Of a DNA stretch of 64,000 bases, positions 1-64,000 are shown one piece after another (position 1 is the stretch's first letter; each line of letters opens with the position of its first letter). The position numbers were made by a program, and so were the translations under genes. The notes under the pieces were generated by a model. The model had not been told where the DNA came from and ran no database searches. It saw nothing but the letters and a program-made list of their open reading frames with translations. The DNA is taken from positions 1-64,000 of the IMG/VR virus record IMGVR_UViG_3300033121_001789. One strand, given 5' to 3'. This DNA comes from a virus (lineage: Duplodnaviria > Caudoviricetes).

Positions 1-99
1 TTACCAAGTGCTGTTACGGATAATGTTGGTATGGAGTTCTATGTAGATTGTGATGGCAGTACTGGCTGGATTAATATCGACTCTATTTCAGTAACATAA
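1..99 (+). CDS. 3' end of a gene running in from the left edge (possible structural protein)
   Basis: Frame 1 is open from base 1 and reads LPSAVTDNVGMEFYVDCDGSTGWINIDSISVT*. Confidence 0.5.
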   Translation, partial: LPSAVTDNVGMEFYVDCDGSTGWINIDSISVT

Positions 100-109
100 A
101 ACTAAAGAA

Positions 110-655
110 ATGATATTCAACTGTGTAGTATGTAAGTGTGAAAAGAAGATTCCTGATTGTTATGTCACAAGATATAAAAATAAGGTATGTTCTAAGAAGT
201 GTAGATTTGAATTAATGAAAACAGACAAGTCTATAAATCCTAATTACAAAGGAGGAGAATGTAAAAAATGCTTAAATTGCAATAAAGATTTTTATGTAAA
301 ACCTTCACATACAGAAAGAAGAAAGTGTTGTAGTAAAGAATGTATTAGTGAATATAAAATTAAGACTGGAGCCTTAAAGGGTAGTAATAATCCACAATGG
401 ATAGATGGAAGAACTAAACTTACAAGAGATGAAAGACATTCTTTGGAATATAGAAACTGGAGAAAAGAAGTGATTGAAAAATGTGGAAAAGTATGTTGTC
501 TTTGTGAATCAACAGAAAATTTACATGTAGACCATATAAAATCATTTAAAGATTATCCAGAACTTAGATATGACGTAGAAAACGGTAGAGTGTTATGCTT
601 TACTTGTCATAAACAGACAGATAATTATGGTAAGAAAAAACAAACAGTAAGCTAA
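110..655 (+). CDS. HNH endonuclease with N-terminal Cys-rich (zinc-binding) repeats
   Basis: CxxC...LHVDHIKSF...NGRVLCFTCH HNH core; CSKKC/CCSKEC repeats; NPQWIDG motif. Confidence 0.9.
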   Translation: MIFNCVVCKCEKKIPDCYVTRYKNKVCSKKCRFELMKTDKSINPNYKGGECKKCLNCNKDFYVKPSHTERRKCCSKECISEYKIKTGALKGSNNPQWIDGRTKLTRDERHSLEYRNWRKEVIEKCGKVCCLCESTENLHVDHIKSFKDYPELRYDVENGRVLCFTCHKQTDNYGKKKQTVS

Positions 656-840
656 TGGCAGCACAAAATGACACAGGAAATTTAACTTATTACATTAATG
701 GTGAACCTATTTATGGAATAAACAATACAACAGTAACTGATACTGGTAAATTGACTTATTATATCAATGGAGAGTTTTTTAAGTATATATTTCCTTCTTC
801 AATTAATGCAATAAACAATAGTTTTTTTATAGTTTTCTGA
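655..840 (+). CDS. hypothetical protein with an internal tandem repeat
   Basis: DTGNLTYYINGEP / DTGKLTYYINGEF. Confidence 0.6.
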   Translation: MAAQNDTGNLTYYINGEPIYGINNTTVTDTGKLTYYINGEFFKYIFPSSINAINNSFFIVF

Positions 841-874
841 GTTTTTTAAATAAAATATTGTATATTGTCTATAT

Positions 875-934
875 ATGACAGCGCACTCACAAGTACAAGA
901 TGACTGGGTAATAGATGAACTTAGAAAACTTTAG
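875..934 (+). pseudogene. possible remnant of the N-terminus of an FkbM-like methyltransferase
   Basis: MTAHSQVQDDWVIDELRKL* resembles the SQxxQD start of FkbM proteins and lies beside a glycosyltransferase. Confidence 0.25.
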
Positions 935-937
935 ATA

Positions 938-965
938 AAACTTACTTATAAAATTTTTATAAAAT
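938..965 (+). promoter_or_regulatory. AAACWT-N16-TAWAWW class promoter
   Basis: AAACTT(938-943)-16 nt-TAAAAT(960-965), ATG 4 nt later. Confidence 0.55.
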
Positions 966-969
966 ATGT

Positions 970-2844
970 ATGGAAAAATTACATATTATAACAAGATGCT
1001 CTCGACCGAACAATATTTTAAAAGTTAAAGACTCAATATTTCAAGAAAATAATATTTTTCAAATAACATGGTATGTTATATTTGATACAAAAATTCTAAA
1101 AGATATTGATGCTAATATATTATTTCAATTAAATAAACCAAATATTGTATTATCATTCAAAGAATCGGAAGACTATGATTATGGACACCAATTTATTAAT
1201 GATACTATTGATACAATAAAAAGTGGTTGGGTATATATACTTGATGACGATAATATTTTACACGAAAATTTTCTTGAAAAAATAAGTCTGTATATCGAAT
1301 CCAATAAAAATAAAAGGGGAATAATTTTCTCACAAAAAGTTGGAGGTAAAGATTTTTCCAAATTGGACATAAGAATATCTCACCCTGACAATGTCAAAGT
1401 CGGGCAAATAGACATAGCACAATTTATCCTACGTAGAGATTTAATTGGGGATAAAAGATTAAATAAATATCAATACACAGCTGATGGACATTTTATCACC
1501 GAAATATTTAATACGAATAAAGAGGATTTTTTATTTGTAGATGACATTTTATGCTATTATAATTATTTTCATAGTAATAAAATGCCAATTTCTCTTCCAA
1601 GGGTTTTATTAATGGGAGAAAATACCGAACTCAAATCGAAAAAAATACTTCTTTATGAAGAAGATCAACTCAATACTATATTTTCAACAGATGAAAATAT
1701 AAACAAAAATATAGTAAATTTTGATCCTGATGCGATAGTAACTATTGGAGATAGTTTTAGTGAATTCAGTAATTTATGTGGTAAGCATGTTGATATAAGA
1801 AAGAGGTGGGTTCATTTACCAAATAAAGAAAATGCTGGAGAAATTGCCTATCAGTGCTCAATGAATTATATTTTAAATAATAAAAATGATAATGATAATC
1901 CATTAGTTAGCTTTTTTACTCCATTTTATAACACAGGTGACAGGCTAAGAATGACATATGAATCAGTAATATCACAAACATATACAAACTGGGAATGGGT
2001 GTTAGTTAATGATTCAACAGATGGTGGTAAAACTTTAAAAATAGCAGAGGAATTAGCCAAAAATGATAGTAGAATTAAGATATATGATTTTAGGCAAAAA
2101 TCCGGTGGTATAATAGGAGAATCAAAATACAGAGCTGCTTCACTATCTAATGGTAAATATCTAATGGAATTGGATCATGATGATATTCTAACAAATGATG
2201 CTGCCGAATTAATGGTTAAGGCATTTAAGGAATTTCCGGATGCAAAATTTGCATTTTCAGACTGCGCAGAAATAGACCAAAATTTTAACTCTCTAACATA
2301 TGGGGATGGCTTCGCCTTTGGATATGGAAAATATAGAGATGAAGTATATCAAGGTGTTAATTATAAAGTTGCAATAACTCAAAATATAAATCCAAAAACA
2401 ATTAGACACATTGTTGGAGTACCAAACCATTTTAGAGCCTGGGAAAGGGAATTCTATCATTCAATTGGTGGTCATAATAGAAGATTAACTATTGCCGATG
2501 ATTATGAATTAATTATAAGAAGTTTTTTAAAAACAAAATTTGTCGGAGTTAGAAAACTTTGCTATCTACAATTATTTCATAATTCAGATAGTTTAAATAA
2601 CACTCAAAATTCTAGCCGAGCTGACATACAAAGAAGAGTCAGAACAATATCCGATTTCTATAATGAAAAAATTAAAAATAGATTTGAAGAATTAGGTGTC
2701 AAAGATTGGGCATATGAAAAAAATCCACATTGTCCAATACTAACTGAATCGAAATTTGGAGATGAAGAAAATGCAGTTAATTATATTTACTATCCAGAAA
2801 ATAAACCATTTGATTTACCCGAAATTGAGCCAATTTTATTGTAA
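970..2844 (+). CDS. glycosyltransferase family 2 with two GT-A domains
   Basis: YILDDDN DxD motif in domain 1; PLVSFFTPFYN, EWVLVNDSTD, LDHDD and ADDYEL in domain 2. Confidence 0.9.
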   Translation: MEKLHIITRCSRPNNILKVKDSIFQENNIFQITWYVIFDTKILKDIDANILFQLNKPNIVLSFKESEDYDYGHQFINDTIDTIKSGWVYILDDDNILHENFLEKISLYIESNKNKRGIIFSQKVGGKDFSKLDIRISHPDNVKVGQIDIAQFILRRDLIGDKRLNKYQYTADGHFITEIFNTNKEDFLFVDDILCYYNYFHSNKMPISLPRVLLMGENTELKSKKILLYEEDQLNTIFSTDENINKNIVNFDPDAIVTIGDSFSEFSNLCGKHVDIRKRWVHLPNKENAGEIAYQCSMNYILNNKNDNDNPLVSFFTPFYNTGDRLRMTYESVISQTYTNWEWVLVNDSTDGGKTLKIAEELAKNDSRIKIYDFRQKSGGIIGESKYRAASLSNGKYLMELDHDDILTNDAAELMVKAFKEFPDAKFAFSDCAEIDQNFNSLTYGDGFAFGYGKYRDEVYQGVNYKVAITQNINPKTIRHIVGVPNHFRAWEREFYHSIGGHNRRLTIADDYELIIRSFLKTKFVGVRKLCYLQLFHNSDSLNNTQNSSRADIQRRVRTISDFYNEKIKNRFEELGVKDWAYEKNPHCPILTESKFGDEENAVNYIYYPENKPFDLPEIEPILL

Positions 2845-2846
2845 CA

Positions 2847-3704
2847 TTAAAAATTTTCTCCATATTTCTCATACATTTTTATCCATTTTCGAATAGCATT
2901 ATCAGAAACATTATAAATTTTACCTGTTCCGACAAATCCATAATTTTTGATTTCTTCCAATAGTTGATTATACGGAGGTCTATTTGATTTTCTTTGCCTT
3001 TTTTGTGAGTTTATCTCCGAAATAGAAAATCCAAAATTTTGTTCCTTTTCTTTTTCGGTATTTATATCTCCTTTCTTTTTTCTATTTTTTAGTAGACCCT
3101 TATAACCTCTACAATGTGTCTCCAAAGAAGCATTACAATTCGGGCACAAAATTCTTAAATTTTCTATTCTATTATCTTTTGATATACCATTTATATGATC
3201 TAATATTAGAGATATTTTTTCACCTCTCCAATTTTCTGTTTGACCACATTTCTCACATATTTTTTGTTTTAAATTGTATTTATATAATTTTTCTTTCAAA
3301 TAATTACTTCCTATTATTGATCCATCAACCAACCAATATGATAATGGCTTTTCAACTTGATTATTATTTCGATTATTTTTCCATGGATCAAAATGTGAAA
3401 AATCTATATTACTTCTTTCGATAAATTTCTTTAAAACCTTATAAGACTTTCCAGATATTGATTTATTTAATTTTCTAAATACCTCAGCAAATGAAAAAGA
3501 ATTTTTCACAACATCATTTATCAAAGTAATATTGTAATATAAACTATCACTATCTACAATTAATCCTAGATTTTTAGCTTTTTTGTGTATAGATCCTCTT
3601 GTATGATTTGGCAACAAAGGTAATACATATTTAATCCCCCTATAATAATTATTGTTAAGTATGTCTATCTCACATTTTAGCCATTTGTTTCTACTTTTAG
3701 TCAT
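2847..3704 (-). CDS. HNH homing endonuclease next to the tRNA cluster
   Basis: CEKCG...LILDHINGISKDNRIENLRILCPNCNA; C-terminal HTH-like VSDNAIRKW. Confidence 0.9.
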   Translation of the reverse strand: MTKSRNKWLKCEIDILNNNYYRGIKYVLPLLPNHTRGSIHKKAKNLGLIVDSDSLYYNITLINDVVKNSFSFAEVFRKLNKSISGKSYKVLKKFIERSNIDFSHFDPWKNNRNNNQVEKPLSYWLVDGSIIGSNYLKEKLYKYNLKQKICEKCGQTENWRGEKISLILDHINGISKDNRIENLRILCPNCNASLETHCRGYKGLLKNRKKKGDINTEKEKEQNFGFSISEINSQKRQRKSNRPPYNQLLEEIKNYGFVGTGKIYNVSDNAIRKWIKMYEKYGENF

Positions 3705-3758
3705 TCATTTCATTTTAATTATATATATTATAATTAAAATGTCAAAAATAGAATACTG

Positions 3759-3829
3759 TAATACTAACGAGAATCGAACTCGTATCTATTGTCTGAGAAA
3801 CAATTATCCTACCATTAGACGATAGTATC
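3759..3829 (-). tRNA. tRNA-Glu(CTC)
   Basis: Acceptor GATACTA/TAGTATT; anticodon arm ATTGT-TTCTCAG-ACAAT; T loop GTTCGATTC; no encoded CCA. Confidence 0.85.
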
Positions 3830-3852
3830 ATATGAATTAATTACATAATTTG

Positions 3853-3923
3853 TAGTCCCGCACGGATTCGAACCGAAATTTAGTCATAGAAAGTGACTCG
3901 TCCTACCCTTAGACGACGGGACC
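3853..3923 (-). tRNA. tRNA-Glu(TTC)
   Basis: Acceptor GGTCCCG/CGGGACT; anticodon arm AGTCA-CTTTCTA-TGACT (pyrimidine at position 37); GGTTCGAATCC. Confidence 0.85.
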
Positions 3924-3930
3924 ATATTTG

Positions 3931-4013
3931 TTGGTAGGGAGGGATTCGAACCCCCGAACTCCGAAGAGAACAGTTTTACAGACTGTCAGCTTTAACCACT
4001 TGCATACCTACCA
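3931..4013 (-). tRNA. tRNA-Tyr(GTA)
   Basis: Acceptor TGGTAGG/CCTACCA; ACAGT-CTGTAAA-ACTGT; type II variable arm CTC-TTCG-GAG; GGTTCGAATCC. Confidence 0.92.
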
Positions 4014-4022
4014 GTGTTGTTG

Positions 4023-4105
4023 TATCGCGTACGGGGATCGAACCCGTTCACATCTTTCGAATCCAGATTGAAAGTCTGGTGCCCTACCTAATAGGCGAAC
4101 GCGAC
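4023..4105 (-). tRNA. tRNA-Glu(TTC) with an atypically long variable loop
   Basis: Acceptor GTCGCGT/ACGCGAT; CCAGA-CTTTCAA-TCTGG; 15-nt variable region; T arm ACGGG-TTCGATC-CCCGT. Confidence 0.8.
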
Positions 4106-4110
4106 ATTTG

Positions 4111-4204
4111 AGGGAGAGGTGAGACTTGAACTCACTTACTGGGAAGTCCACTACGACAATTTGTTAACCAGACCTGTTTTACAGACAGGCGCCGTTACTC
4201 TCCC
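4111..4204 (-). ncRNA. D-armless tRNA-like RNA with GTA (Tyr) anticodon and enlarged variable arm
   Basis: Acceptor GGGAGAG/CTCTCCC; 8 nt in place of the D arm; CCTGT-CTGTAAA-ACAGG; about 37-nt variable region closed by CTGG/CCAG; GTGAG-TTCAAGT-CTCAC. Confidence 0.7.
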
Positions 4205-4220
4205 TTCTTTATTTTTTTTG

Positions 4221-4311
4221 TTGGAGTGGATGGAATCGAACCACCAAACAGGATCCATACGGCTTATTTCACTCTCTGTCAGGGCTTACGTGCCCCTGCC
4301 GATACACTCCA
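4221..4311 (-). ncRNA. second D-armless tRNA-like RNA with an irregular GTA-containing loop
   Basis: Acceptor TGGAGTG/CACTCCA; 6-nt connector; CAGGG-GCACGTAAG-CCCTG; about 34-nt variable region closed by ACAG/CTGT; GGTGG-TTCGATT-CCATC. Confidence 0.65.
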
Positions 4312-4315
4312 ATAT

Positions 4316-4354
4316 AAAAACAAAAAACCCAGTCAATGTTGACTGGGTTTTTTG
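4316..4354 (-). terminator. intrinsic terminator (attenuator) immediately upstream of the Tyr/Glu tRNA array
   Basis: Minus strand CAAAAAACCCAGTCAA-CA-TTGACTGGGTTTTTTG-TTTTT: perfect inverted repeat plus U tract. Confidence 0.9.
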
Positions 4355-4375
4355 CAAAAACTTTATATTCTTAAA

Positions 4376-4392
4376 CAAATAACTTAGCCAAC
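4376..4392 (-). promoter_or_regulatory. putative antiterminator strand overlapping the leader-peptide stop codon
   Basis: GTTGGCTAAGTTATTTG can pair at 14 of 17 positions (one G-U) with the terminator 5' arm CAAAAAACCCAGTCAAC. Confidence 0.7.
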
Positions 4393-4464
4393 TACGAACT
4401 TAGGTTCATACTCATATCCTTCATAAGAAGAAGTAAGAAGTGATATGTTGTTGTTATTAGTCAT
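4384..4464 (-). CDS. putative attenuator leader peptide, 26 aa: MTNNNNISLLTSSYEGYEYEPKFVVG
   Basis: Translated by hand; control run TAT GAA GGA TAT GAG TAT GAA; A-rich start context AAGTTAAATAAA-ATG; stop lies 29 nt before the terminator stem. Confidence 0.75.
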   Translation of the reverse strand: MTNNNNISLLTSSYEGYEYEPKFVVG

Positions 4465-4496
4465 TTTATTTAACTTTTAAAAATTTTTATTTTTTG

Positions 4497-4577
4497 TAGC
4501 GGGAAGAGGATTTGAACCTCTGTCTTTCATTGCTTCGGGTTATGAGCCCGATGACCTTACCACTAGTCCACCCCGCG
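4497..4577 (-). tRNA. initiator tRNA-fMet(CAT) with an extended variable loop
   Basis: C1:U72 mismatch; TCGGG-CTCATAA-CCCGA with three G-C pairs; 13-nt variable region. Confidence 0.85.
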
Positions 4578-4587
4578 ATATTATTTA

Positions 4588-4595
4588 CAAATATA
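4588..4595 (-). promoter_or_regulatory. Bacteroidota-type -7 promoter element for the fMet-leader-tRNA transcript
   Basis: TATATTTG matches TAnnTTTG, 10 nt upstream of tRNA-fMet. Confidence 0.6.
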
Positions 4596-4640
4596 CAAAT
4601 ACTTTTTAAATTTTTAAAATTTTTTAAAAAATATTTTTTG

Positions 4641-4735
4641 TAGCGGGAGATGGATTCGAACCATCGACCTCAAGGTTATTTCTTCCTGATTTAATCAAAA
4701 ACGAGCCTTGCGAGCTGCCTCTGCTCTATCCCGCA
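4641..4735 (-). tRNA. initiator-type tRNA-Met(CAT) interrupted by a 23-nt insertion in the anticodon
   Basis: TGCGGGA/TCCCGCT (1:72 mismatch); CAAGG-CTC[GTTTTTGATTAAATCAGGAAGAA]ATAA-CCTTG; intact D and T arms. Confidence 0.75.
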
Positions 4736-4752
4736 ATATTTCTTTGTATTTC

Positions 4753-4761
4753 TATATATTA
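4753..4761 (-). promoter_or_regulatory. TAATATATA (putative late) promoter upstream of the tRNA cluster
   Basis: Same 9-mer precedes many genes in the window. Confidence 0.5.
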
Positions 4762-4821
4762 AAAAGTTTAACTCTTTTTTAATAAAAATGAAACTTTTTT
4801 ATATTTTTTAATTAAAAAAGT

Positions 4822-5253
4822 ATGAATAATACAAATTTACACTTGTTTGTAATAAATGGGTTATTAGATCATAGAGATACATCAAAAGTAGAAAGACTGT
4901 TTCAAAATATCTTAGATTGGGAAGATATGAAATACTTAGCTTGTTGTCATGAAATAAAAAATGGACAAGAAATATTCATTTGTTGTTTTGCTAAAGAAAA
5001 AATAAATCTTTTAGATAAAGAGTTATCAAAACTAAAGGTAATAATAAAGTCAGAAGATATATCTGAAATAGCTCTAAAATCAAAACATTGTGAAGAATTG
5101 GAATTAGTTATAAAAGATCATCCTGATAACAAAATCATAATTGAAAATTTCATATTAGATAATATAGATTTAGATATAATCCTAGATAAAATTTGCTACC
5201 ATGGGATGGAATCACTAAGTCGAGTCGAAAAAAAATATCTAGAAACTTTATAA
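4822..5253 (+). CDS. hypothetical protein with DUF6576-like C-terminal helix pair
   Basis: DIILDKICYHGMESLSRVEKKYL. Confidence 0.65.
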   Translation: MNNTNLHLFVINGLLDHRDTSKVERLFQNILDWEDMKYLACCHEIKNGQEIFICCFAKEKINLLDKELSKLKVIIKSEDISEIALKSKHCEELELVIKDHPDNKIIIENFILDNIDLDIILDKICYHGMESLSRVEKKYLETL

Positions 5254-5260
5254 ATAGAAT

Positions 5261-5476
5261 ATGAAATATATTCTAAAATATAAAATTTTTGAAAATTCTT
5301 ATAAATTATTTGAGTCCTATGATGATATTAAGTCAGTTCTGAAAGATGTTATGGATGACATCGAAGATGAATTTGGATTTGATTGTCTATATCATAACGG
5401 ATATGGTTGGTCATATCCCTGTGATTTAGCCCTTGTTGTTCCACTCCATCGGGTAATTGGTATTCACACTCACTAA
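5261..5476 (+). CDS. hypothetical protein, possibly frameshifted or truncated
   Basis: Starts MKYILKYKIFE; a protein-like reading continues in another frame to about 5612. Confidence 0.5.
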   Translation: MKYILKYKIFENSYKLFESYDDIKSVLKDVMDDIEDEFGFDCLYHNGYGWSYPCDLALVVPLHRVIGIHTH

Positions 5477-5609
5477 CAAGGTTAAAAATAAAGCCAAGTG
5501 AGTTTAGGAAAAAAATAGAAGAAAAAATTCAAAAATTAGAAAATGCCATAGAAAAAATTGATTATGGTGTTTCTGATGAAGATAATTTAGGAAAAAGACT
5601 ACTTTCAAA

Positions 5610-5954
5610 ATGATAAGGATTATTGAAGATCAACAAGAAGAAATTAAACCAGCAGATATTTCACAAACAGAAAAAGAAATGTTATTAGCAAAGTATGGGT
5701 ATAAAAATACATTACCTGAATCAGATGTACAAAATAGTACATCTAACCTAACATTTGAAGAAATGTGTAGACTTGAAGAAAATAAATTAAAATCTGAACA
5801 ATATGAGAGAAATAAAAAAATGTATGGTCCAAAGCCAATAACATTTGACAATTCAAATTATTACTCAAATGAAAATTATGAGACTAGTGATGGGGTAACT
5901 TTCAAAGTTTCAATAGTAAGTGATATGCCATTACCACCCAATGAAAACTATTAA
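5610..5954 (+). CDS. hypothetical protein
   Basis: ORF track; overlaps the start of the next gene. Confidence 0.7.
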   Translation: MIRIIEDQQEEIKPADISQTEKEMLLAKYGYKNTLPESDVQNSTSNLTFEEMCRLEENKLKSEQYERNKKMYGPKPITFDNSNYYSNENYETSDGVTFKVSIVSDMPLPPNENY

Positions 5955-6159
5955 AAAATATAAAGATTTTAACGAAGGATTGATCTCAAAAGGATTGGAA
6001 ATTTTAAACTATAAAATTGTCAAAGAAAATGACAAAATAGCTAAAAAATATCTTGACATGGTATATGAAGATTATGGAAAGCCTGGTGAAGGAGGCGGTA
6101 ATTTTCCGGAATATATTGAAATTGAAATAATGTCCATAAAAGAGCAATTGATAAAATGA
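5941..6159 (+). CDS. hypothetical protein (start moved to MKTIKKYKDFNE)
   Basis: Shared N-terminal motif begins at the ATG at 5941. Confidence 0.55.
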   Translation: MKTIKKYKDFNEGLISKGLEILNYKIVKENDKIAKKYLDMVYEDYGKPGEGGGNFPEYIEIEIMSIKEQLIK

Positions 6160-6796
6160 TTAGTTTTTTTATTACTGAATATGTTAAAAAATACCCACAA
6201 CTAAAAGGAAAAAAATATTTAAATGCTAACGAAATATTTAAAATAGATAATAATCTATTTCAAAAATCTTTAAAATATCACGACGAAGAAAGGAAAAAAT
6301 CTATTTCTGAATATGAAATGGAGAGAAAAAATATCGAAATGGAAATTGAAAGTAAATATTTATACACAACTGAAGAAATAGAAGAATATATTTATGAACT
6401 AAAAGAATATTTGGAAGAGAATTTTATAATATTGGAAACAAAAATTGAAATGGGTATTATAAAAAATAATCAGGTTTGGTTAAAAAGTAGGCACCTGCAG
6501 CAGGTATGGAGTGGATTCCACAACAAGATCATATACAATATTCTAAAGAGAAATTATTCTACTTTATTGAATTCTCAATAGATAAAAATTCTCTTTCAGA
6601 AAATGAGAATATATCAAAAACTAAATTATCAGAAATATATTCAAAAATAAAAGAATTAATAAATCTGCCAAATGATTTAAAACTATTTAAATATGGGTTA
6701 TCAGAATATTCTGATGATCCTTTTATATCAAGACATTCATTATTTTCCATGTTATTAGATGATTATAATCTAATAATAACTATTGAACAAAATTAA
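6156..6796 (+). pseudogene. hypothetical gene probably split by a frameshift (6156-6581 and 6506-6796)
   Basis: Two same-strand ORFs overlap by 76 nt. Confidence 0.4.
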
Positions 6797-7269
6797 GGCA
6801 AGTGTCGTATATCCTTCTTAGGTGATTTAGTTTTCCCATTATGGCTCCAAAGTCTAGCAAATGGTGTTGTAAAATAATCATTGTAGATTAATGTGTCATC
6901 CAAATGTAAATTTATTCCATTTTCCTTACAATAATTTGCTTTTACCTTATCCCACGCATCACCTTCAAATTTTTTTTGAATCACCCCATCTGGAAACTGA
7001 ACTTCACCAATTATTGGTGTCTTATTTTCTATTAAAAAATCATATACAGAAAATCCATGAGTCCATTTGATTTTTAATTTATCAAGTTGTGCTTCCAATT
7101 CATCATTCCAGCTACCTCCTGTTATTATATGCACCTCACCACCAGCTTTAATTATAGCATTACTTAGGAAAGAAAATGATTCTGGTAAAGCATCTATAAC
7201 ACCATGAACATCCAATCCAATTTTAAATTTTGAATCTGTTGTCGTTATATTTGAAAATTTATTTATCAT
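6793..7269 (-). CDS. HAD-superfamily hydrolase-like protein
   Basis: IGLDVHGVID motif I-like; IITG; K...LHLDD motif IV. Confidence 0.65.
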   Translation of the reverse strand: MINKFSNITTTDSKFKIGLDVHGVIDALPESFSFLSNAIIKAGGEVHIITGGSWNDELEAQLDKLKIKWTHGFSVYDFLIENKTPIIGEVQFPDGVIQKKFEGDAWDKVKANYCKENGINLHLDDTLIYNDYFTTPFARLWSHNGKTKSPKKDIRHLP

Positions 7270-7276
7270 ATTCTAT

Positions 7277-7750
7277 TTATTCATATTCGGAAGAAATATT
7301 AAGTATTTCTAACTTCATTAATCCAGAAGGAACATTTACTTCAACGATATCTCCCCTTTTCTTACCCAAGAGAGCTGCTCCGATAGGCGAATTAAATGAA
7401 ATTTTTCCAGATTTTATATCAATTTCATTTTCTGGAACAAGAGTCCACACTATTTTCTTATTTATATTGTGATTTTTAATATGTACTGTTGATAGCATAT
7501 TAACTTTTGATGTATCTCGATTGTTTGTTATTACTTCACACAATTTAATTTTCTCTTGTAATAAAGATATTTTTGACATCAAATTATCGTGATATTCCTT
7601 TGCGGATTCATATTCAGCATTTTCTGAAATATCTCCCTTATCTCTGGCCTCACTTAACATATCAATGGCATTTTTGCTTTCCACAGTCATTAAACGAATT
7701 AATTCTTCATTCATTTTCTGAAGTCCTTGCCTCGTAACGTATATTTTCAT
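7277..7750 (-). CDS. greA: transcription elongation factor GreA
   Basis: YVTRQGLQKM...EARDKGDISENAEY; ISFNSPIGAALLGK..GD.VEV.VPSG. Confidence 0.95.
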   Translation of the reverse strand: MKIYVTRQGLQKMNEELIRLMTVESKNAIDMLSEARDKGDISENAEYESAKEYHDNLMSKISLLQEKIKLCEVITNNRDTSKVNMLSTVHIKNHNINKKIVWTLVPENEIDIKSGKISFNSPIGAALLGKKRGDIVEVNVPSGLMKLEILNISSEYE

Positions 7751-7774
7751 TTAAAATTTTTACTATTTTATTAT

Positions 7775-8392
7775 TTATTCTCCAAAAGTTTTAATATAAA
7801 CATCCTCAATTGCCTTAATGCCATCCGATGTTATTTCTCTTGTTCCGACTCCAGCAAAGTTTTGAGTCTCTATTTTAGGAGTATCTTTCAACTCTAAAAA
7901 TGACATAGTAGAATAAGACCATCTAAACCATTTGAGTTTAGTTTGATCAAAAACATAGACATCTTTTTGATTATTAATTCCCATCATACAACAATATCCA
8001 GTCCCACCATCAACAGTTTGAATTTTTGATTTTGAATAATATCCCCTATTAGACTTTTTACCCGGATCAACAATATTACCAATTGCAAATATTTGATTAG
8101 AATACTTAACCTGTGCCCAATTTCTTGCTAAAAAATTCATATACTTATTAATTCCAAATCTATCCATGTGTTTATTGGCTTTGTTAACCTCCACCACACC
8201 TTCTTTAAAATCATCATCACTTATTTCAACCTTATTTGGAGAATTATGAAAATTTGTTTTATAAGAATAGGCTCTTGTTTTTACACCAAATTTTTCACCC
8301 AATTTCTCCCAAACTGTATCTGATCCAACCGCACCACCAGAATGACAAATTATATTTTGCAGGTCAATAGTTATATTAAATATATCAATCAT
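7775..8392 (-). CDS. SLOG/DprA-like Rossmannoid protein
   Basis: CHSGGAVGSD, ARN, GGTG and FAGVGTR motifs. Confidence 0.6.
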   Translation of the reverse strand: MIDIFNITIDLQNIICHSGGAVGSDTVWEKLGEKFGVKTRAYSYKTNFHNSPNKVEISDDDFKEGVVEVNKANKHMDRFGINKYMNFLARNWAQVKYSNQIFAIGNIVDPGKKSNRGYYSKSKIQTVDGGTGYCCMMGINNQKDVYVFDQTKLKWFRWSYSTMSFLELKDTPKIETQNFAGVGTREITSDGIKAIEDVYIKTFGE

Positions 8393-8631
8393 ATAATTTT
8401 ATTTAATTTAAAATCCCTAACCTCATTTAGTGGCATATTACAATGTAGAATAATATCCCCATCAAATCCATAAATAAATTTTGTTAGTTTGTATTTTTTA
8501 GGCAATCCATTATCAGCAAAAAACTTTTCAAGAATATCATAAGACATATGTTTATTAAAATCTAAGAAAGGTTTCTCACTAACTATTGTTCCAATAACAA
8601 CACCGCAAGATTTTATTTTAATTTCTGTCAT
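8389..8631 (-). CDS. hypothetical protein with the shared C-terminal motif
   Basis: Ends VRDFKLNKII. Confidence 0.7.
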   Translation of the reverse strand: MTEIKIKSCGVVIGTIVSEKPFLDFNKHMSYDILEKFFADNGLPKKYKLTKFIYGFDGDIILHCNMPLNEVRDFKLNKII

Positions 8632-8972
8632 TTTCTAAAAATAATATTTATAGCCTCTTCTCTACGTTTAGCTAAATTACCCGGAAAAGATATTTTCATT
8701 TCATCCCAAAAAATTTGTTTATCAATAAAAGTGCAATTATCAAATTGCCATGAAAAGCTTTTAAATCTATATTCATTATATATATCTTTCTTTTCATCGA
8801 ATGATAGACTATTAAACCAATATTTATCAGGCACCAATTTAGAAAATTTTTCTAGTATTCCCTTATATTGTCTACGTTCTTGGCGAGCTGACGACTGACC
8901 ATCATTTATCCGAGATAATCTCTGGCCATTTTTATTAGCCATCAAAAGTGTTTTTTTGTCTTGATATCTCAT
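8628..8972 (-). CDS. hypothetical protein with the shared C-terminal motif
   Basis: Ends RREEAINIIFRK; ATGA overlaps with neighbours. Confidence 0.7.
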   Translation of the reverse strand: MRYQDKKTLLMANKNGQRLSRINDGQSSARQERRQYKGILEKFSKLVPDKYWFNSLSFDEKKDIYNEYRFKSFSWQFDNCTFIDKQIFWDEMKISFPGNLAKRREEAINIIFRK

Positions 8973-9829
8973 ATCGAATATTTTAAACCATCAACAACCC
9001 AAATACCTAATTTTCCATCGTTTCTAAAATATAGATCTCGAATGTCTAATTTTTCCTTTGTGATATACTGCTTTAATTTCAAATAGAATAACTGACCATT
9101 AACAGATACCATTTCTTTATAAAGGATGTTTCCATTTATATCATAAATACTATCAATTCGAAAATCTTCAATTCTTTCAACTGAAAATAATTTTATTCTA
9201 AACTTAGATTGATCAATAATGTTATATACATCTTTGATATCATCAAAGGAATTAAATTTTATAATAACCTCATCATTTTTAACGCATTCAATATTATAAT
9301 TATCATCCAACATTCGAACAACTTCTTGAATAATATTTCTCTGTATCTTTTGTTGTTTTTTAGCGTTAATATTACCAAATATAAATTGTCTTAGATATTT
9401 AGAATGAAGGAAAATCTTTGGTAAATTAAATTTATTAAGAAGATCTACATAAGAATCTCCCAATTCATTTAACTGGTCATATTTCTTAATAGAAGTCCAA
9501 TTTGCACTACGAATATCAATAGATAAGTATTTACAATCATCATTATACTTATATGAGTTATTTGTTGGTAAATCTAATAAATTATTATCATAACAAAATT
9601 CTACATAAGCATTGGTAGATTTAATAAAATCTATTATTTCGTTTGTTTTTTTTACCTTATACTCAAGAAAATTATCTATATCTTTATCAGCCTCCTCAAA
9701 TAAACTAACTAATTCTTGAATATTTTTATACTTTTCTGTCTTAGACAATTGATCGATATAATAATCAAAATGATCCCGAACAGGAATATTCAAATCAAAA
9801 AGTTTTGTAAAATCTTTGTTATTTTTCAT
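8969..9829 (-). CDS. hypothetical protein with polymerase-palm-like motifs
   Basis: YLSIDIRSANW (motif A-like) and VKNDEVII (motif C-like). Confidence 0.45.
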   Translation of the reverse strand: MKNNKDFTKLFDLNIPVRDHFDYYIDQLSKTEKYKNIQELVSLFEEADKDIDNFLEYKVKKTNEIIDFIKSTNAYVEFCYDNNLLDLPTNNSYKYNDDCKYLSIDIRSANWTSIKKYDQLNELGDSYVDLLNKFNLPKIFLHSKYLRQFIFGNINAKKQQKIQRNIIQEVVRMLDDNYNIECVKNDEVIIKFNSFDDIKDVYNIIDQSKFRIKLFSVERIEDFRIDSIYDINGNILYKEMVSVNGQLFYLKLKQYITKEKLDIRDLYFRNDGKLGIWVVDGLKYSI

Positions 9830-9983
9830 CTATAATACTATTAATTCTTGAGTCTCTAATTTTTATAACTATATCATTAATATCATCAGGAATACTATTT
9901 TTCAATTCATCCAATACATTATTTCTAATAGAAAATTGCACCAATTCTACTAGCAAATTTTGCTCAAATTCATCATAATCCAT
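9819..9983 (-). CDS. 54-aa protein with the shared C-terminal motif (not in ORF track)
   Basis: MDYDEFEQNLL...KIRDSRINSIIDEK*. Confidence 0.65.
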   Translation of the reverse strand: MDYDEFEQNLLVELVQFSIRNNVLDELKNSIPDDINDIVIKIRDSRINSIIDEK

Positions 9984-10056
9984 TAGGTCCATCTATCTTT
10001 TTGTTTTTTTCTTCTATGAAACCCAGTATTGTTTTTTCTATCTCCTTTTGAAAAAA

Positions 10057-10263
10057 TTAAACCATCCATCTTAGAAAAAACAGATTTAATAAATATTGAT
10101 GTGCATCTCCAATTATAACCTTATCGTTTGGAAATTGGTTTGTATAAACCTTTGCAATATGTTCATTGTATTCTACTGCGGTAATTTCGTAATCATCACC
10201 CCATAACTTTCTATTACCACCAATTCCAGCGTATAGATTTAATATTTTCTTTTCCTCGCTCAT
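10057..10263 (-). pseudogene. truncated C5-cytosine DNA methyltransferase
   Basis: KILNLYAGIGGNRKLW...AVE...GDAHQYLL, then ends before the PC catalytic motif. Confidence 0.75.
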
Positions 10264-10324
10264 TTTAATAAAAATTTTGTTTTGTGTTTCAATTCAAGTT
10301 TATCGTTTAATCAACCGTGCCAGC

Positions 10325-10423
10325 GTATAACAGCGGGTTTGTGCTATTTGCCCCATTAAGTTTGTCGTTAAATTGAAGCATTGTGCAAGGGGCAAACAGA
10401 CACAAAGCCGCAAAACGTTATCG
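10325..10423 (+). repeat. attC-like recombination site 1
   Basis: GTATAAC...GCGGGTTTGTGCTATTTGCCCC / GGGGCAAACAGACACAAAGCCGC...GTTATCG imperfect hairpin. Confidence 0.75.
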
Positions 10424-11116
10424 GCAAGCGTAAGACGACCACTGCACAGCCATAGCCTTTGCAATTCCCTCAAATGTCTTACTTCTAATTTTGGAAACTT
10501 CCTTTAAATTGCCTTTGCCTTGCTTTAGAGTTTCAGCATACCAAGATGAAACTACCTTCCCTAAATTTGCTCTTTTATTATCAGGTTCTACAATGTTTGT
10601 AGGCTCTAATTTTGGCAATCCTTTTAACCATAAGCAAGTCTTTTTATTTACACTATGCCCATATTCATAAGGTTTTATTATTTGGTCAGGTTTTCGCCAT
10701 CCAGTGTTTAAATATCCAACAGGATTTTCTATTGCAATCAATGGGCAATCGTTATTGTAAATCATTTGAGCAAATTCCATTGCTTCATCTCTTAATCTTA
10801 ATCGGTTTGCCCTATATTCATCAGTAGCACCTTTTCGTGTCAAATTACACATACCTGCATTAGTCAAATAAGTGCAAGGGGGGAAGGCAATTATCATATC
10901 CCACTTTAGCTTTAGTAATTCAGTTACATCGTGCTGTAAATGCCATTCAGGGTGTCCACCACTTTCAGGTAATAAATCACAGCTAAATGCTTCGTGTCCT
11001 AATTTGCGTAATTCCTTTGTAACCGCTTGACTTTCCTCACAAGCAACAAGCACTCGGAGAACGCCAGCCGATAACACGGGTTTGGCAAAATGGCTGTTTA
11101 GTTCTTCTATCAACAT
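10418..11116 (-). CDS. phage-type DNA cytosine methyltransferase
   Basis: VLVACEESQ, FSCDL, IAFPPCTYL (PC motif), IENPVG, KKTCLWLKGLP, RSKTFEGIA.AMA.QW. Confidence 0.8.
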   Translation of the reverse strand: MLIEELNSHFAKPVLSAGVLRVLVACEESQAVTKELRKLGHEAFSCDLLPESGGHPEWHLQHDVTELLKLKWDMIIAFPPCTYLTNAGMCNLTRKGATDEYRANRLRLRDEAMEFAQMIYNNDCPLIAIENPVGYLNTGWRKPDQIIKPYEYGHSVNKKTCLWLKGLPKLEPTNIVEPDNKRANLGKVVSSWYAETLKQGKGNLKEVSKIRSKTFEGIAKAMAVQWSSYACR

Positions 11117-11187
11117 TTGTTCTTAATTTTAAAGTTTAGTAATTCTATTTATCTTCGGGTTCAGCCACTTCGCCAAGCCCGAAACCG
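10418..11187 (+). mobile_element. integron-like gene cassette carrying an antisense-oriented methyltransferase gene
   Basis: Left boundary G|TTATCGGC (10417-10425) is the exact reverse complement of GCCGATAAC (11067-11075), which opens the cassette's own attC-like site; visibly higher GC than flanks. Confidence 0.75.
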
Positions 11188-11193
11188 TTAGCA
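11069..11193 (+). repeat. attC-like recombination site 2
   Basis: CGATAAC-ACGGGTTTGGCAAAATGGCTG ... CAGCCACTTCGCCAAGCCCG-AAACC-GTTAGCA. Confidence 0.8.
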
Positions 11194-11199
11194 GTAATA

Positions 11200-11970
11200 C
11201 TACATTCCATCTCCGAATGAAGTTATTATGTTAAATTCTTTTTCTTTTCTTTTTTCTTCCACCCTCTTTAAAGAAATATTAAAATAATCCATATTATTCT
11301 CAATTCCGATAAAGTTTCGGTTTGTGTTTATACAAGCAATTCCTGTGGTGCAACTTCCAAAAGTATTATCCAACACTATGTCATTTTCGTTACTATATCC
11401 GTTTACAATCCATTCCAAAAGTTCAACAGGTTTTTGAGTTGGGTGTAATTGGTCTTGCCTTCTCCATTTTTGAGCAAAGTTTAATATCGTGTTTGGGTGT
11501 CTTTTACCATCAACACTACCATACAAATAATTGTCTTTTGCACCATACTCCATATTGTTTACCCCCTTTTTACTATTTCTTTTGTATGGTGTTCCTTCTA
11601 CCATTTGTGGTTTGTAGTATGATGCACTCTTACCAAAAACTAAAATCAGTTCGTGCTTTTTAAGTGGCATATATTTAGCAGTTAATGGGCTTCCACATTT
11701 GCTTTTCGCCCAAACCATTTCATACCTAAATAGTTTTTCATTGCTCAATGCTAATTTAAAAGCAAACATTCCAACACCAAATAAAAGTATGTTTCCTTTT
11801 TTTGCTAAAATTCGTTGATATTGTTCCCAAAGTTCATCAAGTGGTATCAGGCAATCCCATTTATTTGCTGTAATGCCAAAAGGTAAATCCGCACAAATAA
11901 GATTAATACTTTTATCAGGTATCAATTTCATTTGGTCTATTGTATCTCCGTATCTTAAATCTATTGTCAT
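11200..11970 (-). CDS. N4/N6 DNA methyltransferase (beta class)
   Basis: ADLPFG (DPPY-like), HPTQKPVELL, VLDNTFGSCTTG, FIGIE. Confidence 0.9.
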   Translation of the reverse strand: MTIDLRYGDTIDQMKLIPDKSINLICADLPFGITANKWDCLIPLDELWEQYQRILAKKGNILLFGVGMFAFKLALSNEKLFRYEMVWAKSKCGSPLTAKYMPLKKHELILVFGKSASYYKPQMVEGTPYKRNSKKGVNNMEYGAKDNYLYGSVDGKRHPNTILNFAQKWRRQDQLHPTQKPVELLEWIVNGYSNENDIVLDNTFGSCTTGIACINTNRNFIGIENNMDYFNISLKRVEEKRKEKEFNIITSFGDGM

Positions 11971-12472
11971 AATTTTATTTTAATATTTTCCCAATATTTT
12001 TTCAATCCAAATAGAAAAAATATTTGGCTTTTTATCAATATTAAGTAAGTAATCTAATTTACTTGCACCGGATTCGGTTAATTTACCAGTGTTTTTTTCC
12101 GAAAAAATCGATTGCAACCTATCATAAGGTTTTAATTTTAAATCTTCATTTTCCATTTTCTACAATTTTTAAAAATATAGTTATTAATTCAGCTCTTTGA
12201 TCCTTAGTCAAGTTTGTGTTACAAAAGAAATACTCCAACTTTATTAGTATTTTTTCATCTATTTTATCAGCCAATAAAGAAGCCTCGGTGATATATTTAC
12301 GCATTAAATCTTAATTTAAGTATATTCTTTAATATTAAACATTCTTCATATTTCTCGTTATCTTGAAAGTATTTAAGTAAAAATTCAACAAAATCTTTGC
12401 GATATGGTTTCATATTATCATCAAAATAAAAGCCAGAAACAAGCCTATTGTATGCTATTTCCATAGAATTCA

Positions 12473-13057
12473 TTAGTTCTGATTCTTTTGATATTGTTCT
12501 AAAAATTTTTTCTCATCCTCGTCTAGATTGTTGATACCAACCTCACCAATTCTATCTAGAATATCATCTATTGTGAATGTTTTAGGAGGATCAACTGGAA
12601 AAGCTGGAGGAAATTCAATTCCTGGGTTTATTCTTGATACTGTTTTCCTATCAATAATATTTCCAAATATTTTTACACAATCTCTAATCTCTGTTGAGAA
12701 TTGATTTTCTAATTTTGAGCATATATTTTTAATAATGTTTTTGTCTGCATAATGTGAACCATAAATACATTCATTTTTCTTAAATAATGAAACATCCTTT
12801 TTATCAAAAAAGAATACCATATCAATAACACCAGATGTCAATGTTGTAATCCTAAATGAGATATTATCATTAAATCTTCCTAAGAAGAAAACAGATCTTG
12901 TCCCGATAAGACTTTCTATTTCCAAATAAATATTATTATGTTCATCCCGGATTTTTTGTATCTCTTTTTCAGCTTTCCATTTAGATAATTTTGTAAAAAT
13001 CAAAAGACCAAATAGAATTCCTGATAAAAACGATATAATTGATAAAATTATTAACAT
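12473..13057 (-). CDS. membrane-anchored protein with DUF6576-like C-terminus
   Basis: N-terminal hydrophobic helix; IDDILDRIGEVGINNLDEDEKKFL. Confidence 0.7.
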   Translation of the reverse strand: MLIILSIISFLSGILFGLLIFTKLSKWKAEKEIQKIRDEHNNIYLEIESLIGTRSVFFLGRFNDNISFRITTLTSGVIDMVFFFDKKDVSLFKKNECIYGSHYADKNIIKNICSKLENQFSTEIRDCVKIFGNIIDRKTVSRINPGIEFPPAFPVDPPKTFTIDDILDRIGEVGINNLDEDEKKFLEQYQKNQN

Positions 13058-13087
13058 ATTTTTTTTATTATTATTTATAATTAAAGT

Positions 13088-13564
13088 TTATTTTCTTATT
13101 ATATGGAGTTTATATATTTCAAAAATCCAATAAATAATCAAATATGATGAGTTAAAAATACTAAAAATATCACACAAAAATTGATTTTTTACAAAAAGAG
13201 TAAAAACAATAATCAAAAAACATGGAATTAATGTTACTAAAGCCCATTTTGGCGATTGTAGAATTGCAAATTTCTTGATATTAAATGATATTTTAGATGA
13301 TATTCCTAATTCTGATAATTGATAATCTCTGCGGCAAGATTTACACAGAGCTACCTCACCCTTATTATTAAGGACATTTTTCATTAATCTAATAAGTTCA
13401 TCGATATCAGTTGTTATTTCAGATGAACAATTATAACATTTTATACCAGACTTTTTATCAACAAGATTTTTCATATAATCCTTACCATACTTTCGCTTAT
13501 AAATAAAGTATAAGATAATAACTGGAAATACTAATAGGCTAAGAATAAATTTGAACAACACCAT
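13088..13564 (-). CDS. membrane protein with a CxxC...CxxC motif
   Basis: Three hydrophobic segments; CYNC and CKSC. Confidence 0.65.
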   Translation of the reverse strand: MVLFKFILSLLVFPVIILYFIYKRKYGKDYMKNLVDKKSGIKCYNCSSEITTDIDELIRLMKNVLNNKGEVALCKSCRRDYQLSELGISSKISFNIKKFAILQSPKWALVTLIPCFLIIVFTLFVKNQFLCDIFSIFNSSYLIIYWIFEIYKLHIIRK

Positions 13565-13568
13565 GAAA

Positions 13569-13982
13569 TTACTTATTTAATGACTTAAAGCAAAAAGGAC
13601 CAAATCCAGTTATAATAGAATCAGGATCTGTTAAAGTTTTACCACACTTTCCACACTGACCCTCATGCCATATTTCAATAAAACTCGGCAAAGATTTGTC
13701 ATTCAATTTATTTAAAATATAAGAAAATACTTTAAAACTTTGAGAATTGGAAGAAATTCTAGATTTTTTAGAGTGATAAAAGGATTTATCAATAATAGTT
13801 CCAATAAATTCATAAACATTTGGATTTGTCAAAACCTTGACAAAGAAAATATCTTCCTTTTTATGTTTAGTTACCTTAAATGTAAATCTATTCTGGGATT
13901 GTGAGTTTTTCACAGTAAATAGAGACTTACCAGCTAATACAAAATCTAACGCCTTACTATTATCTATAATATGTCCATTCAT
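13569..13982 (-). CDS. DUF6011-like zinc-finger protein
   Basis: CGKCGKTLTDPDSIITGFGPFC. Confidence 0.75.
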   Translation of the reverse strand: MNGHIIDNSKALDFVLAGKSLFTVKNSQSQNRFTFKVTKHKKEDIFFVKVLTNPNVYEFIGTIIDKSFYHSKKSRISSNSQSFKVFSYILNKLNDKSLPSFIEIWHEGQCGKCGKTLTDPDSIITGFGPFCFKSLNK

Positions 13983-13986
13983 ATTA

Positions 13987-13994
13987 CAAATATA
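13987..13994 (-). promoter_or_regulatory. Bacteroidota-type -7 promoter element
   Basis: TCG-TATATTTG-TAAT-ATG. Confidence 0.6.
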
Positions 13995-14036
13995 CGAAAA
14001 ATATATCGAAAAACAAAGGAAAAAATAAAATATTAT

Positions 14037-14351
14037 TTAACACAATTTTAACATATCCCTAACAATAATGGCGTCCTCATAGTTCTCATCAAAGACATAA
14101 ATATCTAAAACTTCTTCTAAAACTCTTCGTTTAATTTGAATAGGGACCATATCAATAAAAAATGTGTCAAATTCATAAATTCTATCTACTGATATTGAAT
14201 TTTTGGGAGAAGACCAAACCTCATTAATAATGATTTTATCCTCATCTCTAGTTAAAATAAAATCTGGAGACAAATTGTATTGTTCAACAATTTTATTGAA
14301 CTCCAATTCGGAGAACGTCTCATCATCATCAAAATACGACTCAAATACCAT
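14037..14351 (-). CDS. hypothetical protein with UVR-like C-terminal motif
   Basis: ENYEDAIIVRDML. Confidence 0.55.
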   Translation of the reverse strand: MVFESYFDDDETFSELEFNKIVEQYNLSPDFILTRDEDKIIINEVWSSPKNSISVDRIYEFDTFFIDMVPIQIKRRVLEEVLDIYVFDENYEDAIIVRDMLKLC

Positions 14352-14361
14352 AAAATATATA

Positions 14362-15075
14362 TTACATATTAAATTGATATTTTTTCTTTATTATATAATA
14401 TAAAAGAACAGCATCATTTATATCCTCATGTGGTTTTGGTATGTTTTTAATTGATGATATTTCAGACTTTATAGATTTTATATAACTAAACCACGGATCA
14501 GTAATATCATTATTTTCAATAATAGATAGACACATATCATTTTTAGTAAATTTTCCACCTGGCATACCAATTAAATTTCTATATTCATACTCAATTCTTA
14601 CCTTTTTCTTACCGACTGTTTTGACTATTGGTGGATAAGTCAACTTACAAGATTCGAGTTTCAGAGTTGATGGTGAAAAAATAATTATATTCTTTGTCAC
14701 AATATCGTATATTTTTTTTCGTAAAAGTGTTGAAAATGTTACTAAATCTACCAAATCCCCAACCTGTGCTCCAAAATTATAACCCTCAATTGCTACAATT
14801 GTTTCTTCTTTTGTATCTATTAGTCCCAATATATCTGAAATTATTTTATCAGTTATTAAGTCATAATCTTTCAATTTAGTTAATTCTCCAGTAGAATAGT
14901 CGCTAAAATCTCTATAATCGATAAATTCATATTTACAATACTGTTCGGCAGATTTATACCATTTAGATAACCCATTCTTATTGAAAGCATTGGATTCCTT
15001 ACAATAATTTATTATGTGTCCATTAATAACAACAGCGGTTGAAATAAGACTTGGATCAATTCCAATAAAATTCAT
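14362..15075 (-). CDS. RuvC-like Holliday junction resolvase (start moved to MNFIGIDPS)
   Basis: FIGIDPSL, VAIEGY, SPSTLK, DINDA catalytic pattern. Confidence 0.8.
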   Translation of the reverse strand: MNFIGIDPSLISTAVVINGHIINYCKESNAFNKNGLSKWYKSAEQYCKYEFIDYRDFSDYSTGELTKLKDYDLITDKIISDILGLIDTKEETIVAIEGYNFGAQVGDLVDLVTFSTLLRKKIYDIVTKNIIIFSPSTLKLESCKLTYPPIVKTVGKKKVRIEYEYRNLIGMPGGKFTKNDMCLSIIENNDITDPWFSYIKSIKSEISSIKNIPKPHEDINDAVLLYYIIKKKYQFNM

Positions 15076-15132
15076 GCTTTTTATTTTTATATATCTCCTA
15101 AACATGTCTTCATTCGGTTTATATAAAATGTA

Positions 15133-15645
15133 ATGAAGTCCAAAAAAATTGAAAAAATAGTTAAGCGAATTGTTACTTCCATTAGAAATGAAGAACAAAA
15201 AGAAAGATCAGATATGATGGTAAAATCTACAATCGAAGAGCCATCTATGGATTATATGTTTACCGAATCTGATGATCAGTGTAAAAAAAGAATAAGAAAT
15301 TTAGTACCAAGACTTTTATCTCTAAGAGATCAGATAGAGTTTAATCTATTTGAAAGGAGAATGACTTTAGGTTCTAGATATGAACAAAAATATTCTACAA
15401 AAAATTCTAATAAAAATACATATTTTCATATCGAAATATTGAAAGATTCTGGATTTATATTAAATTGCAATGAAAGAAAAATTTTCATGAAAGATACTTC
15501 ACTATTTGATGATATCAAACCAAAAGTTAAAGAAATTTTTGATAAAATCAATCAAGAAAATTTTAATGAGTTGTATAATATTGTAATGGTCGATAATGGA
15601 CTATCAAGAGAATCTAATTTGGATGAAATTCTTAACGCTTTTTAA
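15133..15645 (+). CDS. hypothetical protein with the shared C-terminal motif
   Basis: Ends SRESNLDEILNAF; preceded by AAACAT-N16-TATAAA at 15100-15127. Confidence 0.7.
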   Translation: MKSKKIEKIVKRIVTSIRNEEQKERSDMMVKSTIEEPSMDYMFTESDDQCKKRIRNLVPRLLSLRDQIEFNLFERRMTLGSRYEQKYSTKNSNKNTYFHIEILKDSGFILNCNERKIFMKDTSLFDDIKPKVKEIFDKINQENFNELYNIVMVDNGLSRESNLDEILNAF

Positions 15646-17749
15646 GTTTAGCACCCAATGTATCTGGATTCTGAGCAACAACCCAATTAAATAGATTTCC
15701 GTACTTATCAATCACCTCCTTGTATGAAACATTTCTACGAAGATCCTTACCATCATTGATTCTATATCCATTTTCACTCGGTATTACTTTCCCAGCGTCA
15801 ATAAATTCTTGTAACTCTTTTAAAATTTCAATTCTTTTCTCTATGCTTAGTTTAGGACTGTGTCCAATCCAAGCCATACTTTTATCAATATTTTGTGTAT
15901 ATCCTTTTTCTATTAAAAATTCCAAAATATCTCTGTTTCCACTCTCATATGCCCAAGCTATATTTAATCCTCGATTGGCAATAACCGCTCCTTTATCAAC
16001 CAATAATTTAAATACATCAAATAATCCCTTTTTAATTGAGAGTCTTATTGCTAAATTATCCTCAAAATTAGGATCTAATCCATTATCTAAGCAAAATTTA
16101 ACCGCATTATAATCACCAAGTAATCCTTTGAATACCGTTGGAGTCAATTCAGCACCAGCATTTAACATATATTTTAAAATTTCAAAAGCAACTGTCGAAT
16201 CCTCAATATCTGAAATCTTATTAACAGATGCTTCTTGTTTCTGTCTCATATTTGGAGAAGCTCCGAAATCTAATAAGTATTTAACTTTTTCAGCATTGAC
16301 CTCTGATATAGCATTATCTAATGCCTGTCCTCTTTGTGTATTAACATCTGCTCCATCTTCAACCAAATATTTCTTTATTTGTTCTAAAGATAAACCCTTC
16401 TTAACAATTTCTCTGTTAGCAACCACTCTCCTTCTTTTTTCATCAATTTCTTTGTCTGTCATTGATGCAAAATATTTCCAAAGATCATCATCTATACCAT
16501 ATGCCTTCTCCCAACTTTTTAATAAGGGTTTAAAATTTTGAGAAAATCCACTATCATCCTTTAAGTGACAAGCTGTTATTTGTTGTCTAGGTCCAATGGT
16601 TATACCAATAACCGACTTTGTATCATAACTTGGTAAGTTGAAATTATATATGTAATATTGTTTGTTATAATTATTGTCTGATCCAACATAATGATCCCAC
16701 TGATATAAGCTATCTTTTATGCAGTGTCTAGTATGTGAATTCATCATTTGGTTAGCTTGGAAAGATTTTATTTCCAGTATAAGTATGTTTGACTCATCAA
16801 AACAAACTTGAACTCCATAATTTCCATATTTTAAATTACATCTTTCGATTGCCTCATAAAATTTAACAGTTTCCGTATTATCAATATTTTTTAGATAATT
16901 TTGAGCTGATTTAATGAAATCTCGAATATTCTCAAATCTAACCATTTGACCAGAATAAACCTTATCACCCTTTCTATAAAATTTTCCTCTAATTTCGGTA
17001 TCCTCTTGTAATGTCTTTAATTCTCCAAAAAATAACTTCCATAGTTTTTCCTGTGTGACTTTATTCACTTTACCATCTTCCATACCTAATTTACTAAAAG
17101 CCAATGCCAAATCATCAACTTGCTTTTTAATGACTGGTGGTTGTTTCTCATAATCAGCTTTTAATTTAGGAGTTAATTCATTATAAACCTTTCTAGTTGA
17201 CTTATAAAGTAAAATATTCTCGAAGTCATCTATTAAATTCTCATAATTATTTGGAATATTTGGATCTACATATGTGCCTATAGGTCTTCTAAGTAATGTC
17301 TTACCATCTACTGGGTTTTTAACATTTAAAAGATCTTTATATTCTATTAATTTGGCAAGAACTTCTTTAATATCATCAAAACTAACATTCTCAACTAATA
17401 TTAAATAAGTGAACAAATGAGCAAATCCCAATTTATCTCCAATTAGTTCTCTAACTTTTTGAAGTAATTTACATCTTTCTACAGCTTTTGTTTCCTCTGG
17501 AGTTACTTTTATTTCTCTAAATTTTTGACGAGCATTATTTTTTATCTCATCAGGTAATTGAGAAAATTTAAATTGTTCCCCGTCCTTATTAAATAAAAAT
17601 AAACCACTTGGATCAACCTTAAAATCCTTACTTACTTCTACAACCGCCTTGTTTATCTTATATGTATCTCTTAGCAATTTTTTAGCACCATCTAAATTCT
17701 CATTAATTGGTGATAATCCTAAAAATTTGGAATATTTCAAAAGCTTCAT
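15632..17749 (-). CDS. ankyrin-repeat protein, candidate virion-internal protein
   Basis: YLVEDGADVN, YLLDFGASPN, CLDNGLDPN, LLVDKGA repeats; N-terminal MKLLKYSKF...INE. Confidence 0.8.
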   Translation of the reverse strand: MKLLKYSKFLGLSPINENLDGAKKLLRDTYKINKAVVEVSKDFKVDPSGLFLFNKDGEQFKFSQLPDEIKNNARQKFREIKVTPEETKAVERCKLLQKVRELIGDKLGFAHLFTYLILVENVSFDDIKEVLAKLIEYKDLLNVKNPVDGKTLLRRPIGTYVDPNIPNNYENLIDDFENILLYKSTRKVYNELTPKLKADYEKQPPVIKKQVDDLALAFSKLGMEDGKVNKVTQEKLWKLFFGELKTLQEDTEIRGKFYRKGDKVYSGQMVRFENIRDFIKSAQNYLKNIDNTETVKFYEAIERCNLKYGNYGVQVCFDESNILILEIKSFQANQMMNSHTRHCIKDSLYQWDHYVGSDNNYNKQYYIYNFNLPSYDTKSVIGITIGPRQQITACHLKDDSGFSQNFKPLLKSWEKAYGIDDDLWKYFASMTDKEIDEKRRRVVANREIVKKGLSLEQIKKYLVEDGADVNTQRGQALDNAISEVNAEKVKYLLDFGASPNMRQKQEASVNKISDIEDSTVAFEILKYMLNAGAELTPTVFKGLLGDYNAVKFCLDNGLDPNFEDNLAIRLSIKKGLFDVFKLLVDKGAVIANRGLNIAWAYESGNRDILEFLIEKGYTQNIDKSMAWIGHSPKLSIEKRIEILKELQEFIDAGKVIPSENGYRINDGKDLRRNVSYKEVIDKYGNLFNWVVAQNPDTLGAKLKKR

Positions 17750-19299
17750 TTTGCTCTACTATTATTTTTTACCAATCTGTTTATTTCGGATTCGTATATT
17801 CTCCATTCAAGACTTTCCTTGATAAAAGGAGTTAATTTTTGTAAAGTTTCTATATCACCTCTATCTAAAGCATCATCAATTAATTCTTGTATCTGTGATT
17901 TAGACATTTTTGAATAGTCCGTTTCAGCTGGTTTATTAGTAATTTTGGTTATCTCATTATCATCTTCTTCTCCTTCTCCTTCTTCACCCACATCAGAAGA
18001 TGAGGATTTCCAATCTTCCATATCACGATTATATTTTTCCATATCTTGATTATATTTATCAATTGAGTCTTTATAATCACTGATATTTCTAATGGCTTCA
18101 TCTATAATCTTATCTACCTTTATTCTTGCTTCTTCTTTTTTTGATAGAATTCCCTTTATTAATTTTAGGAAATCATCAGTTGACATCGTATTACGATCAA
18201 TAAGTATTTTATATACCTCTTCTCTAACATTTGGATGTTTAGAAACCTTATCATTTAAATTTATAAAGTCTCTTATATCTGATGCAATTTCAGGTCCATA
18301 TTTCCAATCTTCTGGTTCATCTTCGATGCCGGTATTTAAAATAGATAACTCAGCTGTTCTTTTATCTTCTGGCAATCCTCCTAATGATAATATTTCAAAA
18401 AGACCTTTAACAGATTCATGTAATAACATAGGGAAATCTATACCTCTCGCTCTAATTATTGGAGTCTCCTCACTACTTTCTTGAATGTCATTTTCTATTT
18501 CATCATCATCCTTTCCAAATAGTTTTGCAAAGAACGATTTTTCTTTATCCTCTTCTTCCTTATCAATCTCTTCCTCTTCTTCCTCTTTCTTCTTAGGTTG
18601 CCAAGCGACGAAGCAAGCCCCTGCCATAAAATCTGGAGCCTGCTCCATCATTTGTGACCTAACATCAGTTGGTATAATCCAATCTAATTGATCGGCTACC
18701 TTTGTCGTTTCATCCCAAAGGTCAAAAACCACCTTAGCGGTTTCTTCACCATATATTTCCTTTAATCCTTCCTTAACTTCCTCACTATGTAAAATATGCT
18801 TTGTATTTTTAGCCTCTCCCTGTATTACTAAATTGGCTATTTTTCTTTTGTGAATTTCCTTCTTAACATCTTCATCCTCAATTTCCTTCATTTTAGGTGG
18901 TTCGGCAGGTTCACAATCCTCACAACTATCCATCCAATCTTTAACTCTACCAGGTCGTATAATTTTAATATCAACCTCTATTTCATATCTATCTATCAAT
19001 TCTTGGTAAATATTCAAAAAAACTTTAGTTGCTAATTCAGATAATTCGTTTTCTTTTCCCCTAACATATTGCATAGAAGATTGCATTAATTGTCCAATTC
19101 TATGACCGAGTTCCATTTCTTTCCGAGATGGTCTTCCTCTATATGGCATATCTTCCGGAGTTATATTAAGTCTTCTTTTAGCTCTGTTTTCAATATTTGA
19201 TAAATAAGGGTCCTCTCCCCTACTATTTTTATCTTCACCGGGAACTCCTGGATTACCTTTAATAGTTACCTCTTCTAGAAATTTTTTATAGTCCTTCAT
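17746..19299 (-). CDS. hypothetical protein, candidate virion-internal protein
   Basis: MKDYKKFLEE start; acidic tracts; ARGIDFPMLLHE. Confidence 0.75.
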   Translation of the reverse strand: MKDYKKFLEEVTIKGNPGVPGEDKNSRGEDPYLSNIENRAKRRLNITPEDMPYRGRPSRKEMELGHRIGQLMQSSMQYVRGKENELSELATKVFLNIYQELIDRYEIEVDIKIIRPGRVKDWMDSCEDCEPAEPPKMKEIEDEDVKKEIHKRKIANLVIQGEAKNTKHILHSEEVKEGLKEIYGEETAKVVFDLWDETTKVADQLDWIIPTDVRSQMMEQAPDFMAGACFVAWQPKKKEEEEEEIDKEEEDKEKSFFAKLFGKDDDEIENDIQESSEETPIIRARGIDFPMLLHESVKGLFEILSLGGLPEDKRTAELSILNTGIEDEPEDWKYGPEIASDIRDFINLNDKVSKHPNVREEVYKILIDRNTMSTDDFLKLIKGILSKKEEARIKVDKIIDEAIRNISDYKDSIDKYNQDMEKYNRDMEDWKSSSSDVGEEGEGEEDDNEITKITNKPAETDYSKMSKSQIQELIDDALDRGDIETLQKLTPFIKESLEWRIYESEINRLVKNNSRAK

Positions 19300-19564
19300 T
19301 ATCTTCTAAAAATTTTTTAATTGACTCTCCTTTTTTATTCATTTCTGATATAAATCTTTTAGCCACATCCATTTCAGTAATTTCATCTTTCTCTGCCTTT
19401 GGAGCTGGATCCGCTGATGGTCTTTCAATTTTACCAGGTGATGGCTTTGATGGTCTCTGAGGTTTAGTTGGTTGACTCGGTTTTGTTCCAGGTCTTGATG
19501 GAGCTGGCTTAACAGCCGGTTCAGCACCCTCCGTAAAAATGTTAAATTTCTTTAAATATCTCAT
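19286..19564 (-). CDS. small Pro/Lys-rich protein
   Basis: MRYLKKFNIFTE followed by a PAPSRPGTKP low-complexity linker; TAATATATA at 19583-19591. Confidence 0.75.
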   Translation of the reverse strand: MRYLKKFNIFTEGAEPAVKPAPSRPGTKPSQPTKPQRPSKPSPGKIERPSADPAPKAEKDEITEMDVAKRFISEMNKKGESIKKFLEDNEGL

Positions 19565-19657
19565 ATATAGAATATTTTAGTTTATATATTAAAAAAATAT
19601 TTTAATAATTCTAAAATAGTTTGTATTTTTGTACAAATAAATAAAATAAAGAAATAT

Positions 19658-20089
19658 ATGAAAGCATTTGTACTAATGAGGAAAGGTTATGAATATAACG
19701 ATGAAATTTATAATGAAACAGAAGGTGGCACTCCAAAAAAAATCTTCTTTTCTGAAAAAGACGCAAAAGAATACCTAATTGAATTAAATATTAAAGAAGT
19801 TAAAGAAAGTGGCATTGAGAGTTACGCCTATGATATTGAAGATATTGTTAATAATGTAGATAAATTAAAGGATTTTGTATCCAAACTCAACGAAAAATAT
19901 GGAAAAAATGAATCAACCAATCGTTGGTATGATTTAGGCGATTATGCTTTAAATAAAAAAGCTACCTTGGAAGAAGGAAAAGAATATCTTAAATTAATAA
20001 ATTTAAGATTTTATGAATTAGTTCCGGTGGAAGTTGATGTACCATCTACACGAGATCATAGAATTGATCAAATTCTAACAGAAAGCTAA
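19658..20089 (+). CDS. hypothetical protein with the shared C-terminal motif
   Basis: Ends TRDHRIDQILTES; TATTTTTG at 19624-19631. Confidence 0.75.
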   Translation: MKAFVLMRKGYEYNDEIYNETEGGTPKKIFFSEKDAKEYLIELNIKEVKESGIESYAYDIEDIVNNVDKLKDFVSKLNEKYGKNESTNRWYDLGDYALNKKATLEEGKEYLKLINLRFYELVPVEVDVPSTRDHRIDQILTES

Positions 20090-20121
20090 TAAATAAAAAT
20101 TCGCATTTAATATATAAAAAT

Positions 20122-21222
20122 ATGCGAATCCAAACTTTCAATTCATTTAAAATCACAGAAAAGCTCGGAATCTCCGAACCATCAATACAATTTGTTGATT
20201 TGATATGTAATCATGCTATAACCGCCTTTGAAGACTTTATAGATGTTTCAGATCAAAAATGGGATAACAAAATGGAGAAAATTCCTTACCGATTGGTAAG
20301 ACCATATATTTTGGATTTAGAATTATATGAAGAATTCCCGGTTGTGTCTTTTGAGGTTGTTTATAATTTTTCTAAACTAACAGAAAATCAATTTTCTCTC
20401 AAATTTCCTCGATCTTTAGAAGAAGATATGAGATTTGCTATAGGTGGATGGGCAATTGGATATGGACATAAAAATTGGAAATGGTATTCAAAATTTACAG
20501 ATCCTAAAAAAAATGTAACTGATAAAGGAATTATAGTTCAAATAGGATTAGACATCAAATTAAATAAAGAAACATTTGACTATACTATTGATAGCGAAAG
20601 AAAAAAAGTAAAGGATGATATTAAGTCAACAATATGGCATGAACTAAATCATAGCTTTGAGCATTATGTCAGGACAATAAAGGGAGATAGATTAAAAAGA
20701 GTTTGGGATAGATCGTTTAACACGTCAATAACTTGGGCTGCTGAGAATAGATATAATTTCCCCAAGCCCATATGGCGTTTTTGGGATAGAAATTTTCTTT
20801 ATTATACTTATATTTCCGAAAAACATGAATTGAGAAGTAATATCCAAGAAATGGGATATTTTATAAAAAATTATCCAAATCAAGATATAAAAACATTTAA
20901 TATCTATAAAAATGCACAATCAATGATATCATTTGATGCCTATGCATTCTACCATCGTTTACTTAAAAAAATATCAGAACACGAAACACTAAAAGGACAA
21001 GAAGAATCTATTGCTGAAACTCTTAAAAAAATGTGGGTTGATGTGTATAAAAGACAGTGTGAGACTCAAAAAGCTGAGCCACTAATATCCTTTAATACTT
21101 TAGATAAAATGACATGCTTAGAATTTTTAAGATGGTGGGGTAAAAAAATAAACTCAAATGGTAGATATTTAAAAGAAAAGATCTTAAAATTAAAATACGG
21201 ATTGAATAATGAAGAAGTTTAG
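20122..21222 (+). CDS. putative zinc metallopeptidase (HExxH)
   Basis: TIWHELNHSFEHY with downstream E; TAATATATA at 20108-20116. Confidence 0.6.
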   Translation: MRIQTFNSFKITEKLGISEPSIQFVDLICNHAITAFEDFIDVSDQKWDNKMEKIPYRLVRPYILDLELYEEFPVVSFEVVYNFSKLTENQFSLKFPRSLEEDMRFAIGGWAIGYGHKNWKWYSKFTDPKKNVTDKGIIVQIGLDIKLNKETFDYTIDSERKKVKDDIKSTIWHELNHSFEHYVRTIKGDRLKRVWDRSFNTSITWAAENRYNFPKPIWRFWDRNFLYYTYISEKHELRSNIQEMGYFIKNYPNQDIKTFNIYKNAQSMISFDAYAFYHRLLKKISEHETLKGQEESIAETLKKMWVDVYKRQCETQKAEPLISFNTLDKMTCLEFLRWWGKKINSNGRYLKEKILKLKYGLNNEEV

Positions 21223-21451
21223 TAAAATACAAGAAAATTCGGGTAAAAAATATTTTGAAGTATATGCTGAAATAAAAATATCCTTTGAATCCGAAAATGA
21301 AGGAGAAGCTGGCTATAAAGCTGATTCAATAATTGGTGCAATAAAGGAACAAGTTGACTATAAAATACATGATATATCTGAAATATCTCAAACTGAATAT
21401 ATAAAATTATTCGAGAGTAATAAATCCAAAGATGGAACACAAAATATTTAA
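21209..21451 (+). CDS. hypothetical protein
   Basis: MKKFSKIQE start. Confidence 0.7.
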   Translation: MKKFSKIQENSGKKYFEVYAEIKISFESENEGEAGYKADSIIGAIKEQVDYKIHDISEISQTEYIKLFESNKSKDGTQNI

Positions 21452-21457
21452 AATACT

Positions 21458-21970
21458 ATGAAAAAGTTTTCACATTTTAGAAAAATAAATGAACAAGAAT
21501 TGAGCCTAAGTTCAGAAAAAGAAGAAAAAGAAGTAGGAACGCAATCTTCAACACAAGAATCTAAACCCGAAGAAGGAGAAGTAACTAAATCAGAACCATC
21601 TAAATTCTTCTCAAAGATATTTGAGGCAAGACAAATGGCACACATATATCATCTACAAGTGAAAGGGGATAATGGTTCTTATGCCGCTCATACAGCTTTA
21701 AATGATTTTTATGATGGTATTTTAAATCTACTTGATGAACTAATAGAAACATATCAAGGACAGTATGATATTATTGAAAATTATGATTTGATAGATACTA
21801 AAGAAACATCATCTAAAGATAAAATATCCTATTTCACAGAATTCGCACAATTTATTAAAGATACCAGAAAAAAAGCAATTTTAGAAGAAGACACACACTT
21901 ACATAATATTATTGATGAGATTGTAGCAATGAATTATAAACTATTATATAAATTAAGATTTAATAAATAA
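21458..21970 (+). CDS. ferritin/Dps-like protein (DUF5856-like)
   Basis: HIYHLQ...SYAAHTALNDFYD...DELIETYQG...NIIDEI...YKLRF. Confidence 0.7.
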   Translation: MKKFSHFRKINEQELSLSSEKEEKEVGTQSSTQESKPEEGEVTKSEPSKFFSKIFEARQMAHIYHLQVKGDNGSYAAHTALNDFYDGILNLLDELIETYQGQYDIIENYDLIDTKETSSKDKISYFTEFAQFIKDTRKKAILEEDTHLHNIIDEIVAMNYKLLYKLRFNK

Positions 21971-21971
21971 A

Positions 21972-22277
21972 TTAATATAAGAATTTTCTACCACTTTCGT
22001 TATAGTCTTCAAAATTATTAATAACGCTATCCAATTTATCTATAATATCTGTTATATTATTTCTAACTAATTGTAAGTTTGATATAGTATCATCTATCTG
22101 ATCATTTGATTTATCTGAATTGCTTCTAAAGTTATTTAGTTCATTTATTAATGAGTCAATATATTCCCCTCTTTGATTCGTATTAGAAATCATTTCTCTA
22201 ACTTCTTCTAGAATTTCATTAACTCTATCTGATGAAATATCAACAATATCAGCTTCATTAAATTTTTTGATCCTCAT
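21972..22277 (-). CDS. coiled-coil hypothetical protein
   Basis: MRIKKFNE start; heptad pattern. Confidence 0.7.
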   Translation of the reverse strand: MRIKKFNEADIVDISSDRVNEILEEVREMISNTNQRGEYIDSLINELNNFRSNSDKSNDQIDDTISNLQLVRNNITDIIDKLDSVINNFEDYNESGRKFLY

Positions 22278-22291
22278 TTCAATTTATATTT

Positions 22292-22309
22292 ATTAATATA
22301 TATATTAAT
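22292..22309. promoter_or_regulatory. palindromic bidirectional TAATATATA promoter
   Basis: ATTAATATATATATTAAT between divergent genes 22277(-) and 22308(+). Confidence 0.55.
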
Positions 22310-22979
22310 GAAGAAAAGGCTTATTCTAGAATTTACAGAATTTAACTTACAAAGATATAATAATGATTCTGTACAAGCATCAGTACATGTCGATAATCCC
22401 GCATTATCATTAAATGCATTTGATAAACATGAAGATTTAGTCAGACAAGCAATAAGTAGGATTGGGAATATACATGGATCACTATCTAATAGCACATCAT
22501 ATAAGATTCTTAAATCCAAATTAAATTTGGAAAATCAGAATTTACAGAATTTAAAAATTATAAGAATTGTTAAAAATCAGAATTTAAATTATGATGTTTA
22601 TGTATCATTCATAATAGAGGATTATGAATATTGGGGTGTTGTAAAAGATATACTCGGCAATTGCGAATTTAAATCTGAAGTGTTTAAAGATAACTTTCTA
22701 TTACAGACAAAAGAATGGGTAATAAAACTAAAAGGTTTAATAATTAAAAATATTAAAAATTTTCTGAAACCACAATTTGGAAAATTTAAACTTATACAGA
22801 ATGATGTAATATGTTACTCACAAATAAATGGTAAAATGTTAAAAATGATTCCCGGATCTGAAATAGAAGTATTAAAATCATATGACAATAAGATCATATT
22901 TGAATACGAAGGTGAAAAATACACACTAACAGGAGACAATTTTATCTATTTTAATTGGTGGTTTGATCCAATTTCTTAA
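22308..22979 (+). CDS. hypothetical protein
   Basis: ORF track; promoter motif directly upstream. Confidence 0.75.
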   Translation: MKKRLILEFTEFNLQRYNNDSVQASVHVDNPALSLNAFDKHEDLVRQAISRIGNIHGSLSNSTSYKILKSKLNLENQNLQNLKIIRIVKNQNLNYDVYVSFIIEDYEYWGVVKDILGNCEFKSEVFKDNFLLQTKEWVIKLKGLIIKNIKNFLKPQFGKFKLIQNDVICYSQINGKMLKMIPGSEIEVLKSYDNKIIFEYEGEKYTLTGDNFIYFNWWFDPIS

Positions 22980-25045
22980 GAAGTCTTATATATAGCAGTG
23001 AATTCAAGATATCCAAAAGATATCGAAGAGATTCCATTTATTATAGATGTCCCACCAATAGAAAAATCAGCATGATTCATAGTATTTGGTTGTAAATTAT
23101 TTACACCATATCTTGCCCTAACAATTGTTTTCCCAAAAGCTGATGGCAATCCACTTAGAACAGTATCATATACTGCCAATGTCACTGAAGCCCCATTATA
23201 GTAAACACTAACAACAACCGTACCATCTTTATATTTCCTAACAGTTTTAGTTCCACTAATTCCGCTACCAAAAGTAGTACTACTTGATATATCAGTATAA
23301 TATCCAAAGAGTGTTCTATTAATTTTACCACTTGTGGTATTTAAAGTTAACATGTAATCTAAAGTGCCATCAACTGATGGTAAAATTGCAGTTGATGCAG
23401 ATGTATGTAACCTATTTCCAAGATAGTATTCTCCTGTTTGTGAAATAAAATCAATTGATGATTTTGAGGCAATCTGTATAGATCCATTCTGTGATATTGG
23501 ATCTGAATTGCCAACTATTGAAGAATCTAATAATTTTGTTTGTATTTTTATTCTCTCGTCTGTTGAAGCAGTTGAATTATTTGATGATTGTATATAAAGG
23601 ATTTGCCCACTGCCAGTTTGATATCCCTCGGATGAAACAACACTATACCCAGATGCTGTCAAGCTAGGGAAATGAGTCATAGTTAATTTAGATTCTCCCA
23701 ATTGTGAAGCTCCTGATAATCTAATCTCAGATTTAGTTGAATTATAAATGGTTGTTGGAGAGCTTTGTGGAAACATTATATAACTCTTGTTAACACCACC
23801 ACTAACCTTAATCAAAAATTCATTAGGTGCAGAAGACAGTCCTCCTAAAACACTTCTAAGTTTGCTTTCAAAATTTGTAGAAACCCATGATGTTGTGTAA
23901 TAAAAAAAGTCTCCATTTGAAGCTGTGATTCCCGCGGATCCAGAAAGAGCATTTGCAAATTGAGTGACTTTCCAAACCGGAGTATTAGAACTATCATACG
24001 AAGAAACAATTTTAATTGATTCTCCATTTATTAGTTGAATATTAGATACAGTTGATCCAAAATTAGATACCAATGATGTGGATCCATTTACACTAATATT
24101 TAAAAATTGTGAATTATTGCTCTTATAATTTATAAATAAAACTCGACCAATTTGATCGCATGTTAATGGTAATGATGGAATTCGAATTGTCATCGGAGAT
24201 GACGATCCATTATATACAATCAAATTACTATCAGTACCATCAACATAATATGTTGATCCTATTGTTGTAGTGGTAGTTGGTGTTAAAAAAGATTGTGTAA
24301 ATCCAGACTGTTTAACAATACTAAGTCCTCCAAAAGTTAATGTTGATGTTTTTTCATATAATGATCCATTCATTTTAAATGACCCATCAACAAATAAAAG
24401 TTGATTCGAAATATATGGGTTAGTGCCAAATCCAAAACTTGAAGATCCGCTTATAAAATTACCCTTATTAAAAGATCTTAATAGATTAAATCCTGATGTG
24501 TTTCCAATTTCCAAATAAGGTGACCAAGTGCCTGAAGAAGTTGCTCTAATTTGGAAAGATAATCCAAAATTAGATCCCATTTCTATTTTAGATGACATTT
24601 TAGAAGAATTGAATCTCTGATCTGAAGAGTCATAATACCAATTATATCCTAAAGTAGATATATCATTGCCCGCAGAACTTCGTATATTCAAGGATAATGG
24701 TTCAGAAGAATTATAATTTAATTGTAAAATTGACTTTGGATCATTCGTATTTATTCCAATTTTATTAGATACTGTATAAATATTTGAACTGGAAAGTCCA
24801 GATGTAGATGACCAAAATGATATTGAGTTTGTTATACCTGTTCCACTCATCAAAGACCCATCAATATCCCAATTTGATAAACCATCATTCCAAATATAGG
24901 TTGTCCTATCACTTAATTGAAAAACCTTTAACCCATCATATTTATGTTCTATCGCATTTCTTTCAGTAGAATTTGAAACAACAAATCGTGAATCTATGGG
25001 AGATGACGCGCCTAAATAAAAACCATCTATTATTCGAATTGCCAT
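22976..25045 (-). CDS. tail fibre or virion appendage-like protein
   Basis: Ser/Gly/Thr-rich; PIDSRFVV...YDGLKVF N-terminal module; KIGINTNDP repeat unit. Confidence 0.65.
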   Translation of the reverse strand: MAIRIIDGFYLGASSPIDSRFVVSNSTERNAIEHKYDGLKVFQLSDRTTYIWNDGLSNWDIDGSLMSGTGITNSISFWSSTSGLSSSNIYTVSNKIGINTNDPKSILQLNYNSSEPLSLNIRSSAGNDISTLGYNWYYDSSDQRFNSSKMSSKIEMGSNFGLSFQIRATSSGTWSPYLEIGNTSGFNLLRSFNKGNFISGSSSFGFGTNPYISNQLLFVDGSFKMNGSLYEKTSTLTFGGLSIVKQSGFTQSFLTPTTTTTIGSTYYVDGTDSNLIVYNGSSSPMTIRIPSLPLTCDQIGRVLFINYKSNNSQFLNISVNGSTSLVSNFGSTVSNIQLINGESIKIVSSYDSSNTPVWKVTQFANALSGSAGITASNGDFFYYTTSWVSTNFESKLRSVLGGLSSAPNEFLIKVSGGVNKSYIMFPQSSPTTIYNSTKSEIRLSGASQLGESKLTMTHFPSLTASGYSVVSSEGYQTGSGQILYIQSSNNSTASTDERIKIQTKLLDSSIVGNSDPISQNGSIQIASKSSIDFISQTGEYYLGNRLHTSASTAILPSVDGTLDYMLTLNTTSGKINRTLFGYYTDISSSTTFGSGISGTKTVRKYKDGTVVVSVYYNGASVTLAVYDTVLSGLPSAFGKTIVRARYGVNNLQPNTMNHADFSIGGTSIINGISSISFGYLEFTAIYKTS

Positions 25046-26535
25046 TAACTAAAATTAAATTTATATCCTTGTGAAGGTGGTGGTATAGTTACAGTACTAA
25101 TTGTTCTAAATATTTTATAAGATGTATTCCAATATCCGCTTGGGCTAGATATCGAAACTACCGAATATGTCCAAGTTGTCGATGCACTACCAGACTGCCA
25201 TAAAAGAAAATTATTACCATCATATATTTCAGATAAAAGACCATAACTATTCGGATAGCAAAAATATAAATATCCACTACCAGCGAGCGATATGGTTTGA
25301 TTATCGTAAACATCAACTAATTTTGTTAGATAATTGTTTATATTGTTTTGTGCGCTCGTACTGGTTGGAGCAAATCCATAAAAATATGGGTAGACAAAAC
25401 GTGCAGTAGCACTTGATGTATATGATTGTGTCCCATCCGTAGCCGAAACCGAAAATGTAAATATACCTGTAGCATTAGAAGAAATCTGACTTCCAGAAAA
25501 TCCATAAACATCATTAACAGTATTAATAATATATCCACTACCCGAAACAGTTGGTCCTGAATATGTCACAACAGAGCTCCATACCGATCCGTTGCTATAC
25601 CTGTTACCTTGTATTTTAATCAATGATGATATGATATTAGCACTTCTTTTATTTAAAGTATAAGTAAAATTAACAGGAGTTGTAGATAAGGCAATATCAT
25701 TTCTTTCATACGCTGCACTTGAAAGTGAAATGGTAGTAAGAGGACCTAAATATGGATACAAAATCTGTCGAATAACATCCTCCAATGGAACTTCACTAAA
25801 TGTTGTACCAGCAGGAACTCCACCAAAATCTGTTAGTGTTGGTGTACTTTCTGTGAATTTTAATATTGATAGTTCACTTGATGTTCCGGGATTTCTTAAT
25901 TCAAGATACCCCGAACTACTTCTAACTAACATCAAGTCTCCCGAAACTGAATATGTAGGAGATGATACCATTGAAGTAAACTCATTAACTGATGGGAAAA
26001 TTAAATTATTAATTGATATTCTACCATTAGATCCTGCTAGAAAATTAAAATCGCCACCAAATGTCTGATTATGAGCTATAGTTAAGCTTAACGACGGTGT
26101 GCTTCCAACCACTTCACTTACCAATAGATAAGGAGAACTCGTATGTAGAGTTGTATTAGATCCGGCTAAAAAAGCAATTTTTAAATCTTGTGTTATTGCC
26201 GAATCAGATTTAGTATTATAAAAGAAAATATCCACATCAGATAAACCCGATAAAACAGAATTACTTAAAATACTGGATCCGGAAAGCTCTTTTTTGCCAA
26301 AAAAGAATCTAACATCCTTTATTTCACTTCTACCTAAACCAATATATTCAGACGATTGGCTATTTGTTGTATATCTAAATACTGAATTTTCCCAATTAGA
26401 AAAAACTGCATCTCTAACATCCTTTGGATTAATAAGCTTCTGTGTATTATCAGGCAAAAGCGCTAAAATATCTGATATTTGTGTATATGTAACAGCGTTT
26501 TGTCCAGGAGTAACAATACTATAAGTCAATGCCAT
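25045..26535 (-). CDS. virion structural protein (tail-associated)
   Basis: LLPDNTQKLINPKDVRDA; GGVPAGTTF; FVYPYFYG; YLYFCYP..YG.L. Confidence 0.6.
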   Translation of the reverse strand: MALTYSIVTPGQNAVTYTQISDILALLPDNTQKLINPKDVRDAVFSNWENSVFRYTTNSQSSEYIGLGRSEIKDVRFFFGKKELSGSSILSNSVLSGLSDVDIFFYNTKSDSAITQDLKIAFLAGSNTTLHTSSPYLLVSEVVGSTPSLSLTIAHNQTFGGDFNFLAGSNGRISINNLIFPSVNEFTSMVSSPTYSVSGDLMLVRSSSGYLELRNPGTSSELSILKFTESTPTLTDFGGVPAGTTFSEVPLEDVIRQILYPYLGPLTTISLSSAAYERNDIALSTTPVNFTYTLNKRSANIISSLIKIQGNRYSNGSVWSSVVTYSGPTVSGSGYIINTVNDVYGFSGSQISSNATGIFTFSVSATDGTQSYTSSATARFVYPYFYGFAPTSTSAQNNINNYLTKLVDVYDNQTISLAGSGYLYFCYPNSYGLLSEIYDGNNFLLWQSGSASTTWTYSVVSISSPSGYWNTSYKIFRTISTVTIPPPSQGYKFNFS

Positions 26536-26574
26536 TTATTGGTTTCTTTTATAGTATATATAAAAAATCAATCT

Positions 26575-26976
26575 CTAATTAAAGAGAAAGTCTAATTTTA
26601 GAATATCTTTTATTTTGGCAGTTTTTAAATCCAAATCTTCAAAATTTAATTTATCAAATGGAATTTCATTTTCCACATTCATTAAATCTGATATTTCCTT
26701 AGTGAAAGCATTCATATCAGAAATAGCAAAGCTATCTAACATTTCAATACCATTATTATCTTTTGGATGTACAGGGTTTCCAAACTCATCTCTAATTATC
26801 CATTTATCATAGATTTTTTTCTCAGCTTTCAATTTATCTTCCAAAATTGGAGAAATATATTTTATTATCCTTGATAATCGGAAAGCTGCCACTGCATTAA
26901 TATCCATCTCAATAAACTGATTGATAATGGAGATTGTCTCATTATTTAAATCGGAATTTCTTATTTTAAAAGCCAT
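26575..26976 (-). CDS. hypothetical protein
   Basis: ORF track; upstream of tail-like genes. Confidence 0.7.
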   Translation of the reverse strand: MAFKIRNSDLNNETISIINQFIEMDINAVAAFRLSRIIKYISPILEDKLKAEKKIYDKWIIRDEFGNPVHPKDNNGIEMLDSFAISDMNAFTKEISDLMNVENEIPFDKLNFEDLDLKTAKIKDILKLDFLFN

Positions 26977-26981
26977 AATTT

Positions 26982-27695
26982 TTATACTGTTAAATTTAAA
27001 TATTGTTTTATTCTATTAACTGATAAATTATAATATTCCAAATTCTTCTCAATACATAGGAAATTTCTATTTGTCAAATAACAAGCTTCAGCTGTTGTCC
27101 CGGTCCCAGAAAATGTGTCTAAAATAGTATCACCTTCATTAGAATGTTTTTTAATCAAATCACAAATTAATTTAATAGGTTTTTGAGTAGGGTGATTCAA
27201 TCTTTCCTTACCATGACAAAGCGGATATCTATAAATTCCATTATCATATTCTGAGTTGAAAGTTGGATTTTTTCCTTTAACAAAAGTGAAGAAATATTCA
27301 CTCGCATTCGATAGATAGTTAGTTTTTGAATTAATTGGTGTTGGATTGGTCTTAACCCATTGAGCCACTCTAGGTTGTTTAAATTTATATTTTTTAGCCA
27401 AATCCTTGATAATATGAGACTTCCAAATATCATAAAAAATAATTAGAGTTCCTCCAGATTTTAAAACCCTATAATATTCGGAAAATAAGAAATCAAAATC
27501 AATATCAACATCCCAATCCCCAAAATCGATTGAATGATTAGAATACTTTGTTTTTATAAAATCTGAAGCATTATCCGAAACAATATTAAAATTAGACTTT
27601 TTAGATATGCCATATGGTGGATCAATTAATATTAAGTCAATAGATCCTGTTTTAATTTTTTTAATTTCATCAAAACAGTCAGCATTTATTATCAA
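26982..27695 (-). CDS. N6/N4 DNA methyltransferase (beta class)
   Basis: IDPPYG, HPTQKP, ILDTFSGTGTT. Confidence 0.92.
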   Translation of the reverse strand: MIINADCFDEIKKIKTGSIDLILIDPPYGISKKSNFNIVSDNASDFIKTKYSNHSIDFGDWDVDIDFDFLFSEYYRVLKSGGTLIIFYDIWKSHIIKDLAKKYKFKQPRVAQWVKTNPTPINSKTNYLSNASEYFFTFVKGKNPTFNSEYDNGIYRYPLCHGKERLNHPTQKPIKLICDLIKKHSNEGDTILDTFSGTGTTAEACYLTNRNFLCIEKNLEYYNLSVNRIKQYLNLTV

Positions 27696-27769
27696 TTTGA
27701 AAGTAATTTTTACTTATATATTACATAAAGACTTTCTTTATAGAAATATATAAAATAAAAATCCACTAA

Positions 27770-28540
27770 ATGAGTTTATCAAATATAGTTAAATCAATTC
27801 TTAATTTGCAAAAGAAAATTCATGTAAAAACTTTACCATCACAGGGACTCTTCTATAAAGATGATTTTGAACTATGGATAAAAAAAGCAGACGTAGCTGA
27901 TATTATTGAATATGAATATAAGTATGAAAGGGAAGATATTGGTCAAGTTATAGGAAGATTAAAAAAAATCGTTGAGAAAAATACTATTGTTAAAAACGGA
28001 TATTCCTATTCAGATATAAAGAGTGTTGATATAGTTTTCATTTTTTTTGAAATAGTTAAATTCACCAATAATAAAAAAATTGATATTAAATATTTCAATG
28101 ATAATATTGGAAAAGATGATATAATAACATTTGATTCATCAACTTTTAATTATACTAATATTGATGAAAAAACAATGAAAAAATATGATAATAAAACCAA
28201 AGAATTTGTAGTTGATGGATTTAGATACTCAATACCATCAATTGGAATTGAAAACTCGCTAACTCAATTCTTAATATCCAAATCTGAGACTGAAACAGCT
28301 GAAGAATATAACAAATATTCATATGACTTTTTGTATTTTTTAGGACATAAAACATATTTAAATTTTGATGAAATTGATAATTTAATACAAATATTTAACT
28401 CAGACATAAGCGACGATGATAAAAATAAAATCAAAAAGATTGTTAAATCGCTATCAAAAATAGGAAAATACTCACTAAAGAAAGATTCAAAAGTCATTGA
28501 TGTAACATCAAAGATTGATTTAGAAAAGATTTGGAAATGA
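27770..28540 (+). CDS. baseplate hub assembly-like protein (T4 gp26-like)
   Basis: LPSQGLFY N-terminal motif and D..FIF..I pattern. Confidence 0.45.
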   Translation: MSLSNIVKSILNLQKKIHVKTLPSQGLFYKDDFELWIKKADVADIIEYEYKYEREDIGQVIGRLKKIVEKNTIVKNGYSYSDIKSVDIVFIFFEIVKFTNNKKIDIKYFNDNIGKDDIITFDSSTFNYTNIDEKTMKKYDNKTKEFVVDGFRYSIPSIGIENSLTQFLISKSETETAEEYNKYSYDFLYFLGHKTYLNFDEIDNLIQIFNSDISDDDKNKIKKIVKSLSKIGKYSLKKDSKVIDVTSKIDLEKIWK

Positions 28541-28555
28541 TTTAATATATAAAAA

Positions 28556-29377
28556 GTGAAAATATCAAATTGGAAATCATTTATTGAATCTCTTCAAGAA
28601 AATCCCATATCTAATATAGATTTATATAATAAGAGAATGGAAGGATCATTAATAGACAAGTTATTTTTTATTAAAAAAATAAAATTTGATTCTATTGTTG
28701 ACTTTGGATGCGCTGATGGCATTTTACTCCAAAAAATCTCTGAAATAGACCCAAATATTAAGCTAATTGGATATGAAATAGATCCAGTCGAATTGGAAAT
28801 ATGTCAAAATAAATTAAAAAATAAGGCATTCATAACAGATAATTGGGCGGAAATTGCTGACAAAACCAAATATGATAAATCTCCAATACTTTGTCTAAGT
28901 TCTGTAATACATGAGGTATATTCATATGCATCAGATGATGTCTCAATAAATAGATTTTGGAATGAAAGAGTATTTGGAGGAATCTTCAAATACATTGTAA
29001 TACGTGACATGATAACATCTGATTCCATTGATGATGAAAAAGATTTTAAAAATGATGTAGATAAAATTAAAAGTAAATTCGACCCATCATATATAAAATC
29101 ATTTGAGAATATTTGGGGTAATTTAGAAAATAGCTACAAACAATTAACACATTTTCTTCTTAAGTATAATTATACAAATAATTGGCAAAGGGAGGTAAGA
29201 GAAAATTATTTTCCTATGACAATATCGGAGTTAAGAAGTAAAATACCATCAAATTATAGTATAGTATATGAAAAAAATTTCATTTTAAAATATATACTTG
29301 ATCAAGTTAGGAATGATTTTGGAATTGAACTAAGGTGTCCGACACATACAAAAATGATTATTAAACGAAATGATTAA
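28556..29377 (+). CDS. class I SAM-dependent methyltransferase
   Basis: IVDFGCADG, IGYEID, LSSVIHEVYSY, IVIRD. Confidence 0.8.
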   Translation: MKISNWKSFIESLQENPISNIDLYNKRMEGSLIDKLFFIKKIKFDSIVDFGCADGILLQKISEIDPNIKLIGYEIDPVELEICQNKLKNKAFITDNWAEIADKTKYDKSPILCLSSVIHEVYSYASDDVSINRFWNERVFGGIFKYIVIRDMITSDSIDDEKDFKNDVDKIKSKFDPSYIKSFENIWGNLENSYKQLTHFLLKYNYTNNWQREVRENYFPMTISELRSKIPSNYSIVYEKNFILKYILDQVRNDFGIELRCPTHTKMIIKRND

Positions 29378-30125
29378 ATCATTTAAAAAATTTAACGAGT
29401 CTGCAATATTCTTTGCAGAAAGTGATGAGTTTAAAAACGTTTTAAACAAACATAAAACTCCCAAAGATTTAATACATGATTATTTAATGGATATAACAGA
29501 TTCAAATGAGATAGAAGTTGGAAATCCGACAACATATTTAAAAAGAATAAATGAAAATTCATTTAATGTTCTAATGATAATTCGATTAAAAAAAATATAT
29601 AAAAACTTTTCATATGACCTTGATAAATATTTAAATTTAATTGAAGAGCAATCTGAAGATATAAAAGTCATAAAAAAATACTGCAATCTAATTTGCGAAC
29701 AAGAAGGATATAATGTGAAATACGAAAATATTTCTATACCATTTCTTGGTTCAGTGAATAATACAAAAGATGTTGGATATTTATACCTGGACGTAAAGTT
29801 TATAAAAACTATAAATAGTTCTGATTTGGATATTGCATATAAAAAGTATTTAAAATCCGATAATGAATATAAAAATGCATATCAATTGGTTGTCAAAAAA
29901 ATGGTAGAATCAGGAATTCCTGAGAATAATGTTGAAAATTTAATAGATATTCATCCTGAATATGATGAGATGGATATGATAATATTTGGATTTCTAACAA
30001 ATGATGAAATAATAGAAATCGCCGAGTATAACAAAAATACTAAAAAAATATTATTTGAAGAAAATGGTATTAAAAGATCCGTAAGAGATTATAAAAATGG
30101 GGATTGTGATCAATACATATTATAA
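29370..30125 (+). CDS. hypothetical protein
   Basis: MIKSFKKFNE start. Confidence 0.75.
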   Translation: MIKSFKKFNESAIFFAESDEFKNVLNKHKTPKDLIHDYLMDITDSNEIEVGNPTTYLKRINENSFNVLMIIRLKKIYKNFSYDLDKYLNLIEEQSEDIKVIKKYCNLICEQEGYNVKYENISIPFLGSVNNTKDVGYLYLDVKFIKTINSSDLDIAYKKYLKSDNEYKNAYQLVVKKMVESGIPENNVENLIDIHPEYDEMDMIIFGFLTNDEIIEIAEYNKNTKKILFEENGIKRSVRDYKNGDCDQYIL

Positions 30126-30892
30126 TGAAATATTTAAAAACATATGAATCAATGTTGTCCTTAGCGGCTGATATGTATTTCTCTAAATACGGAGATACAT
30201 TTACATCGCCAAATGATCCATTTAGGGTTGAATATTGCAATGTTACATTTCCAGATGAAAGAACTCTAACATTTAAAGTCATACGGGAGGATTACATGTC
30301 CGAAACTCTAAATTTGAGAATAGATATAATAGAAAATCGAAATGGTACTTTTAATCATATGCAAGATTTCTATCTGAAAGTTTACGGAACCAATATTCAA
30401 TTTGATTCACTAAATGAATATCGATTTGTAAGAAAATATCTTAATTCGATTGACCTCTTAGATACTAATTTTGATTCATATATCTATTCAGATACACATA
30501 ATGGTTGTTTTGACATCTCTACAAGAATAGTCAAGGAACCAAACTACTTTGGTAGAAACGGATTAATAGGTGAATACAATTATAATGTTATGCGTTCGAT
30601 TAAAGATATTATCAAATTAGATAATAAATGGAAAACAAATATTATTGATTTTATCGAGCATGGACTATACAAATCATATGAAATTTTAGACGATACTGAT
30701 AAAGATAAAGTAAGACCAATTGATATACAGGTTGAGTATTTTGGCAAGAATGTAGGTGTATCTGAATTATTATATCTATATCAAATTCTACGCGGATTTA
30801 AAAATAAAGAAATTCTTAAAAAGATTTTACAAATTGACACTCAATATATTGAAATTGATCTAATGTTGAAAATATTACAAGAAATTGTCTAA
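30125..30892 (+). CDS. hypothetical protein
   Basis: MKYLKTYE start. Confidence 0.75.
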   Translation: MKYLKTYESMLSLAADMYFSKYGDTFTSPNDPFRVEYCNVTFPDERTLTFKVIREDYMSETLNLRIDIIENRNGTFNHMQDFYLKVYGTNIQFDSLNEYRFVRKYLNSIDLLDTNFDSYIYSDTHNGCFDISTRIVKEPNYFGRNGLIGEYNYNVMRSIKDIIKLDNKWKTNIIDFIEHGLYKSYEILDDTDKDKVRPIDIQVEYFGKNVGVSELLYLYQILRGFKNKEILKKILQIDTQYIEIDLMLKILQEIV

Positions 30893-32277
30893 TCAATAAT
30901 AGCAGATGGTGGTGGATTTCGTTTTAATTTCCAGTGTTTAGATTCCCACTGTTTTATTTCTTCATCTAAACGAACTAAATCTTCTTTACTAATTTCGATA
31001 TTTCTCTCTAATTGGATAATCTCTTTTTTGGATTCCTCTATTTGAGATAGTTTCAGACTAATATCTTTTTTGTCTTCGATTAGACTTTCTTTTTCTTTTT
31101 CAATGTCCAATTTTATTTTCTCCAATTCGGCTCTTTCTGAATTTATCATCTCCTTCTCAAAAGAAATATCATTTTCCATTTTTTGAATTTTATCCTTTTC
31201 CAATTGAATTTTTTCTAACTTAGAATTTAAGTCTCCTAAATTAAAAGATAATTCTTTCTCTCTCTCTGAAAGTATTTTTTCCAATTCAGATTTTTTATTT
31301 TCATATTCTAACACTAATGTCTTCTCTTTATCCTCTATTTCTTTATTGAGATTATTTTTCTTATTTTCCATCTCATCCAATTCTGATTTAAGATCACTAC
31401 ACTTCTTTTCTAATTCGGATTCCTTTTTATTATAAATTTCAATTTTTTTATTAATTTCATCTAAAGCATCTGTTTTTTCTTTTTCTTTATTTTTATCTTT
31501 AAAAATAACATTAGCACCTACAACCAATGATACTGCTAATGGATCAAAGACCAACATCAAAGCAATTATAAACCAATTAACAACATCATCAACAGATCTA
31601 TTAGTAATTTTAGCTATATACTTTAAAGGACCTATATCACCCATAGCTTCAGAATTCGTTTCTAAATTTAATTTAGAAAGTTCTATACCGGATATAGAAT
31701 CAGTTAATGCTGTTTCCTTAATTGATAATTCATCTCTTCTTTTCTGACTCAAAGCTAATTGACCCTCAAAAGATTTTCGATTAGCGGAAGAAGAAGTAGT
31801 TGTTACTTTACCATTTTGCACACTTTGTTGAACATTATTAGATAATCCTTTAGTTAGATCTGTTATGTTATTATTTATGCTCTGCTTTTCTGCTCTAACA
31901 TCGGATAATTGTGTTTCAAATATTTTCTTCTTCATGTCCAATACCAAAACTTGCTTACTAACATTCTCAACTTGTGTTGAGGTTTTAGCATAAGCAGAAG
32001 ATAAATATCCATAAATACCAGCTGATGTAATTACCATTAGAACGAATATAGCAACAAAATAGTACGCCTTTAAATATCTATTTAATTTGTTCCAATATTG
32101 ATATAAAAGTGATGCTATAATGAGCTTAGCTATTTCCAATGAAGACATCATAATCATAACATTAACACTTGATCCTGAAAACATCTTTCCAATCCCGGTA
32201 ACAGAATAAAAAGCTGCCGATAAGGAAACAGATAAAGCTGATATTACAACTAAATATGGTAGTACTTTTTTTTCCAT
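30889..32277 (-). CDS. multi-pass membrane protein with long coiled coils
   Basis: SAAFYSVTG, LEIAKL, ITSAGIYGYLS, VFDPLAV; Glu/Lys-rich coiled-coil tail. Confidence 0.75.
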   Translation of the reverse strand: MEKKVLPYLVVISALSVSLSAAFYSVTGIGKMFSGSSVNVMIMMSSLEIAKLIIASLLYQYWNKLNRYLKAYYFVAIFVLMVITSAGIYGYLSSAYAKTSTQVENVSKQVLVLDMKKKIFETQLSDVRAEKQSINNNITDLTKGLSNNVQQSVQNGKVTTTSSSANRKSFEGQLALSQKRRDELSIKETALTDSISGIELSKLNLETNSEAMGDIGPLKYIAKITNRSVDDVVNWFIIALMLVFDPLAVSLVVGANVIFKDKNKEKEKTDALDEINKKIEIYNKKESELEKKCSDLKSELDEMENKKNNLNKEIEDKEKTLVLEYENKKSELEKILSEREKELSFNLGDLNSKLEKIQLEKDKIQKMENDISFEKEMINSERAELEKIKLDIEKEKESLIEDKKDISLKLSQIEESKKEIIQLERNIEISKEDLVRLDEEIKQWESKHWKLKRNPPPSAIID

Positions 32278-32615
32278 TAATTAATCTTTATTTTCTGTAA
32301 AATTGGAAATAACTCATCAGCAGCACACTCATCTCCATCCTTTAATATGACCAAAGTATCTTCTGGACTTATTTTATAAGATAAATCTTCCAAATTAACA
32401 TGGTCAAATTTACCTAATCTAACACCAAAAGGGTCATTTTGATTATACTTGTTAGGTATTATTATATAATCTAAATTAGAGTATTCATCACATACACCAT
32501 CCTCGTCTAATTTAGATTTATCTATTTTAAAAGATTTATCAATTTTATACAAAAAACCATTCAATTCAAAACTATCATTAGATGTTTTCATTGAAATCAG
32601 TGAATTTTTTAACAT
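32277..32615 (-). CDS. hypothetical protein
   Basis: ORF track; TAATATATA at 32642-32650. Confidence 0.65.
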   Translation of the reverse strand: MLKNSLISMKTSNDSFELNGFLYKIDKSFKIDKSKLDEDGVCDEYSNLDYIIIPNKYNQNDPFGVRLGKFDHVNLEDLSYKISPEDTLVILKDGDECAADELFPILQKIKIN

Positions 32616-32640
32616 TTCTCATTCTATTCTATTATTTTTA

Positions 32641-33819
32641 CTATATATTAATATATGTTTGTTTTTTATCAGACTCGACAAATAAGTTCCATTTTCTACC
32701 ATCAGAAAATGGAGTAATATCTATATCCTCATCATGACTATTTTTCCAAATTGAATGTCTTATGGCAATAAATCTATCATAGTCGATATCATAAACTAAA
32801 TAATATCCACTAATTTTCATTCCACCATACATATTGACATAATTATCAACATTATTATGACAATTGTTTTCTAAACAATTCGGCTTAACATTTAATTTGA
32901 TCTTTACAGGAATTTTACCAAATAGTTCTAAAACCTTAGAAAAATCATCTGATTTTTTTGGTAATCTGTAATTAGATATTAGTTTTTTTGGCAATTTAAG
33001 CAGATATTCACCAACTATACTTTCGATATTATCAAAATCATAGTAGGCAATTCTTAATAAATTTATTCCCACACTTTGACAAAAGTAGTTTTTCTTACAA
33101 TCATTTTCCTTTAAAATCTTAAACGATTCTAATCCACCCCAAACTTCAACCGGTTCAAAATGTTGTTTACCATCATACTCTATACATAAATTATAATCTG
33201 GTAAATAAAAATCAATTGGTAAATAGTTTTGATTTTTCAATCCTTCAAATTTCTTTTGATATTCATATTGAATTTTATTATCAATTAAATACTTCATTAT
33301 TCTCTCCTCACCTTTAGAAGATTTACACTTTGGACAACCTTGATTCTGATAGTGCGAAAAAGGTTCTTGTAAAAAAGAACCATGCTTCTTACAAATAATT
33401 TCTACATTTTCTCTTATAGATTTAAAATTAACTAATGAATAATCATACCTATCACCATGAACTTCTCTGAATTTATCTAAAACAGATTCTTGAGTGTGTT
33501 TTTCACATTCTGAACATTTTCTACATCCAGAACCTAAGATATGATTATAAGCATTTTGTTCAAATTCACCGTGTTCGGGACAAATTATAATAACATCAGA
33601 TTTAACAGAAACAAAATTAACTTTTGAATAGTCATATTTTGAATTGTGAACTTTATTAGATTCCATGATAAAACTTTCAATTGATTTGAAATCTCTTAAA
33701 AACTCACCATGATCCGGACAAATTATTCTAACTTTAATATCAGACCTTTTATATTCAACAAGTGAATAATCAAATCTATTTTTGTGAATTTTTTCACAAT
33801 TTTCTATAAATTTTAACAT
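32641..33819 (-). CDS. DUF723-repeat PD-(D/E)xK homing endonuclease with an extra C-terminal domain
   Basis: Three H..KYDYS.V....IICP.HG.F repeats; SKGE; IDFYLP...IEYDGKQH. Confidence 0.8.
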   Translation of the reverse strand: MLKFIENCEKIHKNRFDYSLVEYKRSDIKVRIICPDHGEFLRDFKSIESFIMESNKVHNSKYDYSKVNFVSVKSDVIIICPEHGEFEQNAYNHILGSGCRKCSECEKHTQESVLDKFREVHGDRYDYSLVNFKSIRENVEIICKKHGSFLQEPFSHYQNQGCPKCKSSKGEERIMKYLIDNKIQYEYQKKFEGLKNQNYLPIDFYLPDYNLCIEYDGKQHFEPVEVWGGLESFKILKENDCKKNYFCQSVGINLLRIAYYDFDNIESIVGEYLLKLPKKLISNYRLPKKSDDFSKVLELFGKIPVKIKLNVKPNCLENNCHNNVDNYVNMYGGMKISGYYLVYDIDYDRFIAIRHSIWKNSHDEDIDITPFSDGRKWNLFVESDKKQTYINI

Positions 33820-33858
33820 ATTTTATATTAAAATACAAGTTGCTCCTCAAGGTTTTTA

Positions 33859-34956
33859 TTAAAAGGAAAATTCATCCCAAGACTCTTCATCAACATCTTG
33901 CTTAAATGAACCCGAAATGTAACTTTGAATTTGGGTCTGCTGTGGTGAGTTTTGCACCTGTGTAGAACCACCAGTCCAAACATTAATCCAACTAATTGGG
34001 TTTTGTATTTTATCAAAAATTGGATCAAATCCAATAATTTTCATTCTATTATTCGTAAGCCACTTCATATATTGAATTAGTATTTCAGCATTCAATCCTA
34101 TCATAGATCCATCCTTAAAAAGATACTCTGCCCACTCCATTTCTTCCTTAGCCGCATCCTCATACATTTTTATAACAATATCCTCACAATCATCAACTAT
34201 TTTTTGAAACCCTTCCTCCCAATCTTCTTTCATTTGTTTTAAAATAAAAGAGGTAAATCCCATGTGTAAATTTTCATCTCTGTTAATAAGAGATATTATT
34301 TTGGCATTTCCTTCCATTTTCTTGTTTTGCGCGAAGCAATATGAACAAGCGAAGCTTACATAAAATCTAATTCCCTCAAGTATATTAATGGAAACCAAAG
34401 TTAAATATAATTTTTTCTTCTTATCATATTCACTATCTTCCGGAATTGAATTAATCAATTCATCATAATAATGAGTGACCGATGAGGCTCTTTTTAGAAT
34501 TTCTTCATCTTTCATTATTGAATCAAAAACATCACTCGGGTTTGAATAAATATTCTTTATTATGTAAGTATATGAATATGAATGTAGTGTCTCAAAAAAT
34601 TCCCAGGTTTTTGAAAATAATTCAACTTCTTGATTAGAGCAATATTCTAATAAATTAGATATTCCACGACTTTGTACAGAGTCTAATAGAATTTGATACC
34701 CGAGATTTTTTGTGAAAATAAATTTTTCATGTTCTGTCAAAGATTGAAAATCACCCTTATCTTTAGATAGGTTAACCTCCTCGGGTCTCCAAAAGTAGGA
34801 AATATGTTGCTTAAACATATTAAATATTTTCTCATAACGGAACTTGTCATACCTTTGGATACTCATCGAGGCAGAACCGAAAAAAAGGGGTGATTTAGTA
34901 AAATCGAGATCAGGTGATGTGTTTAATATATGTTTCATTTTATTCATTTTTATCAA
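33859..34956 (-). CDS. nrdB: ribonucleotide reductase class Ia beta subunit
   Basis: FWRPEEV, LLDSVQ, ETLHSYSY, LEGIRFYVSFAC, RDENLH. Confidence 0.97.
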   Translation of the reverse strand: MIKMNKMKHILNTSPDLDFTKSPLFFGSASMSIQRYDKFRYEKIFNMFKQHISYFWRPEEVNLSKDKGDFQSLTEHEKFIFTKNLGYQILLDSVQSRGISNLLEYCSNQEVELFSKTWEFFETLHSYSYTYIIKNIYSNPSDVFDSIMKDEEILKRASSVTHYYDELINSIPEDSEYDKKKKLYLTLVSINILEGIRFYVSFACSYCFAQNKKMEGNAKIISLINRDENLHMGFTSFILKQMKEDWEEGFQKIVDDCEDIVIKMYEDAAKEEMEWAEYLFKDGSMIGLNAEILIQYMKWLTNNRMKIIGFDPIFDKIQNPISWINVWTGGSTQVQNSPQQTQIQSYISGSFKQDVDEESWDEFSF

Positions 34957-36164
34957 TTAATTTGTTTCTTTTGTATATAAAAATTATTAAAAAGTTTCGT
35001 CTCAAAACTTCCAAACACCTTTTTATACTTATGTAATGTTATACCAATAAACTCACACAAATCTTTTCTACTAATAATTTCAGTTTCAATACCTGTGTCT
35101 AAGTCTTTTACAACAAATCTAAGACATTTGACTTCTCTTAGACTCTTATTTCTTTTATTTACAAAATCAATATCATTTTTATATTTTTCTGACATTGTTT
35201 TAGATTTTTTCTCTAATATTTTAGAAAGTTGTTCATCAGAAAACTCACTCCACATCTTTTTACTATTATCAGATACTTTATCCAAGAATTTATAATACTT
35301 TTCAACTAATTTAGATTCTTCATCTGATAATATTTCATTATTCTCACTTTTATTTAAAGCATTTTTAACTTTTTGACGATGTTCATTAGATGAATCTAAC
35401 ATTTTACTTAATAGGTAATCCCTATAATTTTTTTGAGTTTTATTATTCATTAAATTTGTCCAATATTCTCTCTTAGATTCAGAAATTCCATTTTTTTCAA
35501 CATTTGATAAGTTTTTCCAATATTCCTTTTTAGATTCTGAAATTTCTTTTTTCTTATCATCTGATAAATTTGCCCAATATCTTTTATTAGATTCTCTTAT
35601 TTTATTAATAATCTCATCATATCTATCATCATCTAAATTTGCCCAAAACTTCTTAGTATTTTCAGAATAATCAAAATTGTTATTAATAAGACCTTCTGAT
35701 ATATTTTTACATCTTTCCTTATATTCTTCGTCTGTAAGTTGCCATCCTTTTTTGGATGCTTCGGATTTTAATTTTTTAAGATTCTTTAAATCATCATCAC
35801 TAATATTTGAAATCTTTCTATTCCATGCCTTCTTATTGGCATTTGATAGAAAATTAAAAATTTCTTCTTTCTCTTCTTCACTTTTATTTGAATATATCTT
35901 TAGTCCTTTACCACCCGAACATAAATTATATCCAATATTTTTATCAGTAGAATTATACTTTTCAATCCAGTAAATTTCTTTTTCATTTAATTCATCAACT
36001 GAATCAGCTACATCAATTACTTCTTTCAGAAAATTTTCTTTACCATGTTTTTCTATAGCATTTTTCAAGAAAACACCAGAACCCAAATATTTAGGATCAT
36101 TATTTATACTTTGACCGATGTATATTTTACCATTAATCAAATTAGTCGTTTTGTAAATAATCAT
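34953..36164 (-). CDS. GIY-YIG (Seg-like) homing endonuclease
   Basis: IYKTTNLINGKIYIGQ...YLGSG...GYNL; repeated W.N(L)S.. helical units. Confidence 0.9.
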   Translation of the reverse strand: MIIYKTTNLINGKIYIGQSINNDPKYLGSGVFLKNAIEKHGKENFLKEVIDVADSVDELNEKEIYWIEKYNSTDKNIGYNLCSGGKGLKIYSNKSEEEKEEIFNFLSNANKKAWNRKISNISDDDLKNLKKLKSEASKKGWQLTDEEYKERCKNISEGLINNNFDYSENTKKFWANLDDDRYDEIINKIRESNKRYWANLSDDKKKEISESKKEYWKNLSNVEKNGISESKREYWTNLMNNKTQKNYRDYLLSKMLDSSNEHRQKVKNALNKSENNEILSDEESKLVEKYYKFLDKVSDNSKKMWSEFSDEQLSKILEKKSKTMSEKYKNDIDFVNKRNKSLREVKCLRFVVKDLDTGIETEIISRKDLCEFIGITLHKYKKVFGSFETKLFNNFYIQKKQIN

Positions 36165-36272
36165 AATGTTGTTTTTTCTTTTATATATTAAAAGAAAAAT
36201 ATGAAAAAAGTATAAAAATGATAGTTTTTGACTTTTTGAATATAATATATACTATAAAATGAAAAGTTAAAA

Positions 36273-36434
36273 ATGGAAAAGAGTAAAAAACAATTATGTA
36301 TATCTCTTGATAGAAAGTTATTCGACTTAATTGAGAAGAAATTTGATAATAGGTCGAAGTATATTGAATGGTTAATCTATCAAGATATGATAAAGAATAG
36401 TAATGATGAAAAAGTCAAAAAGATACTAATCTAA
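36273..36434 (+). CDS. ribbon-helix-helix protein, 53 aa (not in ORF track)
   Basis: MEKSKKQLCISLDRKLFDLIEKKFDNRSKYIEWLIYQDM. Confidence 0.7.
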   Translation: MEKSKKQLCISLDRKLFDLIEKKFDNRSKYIEWLIYQDMIKNSNDEKVKKILI

Positions 36435-36458
36435 TTAGTGAAAAAATAATATAAGTAT

Positions 36459-37259
36459 ATGGCAAGAAATAAGAAACATGAAAATGATAAATTTTACACC
36501 AAGCCACAAGTTGTTGATGAAATAATTTCTATTGTGGATGTAAGCGAATATGATTATATAATAGAGCCATCCGCTGGAAACGGATCTTTTTATAACAAAA
36601 TAAATTCAACTAACAAAGTAGGAATAGACTTAGTTCCAGAATGTTCGGAAATAATTCAATGCGACTGGTTTGATTTTAAACTAGACAAAGAATATAAAAA
36701 AATACTTGTAATTGGTAATCCACCGTTTGGGAAACAAGGATCATTGGCATTAAAATTTATCAAAAAGTGTGTGGATTTGAGAGTGGATACGATAGCTTTC
36801 ATACTTCCTAAATCATTCAAAAAGGATTCACTAAAAAATAAAATCCCACTTAATTATCATTTGATTAAGGAAATTGACCTACCAGATGATTCATTTACAC
36901 TCATGGGAAAGAGCTACTCTGTTCCTTGTGTATTTCAACTATGGAAAATATCTGAAACATCTCGAGCTATTTCGACTAGGAAGACTACTACAAAAATATT
37001 TGAGTTTGTGAAGAAAAATGAAAATCCGACAATTGCATTCAGAAGAGTAGGATTTTATGCAGGTAAAATATATACTGATTATACTTCAAAGTCGGAACAA
37101 TCACACTATTTTATCAAATGTGATAAGATAATATCAGATATAATTGAAAACTTAAAATGGGATCATAATAACACGGCTGGACCAAGAAGCATTGGAAAGT
37201 CAGAACTAATTGAAAAAGTTGAGAAGGTTATTTCCAATCAAGCAAAAGATTGTCTTTAA
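36459..37259 (+). CDS. N6-adenine DNA methyltransferase (gamma class)
   Basis: DKFYT, IIEPSAGNGSF, VIGNPPFG, IAFILP. Confidence 0.9.
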   Translation: MARNKKHENDKFYTKPQVVDEIISIVDVSEYDYIIEPSAGNGSFYNKINSTNKVGIDLVPECSEIIQCDWFDFKLDKEYKKILVIGNPPFGKQGSLALKFIKKCVDLRVDTIAFILPKSFKKDSLKNKIPLNYHLIKEIDLPDDSFTLMGKSYSVPCVFQLWKISETSRAISTRKTTTKIFEFVKKNENPTIAFRRVGFYAGKIYTDYTSKSEQSHYFIKCDKIISDIIENLKWDHNNTAGPRSIGKSELIEKVEKVISNQAKDCL

Positions 37260-37764
37260 TAACAAATTTTATAAAGTTATTTTTAGTTATACCACATTGT
37301 ATTCTTTTTTGCTTTTTGTGATCTCTCTTAAATCTCAAAGATATTATCGAGTCACCATACAAATTTGAATATTTTTCTCTAAATTCTCTCCAAATTTGAT
37401 CATCCTTTCTATCATTTGATATTAACTTCATATCATTTATCATAGATTCGATTATGGTTTTATCACCAAAATAACTTTGCCAAATATCAGACTTTATTAA
37501 AACCTTATACTCTTCAACAATATTGCTTTTAGATTTCTCCCAAAATCCAACATAAAGTATGAAATCTTGATCTACCTGTGTTTGTCTTCTGAAATCACCA
37601 AAGTCAATACTACCTTTCACTGAAATACACTTTATTGAGGCAGGCAAATTAGTACTTGTACAGACTGCGTCCCATTTACCTGTGTAATTAACATCTTCTT
37701 TAAGAAGTTCTCTTTGAATAATCTTTGATTGATAGTTAAATCCATGTATCTGTCTTTCAGCCAT
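37228..37764 (-). CDS. putative restriction endonuclease
   Basis: Converges on and overlaps the MTase; KWDAV...ASIK resembles a PD-(D/E)xK variant. Confidence 0.55.
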   Translation of the reverse strand: MAERQIHGFNYQSKIIQRELLKEDVNYTGKWDAVCTSTNLPASIKCISVKGSIDFGDFRRQTQVDQDFILYVGFWEKSKSNIVEEYKVLIKSDIWQSYFGDKTIIESMINDMKLISNDRKDDQIWREFREKYSNLYGDSIISLRFKRDHKKQKRIQCGITKNNFIKFVIKDNLLLDWK

Positions 37765-37828
37765 TTTATAAGTTTTAGTTTTTACTATATCAAAAAGTGG
37801 GTTAAAAGTTTATAAAACAAAAAAAACA

Positions 37829-38014
37829 CTAAAAGTCCTTTTTAGTGTCTTCCCCTCTCTCATTCATATCCCTACGAATAAGGTTTTCGATATATTTTGA
37901 TTTATTTTTGACCTTGTTGGTGTCTAAATAGTTCTCAAATATATCAAGTAATTCCTCATCTAATGTTAGAGAAAAGCTCTTTTTCTTTTTCTCTTCTGGT
38001 AATTTATGTCTCAT
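37829..38014 (-). CDS. ribbon-helix-helix protein
   Basis: KKKSFSLTLDEELL...NKSKYIENLIRRDM; similar to 36273-36434. Confidence 0.75.
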   Translation of the reverse strand: MRHKLPEEKKKKSFSLTLDEELLDIFENYLDTNKVKNKSKYIENLIRRDMNERGEDTKKDF

Positions 38015-38025
38015 TTTTTTCTTAA

Positions 38026-38403
38026 TTATTTTAAACTCATAAACGCAAGTATAGCACCAATAGTTAAATAAAAAATATTAACCAAATATCTTTGGTTTTC
38101 AGAATTTTGAATCCATAAGGAATTATTCAAGTATAGAAATTTTATCTTATCTATTCCAGATAGATTAATAAAATATGTGTTTCCCATAAAATCTTCTATT
38201 ATAAATACATCTTTGGGATTAATATTAATACCATTATTTTTAATAAATGGTTGTCCAGGTCTTTTTATTGAAAAAGAGTTTGGTCTATTACTATTTTTAA
38301 CAACCCACCCATAAGAGTTTATTTCTACATCAATTGATGATCCATTTCCTATATCACCAGTATTATTAGACAGAGGTGAGTATGCTTTAGTTTTTATCTT
38401 CAT
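38026..38403 (-). CDS. hypothetical protein with C-terminal hydrophobic segment
   Basis: ORF track. Confidence 0.55.
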   Translation of the reverse strand: MKIKTKAYSPLSNNTGDIGNGSSIDVEINSYGWVVKNSNRPNSFSIKRPGQPFIKNNGININPKDVFIIEDFMGNTYFINLSGIDKIKFLYLNNSLWIQNSENQRYLVNIFYLTIGAILAFMSLK

Positions 38404-38417
38404 ATCTTTTATTTTTT

Positions 38418-40727
38418 TTATAATGTGCAGGCACCGCTCTCACATCCATTCCCCATCGCATCTAAATCGTCAGATTTTTTATCATCAGTGTTAGCATAAT
38501 AAAGAGTTTTCAAACCATATTTGTAAGCGTAAAGAATATCTTTAATAACTCCACCAATTGAAATACCATCATTGGAATATTGGTAATAATGATTGGCTGA
38601 GATTGATTGATCAATCCACTTTTGGATTACTGCGCATATATTGGTATATCCGCGATTATCTGGCATATCAAACGCTAACTCATACTTATTCTTTAACTTA
38701 ATACATTCTGGAGCAACTTGTTTAACTAATCCAGATTTGGACTTCTTTGTAATAACAAGAGATCTAATAGGCTCGATGCCGTTTGTTGCTGACTGTACTA
38801 CTGCGGACGATTCTGCCGGCATTATAGCAGTTAATACTGAATTTCTTAATCCAAATTCTTCAATATCTTTTCTTAAAGCTTCCCAATCACAAGAATTGTC
38901 TCTCTTAATTAGTTCATCAACATTTTTGTTATAACGATCAACTGGAAGAACCCCTTTTGAATATGTAGTCTTATCATACCACTCACATTTACCAAACTCT
39001 TGAGCCAATTTATTAGAAGCCTTCAATAAAGAAAACTGAATGTGTTCAAACAATTCATCAACATAGAAAAGAGCTTCTTTATCAGAATATTTAATACCTT
39101 GCTTAGCTAACCAATAAGCAAAATTGGTAACACCAACACCAATACTTCTACGCTTTAACATTTTCTTAGCTGCATTGATTGGATAATCTTGATTTTCAAT
39201 TACATATTCAAGAATTCTAACAATATATTCAGCTACTTTGTAAAGTTCATTCCAAGATTTGATATTACCCAAATTGAAAGCTGCTAAAGTACAAAGAGCA
39301 ATCTCACCATTTGACAGGTGTTCTGTTTCCTTATTATCATCAACATCATATATTGACTCTATTGGTGAAGTATTAAGGCAAATTTCCACACAGAGATTCG
39401 ACATCTTAACCCTCTCAATAAAAGGTGAGTTGTTAGCATTGTCAATATTCATAACATACATTCTACCAGTTCCAATTCTTTCTTGTGCGAAAGCATTCAT
39501 CAAATCACGAGATTTGATTGTTTTTCTTGGTATCTTTTTATCTGATTCATATCTTAGATACATCTCTTCAAATTGCGGAAGGCCAAAAACATCATAGAGA
39601 CCAGGGACATCAGATGGCGAGAAAAGTGAAATATCACCATTTGAAACAAACCTGGAATAAAATAATTTTTCAAATTGAATACCGTAGTCCATGTGTCTTA
39701 CACGGTTATCATCAGTTCCCTTATTGTTTTTTAATACCAAAACGTCCTCGATTTCTTTGTGCCACCAAGGAAAATAAAGAGTCGCAGAACCCTTTCTAAT
39801 TCCCCCTTGTGAGCAAGAGTGTAATGTTGATTGAAACATTTTAAAAAACGGTATAACACCCGTATGCACAACTTCACCATTCCTGACTTTGGATCCCAAA
39901 GCTCTAATTGATCCTACATTAATTCCAATCCCGGCTCTCTTAGCAACATACTGTCCGATAGCAACATTTCCATAAAAAATAGAATCCAAAGAATCTCCTA
40001 TTTCTATTAAAGTACAACTTGAAAACTGCCTGTTCGGGGTTCTAATTCCAGCCATTATTGGAGTAGGTAATGATATTTTATGCTCTGATATTAAATCATA
40101 TAAATCTTTAACATAATCCATCCTACCATCTTTGTCATAATCAGCAAAAACTGTTAATGATATCATCATAAAACAGAATTGTGGAGTTTCATACGTCTTA
40201 TTTGTACTTCTATCTTTAACCAAATATTTATCTATCAACTGTTGTAATCCAGCATATGTAAGCTCGTAATCTCTATCATGTTTAATAAATGAATCTGCTT
40301 TATCCAATTCCTCTTTAGAATATTTGTCTAATATGATTTTATCATATAGATCGAGTTTAATATTTCGGTTAATCACATCTATTAATGATGGCATTTGAAA
40401 TTTTGTTTCAAATATTTCCTTTCTTAGTAAATAATTAAGAAGATTAGATGCCACAAATTGATAATTAGGACTTCTCTCACTTATTAGATCAACAGCTGAC
40501 TGTATCAATACTTTATGAATTTCTGACGTTTTTATCCCAGGATAAAATTGTATATGTGCATTCATCGCAACATCTGATGCAGAAACACTACTTAATCCAT
40601 TTGTTGCCCATAATAAAACTTTATTTATTTTTTCAGCATTAAAGCTCTCCGATCCACCATTTCTTTTCTTAACAACTATCGTATTTGATTTTGTTTTTTT
40701 TAATTCCTTAGCTATAATTTCGTCCAT
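38418..40727 (-). CDS. nrdA: ribonucleotide reductase class Ia alpha subunit with ATP cone
   Basis: VKKRNG ATP cone; QFSSCTL; SNLCVEI; ALCTL; C-terminal CESGAC. Confidence 0.98.
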   Translation of the reverse strand: MDEIIAKELKKTKSNTIVVKKRNGGSESFNAEKINKVLLWATNGLSSVSASDVAMNAHIQFYPGIKTSEIHKVLIQSAVDLISERSPNYQFVASNLLNYLLRKEIFETKFQMPSLIDVINRNIKLDLYDKIILDKYSKEELDKADSFIKHDRDYELTYAGLQQLIDKYLVKDRSTNKTYETPQFCFMMISLTVFADYDKDGRMDYVKDLYDLISEHKISLPTPIMAGIRTPNRQFSSCTLIEIGDSLDSIFYGNVAIGQYVAKRAGIGINVGSIRALGSKVRNGEVVHTGVIPFFKMFQSTLHSCSQGGIRKGSATLYFPWWHKEIEDVLVLKNNKGTDDNRVRHMDYGIQFEKLFYSRFVSNGDISLFSPSDVPGLYDVFGLPQFEEMYLRYESDKKIPRKTIKSRDLMNAFAQERIGTGRMYVMNIDNANNSPFIERVKMSNLCVEICLNTSPIESIYDVDDNKETEHLSNGEIALCTLAAFNLGNIKSWNELYKVAEYIVRILEYVIENQDYPINAAKKMLKRRSIGVGVTNFAYWLAKQGIKYSDKEALFYVDELFEHIQFSLLKASNKLAQEFGKCEWYDKTTYSKGVLPVDRYNKNVDELIKRDNSCDWEALRKDIEEFGLRNSVLTAIMPAESSAVVQSATNGIEPIRSLVITKKSKSGLVKQVAPECIKLKNKYELAFDMPDNRGYTNICAVIQKWIDQSISANHYYQYSNDGISIGGVIKDILYAYKYGLKTLYYANTDDKKSDDLDAMGNGCESGACTL

Positions 40728-40800
40728 ATTTTTTTAAATTTTTTTGTTAGGAATTATATATTGACACATACCAATACAAGAATTCCTGATTCTTGATTTT

Positions 40801-41739
40801 TTAAAGAAAATCGATATTATCCAATTTATTTAAATTATGTTTAAATTTTGTATTATTTAATATCTTGGTAATGAATGATATATGCACATCATAAATATTT
40901 TCATATGAATCTATCTTAAAATGAGATGTCTCATAATTTGTTTCAATAACAACTCCAGTAAATAATTTTAGATCTCCAATAATATCCAAATGTTCAAATT
41001 CAACCTCAGTACCCAAATGTATATTTCGATTGGTTATTTCTTTAGAATTTGTATTTCTACCTATATGATCTTGCAATTCTATAATTATTAAATTTCTCCA
41101 TTTATTATCCAACAGTTTAAACATATTAAATAAATTATCGGAAAAATAAACTGATAATTCGTTAAAAAGTTCAACATTGGTAAATCTTTCTGACACCAAT
41201 TCATTACTTAGTAATAAGTAGTAGTTATTAAAATCTACTCTTGATGGCTTTCTTCTATTATTAAGAAAATTTATTGTTGTCTTATTAGAAAGAACCTCAT
41301 ATACTTTTTCCTTTATTCTTTTTTGTCTCAAATAAGACTCATTTTCATAAGACTCAGTATAAAATATAGATCCTTTATCAACTTCAAACTTCTCATTAAA
41401 AAATGAAGTAGTTGGATCAGCGTCATCTATCATCTCATCCTTTTTACCCTTAAATATTGAATCATATTTCAAAGAGTGTTTTCCTTGTAGTTTATGTTTA
41501 GATAAAACAATATCATCCGACTCTGGATCAGCAATCGATTCATCATCAATTGGTTTATCAATAATTGATTCGTCCGATACCTCAATAATAATATCTATAT
41601 TATCATCATCCTCACTAATAATAACAGAGTCTTCAATAGGATCTTCATCAATAGTATCCTCTATTGGTGTATCAAATGATTCTATATTATCATCATCCTC
41701 TGGCATAAAGTCATCATCATCCAATTTTCTTTTTGACAT
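40801..41739 (-). CDS. hypothetical protein with acidic N-terminus
   Basis: ORF track; D/E-rich first 80 aa. Confidence 0.75.
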   Translation of the reverse strand: MSKRKLDDDDFMPEDDDNIESFDTPIEDTIDEDPIEDSVIISEDDDNIDIIIEVSDESIIDKPIDDESIADPESDDIVLSKHKLQGKHSLKYDSIFKGKKDEMIDDADPTTSFFNEKFEVDKGSIFYTESYENESYLRQKRIKEKVYEVLSNKTTINFLNNRRKPSRVDFNNYYLLLSNELVSERFTNVELFNELSVYFSDNLFNMFKLLDNKWRNLIIIELQDHIGRNTNSKEITNRNIHLGTEVEFEHLDIIGDLKLFTGVVIETNYETSHFKIDSYENIYDVHISFITKILNNTKFKHNLNKLDNIDFL

Positions 41740-41756
41740 TTGTGTTTTTTTATTTT

Positions 41757-43085
41757 TTATGCATCAATAAATTGATCATTTTCAAGTGTGAGATAAGTTG
41801 GATTAAGTGTCAATTTTATTTGACTCTTTAAAAAGTCACCATCTCTTTGTTTTAATAGCTTAAATCTGTACATGTTTAATCTTTTCATCTCCTCAGTTCT
41901 TATAATAGCCCAAAAAGTATCAGCAGTTTCTGCAATAGCTTTACTCTCTGGAACACTTTCTAAGGTTATATCACTAGAATTCCAAGCATCTTTAGCAACT
42001 TGGACCCCAGTAATAATTGGTAGTTTATATTTTGCTCCCAATGCTCTTAATCCCTCTGCTAAGTATTTTCCCTTAATATAAAGGCTATCATTAGATCCCT
42101 TTGGTGCTGCAACTAAGGTTATATAATCTACAATAACTAAGTCTATTTTAATGCCTCTTCTTTGTTGAAGCTTCTGAATATAATTATCAAAATCGACTAT
42201 TGTTGCCGTTCCTGCCGCCCAAAATTTAGTAAAAATTTTACCAACCGATTTCGTGAAAAGATCTCCACCTTCACGAAGGTTTCCCATATTAGCTATCTTT
42301 TTCTTAATTAATTCACTATCCTTACTTTGTTTATCATAATCATTTATGGGTATTCTTAATCTCATAGCACCCAACCTCTTCATAACTTTTCTTTCACTCA
42401 TCTCTAATGTTATATAAAGAACATTATTTCCTAAATCGGCAGACTTAACGGCAAAGTTTTGCATCCAAAGGGATTTTCCATTATTAGTTTCTGCCATAAT
42501 ACAATTCAAAGTTTGTATATCCCATCCACCACCCATCATATGGTCGATTGTTTCAAATCCTGTTCGAACTTTAAATTTCGATGTATCTTGTAAGTGATGC
42601 TCTGGATCATCAAAATCAGATCCCATGTCATCATCTAAAACAAAATTTATTGAAGACATTTCATCAACAATAGTCCTAATTCTTTCTGCTGCTTCAATAG
42701 CCTTTTCAAAGTCTGTTATTGAGTCAAAGTTTCTTGTCTCATCAATTATATCAACTGTTCCAGTTTTTAATCGATTTGTTAAAACCCAAGCATTGAATTT
42801 AGGCTCAATGAAATTTTTCTCATCATATTCACTTAAATTAACAGTTAGTATTGATTTTAATATTTCCTTCGTAATAATGCCATTTTTATCTTCCAAAATA
42901 ATCATATCCAATATTTGTTTTGGACTTGGAACTTTAGCATCAAAATTTTTAATCATGTATTCTCTTACTACACCATATACAAATTGTATTTCGGAGTTTC
43001 TAAAAAAGAATGGACGAACAATATCAAAGTATTTGCGATTTATAAGGATATAGTTGAAGAATACTTTCTCTAAAGAAGATGTCAT
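41757..43085 (-). CDS. replicative DNA helicase (T4 gp41/DnaB-like)
   Basis: MAETNNGKS Walker A; YITLEMSE; VIVDYI; ES.AIAETAD; LKQR. Confidence 0.92.
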   Translation of the reverse strand: MTSSLEKVFFNYILINRKYFDIVRPFFFRNSEIQFVYGVVREYMIKNFDAKVPSPKQILDMIILEDKNGIITKEILKSILTVNLSEYDEKNFIEPKFNAWVLTNRLKTGTVDIIDETRNFDSITDFEKAIEAAERIRTIVDEMSSINFVLDDDMGSDFDDPEHHLQDTSKFKVRTGFETIDHMMGGGWDIQTLNCIMAETNNGKSLWMQNFAVKSADLGNNVLYITLEMSERKVMKRLGAMRLRIPINDYDKQSKDSELIKKKIANMGNLREGGDLFTKSVGKIFTKFWAAGTATIVDFDNYIQKLQQRRGIKIDLVIVDYITLVAAPKGSNDSLYIKGKYLAEGLRALGAKYKLPIITGVQVAKDAWNSSDITLESVPESKAIAETADTFWAIIRTEEMKRLNMYRFKLLKQRDGDFLKSQIKLTLNPTYLTLENDQFIDA

Positions 43086-43137
43086 AGAACATTTTGATAT
43101 ATTTTAATTTTATAGTAATAAATTTAATATATGTTTA

Positions 43138-44025
43138 CTACTGCTCCTTGATTAATTTCGATTGATCCAGATCATTTTCACCATCATCAATAATATCATA
43201 TGGTCTAACTGCGGTTGGCACATCTATATCTTTTCCTATTCCCTTGAGGTGTAATGATTTTCTTAATTTATTAATCAGCCATGTTACTCCTTGTTTAGCG
43301 ACTATTGTTCCAAGTCCTACACCAATAGATAATAAATTAGCAATTATTGTATCTAAATTAAGATCATATTTACCAATTAAGGCATATATAGCATTCATTG
43401 TTGGTATTAAAAGAGCGGTATATGAAAACATGTCTATAAGACCAGTAACGACATAAGGAGTTCCTCTAAATAAAATCTTCAAAAAATTACCCATTGATTG
43501 AAAAACAGAAACGAACTTTCTTATTATTCCATTACCAATACCCCTCATTTTTAACTCCTCTAACATTGTTTGAGCATCCTTCTTAGTAACTTCAGATTCT
43601 ATATATCCCTTACCAACACATGTTTTACAATCAGTATCTCCCTCATCATCTATCGATCCAGTTCCATCACAATCATGGCAAACAATTTTTTCCTCACCAG
43701 ATCTATTTTTAACTTCCTCTAAATAAGTTATTGACAAAGCTGTTATACAAACCAATATTACTGTCTCCGGAGTTAATTCAACCTTTAAATTACCATTGCG
43801 AATTAAACCATCAACAATAGGATACATAGCATTTATTCCCGTTCCAAAACTGGTTATGAGTCCAAAATTAAACTTAAGATCTCTTGATAATTTTCTACCA
43901 ATGGAATTTATTGAAGAATCGTCTATATTAGACTCTTTAATGATTGGATTACAAATATTTTCAATTAATTCCCAAGCTTGATCAATAGACTTATCATACT
44001 CATTATATCTCAATACTCTATTCAC
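43138..44025 (-). CDS. hypothetical protein with a DnaJ-type zinc-finger insert
   Basis: CHDCDGTG...CKTCVGKG; MNRVLRYNEY start. Confidence 0.7.
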   Translation of the reverse strand: MNRVLRYNEYDKSIDQAWELIENICNPIIKESNIDDSSINSIGRKLSRDLKFNFGLITSFGTGINAMYPIVDGLIRNGNLKVELTPETVILVCITALSITYLEEVKNRSGEEKIVCHDCDGTGSIDDEGDTDCKTCVGKGYIESEVTKKDAQTMLEELKMRGIGNGIIRKFVSVFQSMGNFLKILFRGTPYVVTGLIDMFSYTALLIPTMNAIYALIGKYDLNLDTIIANLLSIGVGLGTIVAKQGVTWLINKLRKSLHLKGIGKDIDVPTAVRPYDIIDDGENDLDQSKLIKEQ

Positions 44026-44136
44026 TACTTATATATTTAATTTTTTTTTATTTTTTAAAAGTTTTTTTATAATAATTAAGAAAAATCAAAAAAATTGTTT
44101 CTTTTATTAATATATAATTAAAAATAAAAACATCCA

Positions 44137-44451
44137 ATGAAATTCCTCAAGAAATTTGAAAACTTTGACATGGATCAAAGCACTGAAACTGGTGAAGAAG
44201 ACTTATTAAATAAAAAATCTGATTGTTACCCATTCTGTGATGATGAGGAAGAAGAGGATGAAGAGAGCTCTGGCATTCCAGATGCTGATGAGCAGATAAC
44301 TCTAGAAAAGAAAAAAGTCCAAAAAAAGGAGGAAAAGGAAGATAAGAAAGAGGATAAAAAAACTCCAACTAAAGGACTAACTGCAGCACAAAAGAAACTA
44401 CCGGCAGGTCTACAAAAAGCTATAATGGCAAGAAAGTCAAAATCAAAATAA
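44137..44451 (+). CDS. small protein, acidic then basic
   Basis: MKFLKKFENF start; GLTAAQKKLPAGLQKAI. Confidence 0.75.
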   Translation: MKFLKKFENFDMDQSTETGEEDLLNKKSDCYPFCDDEEEEDEESSGIPDADEQITLEKKKVQKKEEKEDKKEDKKTPTKGLTAAQKKLPAGLQKAIMARKSKSK

Positions 44452-44454
44452 ATT

Positions 44455-44485
44455 AAAAAGTGTCTAATAATATAGACACTTTTTT
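44455..44485. terminator. bidirectional intrinsic terminator
   Basis: AAAAAGTGTCTA-ATAATA-TAGACACTTTTT between convergent genes. Confidence 0.85.
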
Positions 44486-46151
44486 AGTTAGATACCTTTA
44501 TTTTAATTTTATTTATAGCCTGTTGAAACCAATACGGAAATAGATGTCCAGAATGTCTTAATAAATCTCCAAATGAAGAATCAATGATTATAGTATCAGC
44601 ATAATCCTCATTACTTCTAACTGCTCGACCTGTCATTTGTATAATTCCAGAAACGGTTTTCCAAGAATACCAATCAGGATTATTTTTCTGTCTTAATTTA
44701 TTTTTCTGTGATGCCAGACTTGGATACGGAACTTTAGCAATAACTTGGAATCTAGCCTTATCATTATCAAAACTAACCCCAGTATCCATAGATGGAGAAA
44801 CCATAACTGTTGGCTCAGATGTTTCGAAATGTTCTTTTAACACCTCATCTTTATTGCTAGAATCGTGAAATATCAATCTTGGATTTGAAACATCTCTTGA
44901 TACCCATCCAGCCAATTCGAAAGAATTTGTATGAATAATTCCCTTTTTATCAGAATATTTATTTAGAATCTTATTAATATATGGAACATAGGATTTAAAA
45001 GTCTCTTCTTTTTTCAAATATGACATTTTACCAAGCGGCATATAATAAATTGGTCTATTTTTAATAGGAAATGGTGAATTTATAGAATAATAAACCGCCC
45101 TATCTGAATCCAATCCATTCAATTGACAAAATAAATTTTTATCTAAAATAGTCCCAGACATTAAAAATACCATATCATAATTTGAAAAAACATACTTATC
45201 TAAATAATCATAAGCCCATATTGGTTCTAATGATAATTCAAATCCCTTTGTTTTCTCATTATATGATGTCTCCAAAACCCAATTATTTGGATTCTCTTTA
45301 TATTCTTTCAAAAAAACCTCAATCTTAGATTGATATTGCATTAAATCTGTGACAAGCTGCATTAATTTTGAATCAGCATTTTTAGAACCAAATAATTTTG
45401 AAAGTCTATTGCTTCTGCGATCCATTTTTGGATTCCGATTTTGCCCCCCAAGTGACTTTTCAATATCACTAATAGTAGTAGATATTTCTATTTGTAAATT
45501 TTTTAAAAACTCAATATACTCATTTATTGTTTTAACCCTTTTTAAGCTCTTTAGAATATTTTCCTCATTTGGAAATTTGAATCTTTTTACAACACCCTCG
45601 GTTATTTTAATTGTTATAAAATCTGACATAACATCATCAAAATCATGAGCCTCATCAACAATTAAAACCTTAGATCCCCTTGATTCCAAAACCTTATCCA
45701 TATATAAGGCATATAAAATATACAGATAAAAATTTGTAAGCGATATTTTACCCGAAATAAATCCATCTCTAGCAAAAGAGTGTGGACAAGACTCACACTT
45801 AGTCTTATTCAATCGATTAAATTCAGTACCTTGTGAACATGAGCATGAATATTGTTCACAATAATAATTATCTTTACCTTTCAAATCATTAATAGATTCA
45901 TAGGTATTAATGTATTGATCTTGTAATATTTTTGAATTTGTTATAATGTCTATTTTAGCACCTCCATTAACATTCTTTAAATACCAATCAGATATCATTA
46001 AAGCTAGGTGTGATTTACCTACACCAACTGGTAAATCAAGTAAATAAAATTTATTTTCCTTATTAGATTTATATGACTCATCTATAAAATTAAGACAATT
46101 TTTTTGCTCTTCTCTTGGGGTATATTTTAAAAGATCCGATTTTAATGACAT
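44484..46151 (-). CDS. DinG/Rad3-like SF2 helicase
   Basis: PREEQ, PVGVGKS, Cys cluster, DEAH, MSGT, QMTGRAVRS..D. Confidence 0.9.
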   Translation of the reverse strand: MSLKSDLLKYTPREEQKNCLNFIDESYKSNKENKFYLLDLPVGVGKSHLALMISDWYLKNVNGGAKIDIITNSKILQDQYINTYESINDLKGKDNYYCEQYSCSCSQGTEFNRLNKTKCESCPHSFARDGFISGKISLTNFYLYILYALYMDKVLESRGSKVLIVDEAHDFDDVMSDFITIKITEGVVKRFKFPNEENILKSLKRVKTINEYIEFLKNLQIEISTTISDIEKSLGGQNRNPKMDRRSNRLSKLFGSKNADSKLMQLVTDLMQYQSKIEVFLKEYKENPNNWVLETSYNEKTKGFELSLEPIWAYDYLDKYVFSNYDMVFLMSGTILDKNLFCQLNGLDSDRAVYYSINSPFPIKNRPIYYMPLGKMSYLKKEETFKSYVPYINKILNKYSDKKGIIHTNSFELAGWVSRDVSNPRLIFHDSSNKDEVLKEHFETSEPTVMVSPSMDTGVSFDNDKARFQVIAKVPYPSLASQKNKLRQKNNPDWYSWKTVSGIIQMTGRAVRSNEDYADTIIIDSSFGDLLRHSGHLFPYWFQQAINKIKIKVSN

Positions 46152-46182
46152 TTATTTGGTTTATTTTATAAAGATACAAAAA

Positions 46183-46485
46183 TCAATTGATTATACCATC
46201 AATTTTTATATCTCTTTTATTAGCAGTTAGTTGTGGAAGATATAATATGGCTAAATGACATGCCATAGAAAATGTATTACCTGAATGATCATTGCTAATT
46301 AAGGGCACTAATGATTTTTGATCATCCCAACTGGCCTTACTAAATGTAATGATCATATCTTTAGTCTGTAAAGTTTCAGCGATTAATATACCCTCAGAAA
46401 TGGCGAATAAATTATATTTAGCTCCAAATCCACCATCTATATCAAATCCGATATTTTTAAAAAATTCTAAATCTTCTTCTCTCAT
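46183..46485 (-). CDS. hypothetical protein with the shared C-terminal motif
   Basis: HSGNTFS; ends KRDIKIDGIIN. Confidence 0.7.
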   Translation of the reverse strand: MREEDLEFFKNIGFDIDGGFGAKYNLFAISEGILIAETLQTKDMIITFSKASWDDQKSLVPLISNDHSGNTFSMACHLAILYLPQLTANKRDIKIDGIIN

Positions 46486-47987
46486 AATTCAGCTTCAATT
46501 TGTTTTATTTCATCAAGAACTTTTTTGAGTTCTTCTTTTTTTGCCATCATGATATTTTTATTCTTCTTTCTGTCAGCATAGACATCATCTAACATTTTAA
46601 GTGTTGGTGAGTATCTTTTCTCAAAAACAACACCATTAACACAAACAACATGTATAGATTTATCAATCTTTATCTTCTTTGATCCATTGATGCAATAGTC
46701 AGGATCATCCTCAATAGTAACACCAACAAATGTTTCTGGAGCAATAAAAAATTGCAATTGTGTAGTTGGGTATAATGATGCAAAATCATATATAACACAC
46801 CACTTATTCATACCAACAACTGGATCTTTAACCCATCCACCAGCAATACCATCACCAGCATCACGTACAGCATTTTCATCCTTAAAGAGTATTATATCCT
46901 CCATCTCACGGAAGCGATTTCTCAATACACCCTCGGTTATTGCTAACGATCCAAGTGCATTATTTATTTGAGAAACAATATCAACAACCTTAATTTGTGC
47001 TAAAGAAGATATAGCAAATATTATTGATATATAATTTCTTGACTCATGAATCTTTTGAACAAGAACGGAGTCAACTGCGTTGTAATACATAAATGTCTCA
47101 AAATCGTCTTCATATAATTTTTGCAAAGATCCTGCATATTTTATTTTCTCAACACCAACCAATTTATTAGAAACATAATCTAATGATGATGATTCTTTAA
47201 CTTTTATGGAAGTATCACATATTTCATATAATTGCATATAGTCAAATATCATTCTATGTGCCGGAACTTCATAGTTAGTGGACCATATCTTATTCATTCG
47301 TTTGGTAAAAGATGATACGTTTGGATCTATTCTTATTTCCTGACCATTTACCCATTTAGTTATTTTTCTAGCTCTATTGACCAAATATAACCAGTCATAT
47401 TGCAAGAAATTCCATCCAGTTATGAGAGGCATTTTTGGAACCATTTTATTAAAAAAAGACCAAACCATATCAAATTCATCATCATATTTAATGTATTTAA
47501 ATTTATAATCAGAATCAAACTTTTTAAAATATTTATTAGTGTTTTCTCTAATTCTATCTTGCATATCCTGTGGCATGTCTTTCAATCCCATTAATATGAT
47601 TTTATCATCATAAACAACAGATATAGATAAAACTCTTGTTGGAGCAGTTTCAGCATCTGGGAAACCATCTATTATTTCAGTTTCAATATCCACAAAGTAT
47701 ATTTTGGGTAAATTAAAATCAAAAATTTCTTGTTTTTCTTTGGGTGGCAATTGATCTAAAAATTCATAAATTGAATATCTGTCAGGGTGATTAACTTCAA
47801 TTTGCTTGACACACTTACCATCCCAAGATTTAAATTTTGGATGTCTATCTGGGTCATTAAAGTCACAAGTTATATATTTAAGTGGGTTTTCTAAAGCATA
47901 GTATTTTAATTTTATCTCACCGCTTTTATCAACATAACTAACAACTAACTTTTTTGTATTTGGTAAGTATTGTGTATCGACTAACAT
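46482..47987 (-). CDS. family B DNA polymerase, N-terminal part (exonuclease plus motif A; gp43A-like)
   Basis: DIET, TGWN...YD, YNAVD exonuclease motifs; GGWV, YDFASLYP; ends in the fingers helix with no KxxxNSxYG or DTDS. Confidence 0.88.
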   Translation of the reverse strand: MLVDTQYLPNTKKLVVSYVDKSGEIKLKYYALENPLKYITCDFNDPDRHPKFKSWDGKCVKQIEVNHPDRYSIYEFLDQLPPKEKQEIFDFNLPKIYFVDIETEIIDGFPDAETAPTRVLSISVVYDDKIILMGLKDMPQDMQDRIRENTNKYFKKFDSDYKFKYIKYDDEFDMVWSFFNKMVPKMPLITGWNFLQYDWLYLVNRARKITKWVNGQEIRIDPNVSSFTKRMNKIWSTNYEVPAHRMIFDYMQLYEICDTSIKVKESSSLDYVSNKLVGVEKIKYAGSLQKLYEDDFETFMYYNAVDSVLVQKIHESRNYISIIFAISSLAQIKVVDIVSQINNALGSLAITEGVLRNRFREMEDIILFKDENAVRDAGDGIAGGWVKDPVVGMNKWCVIYDFASLYPTTQLQFFIAPETFVGVTIEDDPDYCINGSKKIKIDKSIHVVCVNGVVFEKRYSPTLKMLDDVYADRKKNKNIMMAKKEELKKVLDEIKQIEAEL

Positions 47988-48030
47988 ATTTATTTTACTA
48001 ATAAAAATTATTTTGTTTAATATATAGATA

Positions 48031-49524
48031 ATGGATATTAAAAAATATAACAATTTTCTAATTGATCAAAAATTATATGAAATAATAAATGAATCAATAT
48101 TAAATGAATCAATGATTCATTATAAAGAAGAATTTAGAAAAGTATTAACTAAAATGAGTTCTCCAATATCTAAAGATATTTTAGACTTAGAAAATAAAGA
48201 CATTAAAACAAATTTTAATCTTATCGACACATCAAAAGATGGATACTTATCATTTATCTCCTCAAAAACTACTTTAAAATATAAAATAACTGATAATGAT
48301 TGGACATATGAAGATTGGCCGGAATTATTCAGATCTGTTGGCGAAACTGAAGATGAATATCCCACATTACCAGATGGGACTGTCGGTGAAATAATATCTA
48401 TAATTAGTGATAAAAATTTTTCAGAAATGCCAAAAGATGGTAGAGAAATAGCTTATTTTCGATCAGATTCGGGTGAAATTTGTTTCATAGATAAAAGAGG
48501 TTTAGATTTAATAACCAAAGCAAATACACAAGAAGTAAAAATAGGAAGATTAGCATCACAACTATTACAGAATGTAAAAAATAAATATTCTGATAAAGAA
48601 ATAGAAAATTTTGTCAATGAATTTAAATCAAGATTAGATATAATTCGAGATAAATTTCGACTATTTGAATTGGTAAGTGGAGATCAAATAAGACATTTTT
48701 ATAATGAAAAACAATATGATACTAAAAAAATGGGACCTCTACACTCTAGTTGTATGAGATATCAAAAATGTCAAGTATTCTTTGGAATATACACGGATAA
48801 TCCAAGCGTTTGTCAACTTTTAATACTTAAAAGTGAGGATGAAGAAGATAAAATAGTCGGTAGAGCATTAATTTGGAAATTAATAGATGGTACTTATTTC
48901 ATGGATAGAATCTACTATGTAAATGATTCACAAGTAAATCTATTTAAAGAATATGCAATATCAAAGGGATGGTGTTATAAAATTAGACAAGAATCAAGTG
49001 ATTCAACCCCCGTAGAATTTAGTAAAGATGTTTTTTATACTGATGATATAACAGTCAAATTAGAAAAATCTGTTTTCAAAAAATATCCGTACATGGATAC
49101 TCTAAAATATCTAGATGAGGGCTCTAATATACTTTCAAATAACTCTAAATATTCTGATATTGAATTGGAATCCACAGAAGGATCAAGGGGTGAAGACTGT
49201 GGTAGATGTGATGGGGAAGGGACTGTCGAGTGTCCAGAATGTGGAGGTGACGGGACTAGAGAATGTTATAACTGTTATGGTAATGGTACTGTTGATTGTA
49301 TCGAATGTGATGATGGAAATATTGAGTGTGGAGAATGTGATGGAACTGGATATAATGATGATGAAAAATGTGATAACTGTAAGGGATCTGGTGAGGTTGA
49401 ATGCTCAAAATGTGAAGGAAGAGCTGATATAGAATGTGATAGATGTGATGGAAGAGGAGAAAGAACTTGTGGGGATTGTGATGGAGATGGTACTGTTTCT
49501 TGTCCAGAATGCAATGGAGACTAA
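48031..49524 (+). CDS. hypothetical protein with ten C-terminal CxxCxGxG-type zinc-finger repeats
   Basis: SCMRY, GRALIW, FMDRIY core, then CGRCDGEG through CPECNGD. Confidence 0.8.
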   Translation: MDIKKYNNFLIDQKLYEIINESILNESMIHYKEEFRKVLTKMSSPISKDILDLENKDIKTNFNLIDTSKDGYLSFISSKTTLKYKITDNDWTYEDWPELFRSVGETEDEYPTLPDGTVGEIISIISDKNFSEMPKDGREIAYFRSDSGEICFIDKRGLDLITKANTQEVKIGRLASQLLQNVKNKYSDKEIENFVNEFKSRLDIIRDKFRLFELVSGDQIRHFYNEKQYDTKKMGPLHSSCMRYQKCQVFFGIYTDNPSVCQLLILKSEDEEDKIVGRALIWKLIDGTYFMDRIYYVNDSQVNLFKEYAISKGWCYKIRQESSDSTPVEFSKDVFYTDDITVKLEKSVFKKYPYMDTLKYLDEGSNILSNNSKYSDIELESTEGSRGEDCGRCDGEGTVECPECGGDGTRECYNCYGNGTVDCIECDDGNIECGECDGTGYNDDEKCDNCKGSGEVECSKCEGRADIECDRCDGRGERTCGDCDGDGTVSCPECNGD

Positions 49525-50000
49525 AAATCCACATCCAAATACTCATAAACTTGCTGTGTTCTTGTATTTCTAAATTCCAAATCAACTCTTCGATATACCT
49601 GATATTCAAAGTACTTCGATGTTTTAAACAATGAACGAATAAATGGAATCTCATTCGATTCGAGTTGTGACTCATCAACCATTAAGCAAAGAATTTTAGT
49701 ATCATCCTCAGGATCATAATTAATAACAGCGTTATCTAAATCTCTATTTAGATTCTTCTTACCAAATGCTATAAATTTAGATGTTATTTTTTCTTTTTTG
49801 GGTAAATATGTTATTTCAAAATCATCACCAGTTTGTAAGTCTTCGACAACATCCTTTAATAGGATTCTTATCCAAAGATAAACCTTTTGCTTTTCTATTT
49901 CCCTTACCTGTAAATCATTATCAGTATTATATGATAATTCATCAGTATCAAGATTTCTTATTTGATTAAGAATATCCTCGTATATTCCAATTTTTTCCAT
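49521..50000 (-). CDS. hypothetical protein
   Basis: ORF track. Confidence 0.7.
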   Translation of the reverse strand: MEKIGIYEDILNQIRNLDTDELSYNTDNDLQVREIEKQKVYLWIRILLKDVVEDLQTGDDFEITYLPKKEKITSKFIAFGKKNLNRDLDNAVINYDPEDDTKILCLMVDESQLESNEIPFIRSLFKTSKYFEYQVYRRVDLEFRNTRTQQVYEYLDVDF

Positions 50001-50014
50001 TTCTATTATTATTT

Positions 50015-50224
50015 TTATCCAGGAAAGGCAGCAACAACAATTCCTTTCAATACCCTAAAGTTAATTCTATTTCCCTTAACTGACATGTCCAACATTTTAA
50101 CGTCTCCATCCTCCTCAACGATTCTTGTTATAAATCCACCATTCTCGGCATATTTAGTAGCTTCTTGTAATGTTAATCCTTTGTAATCGGATTCTCTTAC
50201 CATTCCATTATTTCTTAATTCCAT
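50015..50224 (-). CDS. protease-inhibitor-like protein (I78/potato inhibitor I fold)
   Basis: YKGLTLQEA...RIVEEDG...NRINFRVLKGIVV...G. Confidence 0.55.
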   Translation of the reverse strand: MELRNNGMVRESDYKGLTLQEATKYAENGGFITRIVEEDGDVKMLDMSVKGNRINFRVLKGIVVAAFPG

Positions 50225-50307
50225 TTTTATTATTATTTTTTAATTATATATTTAAAAAAAATAAATGTTTATTAAAAGGGAAACCCAACCATATAATATA
50301 TATTATC

Positions 50308-51135
50308 ATGAATAATTCCGGAATTTATAAAATAATATGTTTAATAGATTATAAAATTTATATAGGATCTGCCAAAAATTTAGACAAGAGATGGAGAAGA
50401 CATTTAAACGATCTAAAATCAGGTAAACATATAAATATTCATCTACAAAGGGCCTTTAATAAATATGGAATTGAAAATTTTCGATTTGAAATTTTAGAAA
50501 TTTGTGATTATGATAGCATATTACAACGAGAACAATTTTACTTAGATAAATTTAGACCATTCGAAATTGGATTCAATATAGGATCAAAATCTTCTGGAGG
50601 TGACAATCTAACTAATAATCCAAATAGAGAAAAAATTATTCTAAAAATAAAAAACTCTATAAATAAAAATATTTCTAAAATGTCAAAAGAAGAAAGGAAG
50701 AGAAAGTGGTCCAATCCAGGAAAATTTAATCCGAATTTTAGAAAAAAATGGTCAGAAGAACAAAAAAATAAAGCGTCTGAGAATCAAAAAAATAACCCAA
50801 ATAACCACTTCAAACTGAATAAAAATAAAACAAATATAGAAATATATGGAAAGGATAAGGCTATGGAAATAAGCAAAAAGTTATCCAATCATGCCTCTAC
50901 CAGGACAGGTGAAAAAAATCCATTTTTTAACAAAAAACATTCAAAAGAAAGTAAAGATAAAATTAGTAAAAGCCGAAAAGGGAAAAAGCCAACAAATAGG
51001 AAAAAAATTTCAATTAAAGAAATTATATATGAATCGTATGCTGATGCTTCGAAATCATTAAATATACCTATTGTGACTATAAGATGGAGATGCTTATCAA
51101 AAAATTCTAAATTTGAATCGTATAAACTAATTTGA
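50308..51135 (+). CDS. GIY-YIG homing endonuclease (I-TevI-like, NUMOD3), free-standing beside thymidylate synthase
   Basis: SGIYKI...IYIGSA..L.KRW; NPFFNKKHSKESKDKIS; start moved to MNNSGIY. Confidence 0.9.
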   Translation: MNNSGIYKIICLIDYKIYIGSAKNLDKRWRRHLNDLKSGKHINIHLQRAFNKYGIENFRFEILEICDYDSILQREQFYLDKFRPFEIGFNIGSKSSGGDNLTNNPNREKIILKIKNSINKNISKMSKEERKRKWSNPGKFNPNFRKKWSEEQKNKASENQKNNPNNHFKLNKNKTNIEIYGKDKAMEISKKLSNHASTRTGEKNPFFNKKHSKESKDKISKSRKGKKPTNRKKISIKEIIYESYADASKSLNIPIVTIRWRCLSKNSKFESYKLI

Positions 51136-52242
51136 TAATTCTGCTCTAATTGCATGTGATGATTTATAACCCAAAATCTTAATATCCTCAAAAGATATAT
51201 CAAAAATTGGCTTTTTGCTTATTTCAATATAAGGTAATTTAAAAGTTTCTTGAGTTAATTGTAATTTAGCCTGTTCAATATGATTTGTGTAGAGATGAGC
51301 GTCTCCAATTGATAATATTAGATCACATGGTGACATATTGACTTCATTAGATAATAAGTGTAGCAATAATGCATAGGAAGCTATATTAAAAGGACAACCT
51401 AAAAATATATCATTTGATCTGATTGTGACTTTTAAACTCAATTTTCTTTTTGGAAAGTTAAGTTTATCGAGATTTTCATGTGTCATATCTTCACCATATG
51501 AGATATTTTTATTTATGGATTTACACCACCTCTGTACTCGTTCCGATAAATTCATTTCAGATGTATAACATTGAAATCCATAGTGACAAGGTGGAAGAAC
51601 CATTTTATCTAAATCACCGACATTCCAAGCATTGACCATCAATCGCCTAGAATCAGGACTTAATTTAAGATCATTAATCAAATTTGATATTTGATCTATT
51701 CCATTAGTATTTTTGATATACCTCTCGAATCCATAACTTTCATCTAAACTTTTGTGATACCCATCCCAATTTCTCCACTGTTTTCCATAAACTGGTCCTA
51801 ACTCTCCCCACTTTTTAGAAAATTCATAGTCAGTTTTTATTTTTTGAATGAATTCCTCCTGTGAATAATGAATATAATTAGGATATCCGCTATTAAATTC
51901 GATACCATCCGCCTTAAAATGTTTTTGTCTTTCTGAAAGAACAATCGAATCTATATTTGTACTAACATATTTTTTATAGGCATCCCCATCCCAAATATGC
52001 ACATCATTATCGACTAGATATTTAATATTTGTATCTCCCCTTAAAAACCATATGAGCTCATGTATTATTCCTTTGGTGAACATTTTCTTGGATGTTAGTA
52101 GTGGAAATCCCTCATCCATATTAAACTTCATTGTATGATCAAAAATAGATATCGTGCCAGTTCCGGTTCTATCCATTTTGGTCACTCCATTTTTTAAAAT
52201 TTTCCTAACCAAATCAAAATATTGTTTATCCGCATTATTCAT
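51127..52242 (-). CDS. thyA: thymidylate synthase
   Basis: DRTGTGT, FPLLTSKK, ELIWF, LGPVYG.QWR, LPPCH, RSND.FLG.PFN. Confidence 0.97.
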   Translation of the reverse strand: MNNADKQYFDLVRKILKNGVTKMDRTGTGTISIFDHTMKFNMDEGFPLLTSKKMFTKGIIHELIWFLRGDTNIKYLVDNDVHIWDGDAYKKYVSTNIDSIVLSERQKHFKADGIEFNSGYPNYIHYSQEEFIQKIKTDYEFSKKWGELGPVYGKQWRNWDGYHKSLDESYGFERYIKNTNGIDQISNLINDLKLSPDSRRLMVNAWNVGDLDKMVLPPCHYGFQCYTSEMNLSERVQRWCKSINKNISYGEDMTHENLDKLNFPKRKLSLKVTIRSNDIFLGCPFNIASYALLLHLLSNEVNMSPCDLILSIGDAHLYTNHIEQAKLQLTQETFKLPYIEISKKPIFDISFEDIKILGYKSSHAIRAELSN

Positions 52243-52399
52243 TAGTATTATTAATTTTTGTCTCTAATTGTTTAATTCTATGTACTACTTTTTTTATCTT
52301 ATCAAGTCTGCTGCCCTTTCCTAAGATAGATTTTATAATTTCCCTATCTATAGCAATCTCTTTTGATAATAAATCAATTAGTTCTTTCTCTGAGTCCAC
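52235..52399 (-). CDS. 54-aa protein resembling a gp23 capsid helix (not in ORF track)
   Basis: GTG start; MDSEKELIDLLSKEIAIDREIIKSIL; fills the gap between Fpg/Nei and thyA. Confidence 0.45.
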   Translation of the reverse strand: MDSEKELIDLLSKEIAIDREIIKSILGKGSRLDKIKKVVHRIKQLETKINNTNE

Positions 52400-53165
52400 T
52401 TTCTATCTTCCATTTTGAATCGAACCAAAATGTCCGATTATTAGAATCTTTTATTGAAGATCCTTTTTGGTAAAAAACCCATTTATCAAATTCATCAGAA
52501 TCACCATCAAATGGATTTTTCCAATCTTTTATTTGACCACCATTAAAGTTATAAGCTGTCAATGCCACATCACGACACATATCAATGATAGATTCATTTT
52601 GATTTATAGCCTCCCTACCAGATATAAAGGGATTAATATCGGCATAATAAATTATAGTACTACGAAGATAATTCCCTATTCCATTAAAATATTTCTGATT
52701 CAACAAAACCTCATAGATAGGTTTGTCAAAATCTTTATTTTTCAAATTTTTTAATATATTAGACTTAAAATTATCAAAATCATCTACTGGATCAGGTCCT
52801 CTTTTTGTACCCTTAAAAGGATATTGTACCGAGTATTTTGGACCCATATAACCACCATATAAAAGAAGTGAATTTCCAGTTTCATCATCTATTCTTAATC
52901 TAACAAACTTAGTACGACTCCATTCATCGGTAGAAACATATGTCCAATTACCACTCATTCCCATAAAAACATAAATTGATAAACTATCAAGATTAAGTAT
53001 CAATTCCTTACCAATAGACTTTGAATTAATTCTAAAATTACACAAATTATCAAACTCTTGTGGGATATTACCCTTTTTGACATGAAAGGCTTTTGTAAAT
53101 TTTTTGTCTTTGGAACAATGATTTATAAATTTAGACATGATCCGAAGTTCAGGTAATTCTGGCAT
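52374..53165 (-). CDS. Fpg/Nei family DNA glycosylase
   Basis: MPELPE; GKEL; MGMSG; GPD; LLNQKYFNGIGNYL (H2TH); zincless finger. Confidence 0.92.
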   Translation of the reverse strand: MPELPELRIMSKFINHCSKDKKFTKAFHVKKGNIPQEFDNLCNFRINSKSIGKELILNLDSLSIYVFMGMSGNWTYVSTDEWSRTKFVRLRIDDETGNSLLLYGGYMGPKYSVQYPFKGTKRGPDPVDDFDNFKSNILKNLKNKDFDKPIYEVLLNQKYFNGIGNYLRSTIIYYADINPFISGREAINQNESIIDMCRDVALTAYNFNGGQIKDWKNPFDGDSDEFDKWVFYQKGSSIKDSNNRTFWFDSKWKIESGLRERTN

Positions 53166-53195
53166 GTATATTATAATTAAATTGAAATAGTAAGT

Positions 53196-53501
53196 TTATA
53201 AAAGAATATCAATGACAATGTCTCTTTTTATTTGGACATCTATTGGATAGAATTTTTCTATCTCTGTGATAATTTCTACTTCTTGTAAGGTATTTAATTT
53301 ATGTGAAGCATAAATATATTTTTCTGATGCAAAACAAAAATCAACATAATAAACATCCTTTGGATGTTTCAATAAATTTGGATTTGACCATTGCTTGGGT
53401 ATGACATCTATAATTAACTGATTGTATATAAATCGGTTTTTATTTTCTGATAGTGAAAATCCGAGCTTAAATAGTATATTAAATAACTTACTCTTCTCCA
53501 T
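53196..53501 (-). CDS. hypothetical protein with the shared C-terminal motif
   Basis: Ends KRDIVIDILL. Confidence 0.7.
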   Translation of the reverse strand: MEKSKLFNILFKLGFSLSENKNRFIYNQLIIDVIPKQWSNPNLLKHPKDVYYVDFCFASEKYIYASHKLNTLQEVEIITEIEKFYPIDVQIKRDIVIDILL

Positions 53502-53835
53502 GTATAATACACAATTTGTTGATTATTCTATTATTAATACCCCAATACTGATTATTATCAGATTTCGGACAAGAGCATTTTGGTATATTATACCAATCAT
53601 GTTTGGTTGAATCCAACTTAAATCCCCAAAGTCTCTGCAATTGATAATTTATTTGTGTAATAATATTAGAATAGTTTCTAAGTTGCGTCTTATCATCTGT
53701 TACTTCCATTATATCATAAAAACAACATCGAATTTTTTGTAACTTTTCTATCTTTAACCTAGTATTAATATCAATCCCTTTCGCCCTTAAAAGAGATTGA
53801 TTAATACCATTATATTTATGTTTTCCAAAAATCAT
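53488..53835 (-). CDS. hypothetical phage protein with a Cys/His cluster
   Basis: LQRLWGF...HDW...PKCSCPKSDN...CIIHG. Confidence 0.7.
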   Translation of the reverse strand: MIFGKHKYNGINQSLLRAKGIDINTRLKIEKLQKIRCCFYDIMEVTDDKTQLRNYSNIITQINYQLQRLWGFKLDSTKHDWYNIPKCSCPKSDNNQYWGINNRIINKLCIIHGEE

Positions 53836-54356
53836 ATTGAGAAGTCTATAATTTCATGTTCATCAATAGGCTTTCTATTTTCATTAGAAATTAAGTTAAA
53901 TCTCTTACACTGATCTAAAATATATTTAGAGTGATCTAAATATTTTTCATTTACATATCCTAAGGTTAAGTGTAAACCAAAATAAGGATCTCTACTTAAA
54001 CCCATAGCCTCTCTGATATTTTCACTATCTGGAGAGTGTGCTCTTAACCACCAATGTTGGCCATTAGATCTTGGTTCAATTTCTAAATAAAAATCGATTT
54101 CTTTATTATTGAAAACTTTAGCAGCTTGACTAAAAACATCCTTATCAAGTCTATCATTAATAAATGTTATGTGAGTTCTTCTTAAATTTTTATTTAACTC
54201 TAAATTAAATCTCTTCTTTAAGAACCAAGCATAATACCTATCAAGATCGCAATCGGTTTTAATAATGGCAACTCTCTTCCAAACAGATTGAGATCTATGT
54301 TTCCTGGTTTTATCCTCAGGACTAAATTCTAATATGCCTCTATATTTAATTAACAT
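53832..54356 (-). CDS. 2H-phosphoesterase-like protein
   Basis: Two HxT motifs, THITF and LHLTL; start moved to MLIKYRG. Confidence 0.65.
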   Translation of the reverse strand: MLIKYRGILEFSPEDKTRKHRSQSVWKRVAIIKTDCDLDRYYAWFLKKRFNLELNKNLRRTHITFINDRLDKDVFSQAAKVFNNKEIDFYLEIEPRSNGQHWWLRAHSPDSENIREAMGLSRDPYFGLHLTLGYVNEKYLDHSKYILDQCKRFNLISNENRKPIDEHEIIDFSI

Positions 54357-54423
54357 TTGAGTGTAAAAATACAAAAAAATCGAAAAAAATCAAAAGAAAA
54401 ACAGATTTTAATATATATAGCTA

Positions 54424-54816
54424 ATGATACTAATAATAATTTTATCTTATATTTTTTGGATTCTTTATTCCTTTATTGAGGGTATTCGAGAAGCAAATCT
54501 TAGAAAAAACGCACCGAAATCTGAGGTAAAACTCAAAATGTATAATCTACAAAGAATTGGTGTATTGTTGATGGTATCAATACTATTATATTTCAAAATA
54601 AAATTTTTGGCTATATTAGTATTTACATCTATGTTGTTAACATTTCCATATATACATAACGGAACATATTTTTCAACAAGAAATAGACTATCTCCAATAG
54701 AAGGATTTTGTAAAGATAGTGATGATGAAAAACTATCAATACATTTTAATTATAAAATAAGATCAAGATTGATAATAATCGGAATTGCATTAATTATTCT
54801 ATCATGTTTTATATAA
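54424..54816 (+). CDS. membrane protein
   Basis: Several hydrophobic segments; TAATATATA at 54409-54417. Confidence 0.7.
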   Translation: MILIIILSYIFWILYSFIEGIREANLRKNAPKSEVKLKMYNLQRIGVLLMVSILLYFKIKFLAILVFTSMLLTFPYIHNGTYFSTRNRLSPIEGFCKDSDDEKLSIHFNYKIRSRLIIIGIALIILSCFI

Positions 54817-54831
54817 AAAATAATAATAATT

Positions 54832-55011
54832 ATGGGCGACTTAATTAAAAAAACTACTTTGTCTGATGAGGAAATTTCCTTACTAAGAGAAAAATTTCTG
54901 GTTGAATATTCTAAGAAAAAAGGATGGAATCCTAAAGAATTATCAACAACACAAATGTTAGAAATAGCTACTCAGAAAGAGTACAAAAATCCAGGTTTAA
55001 TATTAGGATAA
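54832..55011 (+). CDS. 59-aa hypothetical protein (not in ORF track)
   Basis: MGDLIKKTTLSDEEISLLREKF...KKGWNPKELS...PGLILG*. Confidence 0.65.
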   Translation: MGDLIKKTTLSDEEISLLREKFLVEYSKKKGWNPKELSTTQMLEIATQKEYKNPGLILG

Positions 55012-56043
55012 TCTAAAAATTAGATCTAGATCTGATACCGGTATATTTTCTAATTCCTCAATAAGGTACATTAAATCTTCTCTATCTCCTAAATGTTCTG
55101 AAATGCCATCATGTTCAACTATACAGGTTTTACCATCCCACTTAATGCCTGTTAGATTGTAATAGCAATCCTGTCTTAGGATCCAAGAATAAATAAAAGA
55201 TCTTTCCTCCAAAAGTCTCTCATGTGAAAGTTTTGCCTTCCATTTTTCCTCTCCTATCCAAACATTTATTGTTGATGATTCAGGTGAATCATATGATACC
55301 TTATATCTATCATAATCATATTTAATATGCGGATCTCTCATAATAGGAAGAGAATTCCAATCGACTTTAACCACCGCTTCACAAAGTTGTGATAAAAATA
55401 AAATATCTTGCTTTTCACAAAATTGATGTTCGTTAAAATAACCAACAGATATATTTGTACACTCTGGGATAACTTCCATAAATGATGCGGAATCTGTAAA
55501 AACTCCTGTGCTATCCGGACGATAGTCAAATGATAAATTAGCTTTATTCAAAGATTTTGATAATTCCTTAGCGAATTCATCTGAGCAGCAAGGACCATAT
55601 AATTGTTCAGTTATAACCGAATTATAACCTCGTCTATCAAAAGAGACACACTTATTATACCCCATAAAAAATGGGGAATCCGCAACAGCAGAGGACCCAA
55701 GACCACCTACTTCTTCACCAAGGAAGAAATAATAAAGACCTGGTACTTTATTATGAATCATATAAAGCATGATCGTTACACCAGCTTTATCATCAGCTCC
55801 TAATATTGTTTTACCATCTGTTTTAATGAAACGACTTCCAATATGGTGTTTAACTTTCTCAAATTTAGTACAACAAGTATCTAAATGTGATGTAAATAAT
55901 GTATCACTATCTCCAATTTTTAAATAGTAATTTCCAAAATCATCCTCTCTTATCCCCTTAGGGAGTAAATCTTTGAGTTTATACTCAGTTTCATACGGAT
56001 ATGTATATTTTGTAAGTTGTAAGAATGTTTCTCGTATATTCAT
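55003..56043 (-). CDS. M20/M28-family zinc peptidase-like protein
   Basis: TSHLDT, LGADDKAG, GEEVG, FDRRG, NISVGYFNEH; TATATTTG at 56047-56054 favours the ATG at 56043. Confidence 0.85.
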   Translation of the reverse strand: MNIRETFLQLTKYTYPYETEYKLKDLLPKGIREDDFGNYYLKIGDSDTLFTSHLDTCCTKFEKVKHHIGSRFIKTDGKTILGADDKAGVTIMLYMIHNKVPGLYYFFLGEEVGGLGSSAVADSPFFMGYNKCVSFDRRGYNSVITEQLYGPCCSDEFAKELSKSLNKANLSFDYRPDSTGVFTDSASFMEVIPECTNISVGYFNEHQFCEKQDILFLSQLCEAVVKVDWNSLPIMRDPHIKYDYDRYKVSYDSPESSTINVWIGEEKWKAKLSHERLLEERSFIYSWILRQDCYYNLTGIKWDGKTCIVEHDGISEHLGDREDLMYLIEELENIPVSDLDLIFRLS

Positions 56044-56060
56044 ACACAAATATACGAAAT

Positions 56061-56603
56061 TTAATTAATATTTCCTAATAAATTGTCTAATTTAAAATCC
56101 CTAATATATTGTGTTTTAAGAGATTCTAAGTCGGTTTCCCAACCATCTACTAATGACTTAATCATATAATTTTTATTGGATAAAAAGTTACCATCAGTAA
56201 TAATAGTATCAAATTGATATATTGTATCGAATCTACAAGTAGCATCAAATACTCTACCCTTTTTTAAAAATCCATCTCTTTTCTCACGAATAAAATAATC
56301 ATGAGTATCTTCAATAATAAATATTATATCAATATTTGGCACAATTTTTCTAATTTCCCTTAAATACCATTTAACGTCGTATGGGTAGATAATTGCGATA
56401 ATGTCAATATTATAAAGATGATCTTTTATTTCATCCAACACCTTATTAATTTGAATGTTTTTTGTAACTCCGATATCTTTTCCGATACCAAGTATATTCT
56501 TGCCTAAAAGTTCTTGAAAATCAAGAACTCTTTTTATGCCGTATATAGAAGAGGCATCAGTTTTTACAAAAAGATTATTAGATTTGAGTTTTATCACAAA
56601 CAA
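56061..56603 (-). CDS. hypothetical protein with the shared C-terminal motif
   Basis: Ends IRDFKLDNLLGNIN. Confidence 0.7.
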   Translation of the reverse strand: MFVIKLKSNNLFVKTDASSIYGIKRVLDFQELLGKNILGIGKDIGVTKNIQINKVLDEIKDHLYNIDIIAIIYPYDVKWYLREIRKIVPNIDIIFIIEDTHDYFIREKRDGFLKKGRVFDATCRFDTIYQFDTIITDGNFLSNKNYMIKSLVDGWETDLESLKTQYIRDFKLDNLLGNIN

Positions 56604-56642
56604 AAGTTTATTATATAAATATAATTAAAAAAAAATTATAAG

Positions 56643-57407
56643 TTGTCAAGTTCATACATATTTAGTTTCATAATAGCCTATCGACATAAATCAGATAGAA
56701 TCACAAATCTTAAAAGAGTAATTGATTGGGTACTTGGTTTCAACGGTGTTGAATTAATAATTGTTGAGCAAGACTCTTCACCAAAACTTCCCCCATTTTC
56801 ACTTAGAGGATTTAAATATATTTTCACTAAATCAAATTTGCCATTTAATAAATCTTGGGCATTTAATGTAGGAACTAAACATGCAACAACAAATGCTATC
56901 ATATTCGGAGATTCTGATTTAATAATGGATCCGAATGAATTTATTGGTTGCTTAAAATTACTCGAAAATTATGAATCTGTCAATCCTTATAGTAAGGTAA
57001 TTGATTTATTAGTTCAGGAAAATGGACTCACAATAGATCAACTAAAATCTATAAATAGACCAGGAAGGGGAGAAACAGACATACAAAAAACCCCAATAGC
57101 AGGAGGTATAATCATGTTTAGAAAAGATGCCTTAATAAAAATTGGCGGATGGTCTGAAGACTTTATTGGTTGGGGAGGAGAAGATAATTACCAATCACAC
57201 AAAATAAAACAACTATTAAATTGGACTGAGATGCCAAACAGATGTTACCATTTATATCATGAAAAAGTTAGACCTGATAATCTGTTTTATCAAAGGAATT
57301 TACAACTACTAAACAAACTAATTAATTTCCCAATAGAGGAGACAAAAAAGTATATTAATTCATCAGCTCCAAAAAATGGAATGAAGAATAAATATCACGA
57401 TAAATAA
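56643..57407 (+). CDS. glycosyltransferase (GT2/GT7-like)
   Basis: SFIIAYR, IVEQD, FNKSWAFNVG, DSD, GGWSEDFIGWGGED, YHLYH. Confidence 0.88.
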   Translation: MSSSYIFSFIIAYRHKSDRITNLKRVIDWVLGFNGVELIIVEQDSSPKLPPFSLRGFKYIFTKSNLPFNKSWAFNVGTKHATTNAIIFGDSDLIMDPNEFIGCLKLLENYESVNPYSKVIDLLVQENGLTIDQLKSINRPGRGETDIQKTPIAGGIIMFRKDALIKIGGWSEDFIGWGGEDNYQSHKIKQLLNWTEMPNRCYHLYHEKVRPDNLFYQRNLQLLNKLINFPIEETKKYINSSAPKNGMKNKYHDK

Positions 57408-57944
57408 TTAAACAGGAATTCTAACCTTATTATATTTTATCAATAATCGATACATTTTCTCAAATTCGGATTCTGGATCAGTAATTTTTCTTTCTATCCA
57501 CTTATTATTATTAAATGTCTCAACTATCATGCCCTCCTTAAAATCCTCTTTCTTTTTTGGGAAAAAATATAATTGTTTTTCAATAAATGAAAAGGATGTT
57601 CCCTCATAAATATATGATTTATTATCGAAATCAGTATTATAGAACAAAACCCCAAGTGGATGTTCTCCACCATTTCCGTATATCCTCTTAGGAGACGATT
57701 CTTCAGAATATTTAATAATAAGAGATTCTTGTCCAAAATTTTCTATTAGATGCATAGCATCTTTTCGTATTTCATCATTAGATAATTTTGTAAATGCAAT
57801 AAAGGAATTTTCAAAAACCCCCTTGTGAAAAGATTTCATATCAATTAAGTAATAATCTCTAGAATATAAATATGATGTAATTCCAGAAATATTATCTGAA
57901 GAAGATATAATGTAAGATAGTTTCGGATCTTTTAAATTTAACAT
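57408..57944 (-). CDS. hypothetical protein
   Basis: ORF track; TAATATATA at 57950-57958. Confidence 0.7.
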   Translation of the reverse strand: MLNLKDPKLSYIISSSDNISGITSYLYSRDYYLIDMKSFHKGVFENSFIAFTKLSNDEIRKDAMHLIENFGQESLIIKYSEESSPKRIYGNGGEHPLGVLFYNTDFDNKSYIYEGTSFSFIEKQLYFFPKKKEDFKEGMIVETFNNNKWIERKITDPESEFEKMYRLLIKYNKVRIPV

Positions 57945-57996
57945 TTGTTTATATATTAAAATTGATTATTTCAATAAAATATTTAATATATAAGAA

Positions 57997-60900
57997 ATGA
58001 AAAACCTCAGACTATTTGAAGAAATGGATACGGAAATAGGGGCAGAAAAGCCAAAACAAAAAAATTCCGAGAAAACAAAGACTCCAATTTTAGATGCTAT
58101 TGGAAAAGATTTAACAAAATTAGCGGCTGAAGAAAAATTAGAGCCAGTACAAGGGAGAGAAGAAGAGATTCAAGAAGTACTTCTAATATTAGGTAGGAAA
58201 ACAAAAAATAATCCAGTTATAATTGGTGAGCCAGGAGTTGGTAAAACTGCCATAGTTGAGGGAATTGCTCAAATGATAGCTAGCAAAAAGTGTCCTCGTG
58301 CAATTCAAGGCAAAAGGATTATATACGTTGATATGGGATCTTTAATTGCTGGAGCTTCTAAACAAGGTGAATTTGAAATGCGTATTAAATCGCTGTTAGA
58401 GGAATTAGAAAAAAATAAAGATATACTATTATTTATAGATGAAATTCATATGATGGTCAATCCAAATATGTCAATTGATGCTGCAAACATGTTTAAACCA
58501 GCTTTGGCTCGTGGTGATATGAGATTGATTGGAGCTACAACTCTAAATGAATTTAGAAATTCAATTGAGAAAGATGGTGCACTTGACAGGAGATTTCAAA
58601 AAGTTATTATTGAAGAACCAACAAATGAACAAACATTAGCAATTTTAAATCGAATTAAAAGTAGATATGAAGACTATCATTTAGTTAAATATACTGATGA
58701 CGCAATACTAGCATGTGTTAAATTAAGTGGGAAATACATAACTGATAGATTTTTTCCAGATAAGGCTATCGATTTAATGGATGAGGTTGGATCTAAAGCT
58801 AGATTATTAGCTCCGGACAATGAGCCTGAGGAAATAGTTAAGTTGGCAAAAAAAGTTGACGAATTAAAAGCTGAGATCATGGTAAAGACAAAGGCTCAGG
58901 ATTACCAAAAAGCTGTAGAATTAAGACAAGTTGAAAAAAGACTATCTGAAGAATTAGCAGATAAAAGAAGTAAATTAGATATACCAAAGGTCGAAGTAAA
59001 TAAAAATGATGTTGCCAAAATAATATCTAAAAAAATAGGAGTACCAGCTGAGAAAATAACATCTGATGAAGGAGAAAAACTTCTAAAAATGGAAGATGAT
59101 TTAAAATTACAAATAATAGGACAAGATGAAGCGGTTTCCAAAATATCTAAATGCATTCGTAGAAGTCGAGCTGGACTAAGAGACCCAAAAAAACCAGCAG
59201 TATTTTTATTCTTAGGATCAACAGGGACAGGTAAATGTCATGGAAGAGGGACAAAAATACTAATGTATGATGGATCTATTAAAAATGTTGAAGATATTAA
59301 AGTAGGAGATCAATTAATGGGTGACGATTCTAAACCTAGAAATGTTCTTTCATTAGCCACAGGCAAAGACAATATTTACAAGATAAAATATAAATCTGGT
59401 AGCTTTACTTGCAATTCTGAACATATTTTATCACTAAAAGAAACTGGAAAATATAACATAATCAATATACCATTAAATGAATATTTGAAAAAAAATAAAA
59501 CATTTAAACACACACACAAATTATGGAGCACTAAAGTTGAATTTGAAGAATCAAAAATAACAATTGATCCTTATATGATCGGACTTTGGCTAGGAGATGG
59601 TGATAAAAATAGAGTTTCTATAACAACTGCTGATTCTGAGATAGTGAACTATTTGGAAAATACAGCTAAAAATTATAACCTAAAAGTTTATAAAAACAAT
59701 TTGAAAAATAACAAGAGTGATGTATATTGTCTAACTGGAGAAAACTGGACAAACAATAAAAATGAATTACTAAATGAATTTAGGAATTATGGACTAATAG
59801 ACAAAAATAAAAATTATACCAAATTCATACCCGATATTTATCTACATAATTCAATAGAAAATAGGAAAAAATTGTTATCTGGACTAATTGATAGTGATGG
59901 ATATATTTCCAACAATTGTTATCTAATAACCACAAAATATAGTGAACTAGCTGATCAAATAGTTTATCTATGCAAATCTCTTGGATATATGGCAACAAAG
60001 TCAAAAAAAGATGTTAAGAAATATCCAAAAAATACTTATTATAATATAAACATATCTGGAGATTTTGATTTAAATTCTTATATTCTTTTAGATAGGAAAA
60101 AACACAAATCAAGAAATCAAAAAAAGAATGTTAATTTATTCTCCTTTGATGTAGAACATATCGGATATGATGACTACTTTGGATTTGAATTAGATGGCAA
60201 TCATCTATATTTGTTGCAAGATTTTGTTGTAACACATAATACACATACCGTAAAAACATTAGCTAAATATTTATTTGGATCTGAAGATGCGATGATAAGA
60301 TTTGATATGAGTGAGTATGGAGAGAAACATAATGTTTCGAGATTAATTGGCTCCCCTCCAGGATATGTAGGATATGGTGAAGGAGGACAACTAACCGAGA
60401 AAGTTAGAAGAAAGCCATATTGTATAATATTATTAGATGAGTTAGAAAAAGCTCACCCAGAAGTATTAAATGTATTACTACAAGTTTTTGATGATGGACA
60501 ATTAACTGATGGACAAGGAAGAAAAGTTAATTTCAAAAATACTATTATAATAATGACATCCAATATAGGAAGTTCGGCAGTCAAAGATATGAGAATGCCA
60601 ATGGGGTTCAATGCATCGAAAATTTCTAGAAACGATAATATGAAAGATCTAATCAAAAAAGAATTAAAGAAAAAATTAGCTCCAGAATTTATTAATAGAA
60701 TCGATGATATAATTATATTCTCACAATTACCTAAAGAAAGTATATACAAAATTATTGATATTGAAATAAATAAATTATCAAAAAGAGTTGAAGAAATGGG
60801 TTATCATATCAGTATAACTGACAATGTTAGAAAATTAATAATGGATAATGGTTATGATGAGGAAATGGGGGCTAGACCGCTTAAAAGAGCTATTGAAACA

Positions 60901-61083
60901 CTAATAGAAGATCCTATATCTGAAGAAATTTTAAGAGGTGCTATAAAAGATGCCATAAATGTTGACTACGATCCACAAACTAAAAATTTAAGTATTAATG
61001 GGAATGTTATTAAAGAATCTTTAAAATTTATAAAGAAATTCAGAATGATAATTGAGAAAAAATTTCAGAAATTTAAATACTAA
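57997..61083 (+). CDS. clpC: ClpC-like AAA+ ATPase lacking the Clp N-domain, with an intein
   Basis: GEPGVGKT, FIDEIH, GATT, ALDRRFQ, PDKAIDL, UVR-like M-domain, GSTGTGK|T, DMSEY, MGF loop, GARPLKR. Confidence 0.88.
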   Translation: MKNLRLFEEMDTEIGAEKPKQKNSEKTKTPILDAIGKDLTKLAAEEKLEPVQGREEEIQEVLLILGRKTKNNPVIIGEPGVGKTAIVEGIAQMIASKKCPRAIQGKRIIYVDMGSLIAGASKQGEFEMRIKSLLEELEKNKDILLFIDEIHMMVNPNMSIDAANMFKPALARGDMRLIGATTLNEFRNSIEKDGALDRRFQKVIIEEPTNEQTLAILNRIKSRYEDYHLVKYTDDAILACVKLSGKYITDRFFPDKAIDLMDEVGSKARLLAPDNEPEEIVKLAKKVDELKAEIMVKTKAQDYQKAVELRQVEKRLSEELADKRSKLDIPKVEVNKNDVAKIISKKIGVPAEKITSDEGEKLLKMEDDLKLQIIGQDEAVSKISKCIRRSRAGLRDPKKPAVFLFLGSTGTGKCHGRGTKILMYDGSIKNVEDIKVGDQLMGDDSKPRNVLSLATGKDNIYKIKYKSGSFTCNSEHILSLKETGKYNIINIPLNEYLKKNKTFKHTHKLWSTKVEFEESKITIDPYMIGLWLGDGDKNRVSITTADSEIVNYLENTAKNYNLKVYKNNLKNNKSDVYCLTGENWTNNKNELLNEFRNYGLIDKNKNYTKFIPDIYLHNSIENRKKLLSGLIDSDGYISNNCYLITTKYSELADQIVYLCKSLGYMATKSKKDVKKYPKNTYYNINISGDFDLNSYILLDRKKHKSRNQKKNVNLFSFDVEHIGYDDYFGFELDGNHLYLLQDFVVTHNTHTVKTLAKYLFGSEDAMIRFDMSEYGEKHNVSRLIGSPPGYVGYGEGGQLTEKVRRKPYCIILLDELEKAHPEVLNVLLQVFDDGQLTDGQGRKVNFKNTIIIMTSNIGSSAVKDMRMPMGFNASKISRNDNMKDLIKKELKKKLAPEFINRIDDIIIFSQLPKESIYKIIDIEINKLSKRVEEMGYHISITDNVRKLIMDNGYDEEMGARPLKRAIETLIEDPISEEILRGAIKDAINVDYDPQTKNLSINGNVIKESLKFIKKFRMIIEKKFQKFKY
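59236..60240 (+). mobile_element. intein (335 aa) with LAGLIDADG endonuclease in the second Walker A motif
   Basis: GTGK|CHGRGT...VVTHN|T; IGLWLGDG and LSGLIDSDG blocks. Confidence 0.95.
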
Positions 61084-62275
61084 AATATTCGGATATTTTT
61101 GATTGAAAAATATCATTAACAAAATCCTTCCATTGTTTTGAAACAATTATCGAGTCATGTACTGTTATAATCTTAATTTCTGGATTAATTAACATAATTG
61201 TTTTAACGACATCATTAAATATTAAATTAGATTCCATTTTCTGTAATTCATAAGCCAATGTCCTATAATCACCCTTCTCTTTCTTAAAGCTTTTAATAAA
61301 ATCATAAATGCTTGGAAAAATCCTATGAAAATATTTATCCCATTTTGAATTTTTATGATTTTTCCCAAAAAAGACCTTATATGTTAGTTCTTTTGCCTGT
61401 GATTTATCTTTTAGTTTTAAATTATCCATTAGAAATTGATAATAATTGCCATTCTGAACTAAAATTGAAAATAAATTAAATTCAGATTGATCAATTGGAT
61501 AATTTAAATCTTGTATTAATTTTGATAAAAATAATGGTTGACTATTTGGTATATCAATTTCACAAGTTTCCGTACCCTCGATTAAAAGACAGTTTTTTCG
61601 TATAAATGATTTTAAAATTGTGAAATTAGAATGCATTCTACCATAAGTATCAAAATGATGAAATATGTAACCCTCATTAATTGAGTCCACCGAATATCTA
61701 TTCCGAGTATAAATTGAATCTCCTTTTAGGGTATCTAAATAAAATATTGTTTTATCATATTGTATCTTAACAGAATATAGATCAGAAACAAGTTTTTCCC
61801 TAACCATAATATCAATAAGATTATTTTCAATTTGATACTTATTGTAAATTTTTTTAATAAGAATTTTATCAAAATTCTTATATCGTATTATCTCATTTGA
61901 AATAATATCTTTATTCAAAATATAAGTTCTCGATATTTTTCCCTTTAAATAGTTTTTCTTCAACACAATAACTCCATTATCCACTAAATATTGTATATAA
62001 TAGTTGTATTGATGACCATATTTATCTTTCAATACTGTTGAATTTAACACAAATAAATTATCTTTTTTAAAGTAGTACTTCAATATTAAATTATGTACTA
62101 TATCAATGATATAGTCACTTTTTAGGGAGATTTCCTTATATGTGATTTTCTTTTTATTCGATAAGTAAGATAGAGAAGAGGGCAAAAATTGTAAGGAATA
62201 CGAGATTCGTCGATTCTCCTTATTTTTTTTTAAAGTCGATTGTAGCATTAAATTTTGAGGTAAAGTTTCTATCAT
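61073..62275 (-). CDS. protein with PolA-like palm motifs
   Basis: GRMHS, EIDIPNSQP, KELTY, LQKMES, TVHDSI. Confidence 0.6.
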   Translation of the reverse strand: MIETLPQNLMLQSTLKKNKENRRISYSLQFLPSSLSYLSNKKKITYKEISLKSDYIIDIVHNLILKYYFKKDNLFVLNSTVLKDKYGHQYNYYIQYLVDNGVIVLKKNYLKGKISRTYILNKDIISNEIIRYKNFDKILIKKIYNKYQIENNLIDIMVREKLVSDLYSVKIQYDKTIFYLDTLKGDSIYTRNRYSVDSINEGYIFHHFDTYGRMHSNFTILKSFIRKNCLLIEGTETCEIDIPNSQPLFLSKLIQDLNYPIDQSEFNLFSILVQNGNYYQFLMDNLKLKDKSQAKELTYKVFFGKNHKNSKWDKYFHRIFPSIYDFIKSFKKEKGDYRTLAYELQKMESNLIFNDVVKTIMLINPEIKIITVHDSIIVSKQWKDFVNDIFQSKISEYFSI

Positions 62276-62320
62276 ATCTATTATAGAAAAAAATAGACTT
62301 TCGGGTGAGATGGATTAAAT

Positions 62321-62346
62321 AAAAAAGTCCGAAAATTTCGGACTTT
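62321..62346 (-). terminator. intrinsic terminator
   Basis: AAAGTCCGAAA-A-TTTCGGACTTT hairpin with a U tract on the minus strand. Confidence 0.75.
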
Positions 62347-62373
62347 ATTTTATTTCTTAATCTTTTATATTTC

Positions 62374-62685
62374 TTAATCTTTTATTAACTTATTCAACTT
62401 TCTATGACGTAAATAAGCCTGATGTATTTCATTAAACTCACTAAGAGAATCTGGATATATGATTTCACCTTCCTTTCTGTAATAAATTCTATGTTTATGA
62501 ATATAAACGCCTTTTGTTGAATCTGATTTTACTCTTCGAAAGTAATACCTTTTTTTGAATATTACCAACTTTCTTATTTTATCATATCGACTTAAAAAAG
62601 AAAAAATTTCATAAATTCTAGAATCATATTTGGTTTGCGCATAAACTGGTTGACGAAGTTGTGAGAAAGGTTTAATGTCTTCCAC
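62374..62685 (-). CDS. hypothetical protein with the shared C-terminal motif
   Basis: Ends LRHRKLNKLIKD. Confidence 0.65.
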   Translation of the reverse strand: MEDIKPFSQLRQPVYAQTKYDSRIYEIFSFLSRYDKIRKLVIFKKRYYFRRVKSDSTKGVYIHKHRIYYRKEGEIIYPDSLSEFNEIHQAYLRHRKLNKLIKD

Positions 62686-62686
62686 T

Positions 62687-62974
62687 TTATGATAAAGTTC
62701 TTTTTAAAGCTTTACTTGTACTAGACCAGAAATCATTCCAGAAGTCATTTATTTGACCATCAAAGTCGTATAAACCAAGAGATTCTAATTGTGCCCACAC
62801 CAAAGAGAATAACAACTTAATCATTTTCTTTTTCTCTTGTTCAGAAGATGAAGATATAAATTCCTTATAAAAAATGTGGTCTGAATTAAGTCTAATTATA
62901 AGTTTAGTATTTTGTCGTGTTATATCCCAAAACTCACCTGTTTCTCCCCCATTATAGAGATTTATATCTAACAA
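62687..62974 (-). CDS. hypothetical protein
   Basis: ORF track. Confidence 0.6.
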   Translation of the reverse strand: MLDINLYNGGETGEFWDITRQNTKLIIRLNSDHIFYKEFISSSSEQEKKKMIKLLFSLVWAQLESLGLYDFDGQINDFWNDFWSSTSKALKRTLS

Positions 62975-63053
62975 ATTTTTATCGTAGTGTAAATTATCTC
63001 TTTTTAAAAATTTTTGTTTTAGGGACTAATAATATACTAATATATACAAGTAT

Positions 63054-63203
63054 ATGAAAGCTAAAGAAGTGATGGAAAAGTATGACATAAGTAGAAACAC
63101 TCTATCAACATGGGTTAAAAAAGGTTGGATTCAAGTAGAAATTCTCCCATCTGGAAGATATAGATATAAAATAATTGAAAGAAAAAATGTTCAAAGCAAG
63201 TAA
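63054..63203 (+). CDS. small MerR-type HTH protein, 49 aa (not in ORF track)
   Basis: MKAKEVMEKYDISRNTLSTWVKKGWI...LPSGRYRY. Confidence 0.7.
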   Translation: MKAKEVMEKYDISRNTLSTWVKKGWIQVEILPSGRYRYKIIERKNVQSK

Positions 63204-64000
63204 AGAAAAGTTATTAAATAATTTTATTGAGAAATGTATGAAAATACACGGAGATAAATATGACTACTCTTTGGTCAAATATACAAATAACAAAACAAAG
63301 GTTAAAATTATTTGTAAAGAACATGGAATTTTTGAACAAAGACCAGATTGTCATACACATCAAGGATGTCCTCGTTGTAGCGGGAATGTGAAAATAACAA
63401 ATAATGAATTCATTTTAAGAGCTAATCAAAAACACCAAATCAAATACGACTATTCACTAACAAACTATAAAAATAATAGCACAAAAGTGAAAATAATCTG
63501 CCAACAACATGGAATATTTGAACAAAGTCCGAAAGACCATATTAGAGGAATAGGATGTTGGAAATGTAAGAAGAATTATCCACTAACACAATATGATTTT
63601 CTGAGTAAAGCAAAAGAAATACATGGTGATAATTATGATTATTCTAAAAGTGAATACATATCAGCACTGACTAAATTAACAATAATTTGCAAAAGACATG
63701 GTGAGTTTAAACAAACTCCAAATAAACACTTAACACTAGAACAAGGATGTCCAAGGTGTAAAAAGAGTAAAAAAATGAATGAAATATGCCTAATTTTAGA
63801 AAAAAATAATATTTATTATGAAAATGAAAAAACAATTAAAGGATGTGTTTCGAAAAATAACAAACTATTATATTTCGACATTTTTATAGAAAGTAAGAAT
63901 TTAGCAATAGAATACGATGGTGAGCAACATTTTAGACCGGTAGAAAACTGGGGAGGTGAAAAATCACTCAAAGAGGTAAAAGAGAGAGATGCGATAAAAA
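63187..64000 (+). CDS. DUF723-repeat homing endonuclease, running off the right edge
   Basis: Three HGDKYDYS...IICK.HG.F.Q repeats; FDIFI...AIEYDGEQH. Confidence 0.85.
   Translation, partial: MFKASKEKLLNNFIEKCMKIHGDKYDYSLVKYTNNKTKVKIICKEHGIFEQRPDCHTHQGCPRCSGNVKITNNEFILRANQKHQIKYDYSLTNYKNNSTKVKIICQQHGIFEQSPKDHIRGIGCWKCKKNYPLTQYDFLSKAKEIHGDNYDYSKSEYISALTKLTIICKRHGEFKQTPNKHLTLEQGCPRCKKSKKMNEICLILEKNNIYYENEKTIKGCVSKNNKLLYFDIFIESKNLAIEYDGEQHFRPVENWGGEKSLKEVKERDAIK

Follow-up and report, generated by a model that had tools for sequence, protein, structure and literature searches.

The window analysed here is a 64,000-nt stretch of DNA from a virus of the Caudoviricetes (IMG/VR record IMGVR_UViG_3300033121_001789). 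Its minus strand carries a tRNA locus, whose elements are listed in Table 1 from upstream to downstream. Two tRNAs with a CAT anticodon come first, followed by a short ORF, an intrinsic terminator and an array of tRNA and tRNA-like genes. On the 109,852-nt assembly to which the locus belongs, the only tRNAs called by ARAGORN are the six found here. The protein encoded downstream of the array (3704-2847) is an HNH endonuclease, and is thus mobile. All sampled words of the stretch are present in three wastewater metatranscriptome runs of one study, in contigs, which we take as evidence of neither expression, transcript ends nor habitat.

Table 1. Elements of the tRNA locus, with their positions in the window and the basis of each assignment
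Element	Position	Strand	Basis
TTTTAATATATA motif, candidate phage-type promoter before the first tRNA of the locus	4764-4753	minus	motif enrichment
tRNA with an insert of ~23 nt in the CAT anticodon loop, upstream of the gate	4735-4640	minus	ARAGORN; Rfam, 50 bits
TATATTTG, match to the Bacteroidota-type -7 promoter consensus	4595-4588	minus	consensus match only
Initiator-like tRNA-Met (CAT), 82 nt, long variable region	4577-4496	minus	ARAGORN; Rfam tRNA, 55 bits
Leader ORF, 26 codons + TAA	4464-4384	minus	ATG at 4464, TAA at 4386-4384; direct reading
Control codons 14-20, TAT GAA GGA TAT GAG TAT GAA	4425-4405	minus	read as Tyr-Glu-Gly-Tyr-Glu-Tyr-Glu
Small hairpin over the last control codons	4410-4393	minus	predicted in truncated-transcript folds
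Antiterminator 5' strand GTTGGCTAAGTTATTTG, spanning the stop codon	4392-4376	minus	complementary to the terminator 5' arm, including 4344-4338
Intrinsic terminator	stem-loop 4355-4320, T tract to 4316, spacer to 4311	minus	folding and terminator scan
Aberrant tRNA-like RNA 1	4311-4222	minus	acceptor and T-arm sequence, non-canonical interior
Aberrant tRNA-like RNA 2	4205-4110	minus	GTA anticodon loop, no D arm, long variable region
tRNA-Glu (TTC), 84 nt, unusual long variable region	4105-4022	minus	ARAGORN, Rfam
tRNA-Tyr (GTA)	4013-3930	minus	ARAGORN, Rfam
tRNA-Glu (TTC)	3923-3852	minus	ARAGORN, Rfam
tRNA-Glu (CTC)	3829-3758	minus	ARAGORN, Rfam

The insert in the anticodon loop of the first tRNA is variable among homologues: it is absent in one (L001 3053-3125) and longer in another (L002). 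The second tRNA had been predicted to be a tRNA-fMet, and it does carry initiator features in its sequence and fold, i.e. a CAU anticodon, a 1:72 mismatch and a GGG:CCC anticodon stem, the label resting on the last two. Its long variable region is atypical for an initiator tRNA. Since this tRNA-Met is transcribed ahead of the terminator, it is ungated.

Two candidate promoter sequences lie upstream of the ORF. The TTTTAATATATA motif (at most one mismatch) is enriched in the window (23 vs 9.2 ± 3.2), and it stands 8-25 nt ahead of most leader ATGs in the megaphages LR745206 and LR756502. As for the second, primary-sigma promoters of Bacteroidota combine a -7 element, TAnnTTTG, with a -33 TTTG about 19 nt upstream. 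A promoter had been proposed just before the tRNA-Met. The sequence TATATTTG is indeed at this place and matches the -7 consensus, which makes it a candidate promoter only: TANNTTTGTA shows no enrichment across the window (11 vs 9 expected), and no TTTG is seen at the -33 spacing from TATATTTG. In relatives, the Tyr/Glu leaders have a conserved TAT(A/C)TTTGTAAAAG-like element ahead of them, with TTTGG further upstream.

Direct reading of the minus strand recovers the predicted 26-codon ORF and its run of Tyr and Glu codons. A leader with its own start and stop thus sits upstream of the tRNA array on the same strand, and six of the seven residues at codons 14-20 are Tyr or Glu, the isotypes of the tRNAs downstream. 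With the phage's own amino-acid frequencies, a cluster of at least six such residues in any seven of the 25 has a P of ~3e-4; the overall Tyr/Glu composition of the leader is weak (6/25, P = 0.078). The fraction of leader codons decodable by the array is 0.24 in frame 0 vs 0.04 in the other two frames.

The terminator announced between leader and array is also found. Its stem-loop has 16 pairs, six of them GC, a 4-nt loop and a T tail; folded alone it reaches -23.7 kcal/mol. The Rfam matches over it (rli38, MicX, rimP and rnk leaders, Spot 42) were rejected, being far below gathering scores and reflecting the hairpin only. The stop codon of the leader lies ~29 nt before the stem, and GTTGGCTAAGTTATTTG begins 12 nt past the last Glu codon. 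This segment was claimed to pair with the terminator 5' arm at 14 of 17 positions. A hand count gives the same figure, and RNAduplex gives 15 pairs with bulges (-14.4 kcal/mol), an energy equalled by 49 of 5000 shuffled tails and by 0.3% of genomic 33-mers. Since 1% of shuffles do as well and the composition of the leader is weakly biased, the window leader taken alone is only moderately convincing.

When the full leader-terminator transcript is folded at equilibrium, the terminator always wins, whatever the ribosome mask. Equilibrium folding being uninformative for a kinetic switch, we folded instead the transcript cut before the terminator 3' arm. Its MFE structure is the antiterminator composite (-14.6 kcal/mol). 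Folding with and without a masked ribosome footprint (-15 to +14 nt), a check put forward with the original prediction, gave the expected pattern on this truncated transcript: the antiterminator is predicted to form with a ribosome at codons 14-20 and to be masked with the A site anywhere from codon 22 to the stop. In silico the antiterminator and terminator pairings are mutually exclusive. As the terminator is by far the stabler of the two, the switch must be kinetic.

The small hairpin over the last control codons is possibly an RNA polymerase pause hairpin. It does not compete with the antiterminator, and no anti-antiterminator (region 1:2-type pairing) was found in the window, so that an untranslated transcript would read through. 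Such an element is not universal among leader-peptide attenuators. Of the trp/his-type organization initially proposed, the leader, the control codons, the terminator, the antiterminator and the predicted masking are retained; the 1:2 anti-antiterminator is not.

The array behind the terminator comprises Tyr and Glu isotypes only. It had been described as six tRNA or tRNA-like genes; four are clear tRNAs, and the other two are aberrant and qualify as tRNA-like only. Neither of these is called by ARAGORN, and Rfam returns just weak matches, to tRNA-Sec (23 bits) and tmRNA (9 bits). The first has GTA in a 6-nt loop and a fold z of -0.5; it is kept in two relatives (L046 4560-4652 and L050 206-295). 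The second has an acceptor, a T arm and a 7-nt CUGUAAA loop, with a fold z of -3.4, and an element resembling it stands ahead of the array of L099.

Homologous units were gathered in IMG/VR by a terminator-pattern search, after synteny with the HNH endonuclease gene had given none (the IMG/VR relatives of this protein did not bring a homologous attenuator unit). Short ORFs followed by a terminator ahead of tRNA blocks, as the original prediction suggested searching for in related phages, were found in LR745206, LR756502 and IMG/VR contigs. The Tyr/Glu unit itself is present in both megaphages, where a Glu/Tyr array follows a terminator and, before it, a short ORF holding a Tyr/Glu cluster; ~20 IMG/VR contigs carry the unit too, among them loci L046, L050, L061, L099, L037, L041, L094 and L111. 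Homologous leader ORFs were identified in these loci and in L003 and L004.

Paralogous units head most other tRNA blocks (His/Phe, Lys, Arg/Ser, Ile/Gly/Ala, Gln, Asn/Leu/Thr/Val and others). In LR745206 and LR756502, leaders rich in His/Phe/Lys/Trp, Lys, Ser/Arg, Ile/Gly/Ala or Asn/Leu/Thr/Met/Val precede matching tRNA blocks. In IMG/VR, a leader with a run of five Gln stands ahead of three Gln tRNAs, and Pro/Gln/Lys/Tyr/Thr/Gly leaders ahead of blocks of those tRNAs. Loci L094 and L111 hint that, as isotypes are gained or lost within a block, the corresponding leader codons follow. The distance from stop to terminator is 15-33 nt across units (median 24). Most units, the window's included, have their first tRNA or tRNA-like RNA 4-20 nt past the T tract, and the array is thus reachable by read-through only. 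A gap of 16-27 nt between the end of the antiterminator and the stop in several homologues means that a ribosome terminating there would provide only marginal masking.

To quantify the match between leaders and tRNAs we used 41 non-redundant units and, as a conservative set, one representative of each of eight unit types. The correlation between leader codons and downstream anticodons expected by the original prediction is strongly positive. Over the 41 units, matched residues are in excess by 0.195 on average, vs 0.021 ± 0.015 with shuffled pairing, and none of 20,000 shuffles reaches this value. For the eight types the true pairing alone attains the observed score (1/40,320). Homologous units share ancestry and the large permutation counts therefore overstate independence; the eight-type test is the conservative figure.

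The match extends to synonymous codons. Those of matched residues are decodable by the downstream anticodons in 391 of 431 cases, vs 361 ± 5.5 under genomic synonymous usage (0/5000). This is the case for Arg: leaders before Arg-ACG/GCG/TCG use CGN for all ten of their Arg codons, CGN making up ~15% of genomic Arg codons, and those before Arg-TCT use AGA (4/4). The match is also specific to the reading frame, the decodable fraction across units being 0.341 in frame 0 vs 0.136 and 0.111 in the other frames. Chance as the cause of the leader-tRNA match is ruled out by these permutation, codon-level and frame tests.

The leaders are too divergent for reliable alignment, and a test of own vs other duplexes was used in place of column-by-column covariation. 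Leader tails pair with the 5' arm of their own terminator at a mean of -13.6 kcal/mol, vs -9.2 kcal/mol with other arms (0/20,000). For the window tail its own arm is the best partner, ranking first of 41. Compensatory pairs are seen between units: GUUGGCU:AGUCAAC in the window, UAGUUGAUG:CAUCAACUA in L099, GUCAGAC:GUCUGAC in L003 and AUCAGAC:GUCUGAU in L050. Matching tails also occur in units with unrelated terminators.

From these sequence comparisons and folding models we consider it likely that the unit is a ribosome-mediated (leader-peptide) transcription attenuator controlling a phage tRNA operon, which would involve translation of the leader, ribosome stalling and conditional read-through. 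Three other explanations were weighed against this one.

The terminator could merely end a transcript made of the tRNA-Met and a small, non-regulatory ORF, with the array served by an unrecognised promoter at or after the terminator, e.g. one used by a polymerase or sigma factor of the phage. Phage promoter types are outside the scope of our scans, a sequence close to TAnnTTTG (TATATTGG) lies across the start of the tRNA-like RNA, and a conserved TTCTTTGA(A/C) motif, which could be an internal promoter, follows the T tract in ~9 of 41 relatives. This motif is nevertheless absent from the window, where the T run reaches 4316 and tRNA-like RNA 1 begins at 4311/4310. Judged by space and consensus, no independent promoter, an element that would be at odds with the original prediction, fits in this gap of 4-5 nt, and a sigma-70 promoter scan gave nothing convincing for the array. 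Moreover, such a promoter leaves unexplained the codon-anticodon match, the frame specificity, the stop-terminator spacing and the covariation of tail and arm. We thus find it improbable.

A functional micropeptide family, in which the N-terminus is conserved and the core varies, the terminators are leaky and the tRNA arrays are adjacent by synteny, seems very unlikely. The unit types do have in common an N-terminal pattern (Met, Lys/Asn/Arg, Thr, x, x, Asn, Ile), and some cores look hydrophobic, e.g. those of the Ile/Gly/Ala units. But the core follows the downstream anticodons to the choice of synonymous codons, which a peptide function would not need, the C-terminal tails are under RNA-level constraint to pair with their own terminators, and Lys leaders, at eight codons, are too short to give a folded product.

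Least probable is that translation controls read-through by another logic, the ribosome occluding the terminator or close coupling suppressing termination, in which case good decoding would raise tRNA synthesis or the stalled ribosome would itself mask the hairpin: in Lys mini-leaders (L003 3136-3165 and its L004 counterpart) the stop adjoins the hairpin 5' arm, which would lie directly under a ribosome positioned at the Lys codons, but the stop of the window leader is too far from the stem for the ribosome footprint, and the window has a specific, covarying antiterminator.

Under leader-peptide attenuation, transcription would start upstream, pass the ungated tRNA-Met and enter the leader. 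With ample charged tRNA-Tyr and tRNA-Glu, the ribosome would run through codons 14-20 to the stop, where it would cover the antiterminator strand; the terminator would form and transcription would end before the array. When Tyr or Glu decoding is slow, the ribosome would stall on the control codons and leave this strand free to pair with the emerging terminator 5' arm. The terminator being blocked, RNA polymerase would continue into the Tyr/Glu tRNA genes. The supply of exactly these tRNAs would thereby be under negative feedback. The window unit would belong to a paralogous family through which most tRNA blocks in these megaphages are gated one by one.

Leader-peptide attenuators are known from trpL, hisL, pheL and leuL, from the multivalent thrL and ilvGMEDA leaders, and from pheST (pheM). 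They share with the window a short ORF, a cluster of control codons, a terminator and an antiterminator on its 5' arm masked by a ribosome at the end of the ORF; the multivalent thrL and ilvGMEDA leaders resemble the multi-isotype units of relatives. Classical attenuators control biosynthetic enzymes or synthetases, whereas the targets here are tRNAs, so that a slow-decoding signal would be corrected directly by the product. In contrast to the classical systems, the phage units match at the level of the anticodon (CGN vs AGA), are phage-encoded and form a paralogous family before many blocks, and in the window there is no 1:2 anti-antiterminator.

T-box riboswitches sense tRNA status and switch between terminator and antiterminator, as the phage unit would. 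They do so independently of translation, by binding uncharged tRNA via a specifier codon and the T-box sequence. The phage unit, unlike them, has a start codon (ATG), a stop in the same frame at constant spacing, and clusters of several codons that are specific to the frame. The identity of the unit as a T-box was rejected, an Rfam scan of 3400-5200 giving no T-box match at the locus (E <= 1).

A silent tRNA array is known from bacteria, the trn operon of Anabaena PCC 7120, whose supernumerary tRNAs are not expressed until translation is impaired (PMC8421152). Its control is at the promoter, by the repressor TrcR acting on direct repeats (PMC8421152, PMC10272220), and the words attenuation, leader and terminator are absent from the 2021 paper (PMC8421152). 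The phage unit likewise would switch on a silent tRNA array; unlike it, the trn operon responds by promoter control and globally, not isoacceptor by isoacceptor. Full-text searches, covering only a minority of subscription journals, brought up no description of tRNA genes under leader-peptide attenuation, in agreement with the original statement that no such control was known for phage tRNA genes.

The role of phage tRNAs has long been argued, with codon compensation, replacement of degraded host tRNAs and escape from anticodon nucleases as proposals. Phage tRNA genes are reported to replace depleted host tRNAs and so to counter tRNA-targeting immunity such as PARIS and anticodon nucleases (PMC10264068, PMC11464382). 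Those reports deal with the tRNAs themselves, whereas the phage unit is a proposed sensor gating their transcription. We can tentatively imagine, although we rather doubt it, that the units form an anticodon-resolved network sensing the tRNA pool and doubling as a counter-defence against anticodon nucleases or other tRNA-targeting immunity. A nuclease cutting tRNA-Tyr or tRNA-Glu would then cause a stall on the matched leader, and replacement tRNAs would be made within one transcription event; the odd forms (D-armless, long variable arms) may escape or soak up the nuclease. A host anticodon nuclease as the trigger of the gate and a decoy role for the aberrant tRNA-like RNAs, both raised with the original prediction, are speculative.

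The leader, antiterminator and terminator are short, modular and easily moved, and could be used as natural biosensors that report how available a specific tRNA is. If the attenuators work as proposed, classical attenuation would reach stable RNAs, a class of target new to it, and the most direct feedback loop known from translation elongation to tRNA synthesis would be at hand. Megaphages would then gauge decoding speed codon by codon, topping up isoacceptor groups on demand.

Codons 14-20 of the leader ORF read Tyr-Glu-Gly-Tyr-Glu-Tyr-Glu. For four members of the array behind the terminator, ARAGORN and Rfam concur on Glu-TTC, Tyr-GTA, Glu-TTC and Glu-CTC. Re-reading the sequence reproduced all the coordinates of the original prediction, that of a leader-peptide attenuator gating a Tyr/Glu tRNA array, as well as its 12-nt spacing between the last Glu codon and the leader tail and the 14/17 pairing of this tail with the terminator 5' arm. 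With 78 long ORFs of this contig as the source of background amino-acid frequencies, 6 Tyr/Glu among 25 leader residues are unremarkable (P = 0.078); their grouping inside 7 consecutive residues has a P of about 3e-4. The fraction of codons decodable by the array is 0.24 in the ORF frame and 0.04 in each other frame. The duplex of leader tail and 5' arm (-14.4 kcal/mol) is equalled by 1% of shuffled tails and 0.3% of genomic 33-mers. Given these chance figures, the case from the window by itself is suggestive, not compelling.

Features of the locus and of related units (window positions unless a sequence is named; L001 and L003 are sequences of LR745206, L002 and L004 of LR756502, other L numbers IMG/VR contigs or loci)
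Feature	Position	Strand	Basis or remark
TTTTAATATATA motif	4764-4753	minus	read from sequence
tRNA, CAT anticodon loop broken by ~23 nt	4735-4640	minus	sequence
Homologues of the interrupted CAT tRNA	L002 about 2996-3110; L001 3053-3125
TATATTTG	4595-4588	minus	promoter consensus match only
tRNA-Met (CAT), 82 nt	4577-4496	minus	sequence
Leader ORF, 26 codons	4464-4384	minus	sequence
Terminator hairpin, 16 bp, GC-rich, then T tract	4355-4320	minus	sequence
Array of six tRNA or tRNA-like genes	from 4-5 nt past T tract; last ends 3758	minus	sequence
First array element	4311-4222	minus
Its counterparts	L046 4560-4652; L050 206-295
Second array element	4205-4110	minus
Sigma-70 consensus	3718-3745	minus	TTGACA-16-TATAAT, perfect
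HNH endonuclease gene	2847-3704	minus	Pfam HNH, E 9e-6
TTCTTTGA(A/C) sites	L004 24098-24160; L037, L050, L054, L079, L086, L020, L119		just past terminators
Lys mini-leaders	L003 3136-3165; L004 about 8590-8620
Long-variable-region tRNAs	4022-4105, 4496-4577	minus
Long-variable-region tRNAs	L003 3293-3379, 48055-48144, 48398-48484

Two uncultured megaphages larger than 630 kb, LR745206 and LR756502, match this region; their reported sources are a subsurface sample from Japan and a lake in France (PMC9723777). In both, as in the window, a short ORF containing a Tyr/Glu cluster is followed by a terminator and a Glu/Tyr array. In the 50 kb read in each, most tRNA blocks follow a common plan (promoter-like motif, short ORF, terminator, tRNAs), and the isotypes of most blocks are the residues enriched in the preceding ORF. 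A His/Phe/Lys/Trp-rich leader stands ahead of His/Phe/Trp/Lys tRNAs, an 8-codon leader with four Lys ahead of four Lys tRNAs, Ser/Arg leaders ahead of Arg-ACG and Ser tRNAs, Ile/Gly/Ala leaders ahead of Ile-TAT, Gly and Ala tRNAs, and an Asn/Leu/Thr/Met/Val/Ile/Arg leader ahead of a block with exactly those isotypes. Two blocks in these stretches lack a leader, namely the initiator-like tRNA-Met and one Gly-GCC/Ala block. Further units, on about 20 additional contigs (several of 385-483 kb), came from IMG/VR, which was scanned with a terminator stem pattern and with automatic unit detection. Ten of these are of the Tyr/Glu type; in another, five consecutive Gln codons stand ahead of three Gln tRNAs, and others have Pro/Gln/Lys/Tyr/Thr/Gly leaders ahead of matching blocks. 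Behind the Tyr/Glu-type leaders of L094 and L111 the blocks also contain Gly tRNAs (in L094 additionally Ile and Ala), and Gly, Ile and Ala codons are mixed among the Tyr and Glu codons of these leaders.

For statistics we kept units with a terminator of -13 kcal/mol or lower and a stop 0-45 nt ahead of it, identical peptides being merged (n = 41). The excess of leader residues matching the downstream tRNA set is 0.195, against 0.021 +/- 0.015 for shuffled tRNA sets (observed value reached in 0/20,000). Because homologous units are not independent, the test was rerun with one representative per unit type (n = 8); among all 40,320 permutations the true pairing alone attains the observed score. 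The match extends to codons, 391 of the 431 for matched residues being decodable by downstream anticodons, compared with 361 +/- 5.5 in sets where synonymous codons were drawn at random according to genomic usage (391 reached in 0/5000). Over the family, downstream tRNAs can decode a fraction of 0.341 of the codons in frame 0, and 0.136 and 0.111 in the two remaining frames. Leaders ahead of Arg-ACG/GCG/TCG use CGN for 10/10 Arg codons (CGN makes up ~15% of Arg codons), and those ahead of Arg-TCT use AGA for 4/4. Since this choice follows the downstream Arg anticodon, the sequences point to leaders that would sense tRNA species, not amino acids. In the 41 units matched codons are concentrated mid-ORF, the final 6-10 codons are unmatched, and 15-33 nt (median 24) separate the stop from the terminator stem that follows it.

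In RNA folding the full-length transcript adopts the terminator every time, as would be expected of a kinetic switch. For a transcript truncated ahead of the 3' arm, the MFE fold pairs 4392-4386 with 4344-4338, and further pairs span nearly the entire terminator 5' arm (total -14.6 kcal/mol). Under constrained folding this antiterminator is kept whichever of codons 14-20 the ribosome footprint is centred on, and is gone once the A site has reached codon 22 or any later position up to the stop codon, itself part of the antiterminator strand. Across the 41 units leader tails pair better with their own 5' arm than with those of other units (-13.6 vs -9.2 kcal/mol; 0/20,000 permutations), the window ranking 1st of 41. 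In units with unrelated terminators (His/Phe, Arg/Ser, Asn block) the own arm is also at or near the top rank. The helices vary in sequence among units while retaining complementarity. The window has GUUGGCU:AGUCAAC and its closest homologue, L099, has UAGUUGAUG:CAUCAACUA; the corresponding helix is GUCAGAC:GUCUGAC for LR745206 and AUCAGAC:GUCUGAU for L050. In the Lys mini-leaders, where four of 8 sense codons are AAA, the stop abuts the 5' arm of the next hairpin, whose T tract is weak. This geometry suggests that a stalled ribosome would occlude the hairpin directly, with no separate antiterminator.

The first tRNA starts so soon past the T tract (within 20 nt in most units) that the arrays, judged from their sequence, can only be reached via terminator read-through. 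Just past the T tract about 9/41 units, the window not among them, conserve TTCTTTGA(A/C), a motif that may act as an internal promoter, be bound by a protein or mark a processing site. Ahead of the leaders an element resembling TATATTTG is conserved in relatives. TTTTAATATATA is enriched in the window (23 sites vs 9.2 expected), lies 8-25 nt ahead of most leader ATGs in LR745206 and LR756502 (L003, L004); in these megaphages a short inverted repeat, AAAAG...CTTTTT, often precedes it. The motif probably represents a second, phage-specific type of promoter. All sampled 31-mers of window 3700-4800 are present in three wastewater metatranscriptome runs of one study. The HNH endonuclease gene directly past the array, which the sigma-70 consensus precedes, is likely a mobile homing-endonuclease insertion.

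ARAGORN and Rfam made no call for the two terminator-proximal array elements. The first has acceptor and T-arm sequence with GUA in a 6-nt loop; in place of a normal interior it has a helix CGGC...GCCG around a hairpin with GUAAG in the loop, and this helix shows compensatory changes in relatives. Such an aberrant RNA is kept directly past the Tyr/Glu terminator in L046 and L050. The second folds with an acceptor, a T arm and a canonical 7-nt loop with GUA; the D arm is missing, and a D-arm-like hairpin (GUC-GUAGUG-GAC) lies inside its 37-nt variable region. L099 has a similar element just ahead of its Glu/Tyr tRNAs. The insert of the CAT tRNA is too short for self-splicing, and its removal restores CTCATAA; in the LR756502 homologue the insert at this site is longer and has the same GTTTTTGATT start, and the LR745206 homologue has none. 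The variable loop of Glu, Met, Lys, Arg and Asn tRNAs is normally short; for these isotypes 82-90-nt tRNAs with long variable regions occur alongside normal-length copies.

The window unit has the structure of leader-peptide attenuators, apart from an anti-antiterminator, and according to Rfam it is not a T-box. The stress-induced tRNA array of Anabaena is controlled at the promoter by a repressor (PMC8421152, PMC10272220); a full-text literature search found no other described stress-induced array and no account of attenuation of tRNA genes. The initiator-like tRNA-Met is located ahead of the gate and, because tRNA-Met is required for leader translation, this ungated position fits the attenuation model. 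The host-defence trigger of the original prediction is a speculative possibility. The best reading is a predicted classical ribosome-mediated attenuation on a tRNA operon: the leader would be translated, the ribosome would stall and the terminator would be read through conditionally, giving negative feedback on tRNA-Tyr/tRNA-Glu supply, with tRNA genes as a new class of gene regulated by such attenuators.

Follow-up and report, generated by a model that had tools for sequence, protein, structure and literature searches.

The methyltransferase genes in the window (the whole 64,000-nucleotide stretch of DNA analyzed, part of a 109,852-bp contig) are separated by imperfect hairpins, which raises the question of whether this phage carries an integron-like cassette array and, if so, of which kind. 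The phage is large and AT-rich, and every gene of the methyltransferase island is located on the minus strand (Table 1); the G + C content is 34.7% across the island and about 27% in its flanks. The initial annotation described three methyltransferase genes split by hairpins. Both hairpins are present, but only two of the genes are intact, the third being a 68-aa stub.

Table 1. Features of the methyltransferase island (coordinates are those of the window).
Feature	Coordinates	Strand	Description
Methyltransferase island	10057..11993	-	putative hairpin-bounded cassette array, fragment only
Stub gene	10057..10263	-	C5 cytosine methyltransferase N-terminus, 68 aa; phrog_363 E 7.6e-07, positions 51-108 of 327
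Leader, HP1 to stub gene	10264..10327	-	blastn
HP1	10328..10420	-	93 nt, HP2-like architecture; R2 60.8 bits, E 4e-14
Complete cassette	10418..11187	-	770 bp: HP2 body, then gene 2, TAA end
Gene 2	10418..11116	-	phrog_757 DNA methyltransferase, 232 aa as called; phrog_757 E 1e-63
HP2	11072..11190	-	119 nt; fold, R1 113 bits, R2 106.5 bits (E 1.8e-25)
R-box TAAC	11187..11190	- (GTTA on plus)	upstream cassette limit; predicted crossover between TAA and C
Gene 3	11200..11970	-	N6/N4 DNA methyltransferase, 256 aa; PF01555 E 6.5e-30

Gene 2 and the 68-aa ORF had no match in Pfam and were both identified by PHROGs; relatives of gene 2 carry the annotation cytosine methyltransferase. The stub has motif I (LYAGIGG) and lacks about 220 residues, and no continuation of it was found in any frame. 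Positions 10287-10327 of the leader in front of the stub are homologous to the leader behind an HP1-type hairpin in Flavobacterium phages. Gene 3 retains its 3' cassette flank (GTATTACTGC preceding TAAC) and has lost its own upstream hairpin, while gp007 of Flavobacterium phage mymlan6-1, with 82-86% nucleotide identity to gene 3, keeps both flanks, GTTAGCAGTA...TACTGCTAAC. As had been noted initially, both outer units lack a matching partner site. The right edge of the island is the point at which homology to mymlan6-1 stops, and the left edge falls in the interior of the truncated gene. Because neither outer border coincides with a hairpin site, the arrival or decay of the island involved recombination of another kind. 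A search with the flanking 286-aa ORF found no relatives of this phage.

The two hairpins, originally placed at 10325-10423 and 11069-11193, proved to be real, with slightly revised limits, and each starts with TAAC and ends with GTTA whichever strand is read. On the minus strand, HP2 opens with TAACG and a 4-nt bulge; a C/A mismatch separates the 4-bp stem that follows from a long stem, and after the loop the 3' arm runs to the closing TGTTA. It is 91.6% identical to the hairpin of the mumin and filifjonk phages, in which both flanking genes differ, and HP1 shares 85-90% identity with hairpins preceding phrog_757 methyltransferases in Muminvirus and Lillamyvirus. Both hairpins were scored on two loci of identical DNA (L006 and L007) with R2, a covariance model trained on bacterial hairpins only, and are the only two copies of the family on the 110-kb contig. 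Folding energy by itself is weak evidence (z-scores of -3.5 for HP1 and -1.25 for HP2), whereas membership in this family is strong evidence. When the contig was scanned crudely for TAAC...GTTA, HP1 alone was recovered, HP2 being masked by its G·T pairs, and a search of Rfam (E <= 10) over 9000-13000 gave nothing relevant. A small ORF in the HP1 loop was rejected as spurious.

The family to which HP1 and HP2 belong bounds gene cassettes in Flavobacterium, Polaribacter, and uncultured phages, so that hairpins of this kind do flank other genes elsewhere. Its sites are 45-217 nt long and have 22 conserved pairs with covariation; 86% of the cells in phage sequences and 95% of those in bacterial sequences are paired, with compensatory changes at 14-15 pairs. 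None of 500 shuffles matched the observed pairing, covariation score, or compensatory-cell count, and slid controls were only 35-54% paired. The strand is marked by three conserved G·T wobbles, not by extrahelical bases: the G·T adjoining the TAAC box occurs in 17/17 and 36/36 sequences, and a second one in 35/36. The spacer is asymmetric (a 5x1 loop), one arm having G and a 4-nt bulge where the other has a single T. The 107 phage hits all share one strand: each site stands in front of its gene in sense orientation, begins immediately behind the upstream stop codon, and holds an A-rich leader and the ATG within its loop. Chromosomal arrays have the integron order, the site coming after its gene, and the fold is antisense to the genes (32 to 12 in total, with 24 to 3 in the array G029:C4). 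Since the same fold is sense in phages and antisense in chromosomes, a role at the DNA level is suggested rather than one in RNA. Apparent half-sites at some phage junctions turned out to be complete hairpins, the 3' arm being embedded in the following gene. Dispersed REP-like repeats, which came into consideration through high first-look candidate counts, were dismissed, the scored hits being mostly in co-oriented arrays with a few scattered singles.

The middle unit of the island is a complete cassette. Its edge GTTATCGGC (10417-10425) is the exact reverse complement of GCCGATAAC (11067-11075) at the start of its own hairpin, as the initial annotation had recognized, and its view of such complementarity as a cassette signature is borne out, the 9-nt case following a rule seen in both phage and bacterial arrays. 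The end flanks TCGGCTGGC (11071-11063) and GCTTGCCGA (10429-10421) form five Watson-Crick pairs, a T/T mismatch, a G·T wobble, and two further Watson-Crick pairs. The same 770-nt cassette occurs in at least 16 viral contigs beside different neighbors, thereby providing the shuffled alleles expected of a mobile cassette, and homology ends at the two TAAC boxes: it starts at 11190 or within 18 nt of it (exactly 11190 in 15 rows), and the other end is at 10406-10417. The HP2 loop carries the leader and ATG (11116-11114) of gene 2, residues 1-19 of which are encoded by the loop and 3' arm, and gene 2 ends in the next R-box, whose TAA (10420-10418) doubles as its stop codon. GTG codons in the same frame farther downstream are possible alternatives to the loop ATG as a start. 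Consistently, the phrog_757 alignment of gene 2 begins at residue 21, and relatives without HP2 align from residue about 20 only; in the mumin phages, the HP2 3' arm is translated in a different frame. Among the parts of this island, only HP2 with gene 2 could still move as a complete cassette.

The rule holds across the family. In phage arrays, the ends of a unit matched at 5.67 of 7 positions on average and 47% were perfect, compared with 3.95 of 7 and 3% for the hairpin in situ and 3.86 for random pairing; perfect 7-nt complementarity was found at 2-3% in the controls. The corresponding values in bacterial arrays were 5.98 for unit ends, 3.99 in situ, and 4.07 for random pairing. Moreover, the fourth base of the R-box covaries with its unit partner (GTTG...CAAC). 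Homology ended within 12 nt of the 5' TAAC in 45/124 cases on the left and 22/122 on the right, with an expectation by chance of about 1% and no such ends at GTTA, i.e., the breakpoints pile up at the 5' TAAC only, as expected of a single crossover box. Together, unit-end complementarity, the breakpoint pile-up, and the G·T strand marks point to site-specific exchange between TAA and C. A model that makes each hairpin and the gene upstream of it the mobile unit, the integron convention on the sense strand, was ruled out by comparison of the mumin and filifjonk phages and by the breakpoint map. Linkage of gene to hairpin was 26 to 2, a ratio that is inflated by the way the loci were collected and falls to about 4 to 2 outside the gene cluster of the query.

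Many homology ends were also located inside hairpin bodies. In addition, the HP2 body precedes unrelated genes in six contigs (L040, L043, L044, and L046-L048), where homology stops at GTTA. Bodies common to unrelated genes and breaks within bodies indicate an additional contribution from homologous exchange or from a second crossover.

What enzyme might act on these sites is indicated by the bacterial arrays, which start at a Xer-like tyrosine recombinase gene co-oriented with the cassettes; in L055, for example, three cassettes lie behind it. In 4/5 genomes of the first set, the contig breaks just 3' of the recombinase gene. The predicted side and strand of the recombinase were borne out in 4/5 further genomes; in G041, the gene starts 745 nt past the last listed site. 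Recombinase homologues are also present at the array ends of three viral contigs (L013, L029, and L030). Family matches were obtained in 24/27 genomes of one Flavobacteriales family and in 56/121 sampled Bacteroidota genomes. Cassettes are about 0.55-3.3 kb in length, with a median near 860 bp. The cargo of host arrays is of toxin and defense type (PIN; AAA_15/21 with DUF4276), and DNA methyltransferases are abundant in phage arrays. Of the sampled bacterial loci, only L067 and L068 had matches to proteins of phage cassettes, and the large chromosomal array of G029 had none. For the phage studied here, the initial remark that no integrase is visible can be extended from the window to the contig, since no tyrosine recombinase was found throughout its 109,852 bp, for which CheckV estimates a completeness of only 20%. 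Two sites 770 bp apart on a contig without a recombinase constitute a CALIN, a cluster of attC sites without an integrase, as judged by the family's own model alone and not by the canonical attC one.

Taking these results together, we consider it likely, from comparative sequence analysis, that the region is a decayed piece of a Bacteroidota-specific, integron-like cassette array that is served by a Xer-type recombinase and whose cassettes are inverted in phages. The site on its folding strand reads N5-TAAC-G, 4-nt bulge, variable stem and loop, T-GTTA-N5. A Xer-type tyrosine recombinase, not IntI, would cut the folded single strand between TAA and C, and the same enzyme would exchange, excise, or insert cassettes. 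In chromosomes, the recombinase gene heads an array in which each gene is followed by its site; in phages, the gene is inverted within the cassette so that the site stands in front and its loop supplies the translation start, with methyltransferases presumably as anti-restriction cargo. Gene 3 without its site and the third gene cut off make the present island a truncated remnant and not a working array. Because no recombinase was found on the contig, any later mobilization would depend on an enzyme supplied by the host or by a co-infecting phage. The proposal of the initial annotation that cassettes are captured through a host or phage integron integrase thus survives in part: hosts and some phages do encode an associated tyrosine recombinase, but it is Xer-like and lacks the IntI-specific insertion.

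The likeness to integrons, such as the sedentary chromosomal ones exemplified by the Vibrio cholerae superintegron, is extensive. Both have co-oriented single-gene cassettes in arrays with a tyrosine recombinase at the head. In both, the site is an imperfect hairpin that has a variable loop, AAC/GTT boxes, a single crossover box, and a preferred folding strand, and cassette ends rebuild a perfect site on joining. The inverted repeat of attC (R''...AAC/GTT...R' with L boxes, 57-141 nt) is recognizable in HP1 and HP2, and the locus also has the predicted single R-box crossover and a cassette start complementing its own site. In contrast, attC has a central spacer that is unpaired on both arms, together with extrahelical bottom-strand bases, and the family has neither; nor was the IntI platform, a recombinase with the IntI-specific additional domain beside the array, found on the 110-kb contig. 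The integron cassette order, an ORF followed by its own attC, holds in chromosomal arrays but not in phages. Hence, the integron-like reading is supported, whereas that of canonical attC/IntI is not.

An alternative is that the hairpins act in RNA as insulators, processing sites, or terminators with a start codon in the loop, and that homologous recombination shuffles the genes between them. A precedent exists in the PeSL promoter/stem-loop cassettes of T4-type phages, in which short conserved intergenic stem-loops flank small accessory genes; these elements bear promoters and probably mediate modular shuffling via homologous recombination. They are not known to contain AAC/GTT boxes, to show complementarity between unit ends, or to be served by a tyrosine recombinase of their own. 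The uniform placement of phage hairpins on the transcribed strand after a stop codon, with leader and ATG in the loop, would suit such elements, as would the homology ends within bodies and the bodies common to unrelated genes. However, the strand-specific fold antisense to the genes of chromosomal arrays is not tied to mRNA, homologous recombination leaves the unit-end complementarity and the sharp pile-up at TAAC unexplained, and a regulatory role leaves unexplained why the recombinase stands at a fixed end and on a fixed strand of the array. We therefore regard this alternative as unlikely.

Still less probable is that these are canonical attC sites recombined by a classical host IntI. The boxes, the imperfect hairpin of variable length, the complementary cassette ends, and the single crossover box are all those of attC, integrons have been reported in Bacteroidota (PMC8618304), and one member of the family, P12002L_attC1, was called attC by HattCI. 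That call was made by HattCI alone and not by HattCI plus Infernal, however, and the asymmetric spacer and the wobbles in place of extrahelical bases do not fit. In particular, the array-linked recombinase scored 206 bits against TIGR02249, under the IntI cut-off of 265, compared with 234 bits against NF040815 (XerA type), and it aligned to VchIntIA in two parts with residues 174-242, the IntI-specific segment, absent. Furthermore, an attC screen of 10,705 phage genomes identified 21 phages with integron parts, none of them a Flavobacterium phage, yet each Muminvirus has at least 10 sites of the present family; published attC tools appear to miss it. That both palindromes are products of chance or remnants without function, as the ordinary folding energy of HP2, the mere two copies on the contig, and the truncation of the island on both sides might indicate, is barely credible and, as regards past function, already contradicted by the scores of the independently trained model, the retention of all conserved features in both sites, and the intact complementary ends of a 770-bp cassette whose exact limits are common to many contigs, although the sites may be inactive at present in this phage.

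More broadly, and with less assurance than for the locus itself, we favor the view that a second kind of integron, independent of IntI and made up of a Xer-like recombinase and strand-marked hairpins, is common to Bacteroidota and the virulent phages that infect them. Hosts would store defense, toxin, and immunity cassettes, and phages, with flipped polarity so that the site also supplies the translation start, would collect anti-restriction methyltransferases; two earlier glimpses of the system would be rAID-1 and the 'CALIN' of P12002L. The rAID-1 clusters of recombinase-associated acquired interbacterial defense genes in Bacteroidales (Ross et al., 2019, bioRxiv 10.1101/471110) have a 5' XerD-like recombinase, co-oriented low-GC genes, and repeated intergenic motifs, and L055 and G041:C12 resemble them in layout. 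The contig of the island, in which no recombinase was found, does not have this layout. Unlike the arrays described here, rAID-1 clusters carry T6SS immunity genes in gut Bacteroidales, and neither phage arrays nor inverted cassettes were reported for them. How rAID clusters are built is an open question according to a recent preprint (PMC12247911), and the mechanism, if true, would provide for their assembly. It would also extend cassette capture beyond IntI integrons, with a Xer-type enzyme and its own class of folded sites serving nearly half of the sampled Bacteroidota species as well as their lytic phages, and would mean that current integron finders overlook the cassettes of a whole phylum. 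The modest addition made by the present region would be that array fragments also reach, and decay in, unrelated large phages. Finally, the mechanism would account for methyltransferase swaps among virulent Flavobacteriia phages, in which methyltransferase differences have been linked to plating efficiency (PMC7077304).

The Polaribacter phage P12002L, with two methyltransferases, was among the virulent phages in which CALINs were described (Qi et al., 2023; PMC9892861). Its P12002L_attC1, located between the methyltransferase genes of a virulent Flavobacteriia phage without an integrase, belongs to the present family, although R1 misses the short-loop variants of this phage and R2 detects one of them weakly. 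That study took the site as a canonical attC on the gene-sense strand and did not describe the hairpin family, its polarity, the Xer-like recombinase, or the spread in Bacteroidota. Of six sites, P12002L_attC1 alone yielded no verified attC x attI1 junction when IntI1 was the enzyme (PMC9892861), which is evidence against IntI1 only. One gene of P12002L, gp35, has about 70% nucleotide identity to gene 3 of the present island.

Judged by its sequence, the methyltransferase region is a truncated fragment of a hairpin-bounded cassette array in an unrelated large AT-rich phage. All genes around this island lie on the minus strand, and the GC content of the island (10057-11993) is 34.7%, compared with ~27% in both flanks and 28.4% in the whole 109,852-bp viral contig. 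The initial annotation described two hairpins separating three methyltransferase genes. The two imperfect hairpins, HP1 and HP2, were recovered, but one of the three genes proved to be a 68-aa stub, and no continuation of it was found in any frame. On the minus strand, HP1 and HP2 are built alike: both begin with TAAC-G and a 4-nt bulge, continue through a 4-bp stem, a 1x1 mismatch, and a long stem to a loop, and end with T-GTTA; no Rfam family matched the region. Relatives of gene 2 are annotated as cytosine methyltransferases. The start of gene 2 is uncertain (11051-11116), the candidates being an ATG at 11116, within the loop of the hairpin, and an in-frame GTG at codon 14 or codon 22; the codon 14 GTG falls within the GTTA box, and the PHROG alignment of gene 2 begins near residue 20, as do the matches in relatives lacking HP2. 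The TAA stop of gene 2 (10418-10420) is also the TAA of the next TAAC box, and the cassette end thus coincides with the stop codon. A few kb from the island are genes for an HNH endonuclease (phrog_10822, E 3.6e-40; 2847-3704, minus strand) and a DprA-like recombination-mediator protein (phrog_768; 7775-8392, minus strand); most other large ORFs had no family match.

Coordinates of genes, hairpins, and related features in the window and in the collected loci
Feature	Location	Strand	Basis
Gene 3, N6/N4 DNA methyltransferase	11970..11200	-	PF01555, E 6.5e-30
Gene 2, phrog_757 methyltransferase	11116..10418	-	phrog_757, E 1e-63
Third ORF, 68-aa N-terminal piece of C5 methyltransferase	10263..10057	-	phrog_363 profile positions 51-108 of 327
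HP2, imperfect hairpin between genes	11190-11072	-	fold
HP1, imperfect hairpin between genes	10420-10328	-	fold
Phage-encoded Xer-like recombinases	L013 4110-4892; L029 10544-11290; L030 5012-5758		
Short-loop site variants	L005 4703-4751, 5604-5650, 6918-6976		
ORFs through hairpin sites	L002 2321-2425; L001 2733-2837; L003 2711-2845; L004 3052-3159		

The exact reverse complementarity claimed for the ends of the middle unit was confirmed, with GTTATCGGC (10417-10425) matching GCCGATAAC (11067-11075). The consensus drawn from 114 distinct sites has 5 variable bases outside each box and, beyond them, semi-conserved GTATTG and CAGTAC; the complementarity of these outer bases links the two ends of a gene unit rather than the two sides of a hairpin in situ. 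When the 7 nt after the GTT of one site were compared with the 7 nt before the AAC of the next, 5.67 of 7 positions paired in phage arrays (47% perfect), against 3.95 in situ (3% perfect) and 3.86 for random pairing (2% perfect); the corresponding values in bacterial arrays were 5.98, 3.99, and 4.07. The fourth box base also covaries with its unit partner (GTTG...CAAC). Such unit-end complementarity is the classical signature of integron cassettes, with the 9-mer of the window as one instance.

Shuffled alleles, whose absence the initial annotation had named as evidence against an array, do exist: HP2 and gene 2 recur in at least 16 viral contigs at 78-93% nucleotide identity with different neighbors, the homology starting at 11190 and ending at 10406-10417. 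In an all-against-all comparison, 45/124 left ends and 22/122 right ends of homology lay ≤12 nt from the 5' TAAC on the sense strand (chance expectation, about 1%), and none lay at the GTTA end of a site. These breakpoints and shared limits indicate that a cassette consists of a hairpin body and the gene downstream on the sense strand. The linkage of hairpins favored the downstream gene by 26 to 2, a count biased by locus collection. HP2 with gene 2 (11187..10418, 770 bp) is one complete and apparently intact cassette. Gene 3 has kept its 3' flank and lost its own site, whereas its mymlan6-1 homologue has both flanks, GTTAGCAGTA...TACTGCTAAC; HP1 is followed by the methyltransferase stub. Because both outer borders of the island lie away from sites, its arrival or decay involved other recombination. 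Taken alone, the body of HP2 (from 11190 to about 11064) also precedes other genes at 92-95% identity, and numerous homology ends lie within hairpin bodies; site bodies are therefore exchanged or homogenized as well, comparable to chromosomal integrons with uniform attC sites.

Searching phage genomes by blastn, we found HP1 and HP2 themselves to be 85-92% identical to DNA of Baltic phages of Flavobacterium (genera Muminvirus and Lillamyvirus), in which the number of methyltransferases varies between conserved flanks. HP2 shares 91.6% identity with its counterpart in the mumin and filifjonk phages, where the genes on both sides are different; since the downstream gene of those phages reads the 3' arm in a different frame, the conservation is at the nucleic-acid level. 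A covariance model built from 17 phage instances (R1) had 86.4% of alignment cells paired and compensatory changes at 14 pairs, shuffled and slid controls being far lower. In Muminvirus and Lillamyvirus phages, R1 located ~10 sites for every 8 kb of the early region; across 40 IMG/VR loci it located 107 sites, every one on the gene-sense strand. All model-based counts are minimum values, since R1 misses the short-loop variants (47-59 nt) between the methyltransferase genes of Polaribacter phage P12002L (locus L005). Within the window's own contig, R1 matched only HP1 and HP2.

With a second model, R2, trained only on sites of bacterial chromosomal arrays, the scores were 106.5 bits for HP2 (E 1.8e-25) and 60.8 bits for HP1 (E 4e-14). 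Within one Flavobacteriales family, 24/27 genomes had sites, as did 56/121 evenly sampled Bacteroidota genomes; these bacterial sites form long co-oriented arrays. One array (G029:C4) has sites spread over positions 16.6 kb to ≥70 kb, its cassettes measuring 546-3265 bp and encoding, among others, a PIN toxin, an AAA_15/21 ATPase accompanied by DUF4276, and a MarR-like regulator, along with unknown proteins; no recombinase was seen adjoining its sampled part. Positions 14000-74000 of this contig (L061-L063) hold at least 50 co-oriented sites, many of a long-loop subtype with bodies of ~197-201 nt. In the bacterial site alignment, 95.2% of cells were paired and 15 pairs covaried. Two G·T wobbles were kept, one in 36/36 and the other in 35/36 sequences; since these would read as C/A mismatches on the complementary strand, one strand is marked as the folding strand. 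Chromosomal-array ORFs are mostly antisense to it (32 to 12 overall, 24 to 3 in G029:C4), which places the site behind each gene, as in integrons, and makes the phage cassettes inverted. Since an identical strand-specific fold has sense orientation in phages but antisense orientation in bacteria, its conserved role lies at the level of DNA, not mRNA.

When five genomes were searched with the integron-integrase model, the top hit in every one was a tyrosine recombinase of 350-470 aa, its 3' end abutting a contig end in four; at locus L055, three site-bearing cassettes come after it. From these genomes we predicted at which end of an array, and on which strand, the recombinase should lie, and 4 of 5 further genomes had their best homologue at the predicted end and strand. 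In G041:C12, a bacterial contig, it begins 745 nt past the last listed site. The array-linked recombinase passes NF040815 (XerA type) at 234 bits, fails TIGR02249 (206 bits vs a cut-off of 265), and aligns to VchIntIA (2a3v) in two pieces without residues 174-242, the IntI-specific segment. The earlier proposal of an integron-like array delivering methyltransferases is supported as a description of how the system works; assignment to canonical integrons is not supported. Homologues with 40-46% identity to the bacterial enzyme occupy the corresponding array end in viral contigs L013, L029, and L030. In these uncultured phage contigs, the Xer-like recombinase gene lies just past the final cassette and shares the strand of the cassette genes. 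As initially noted for the window, no integrase is visible: extending the search to the 109,852-bp contig, only 20% complete by CheckV, revealed no tyrosine recombinase homologue.

In rAID-1 clusters of Bacteroidales, co-oriented genes separated by integron-like repeats stand behind a 5' XerD-like recombinase (Ross et al., bioRxiv 10.1101/471110), a layout shared by our bacterial arrays. An attC cluster without integrase, enclosing two methyltransferases, was reported in P12002L (Qi et al., 2023; PMC9892861). Its P12002L_attC1, predicted by HattCI only and the sole site of six without a verified junction with IntI1 (PMC9892861), belongs to the HP1/HP2 hairpin family. Because no Flavobacterium or Cellulophaga phage is among the 21 phages of that study (PMC9892861), standard attC tools appear to miss this family. 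Methyltransferase content of Muminvirus has been linked to plating efficiency, the hairpin sites not being remarked on (Nilsson et al., PMC7077304). In GenBank records of Muminvirus and Lillamyvirus, small 'hypothetical protein' genes are ORFs running through hairpin sites and are probably spurious.
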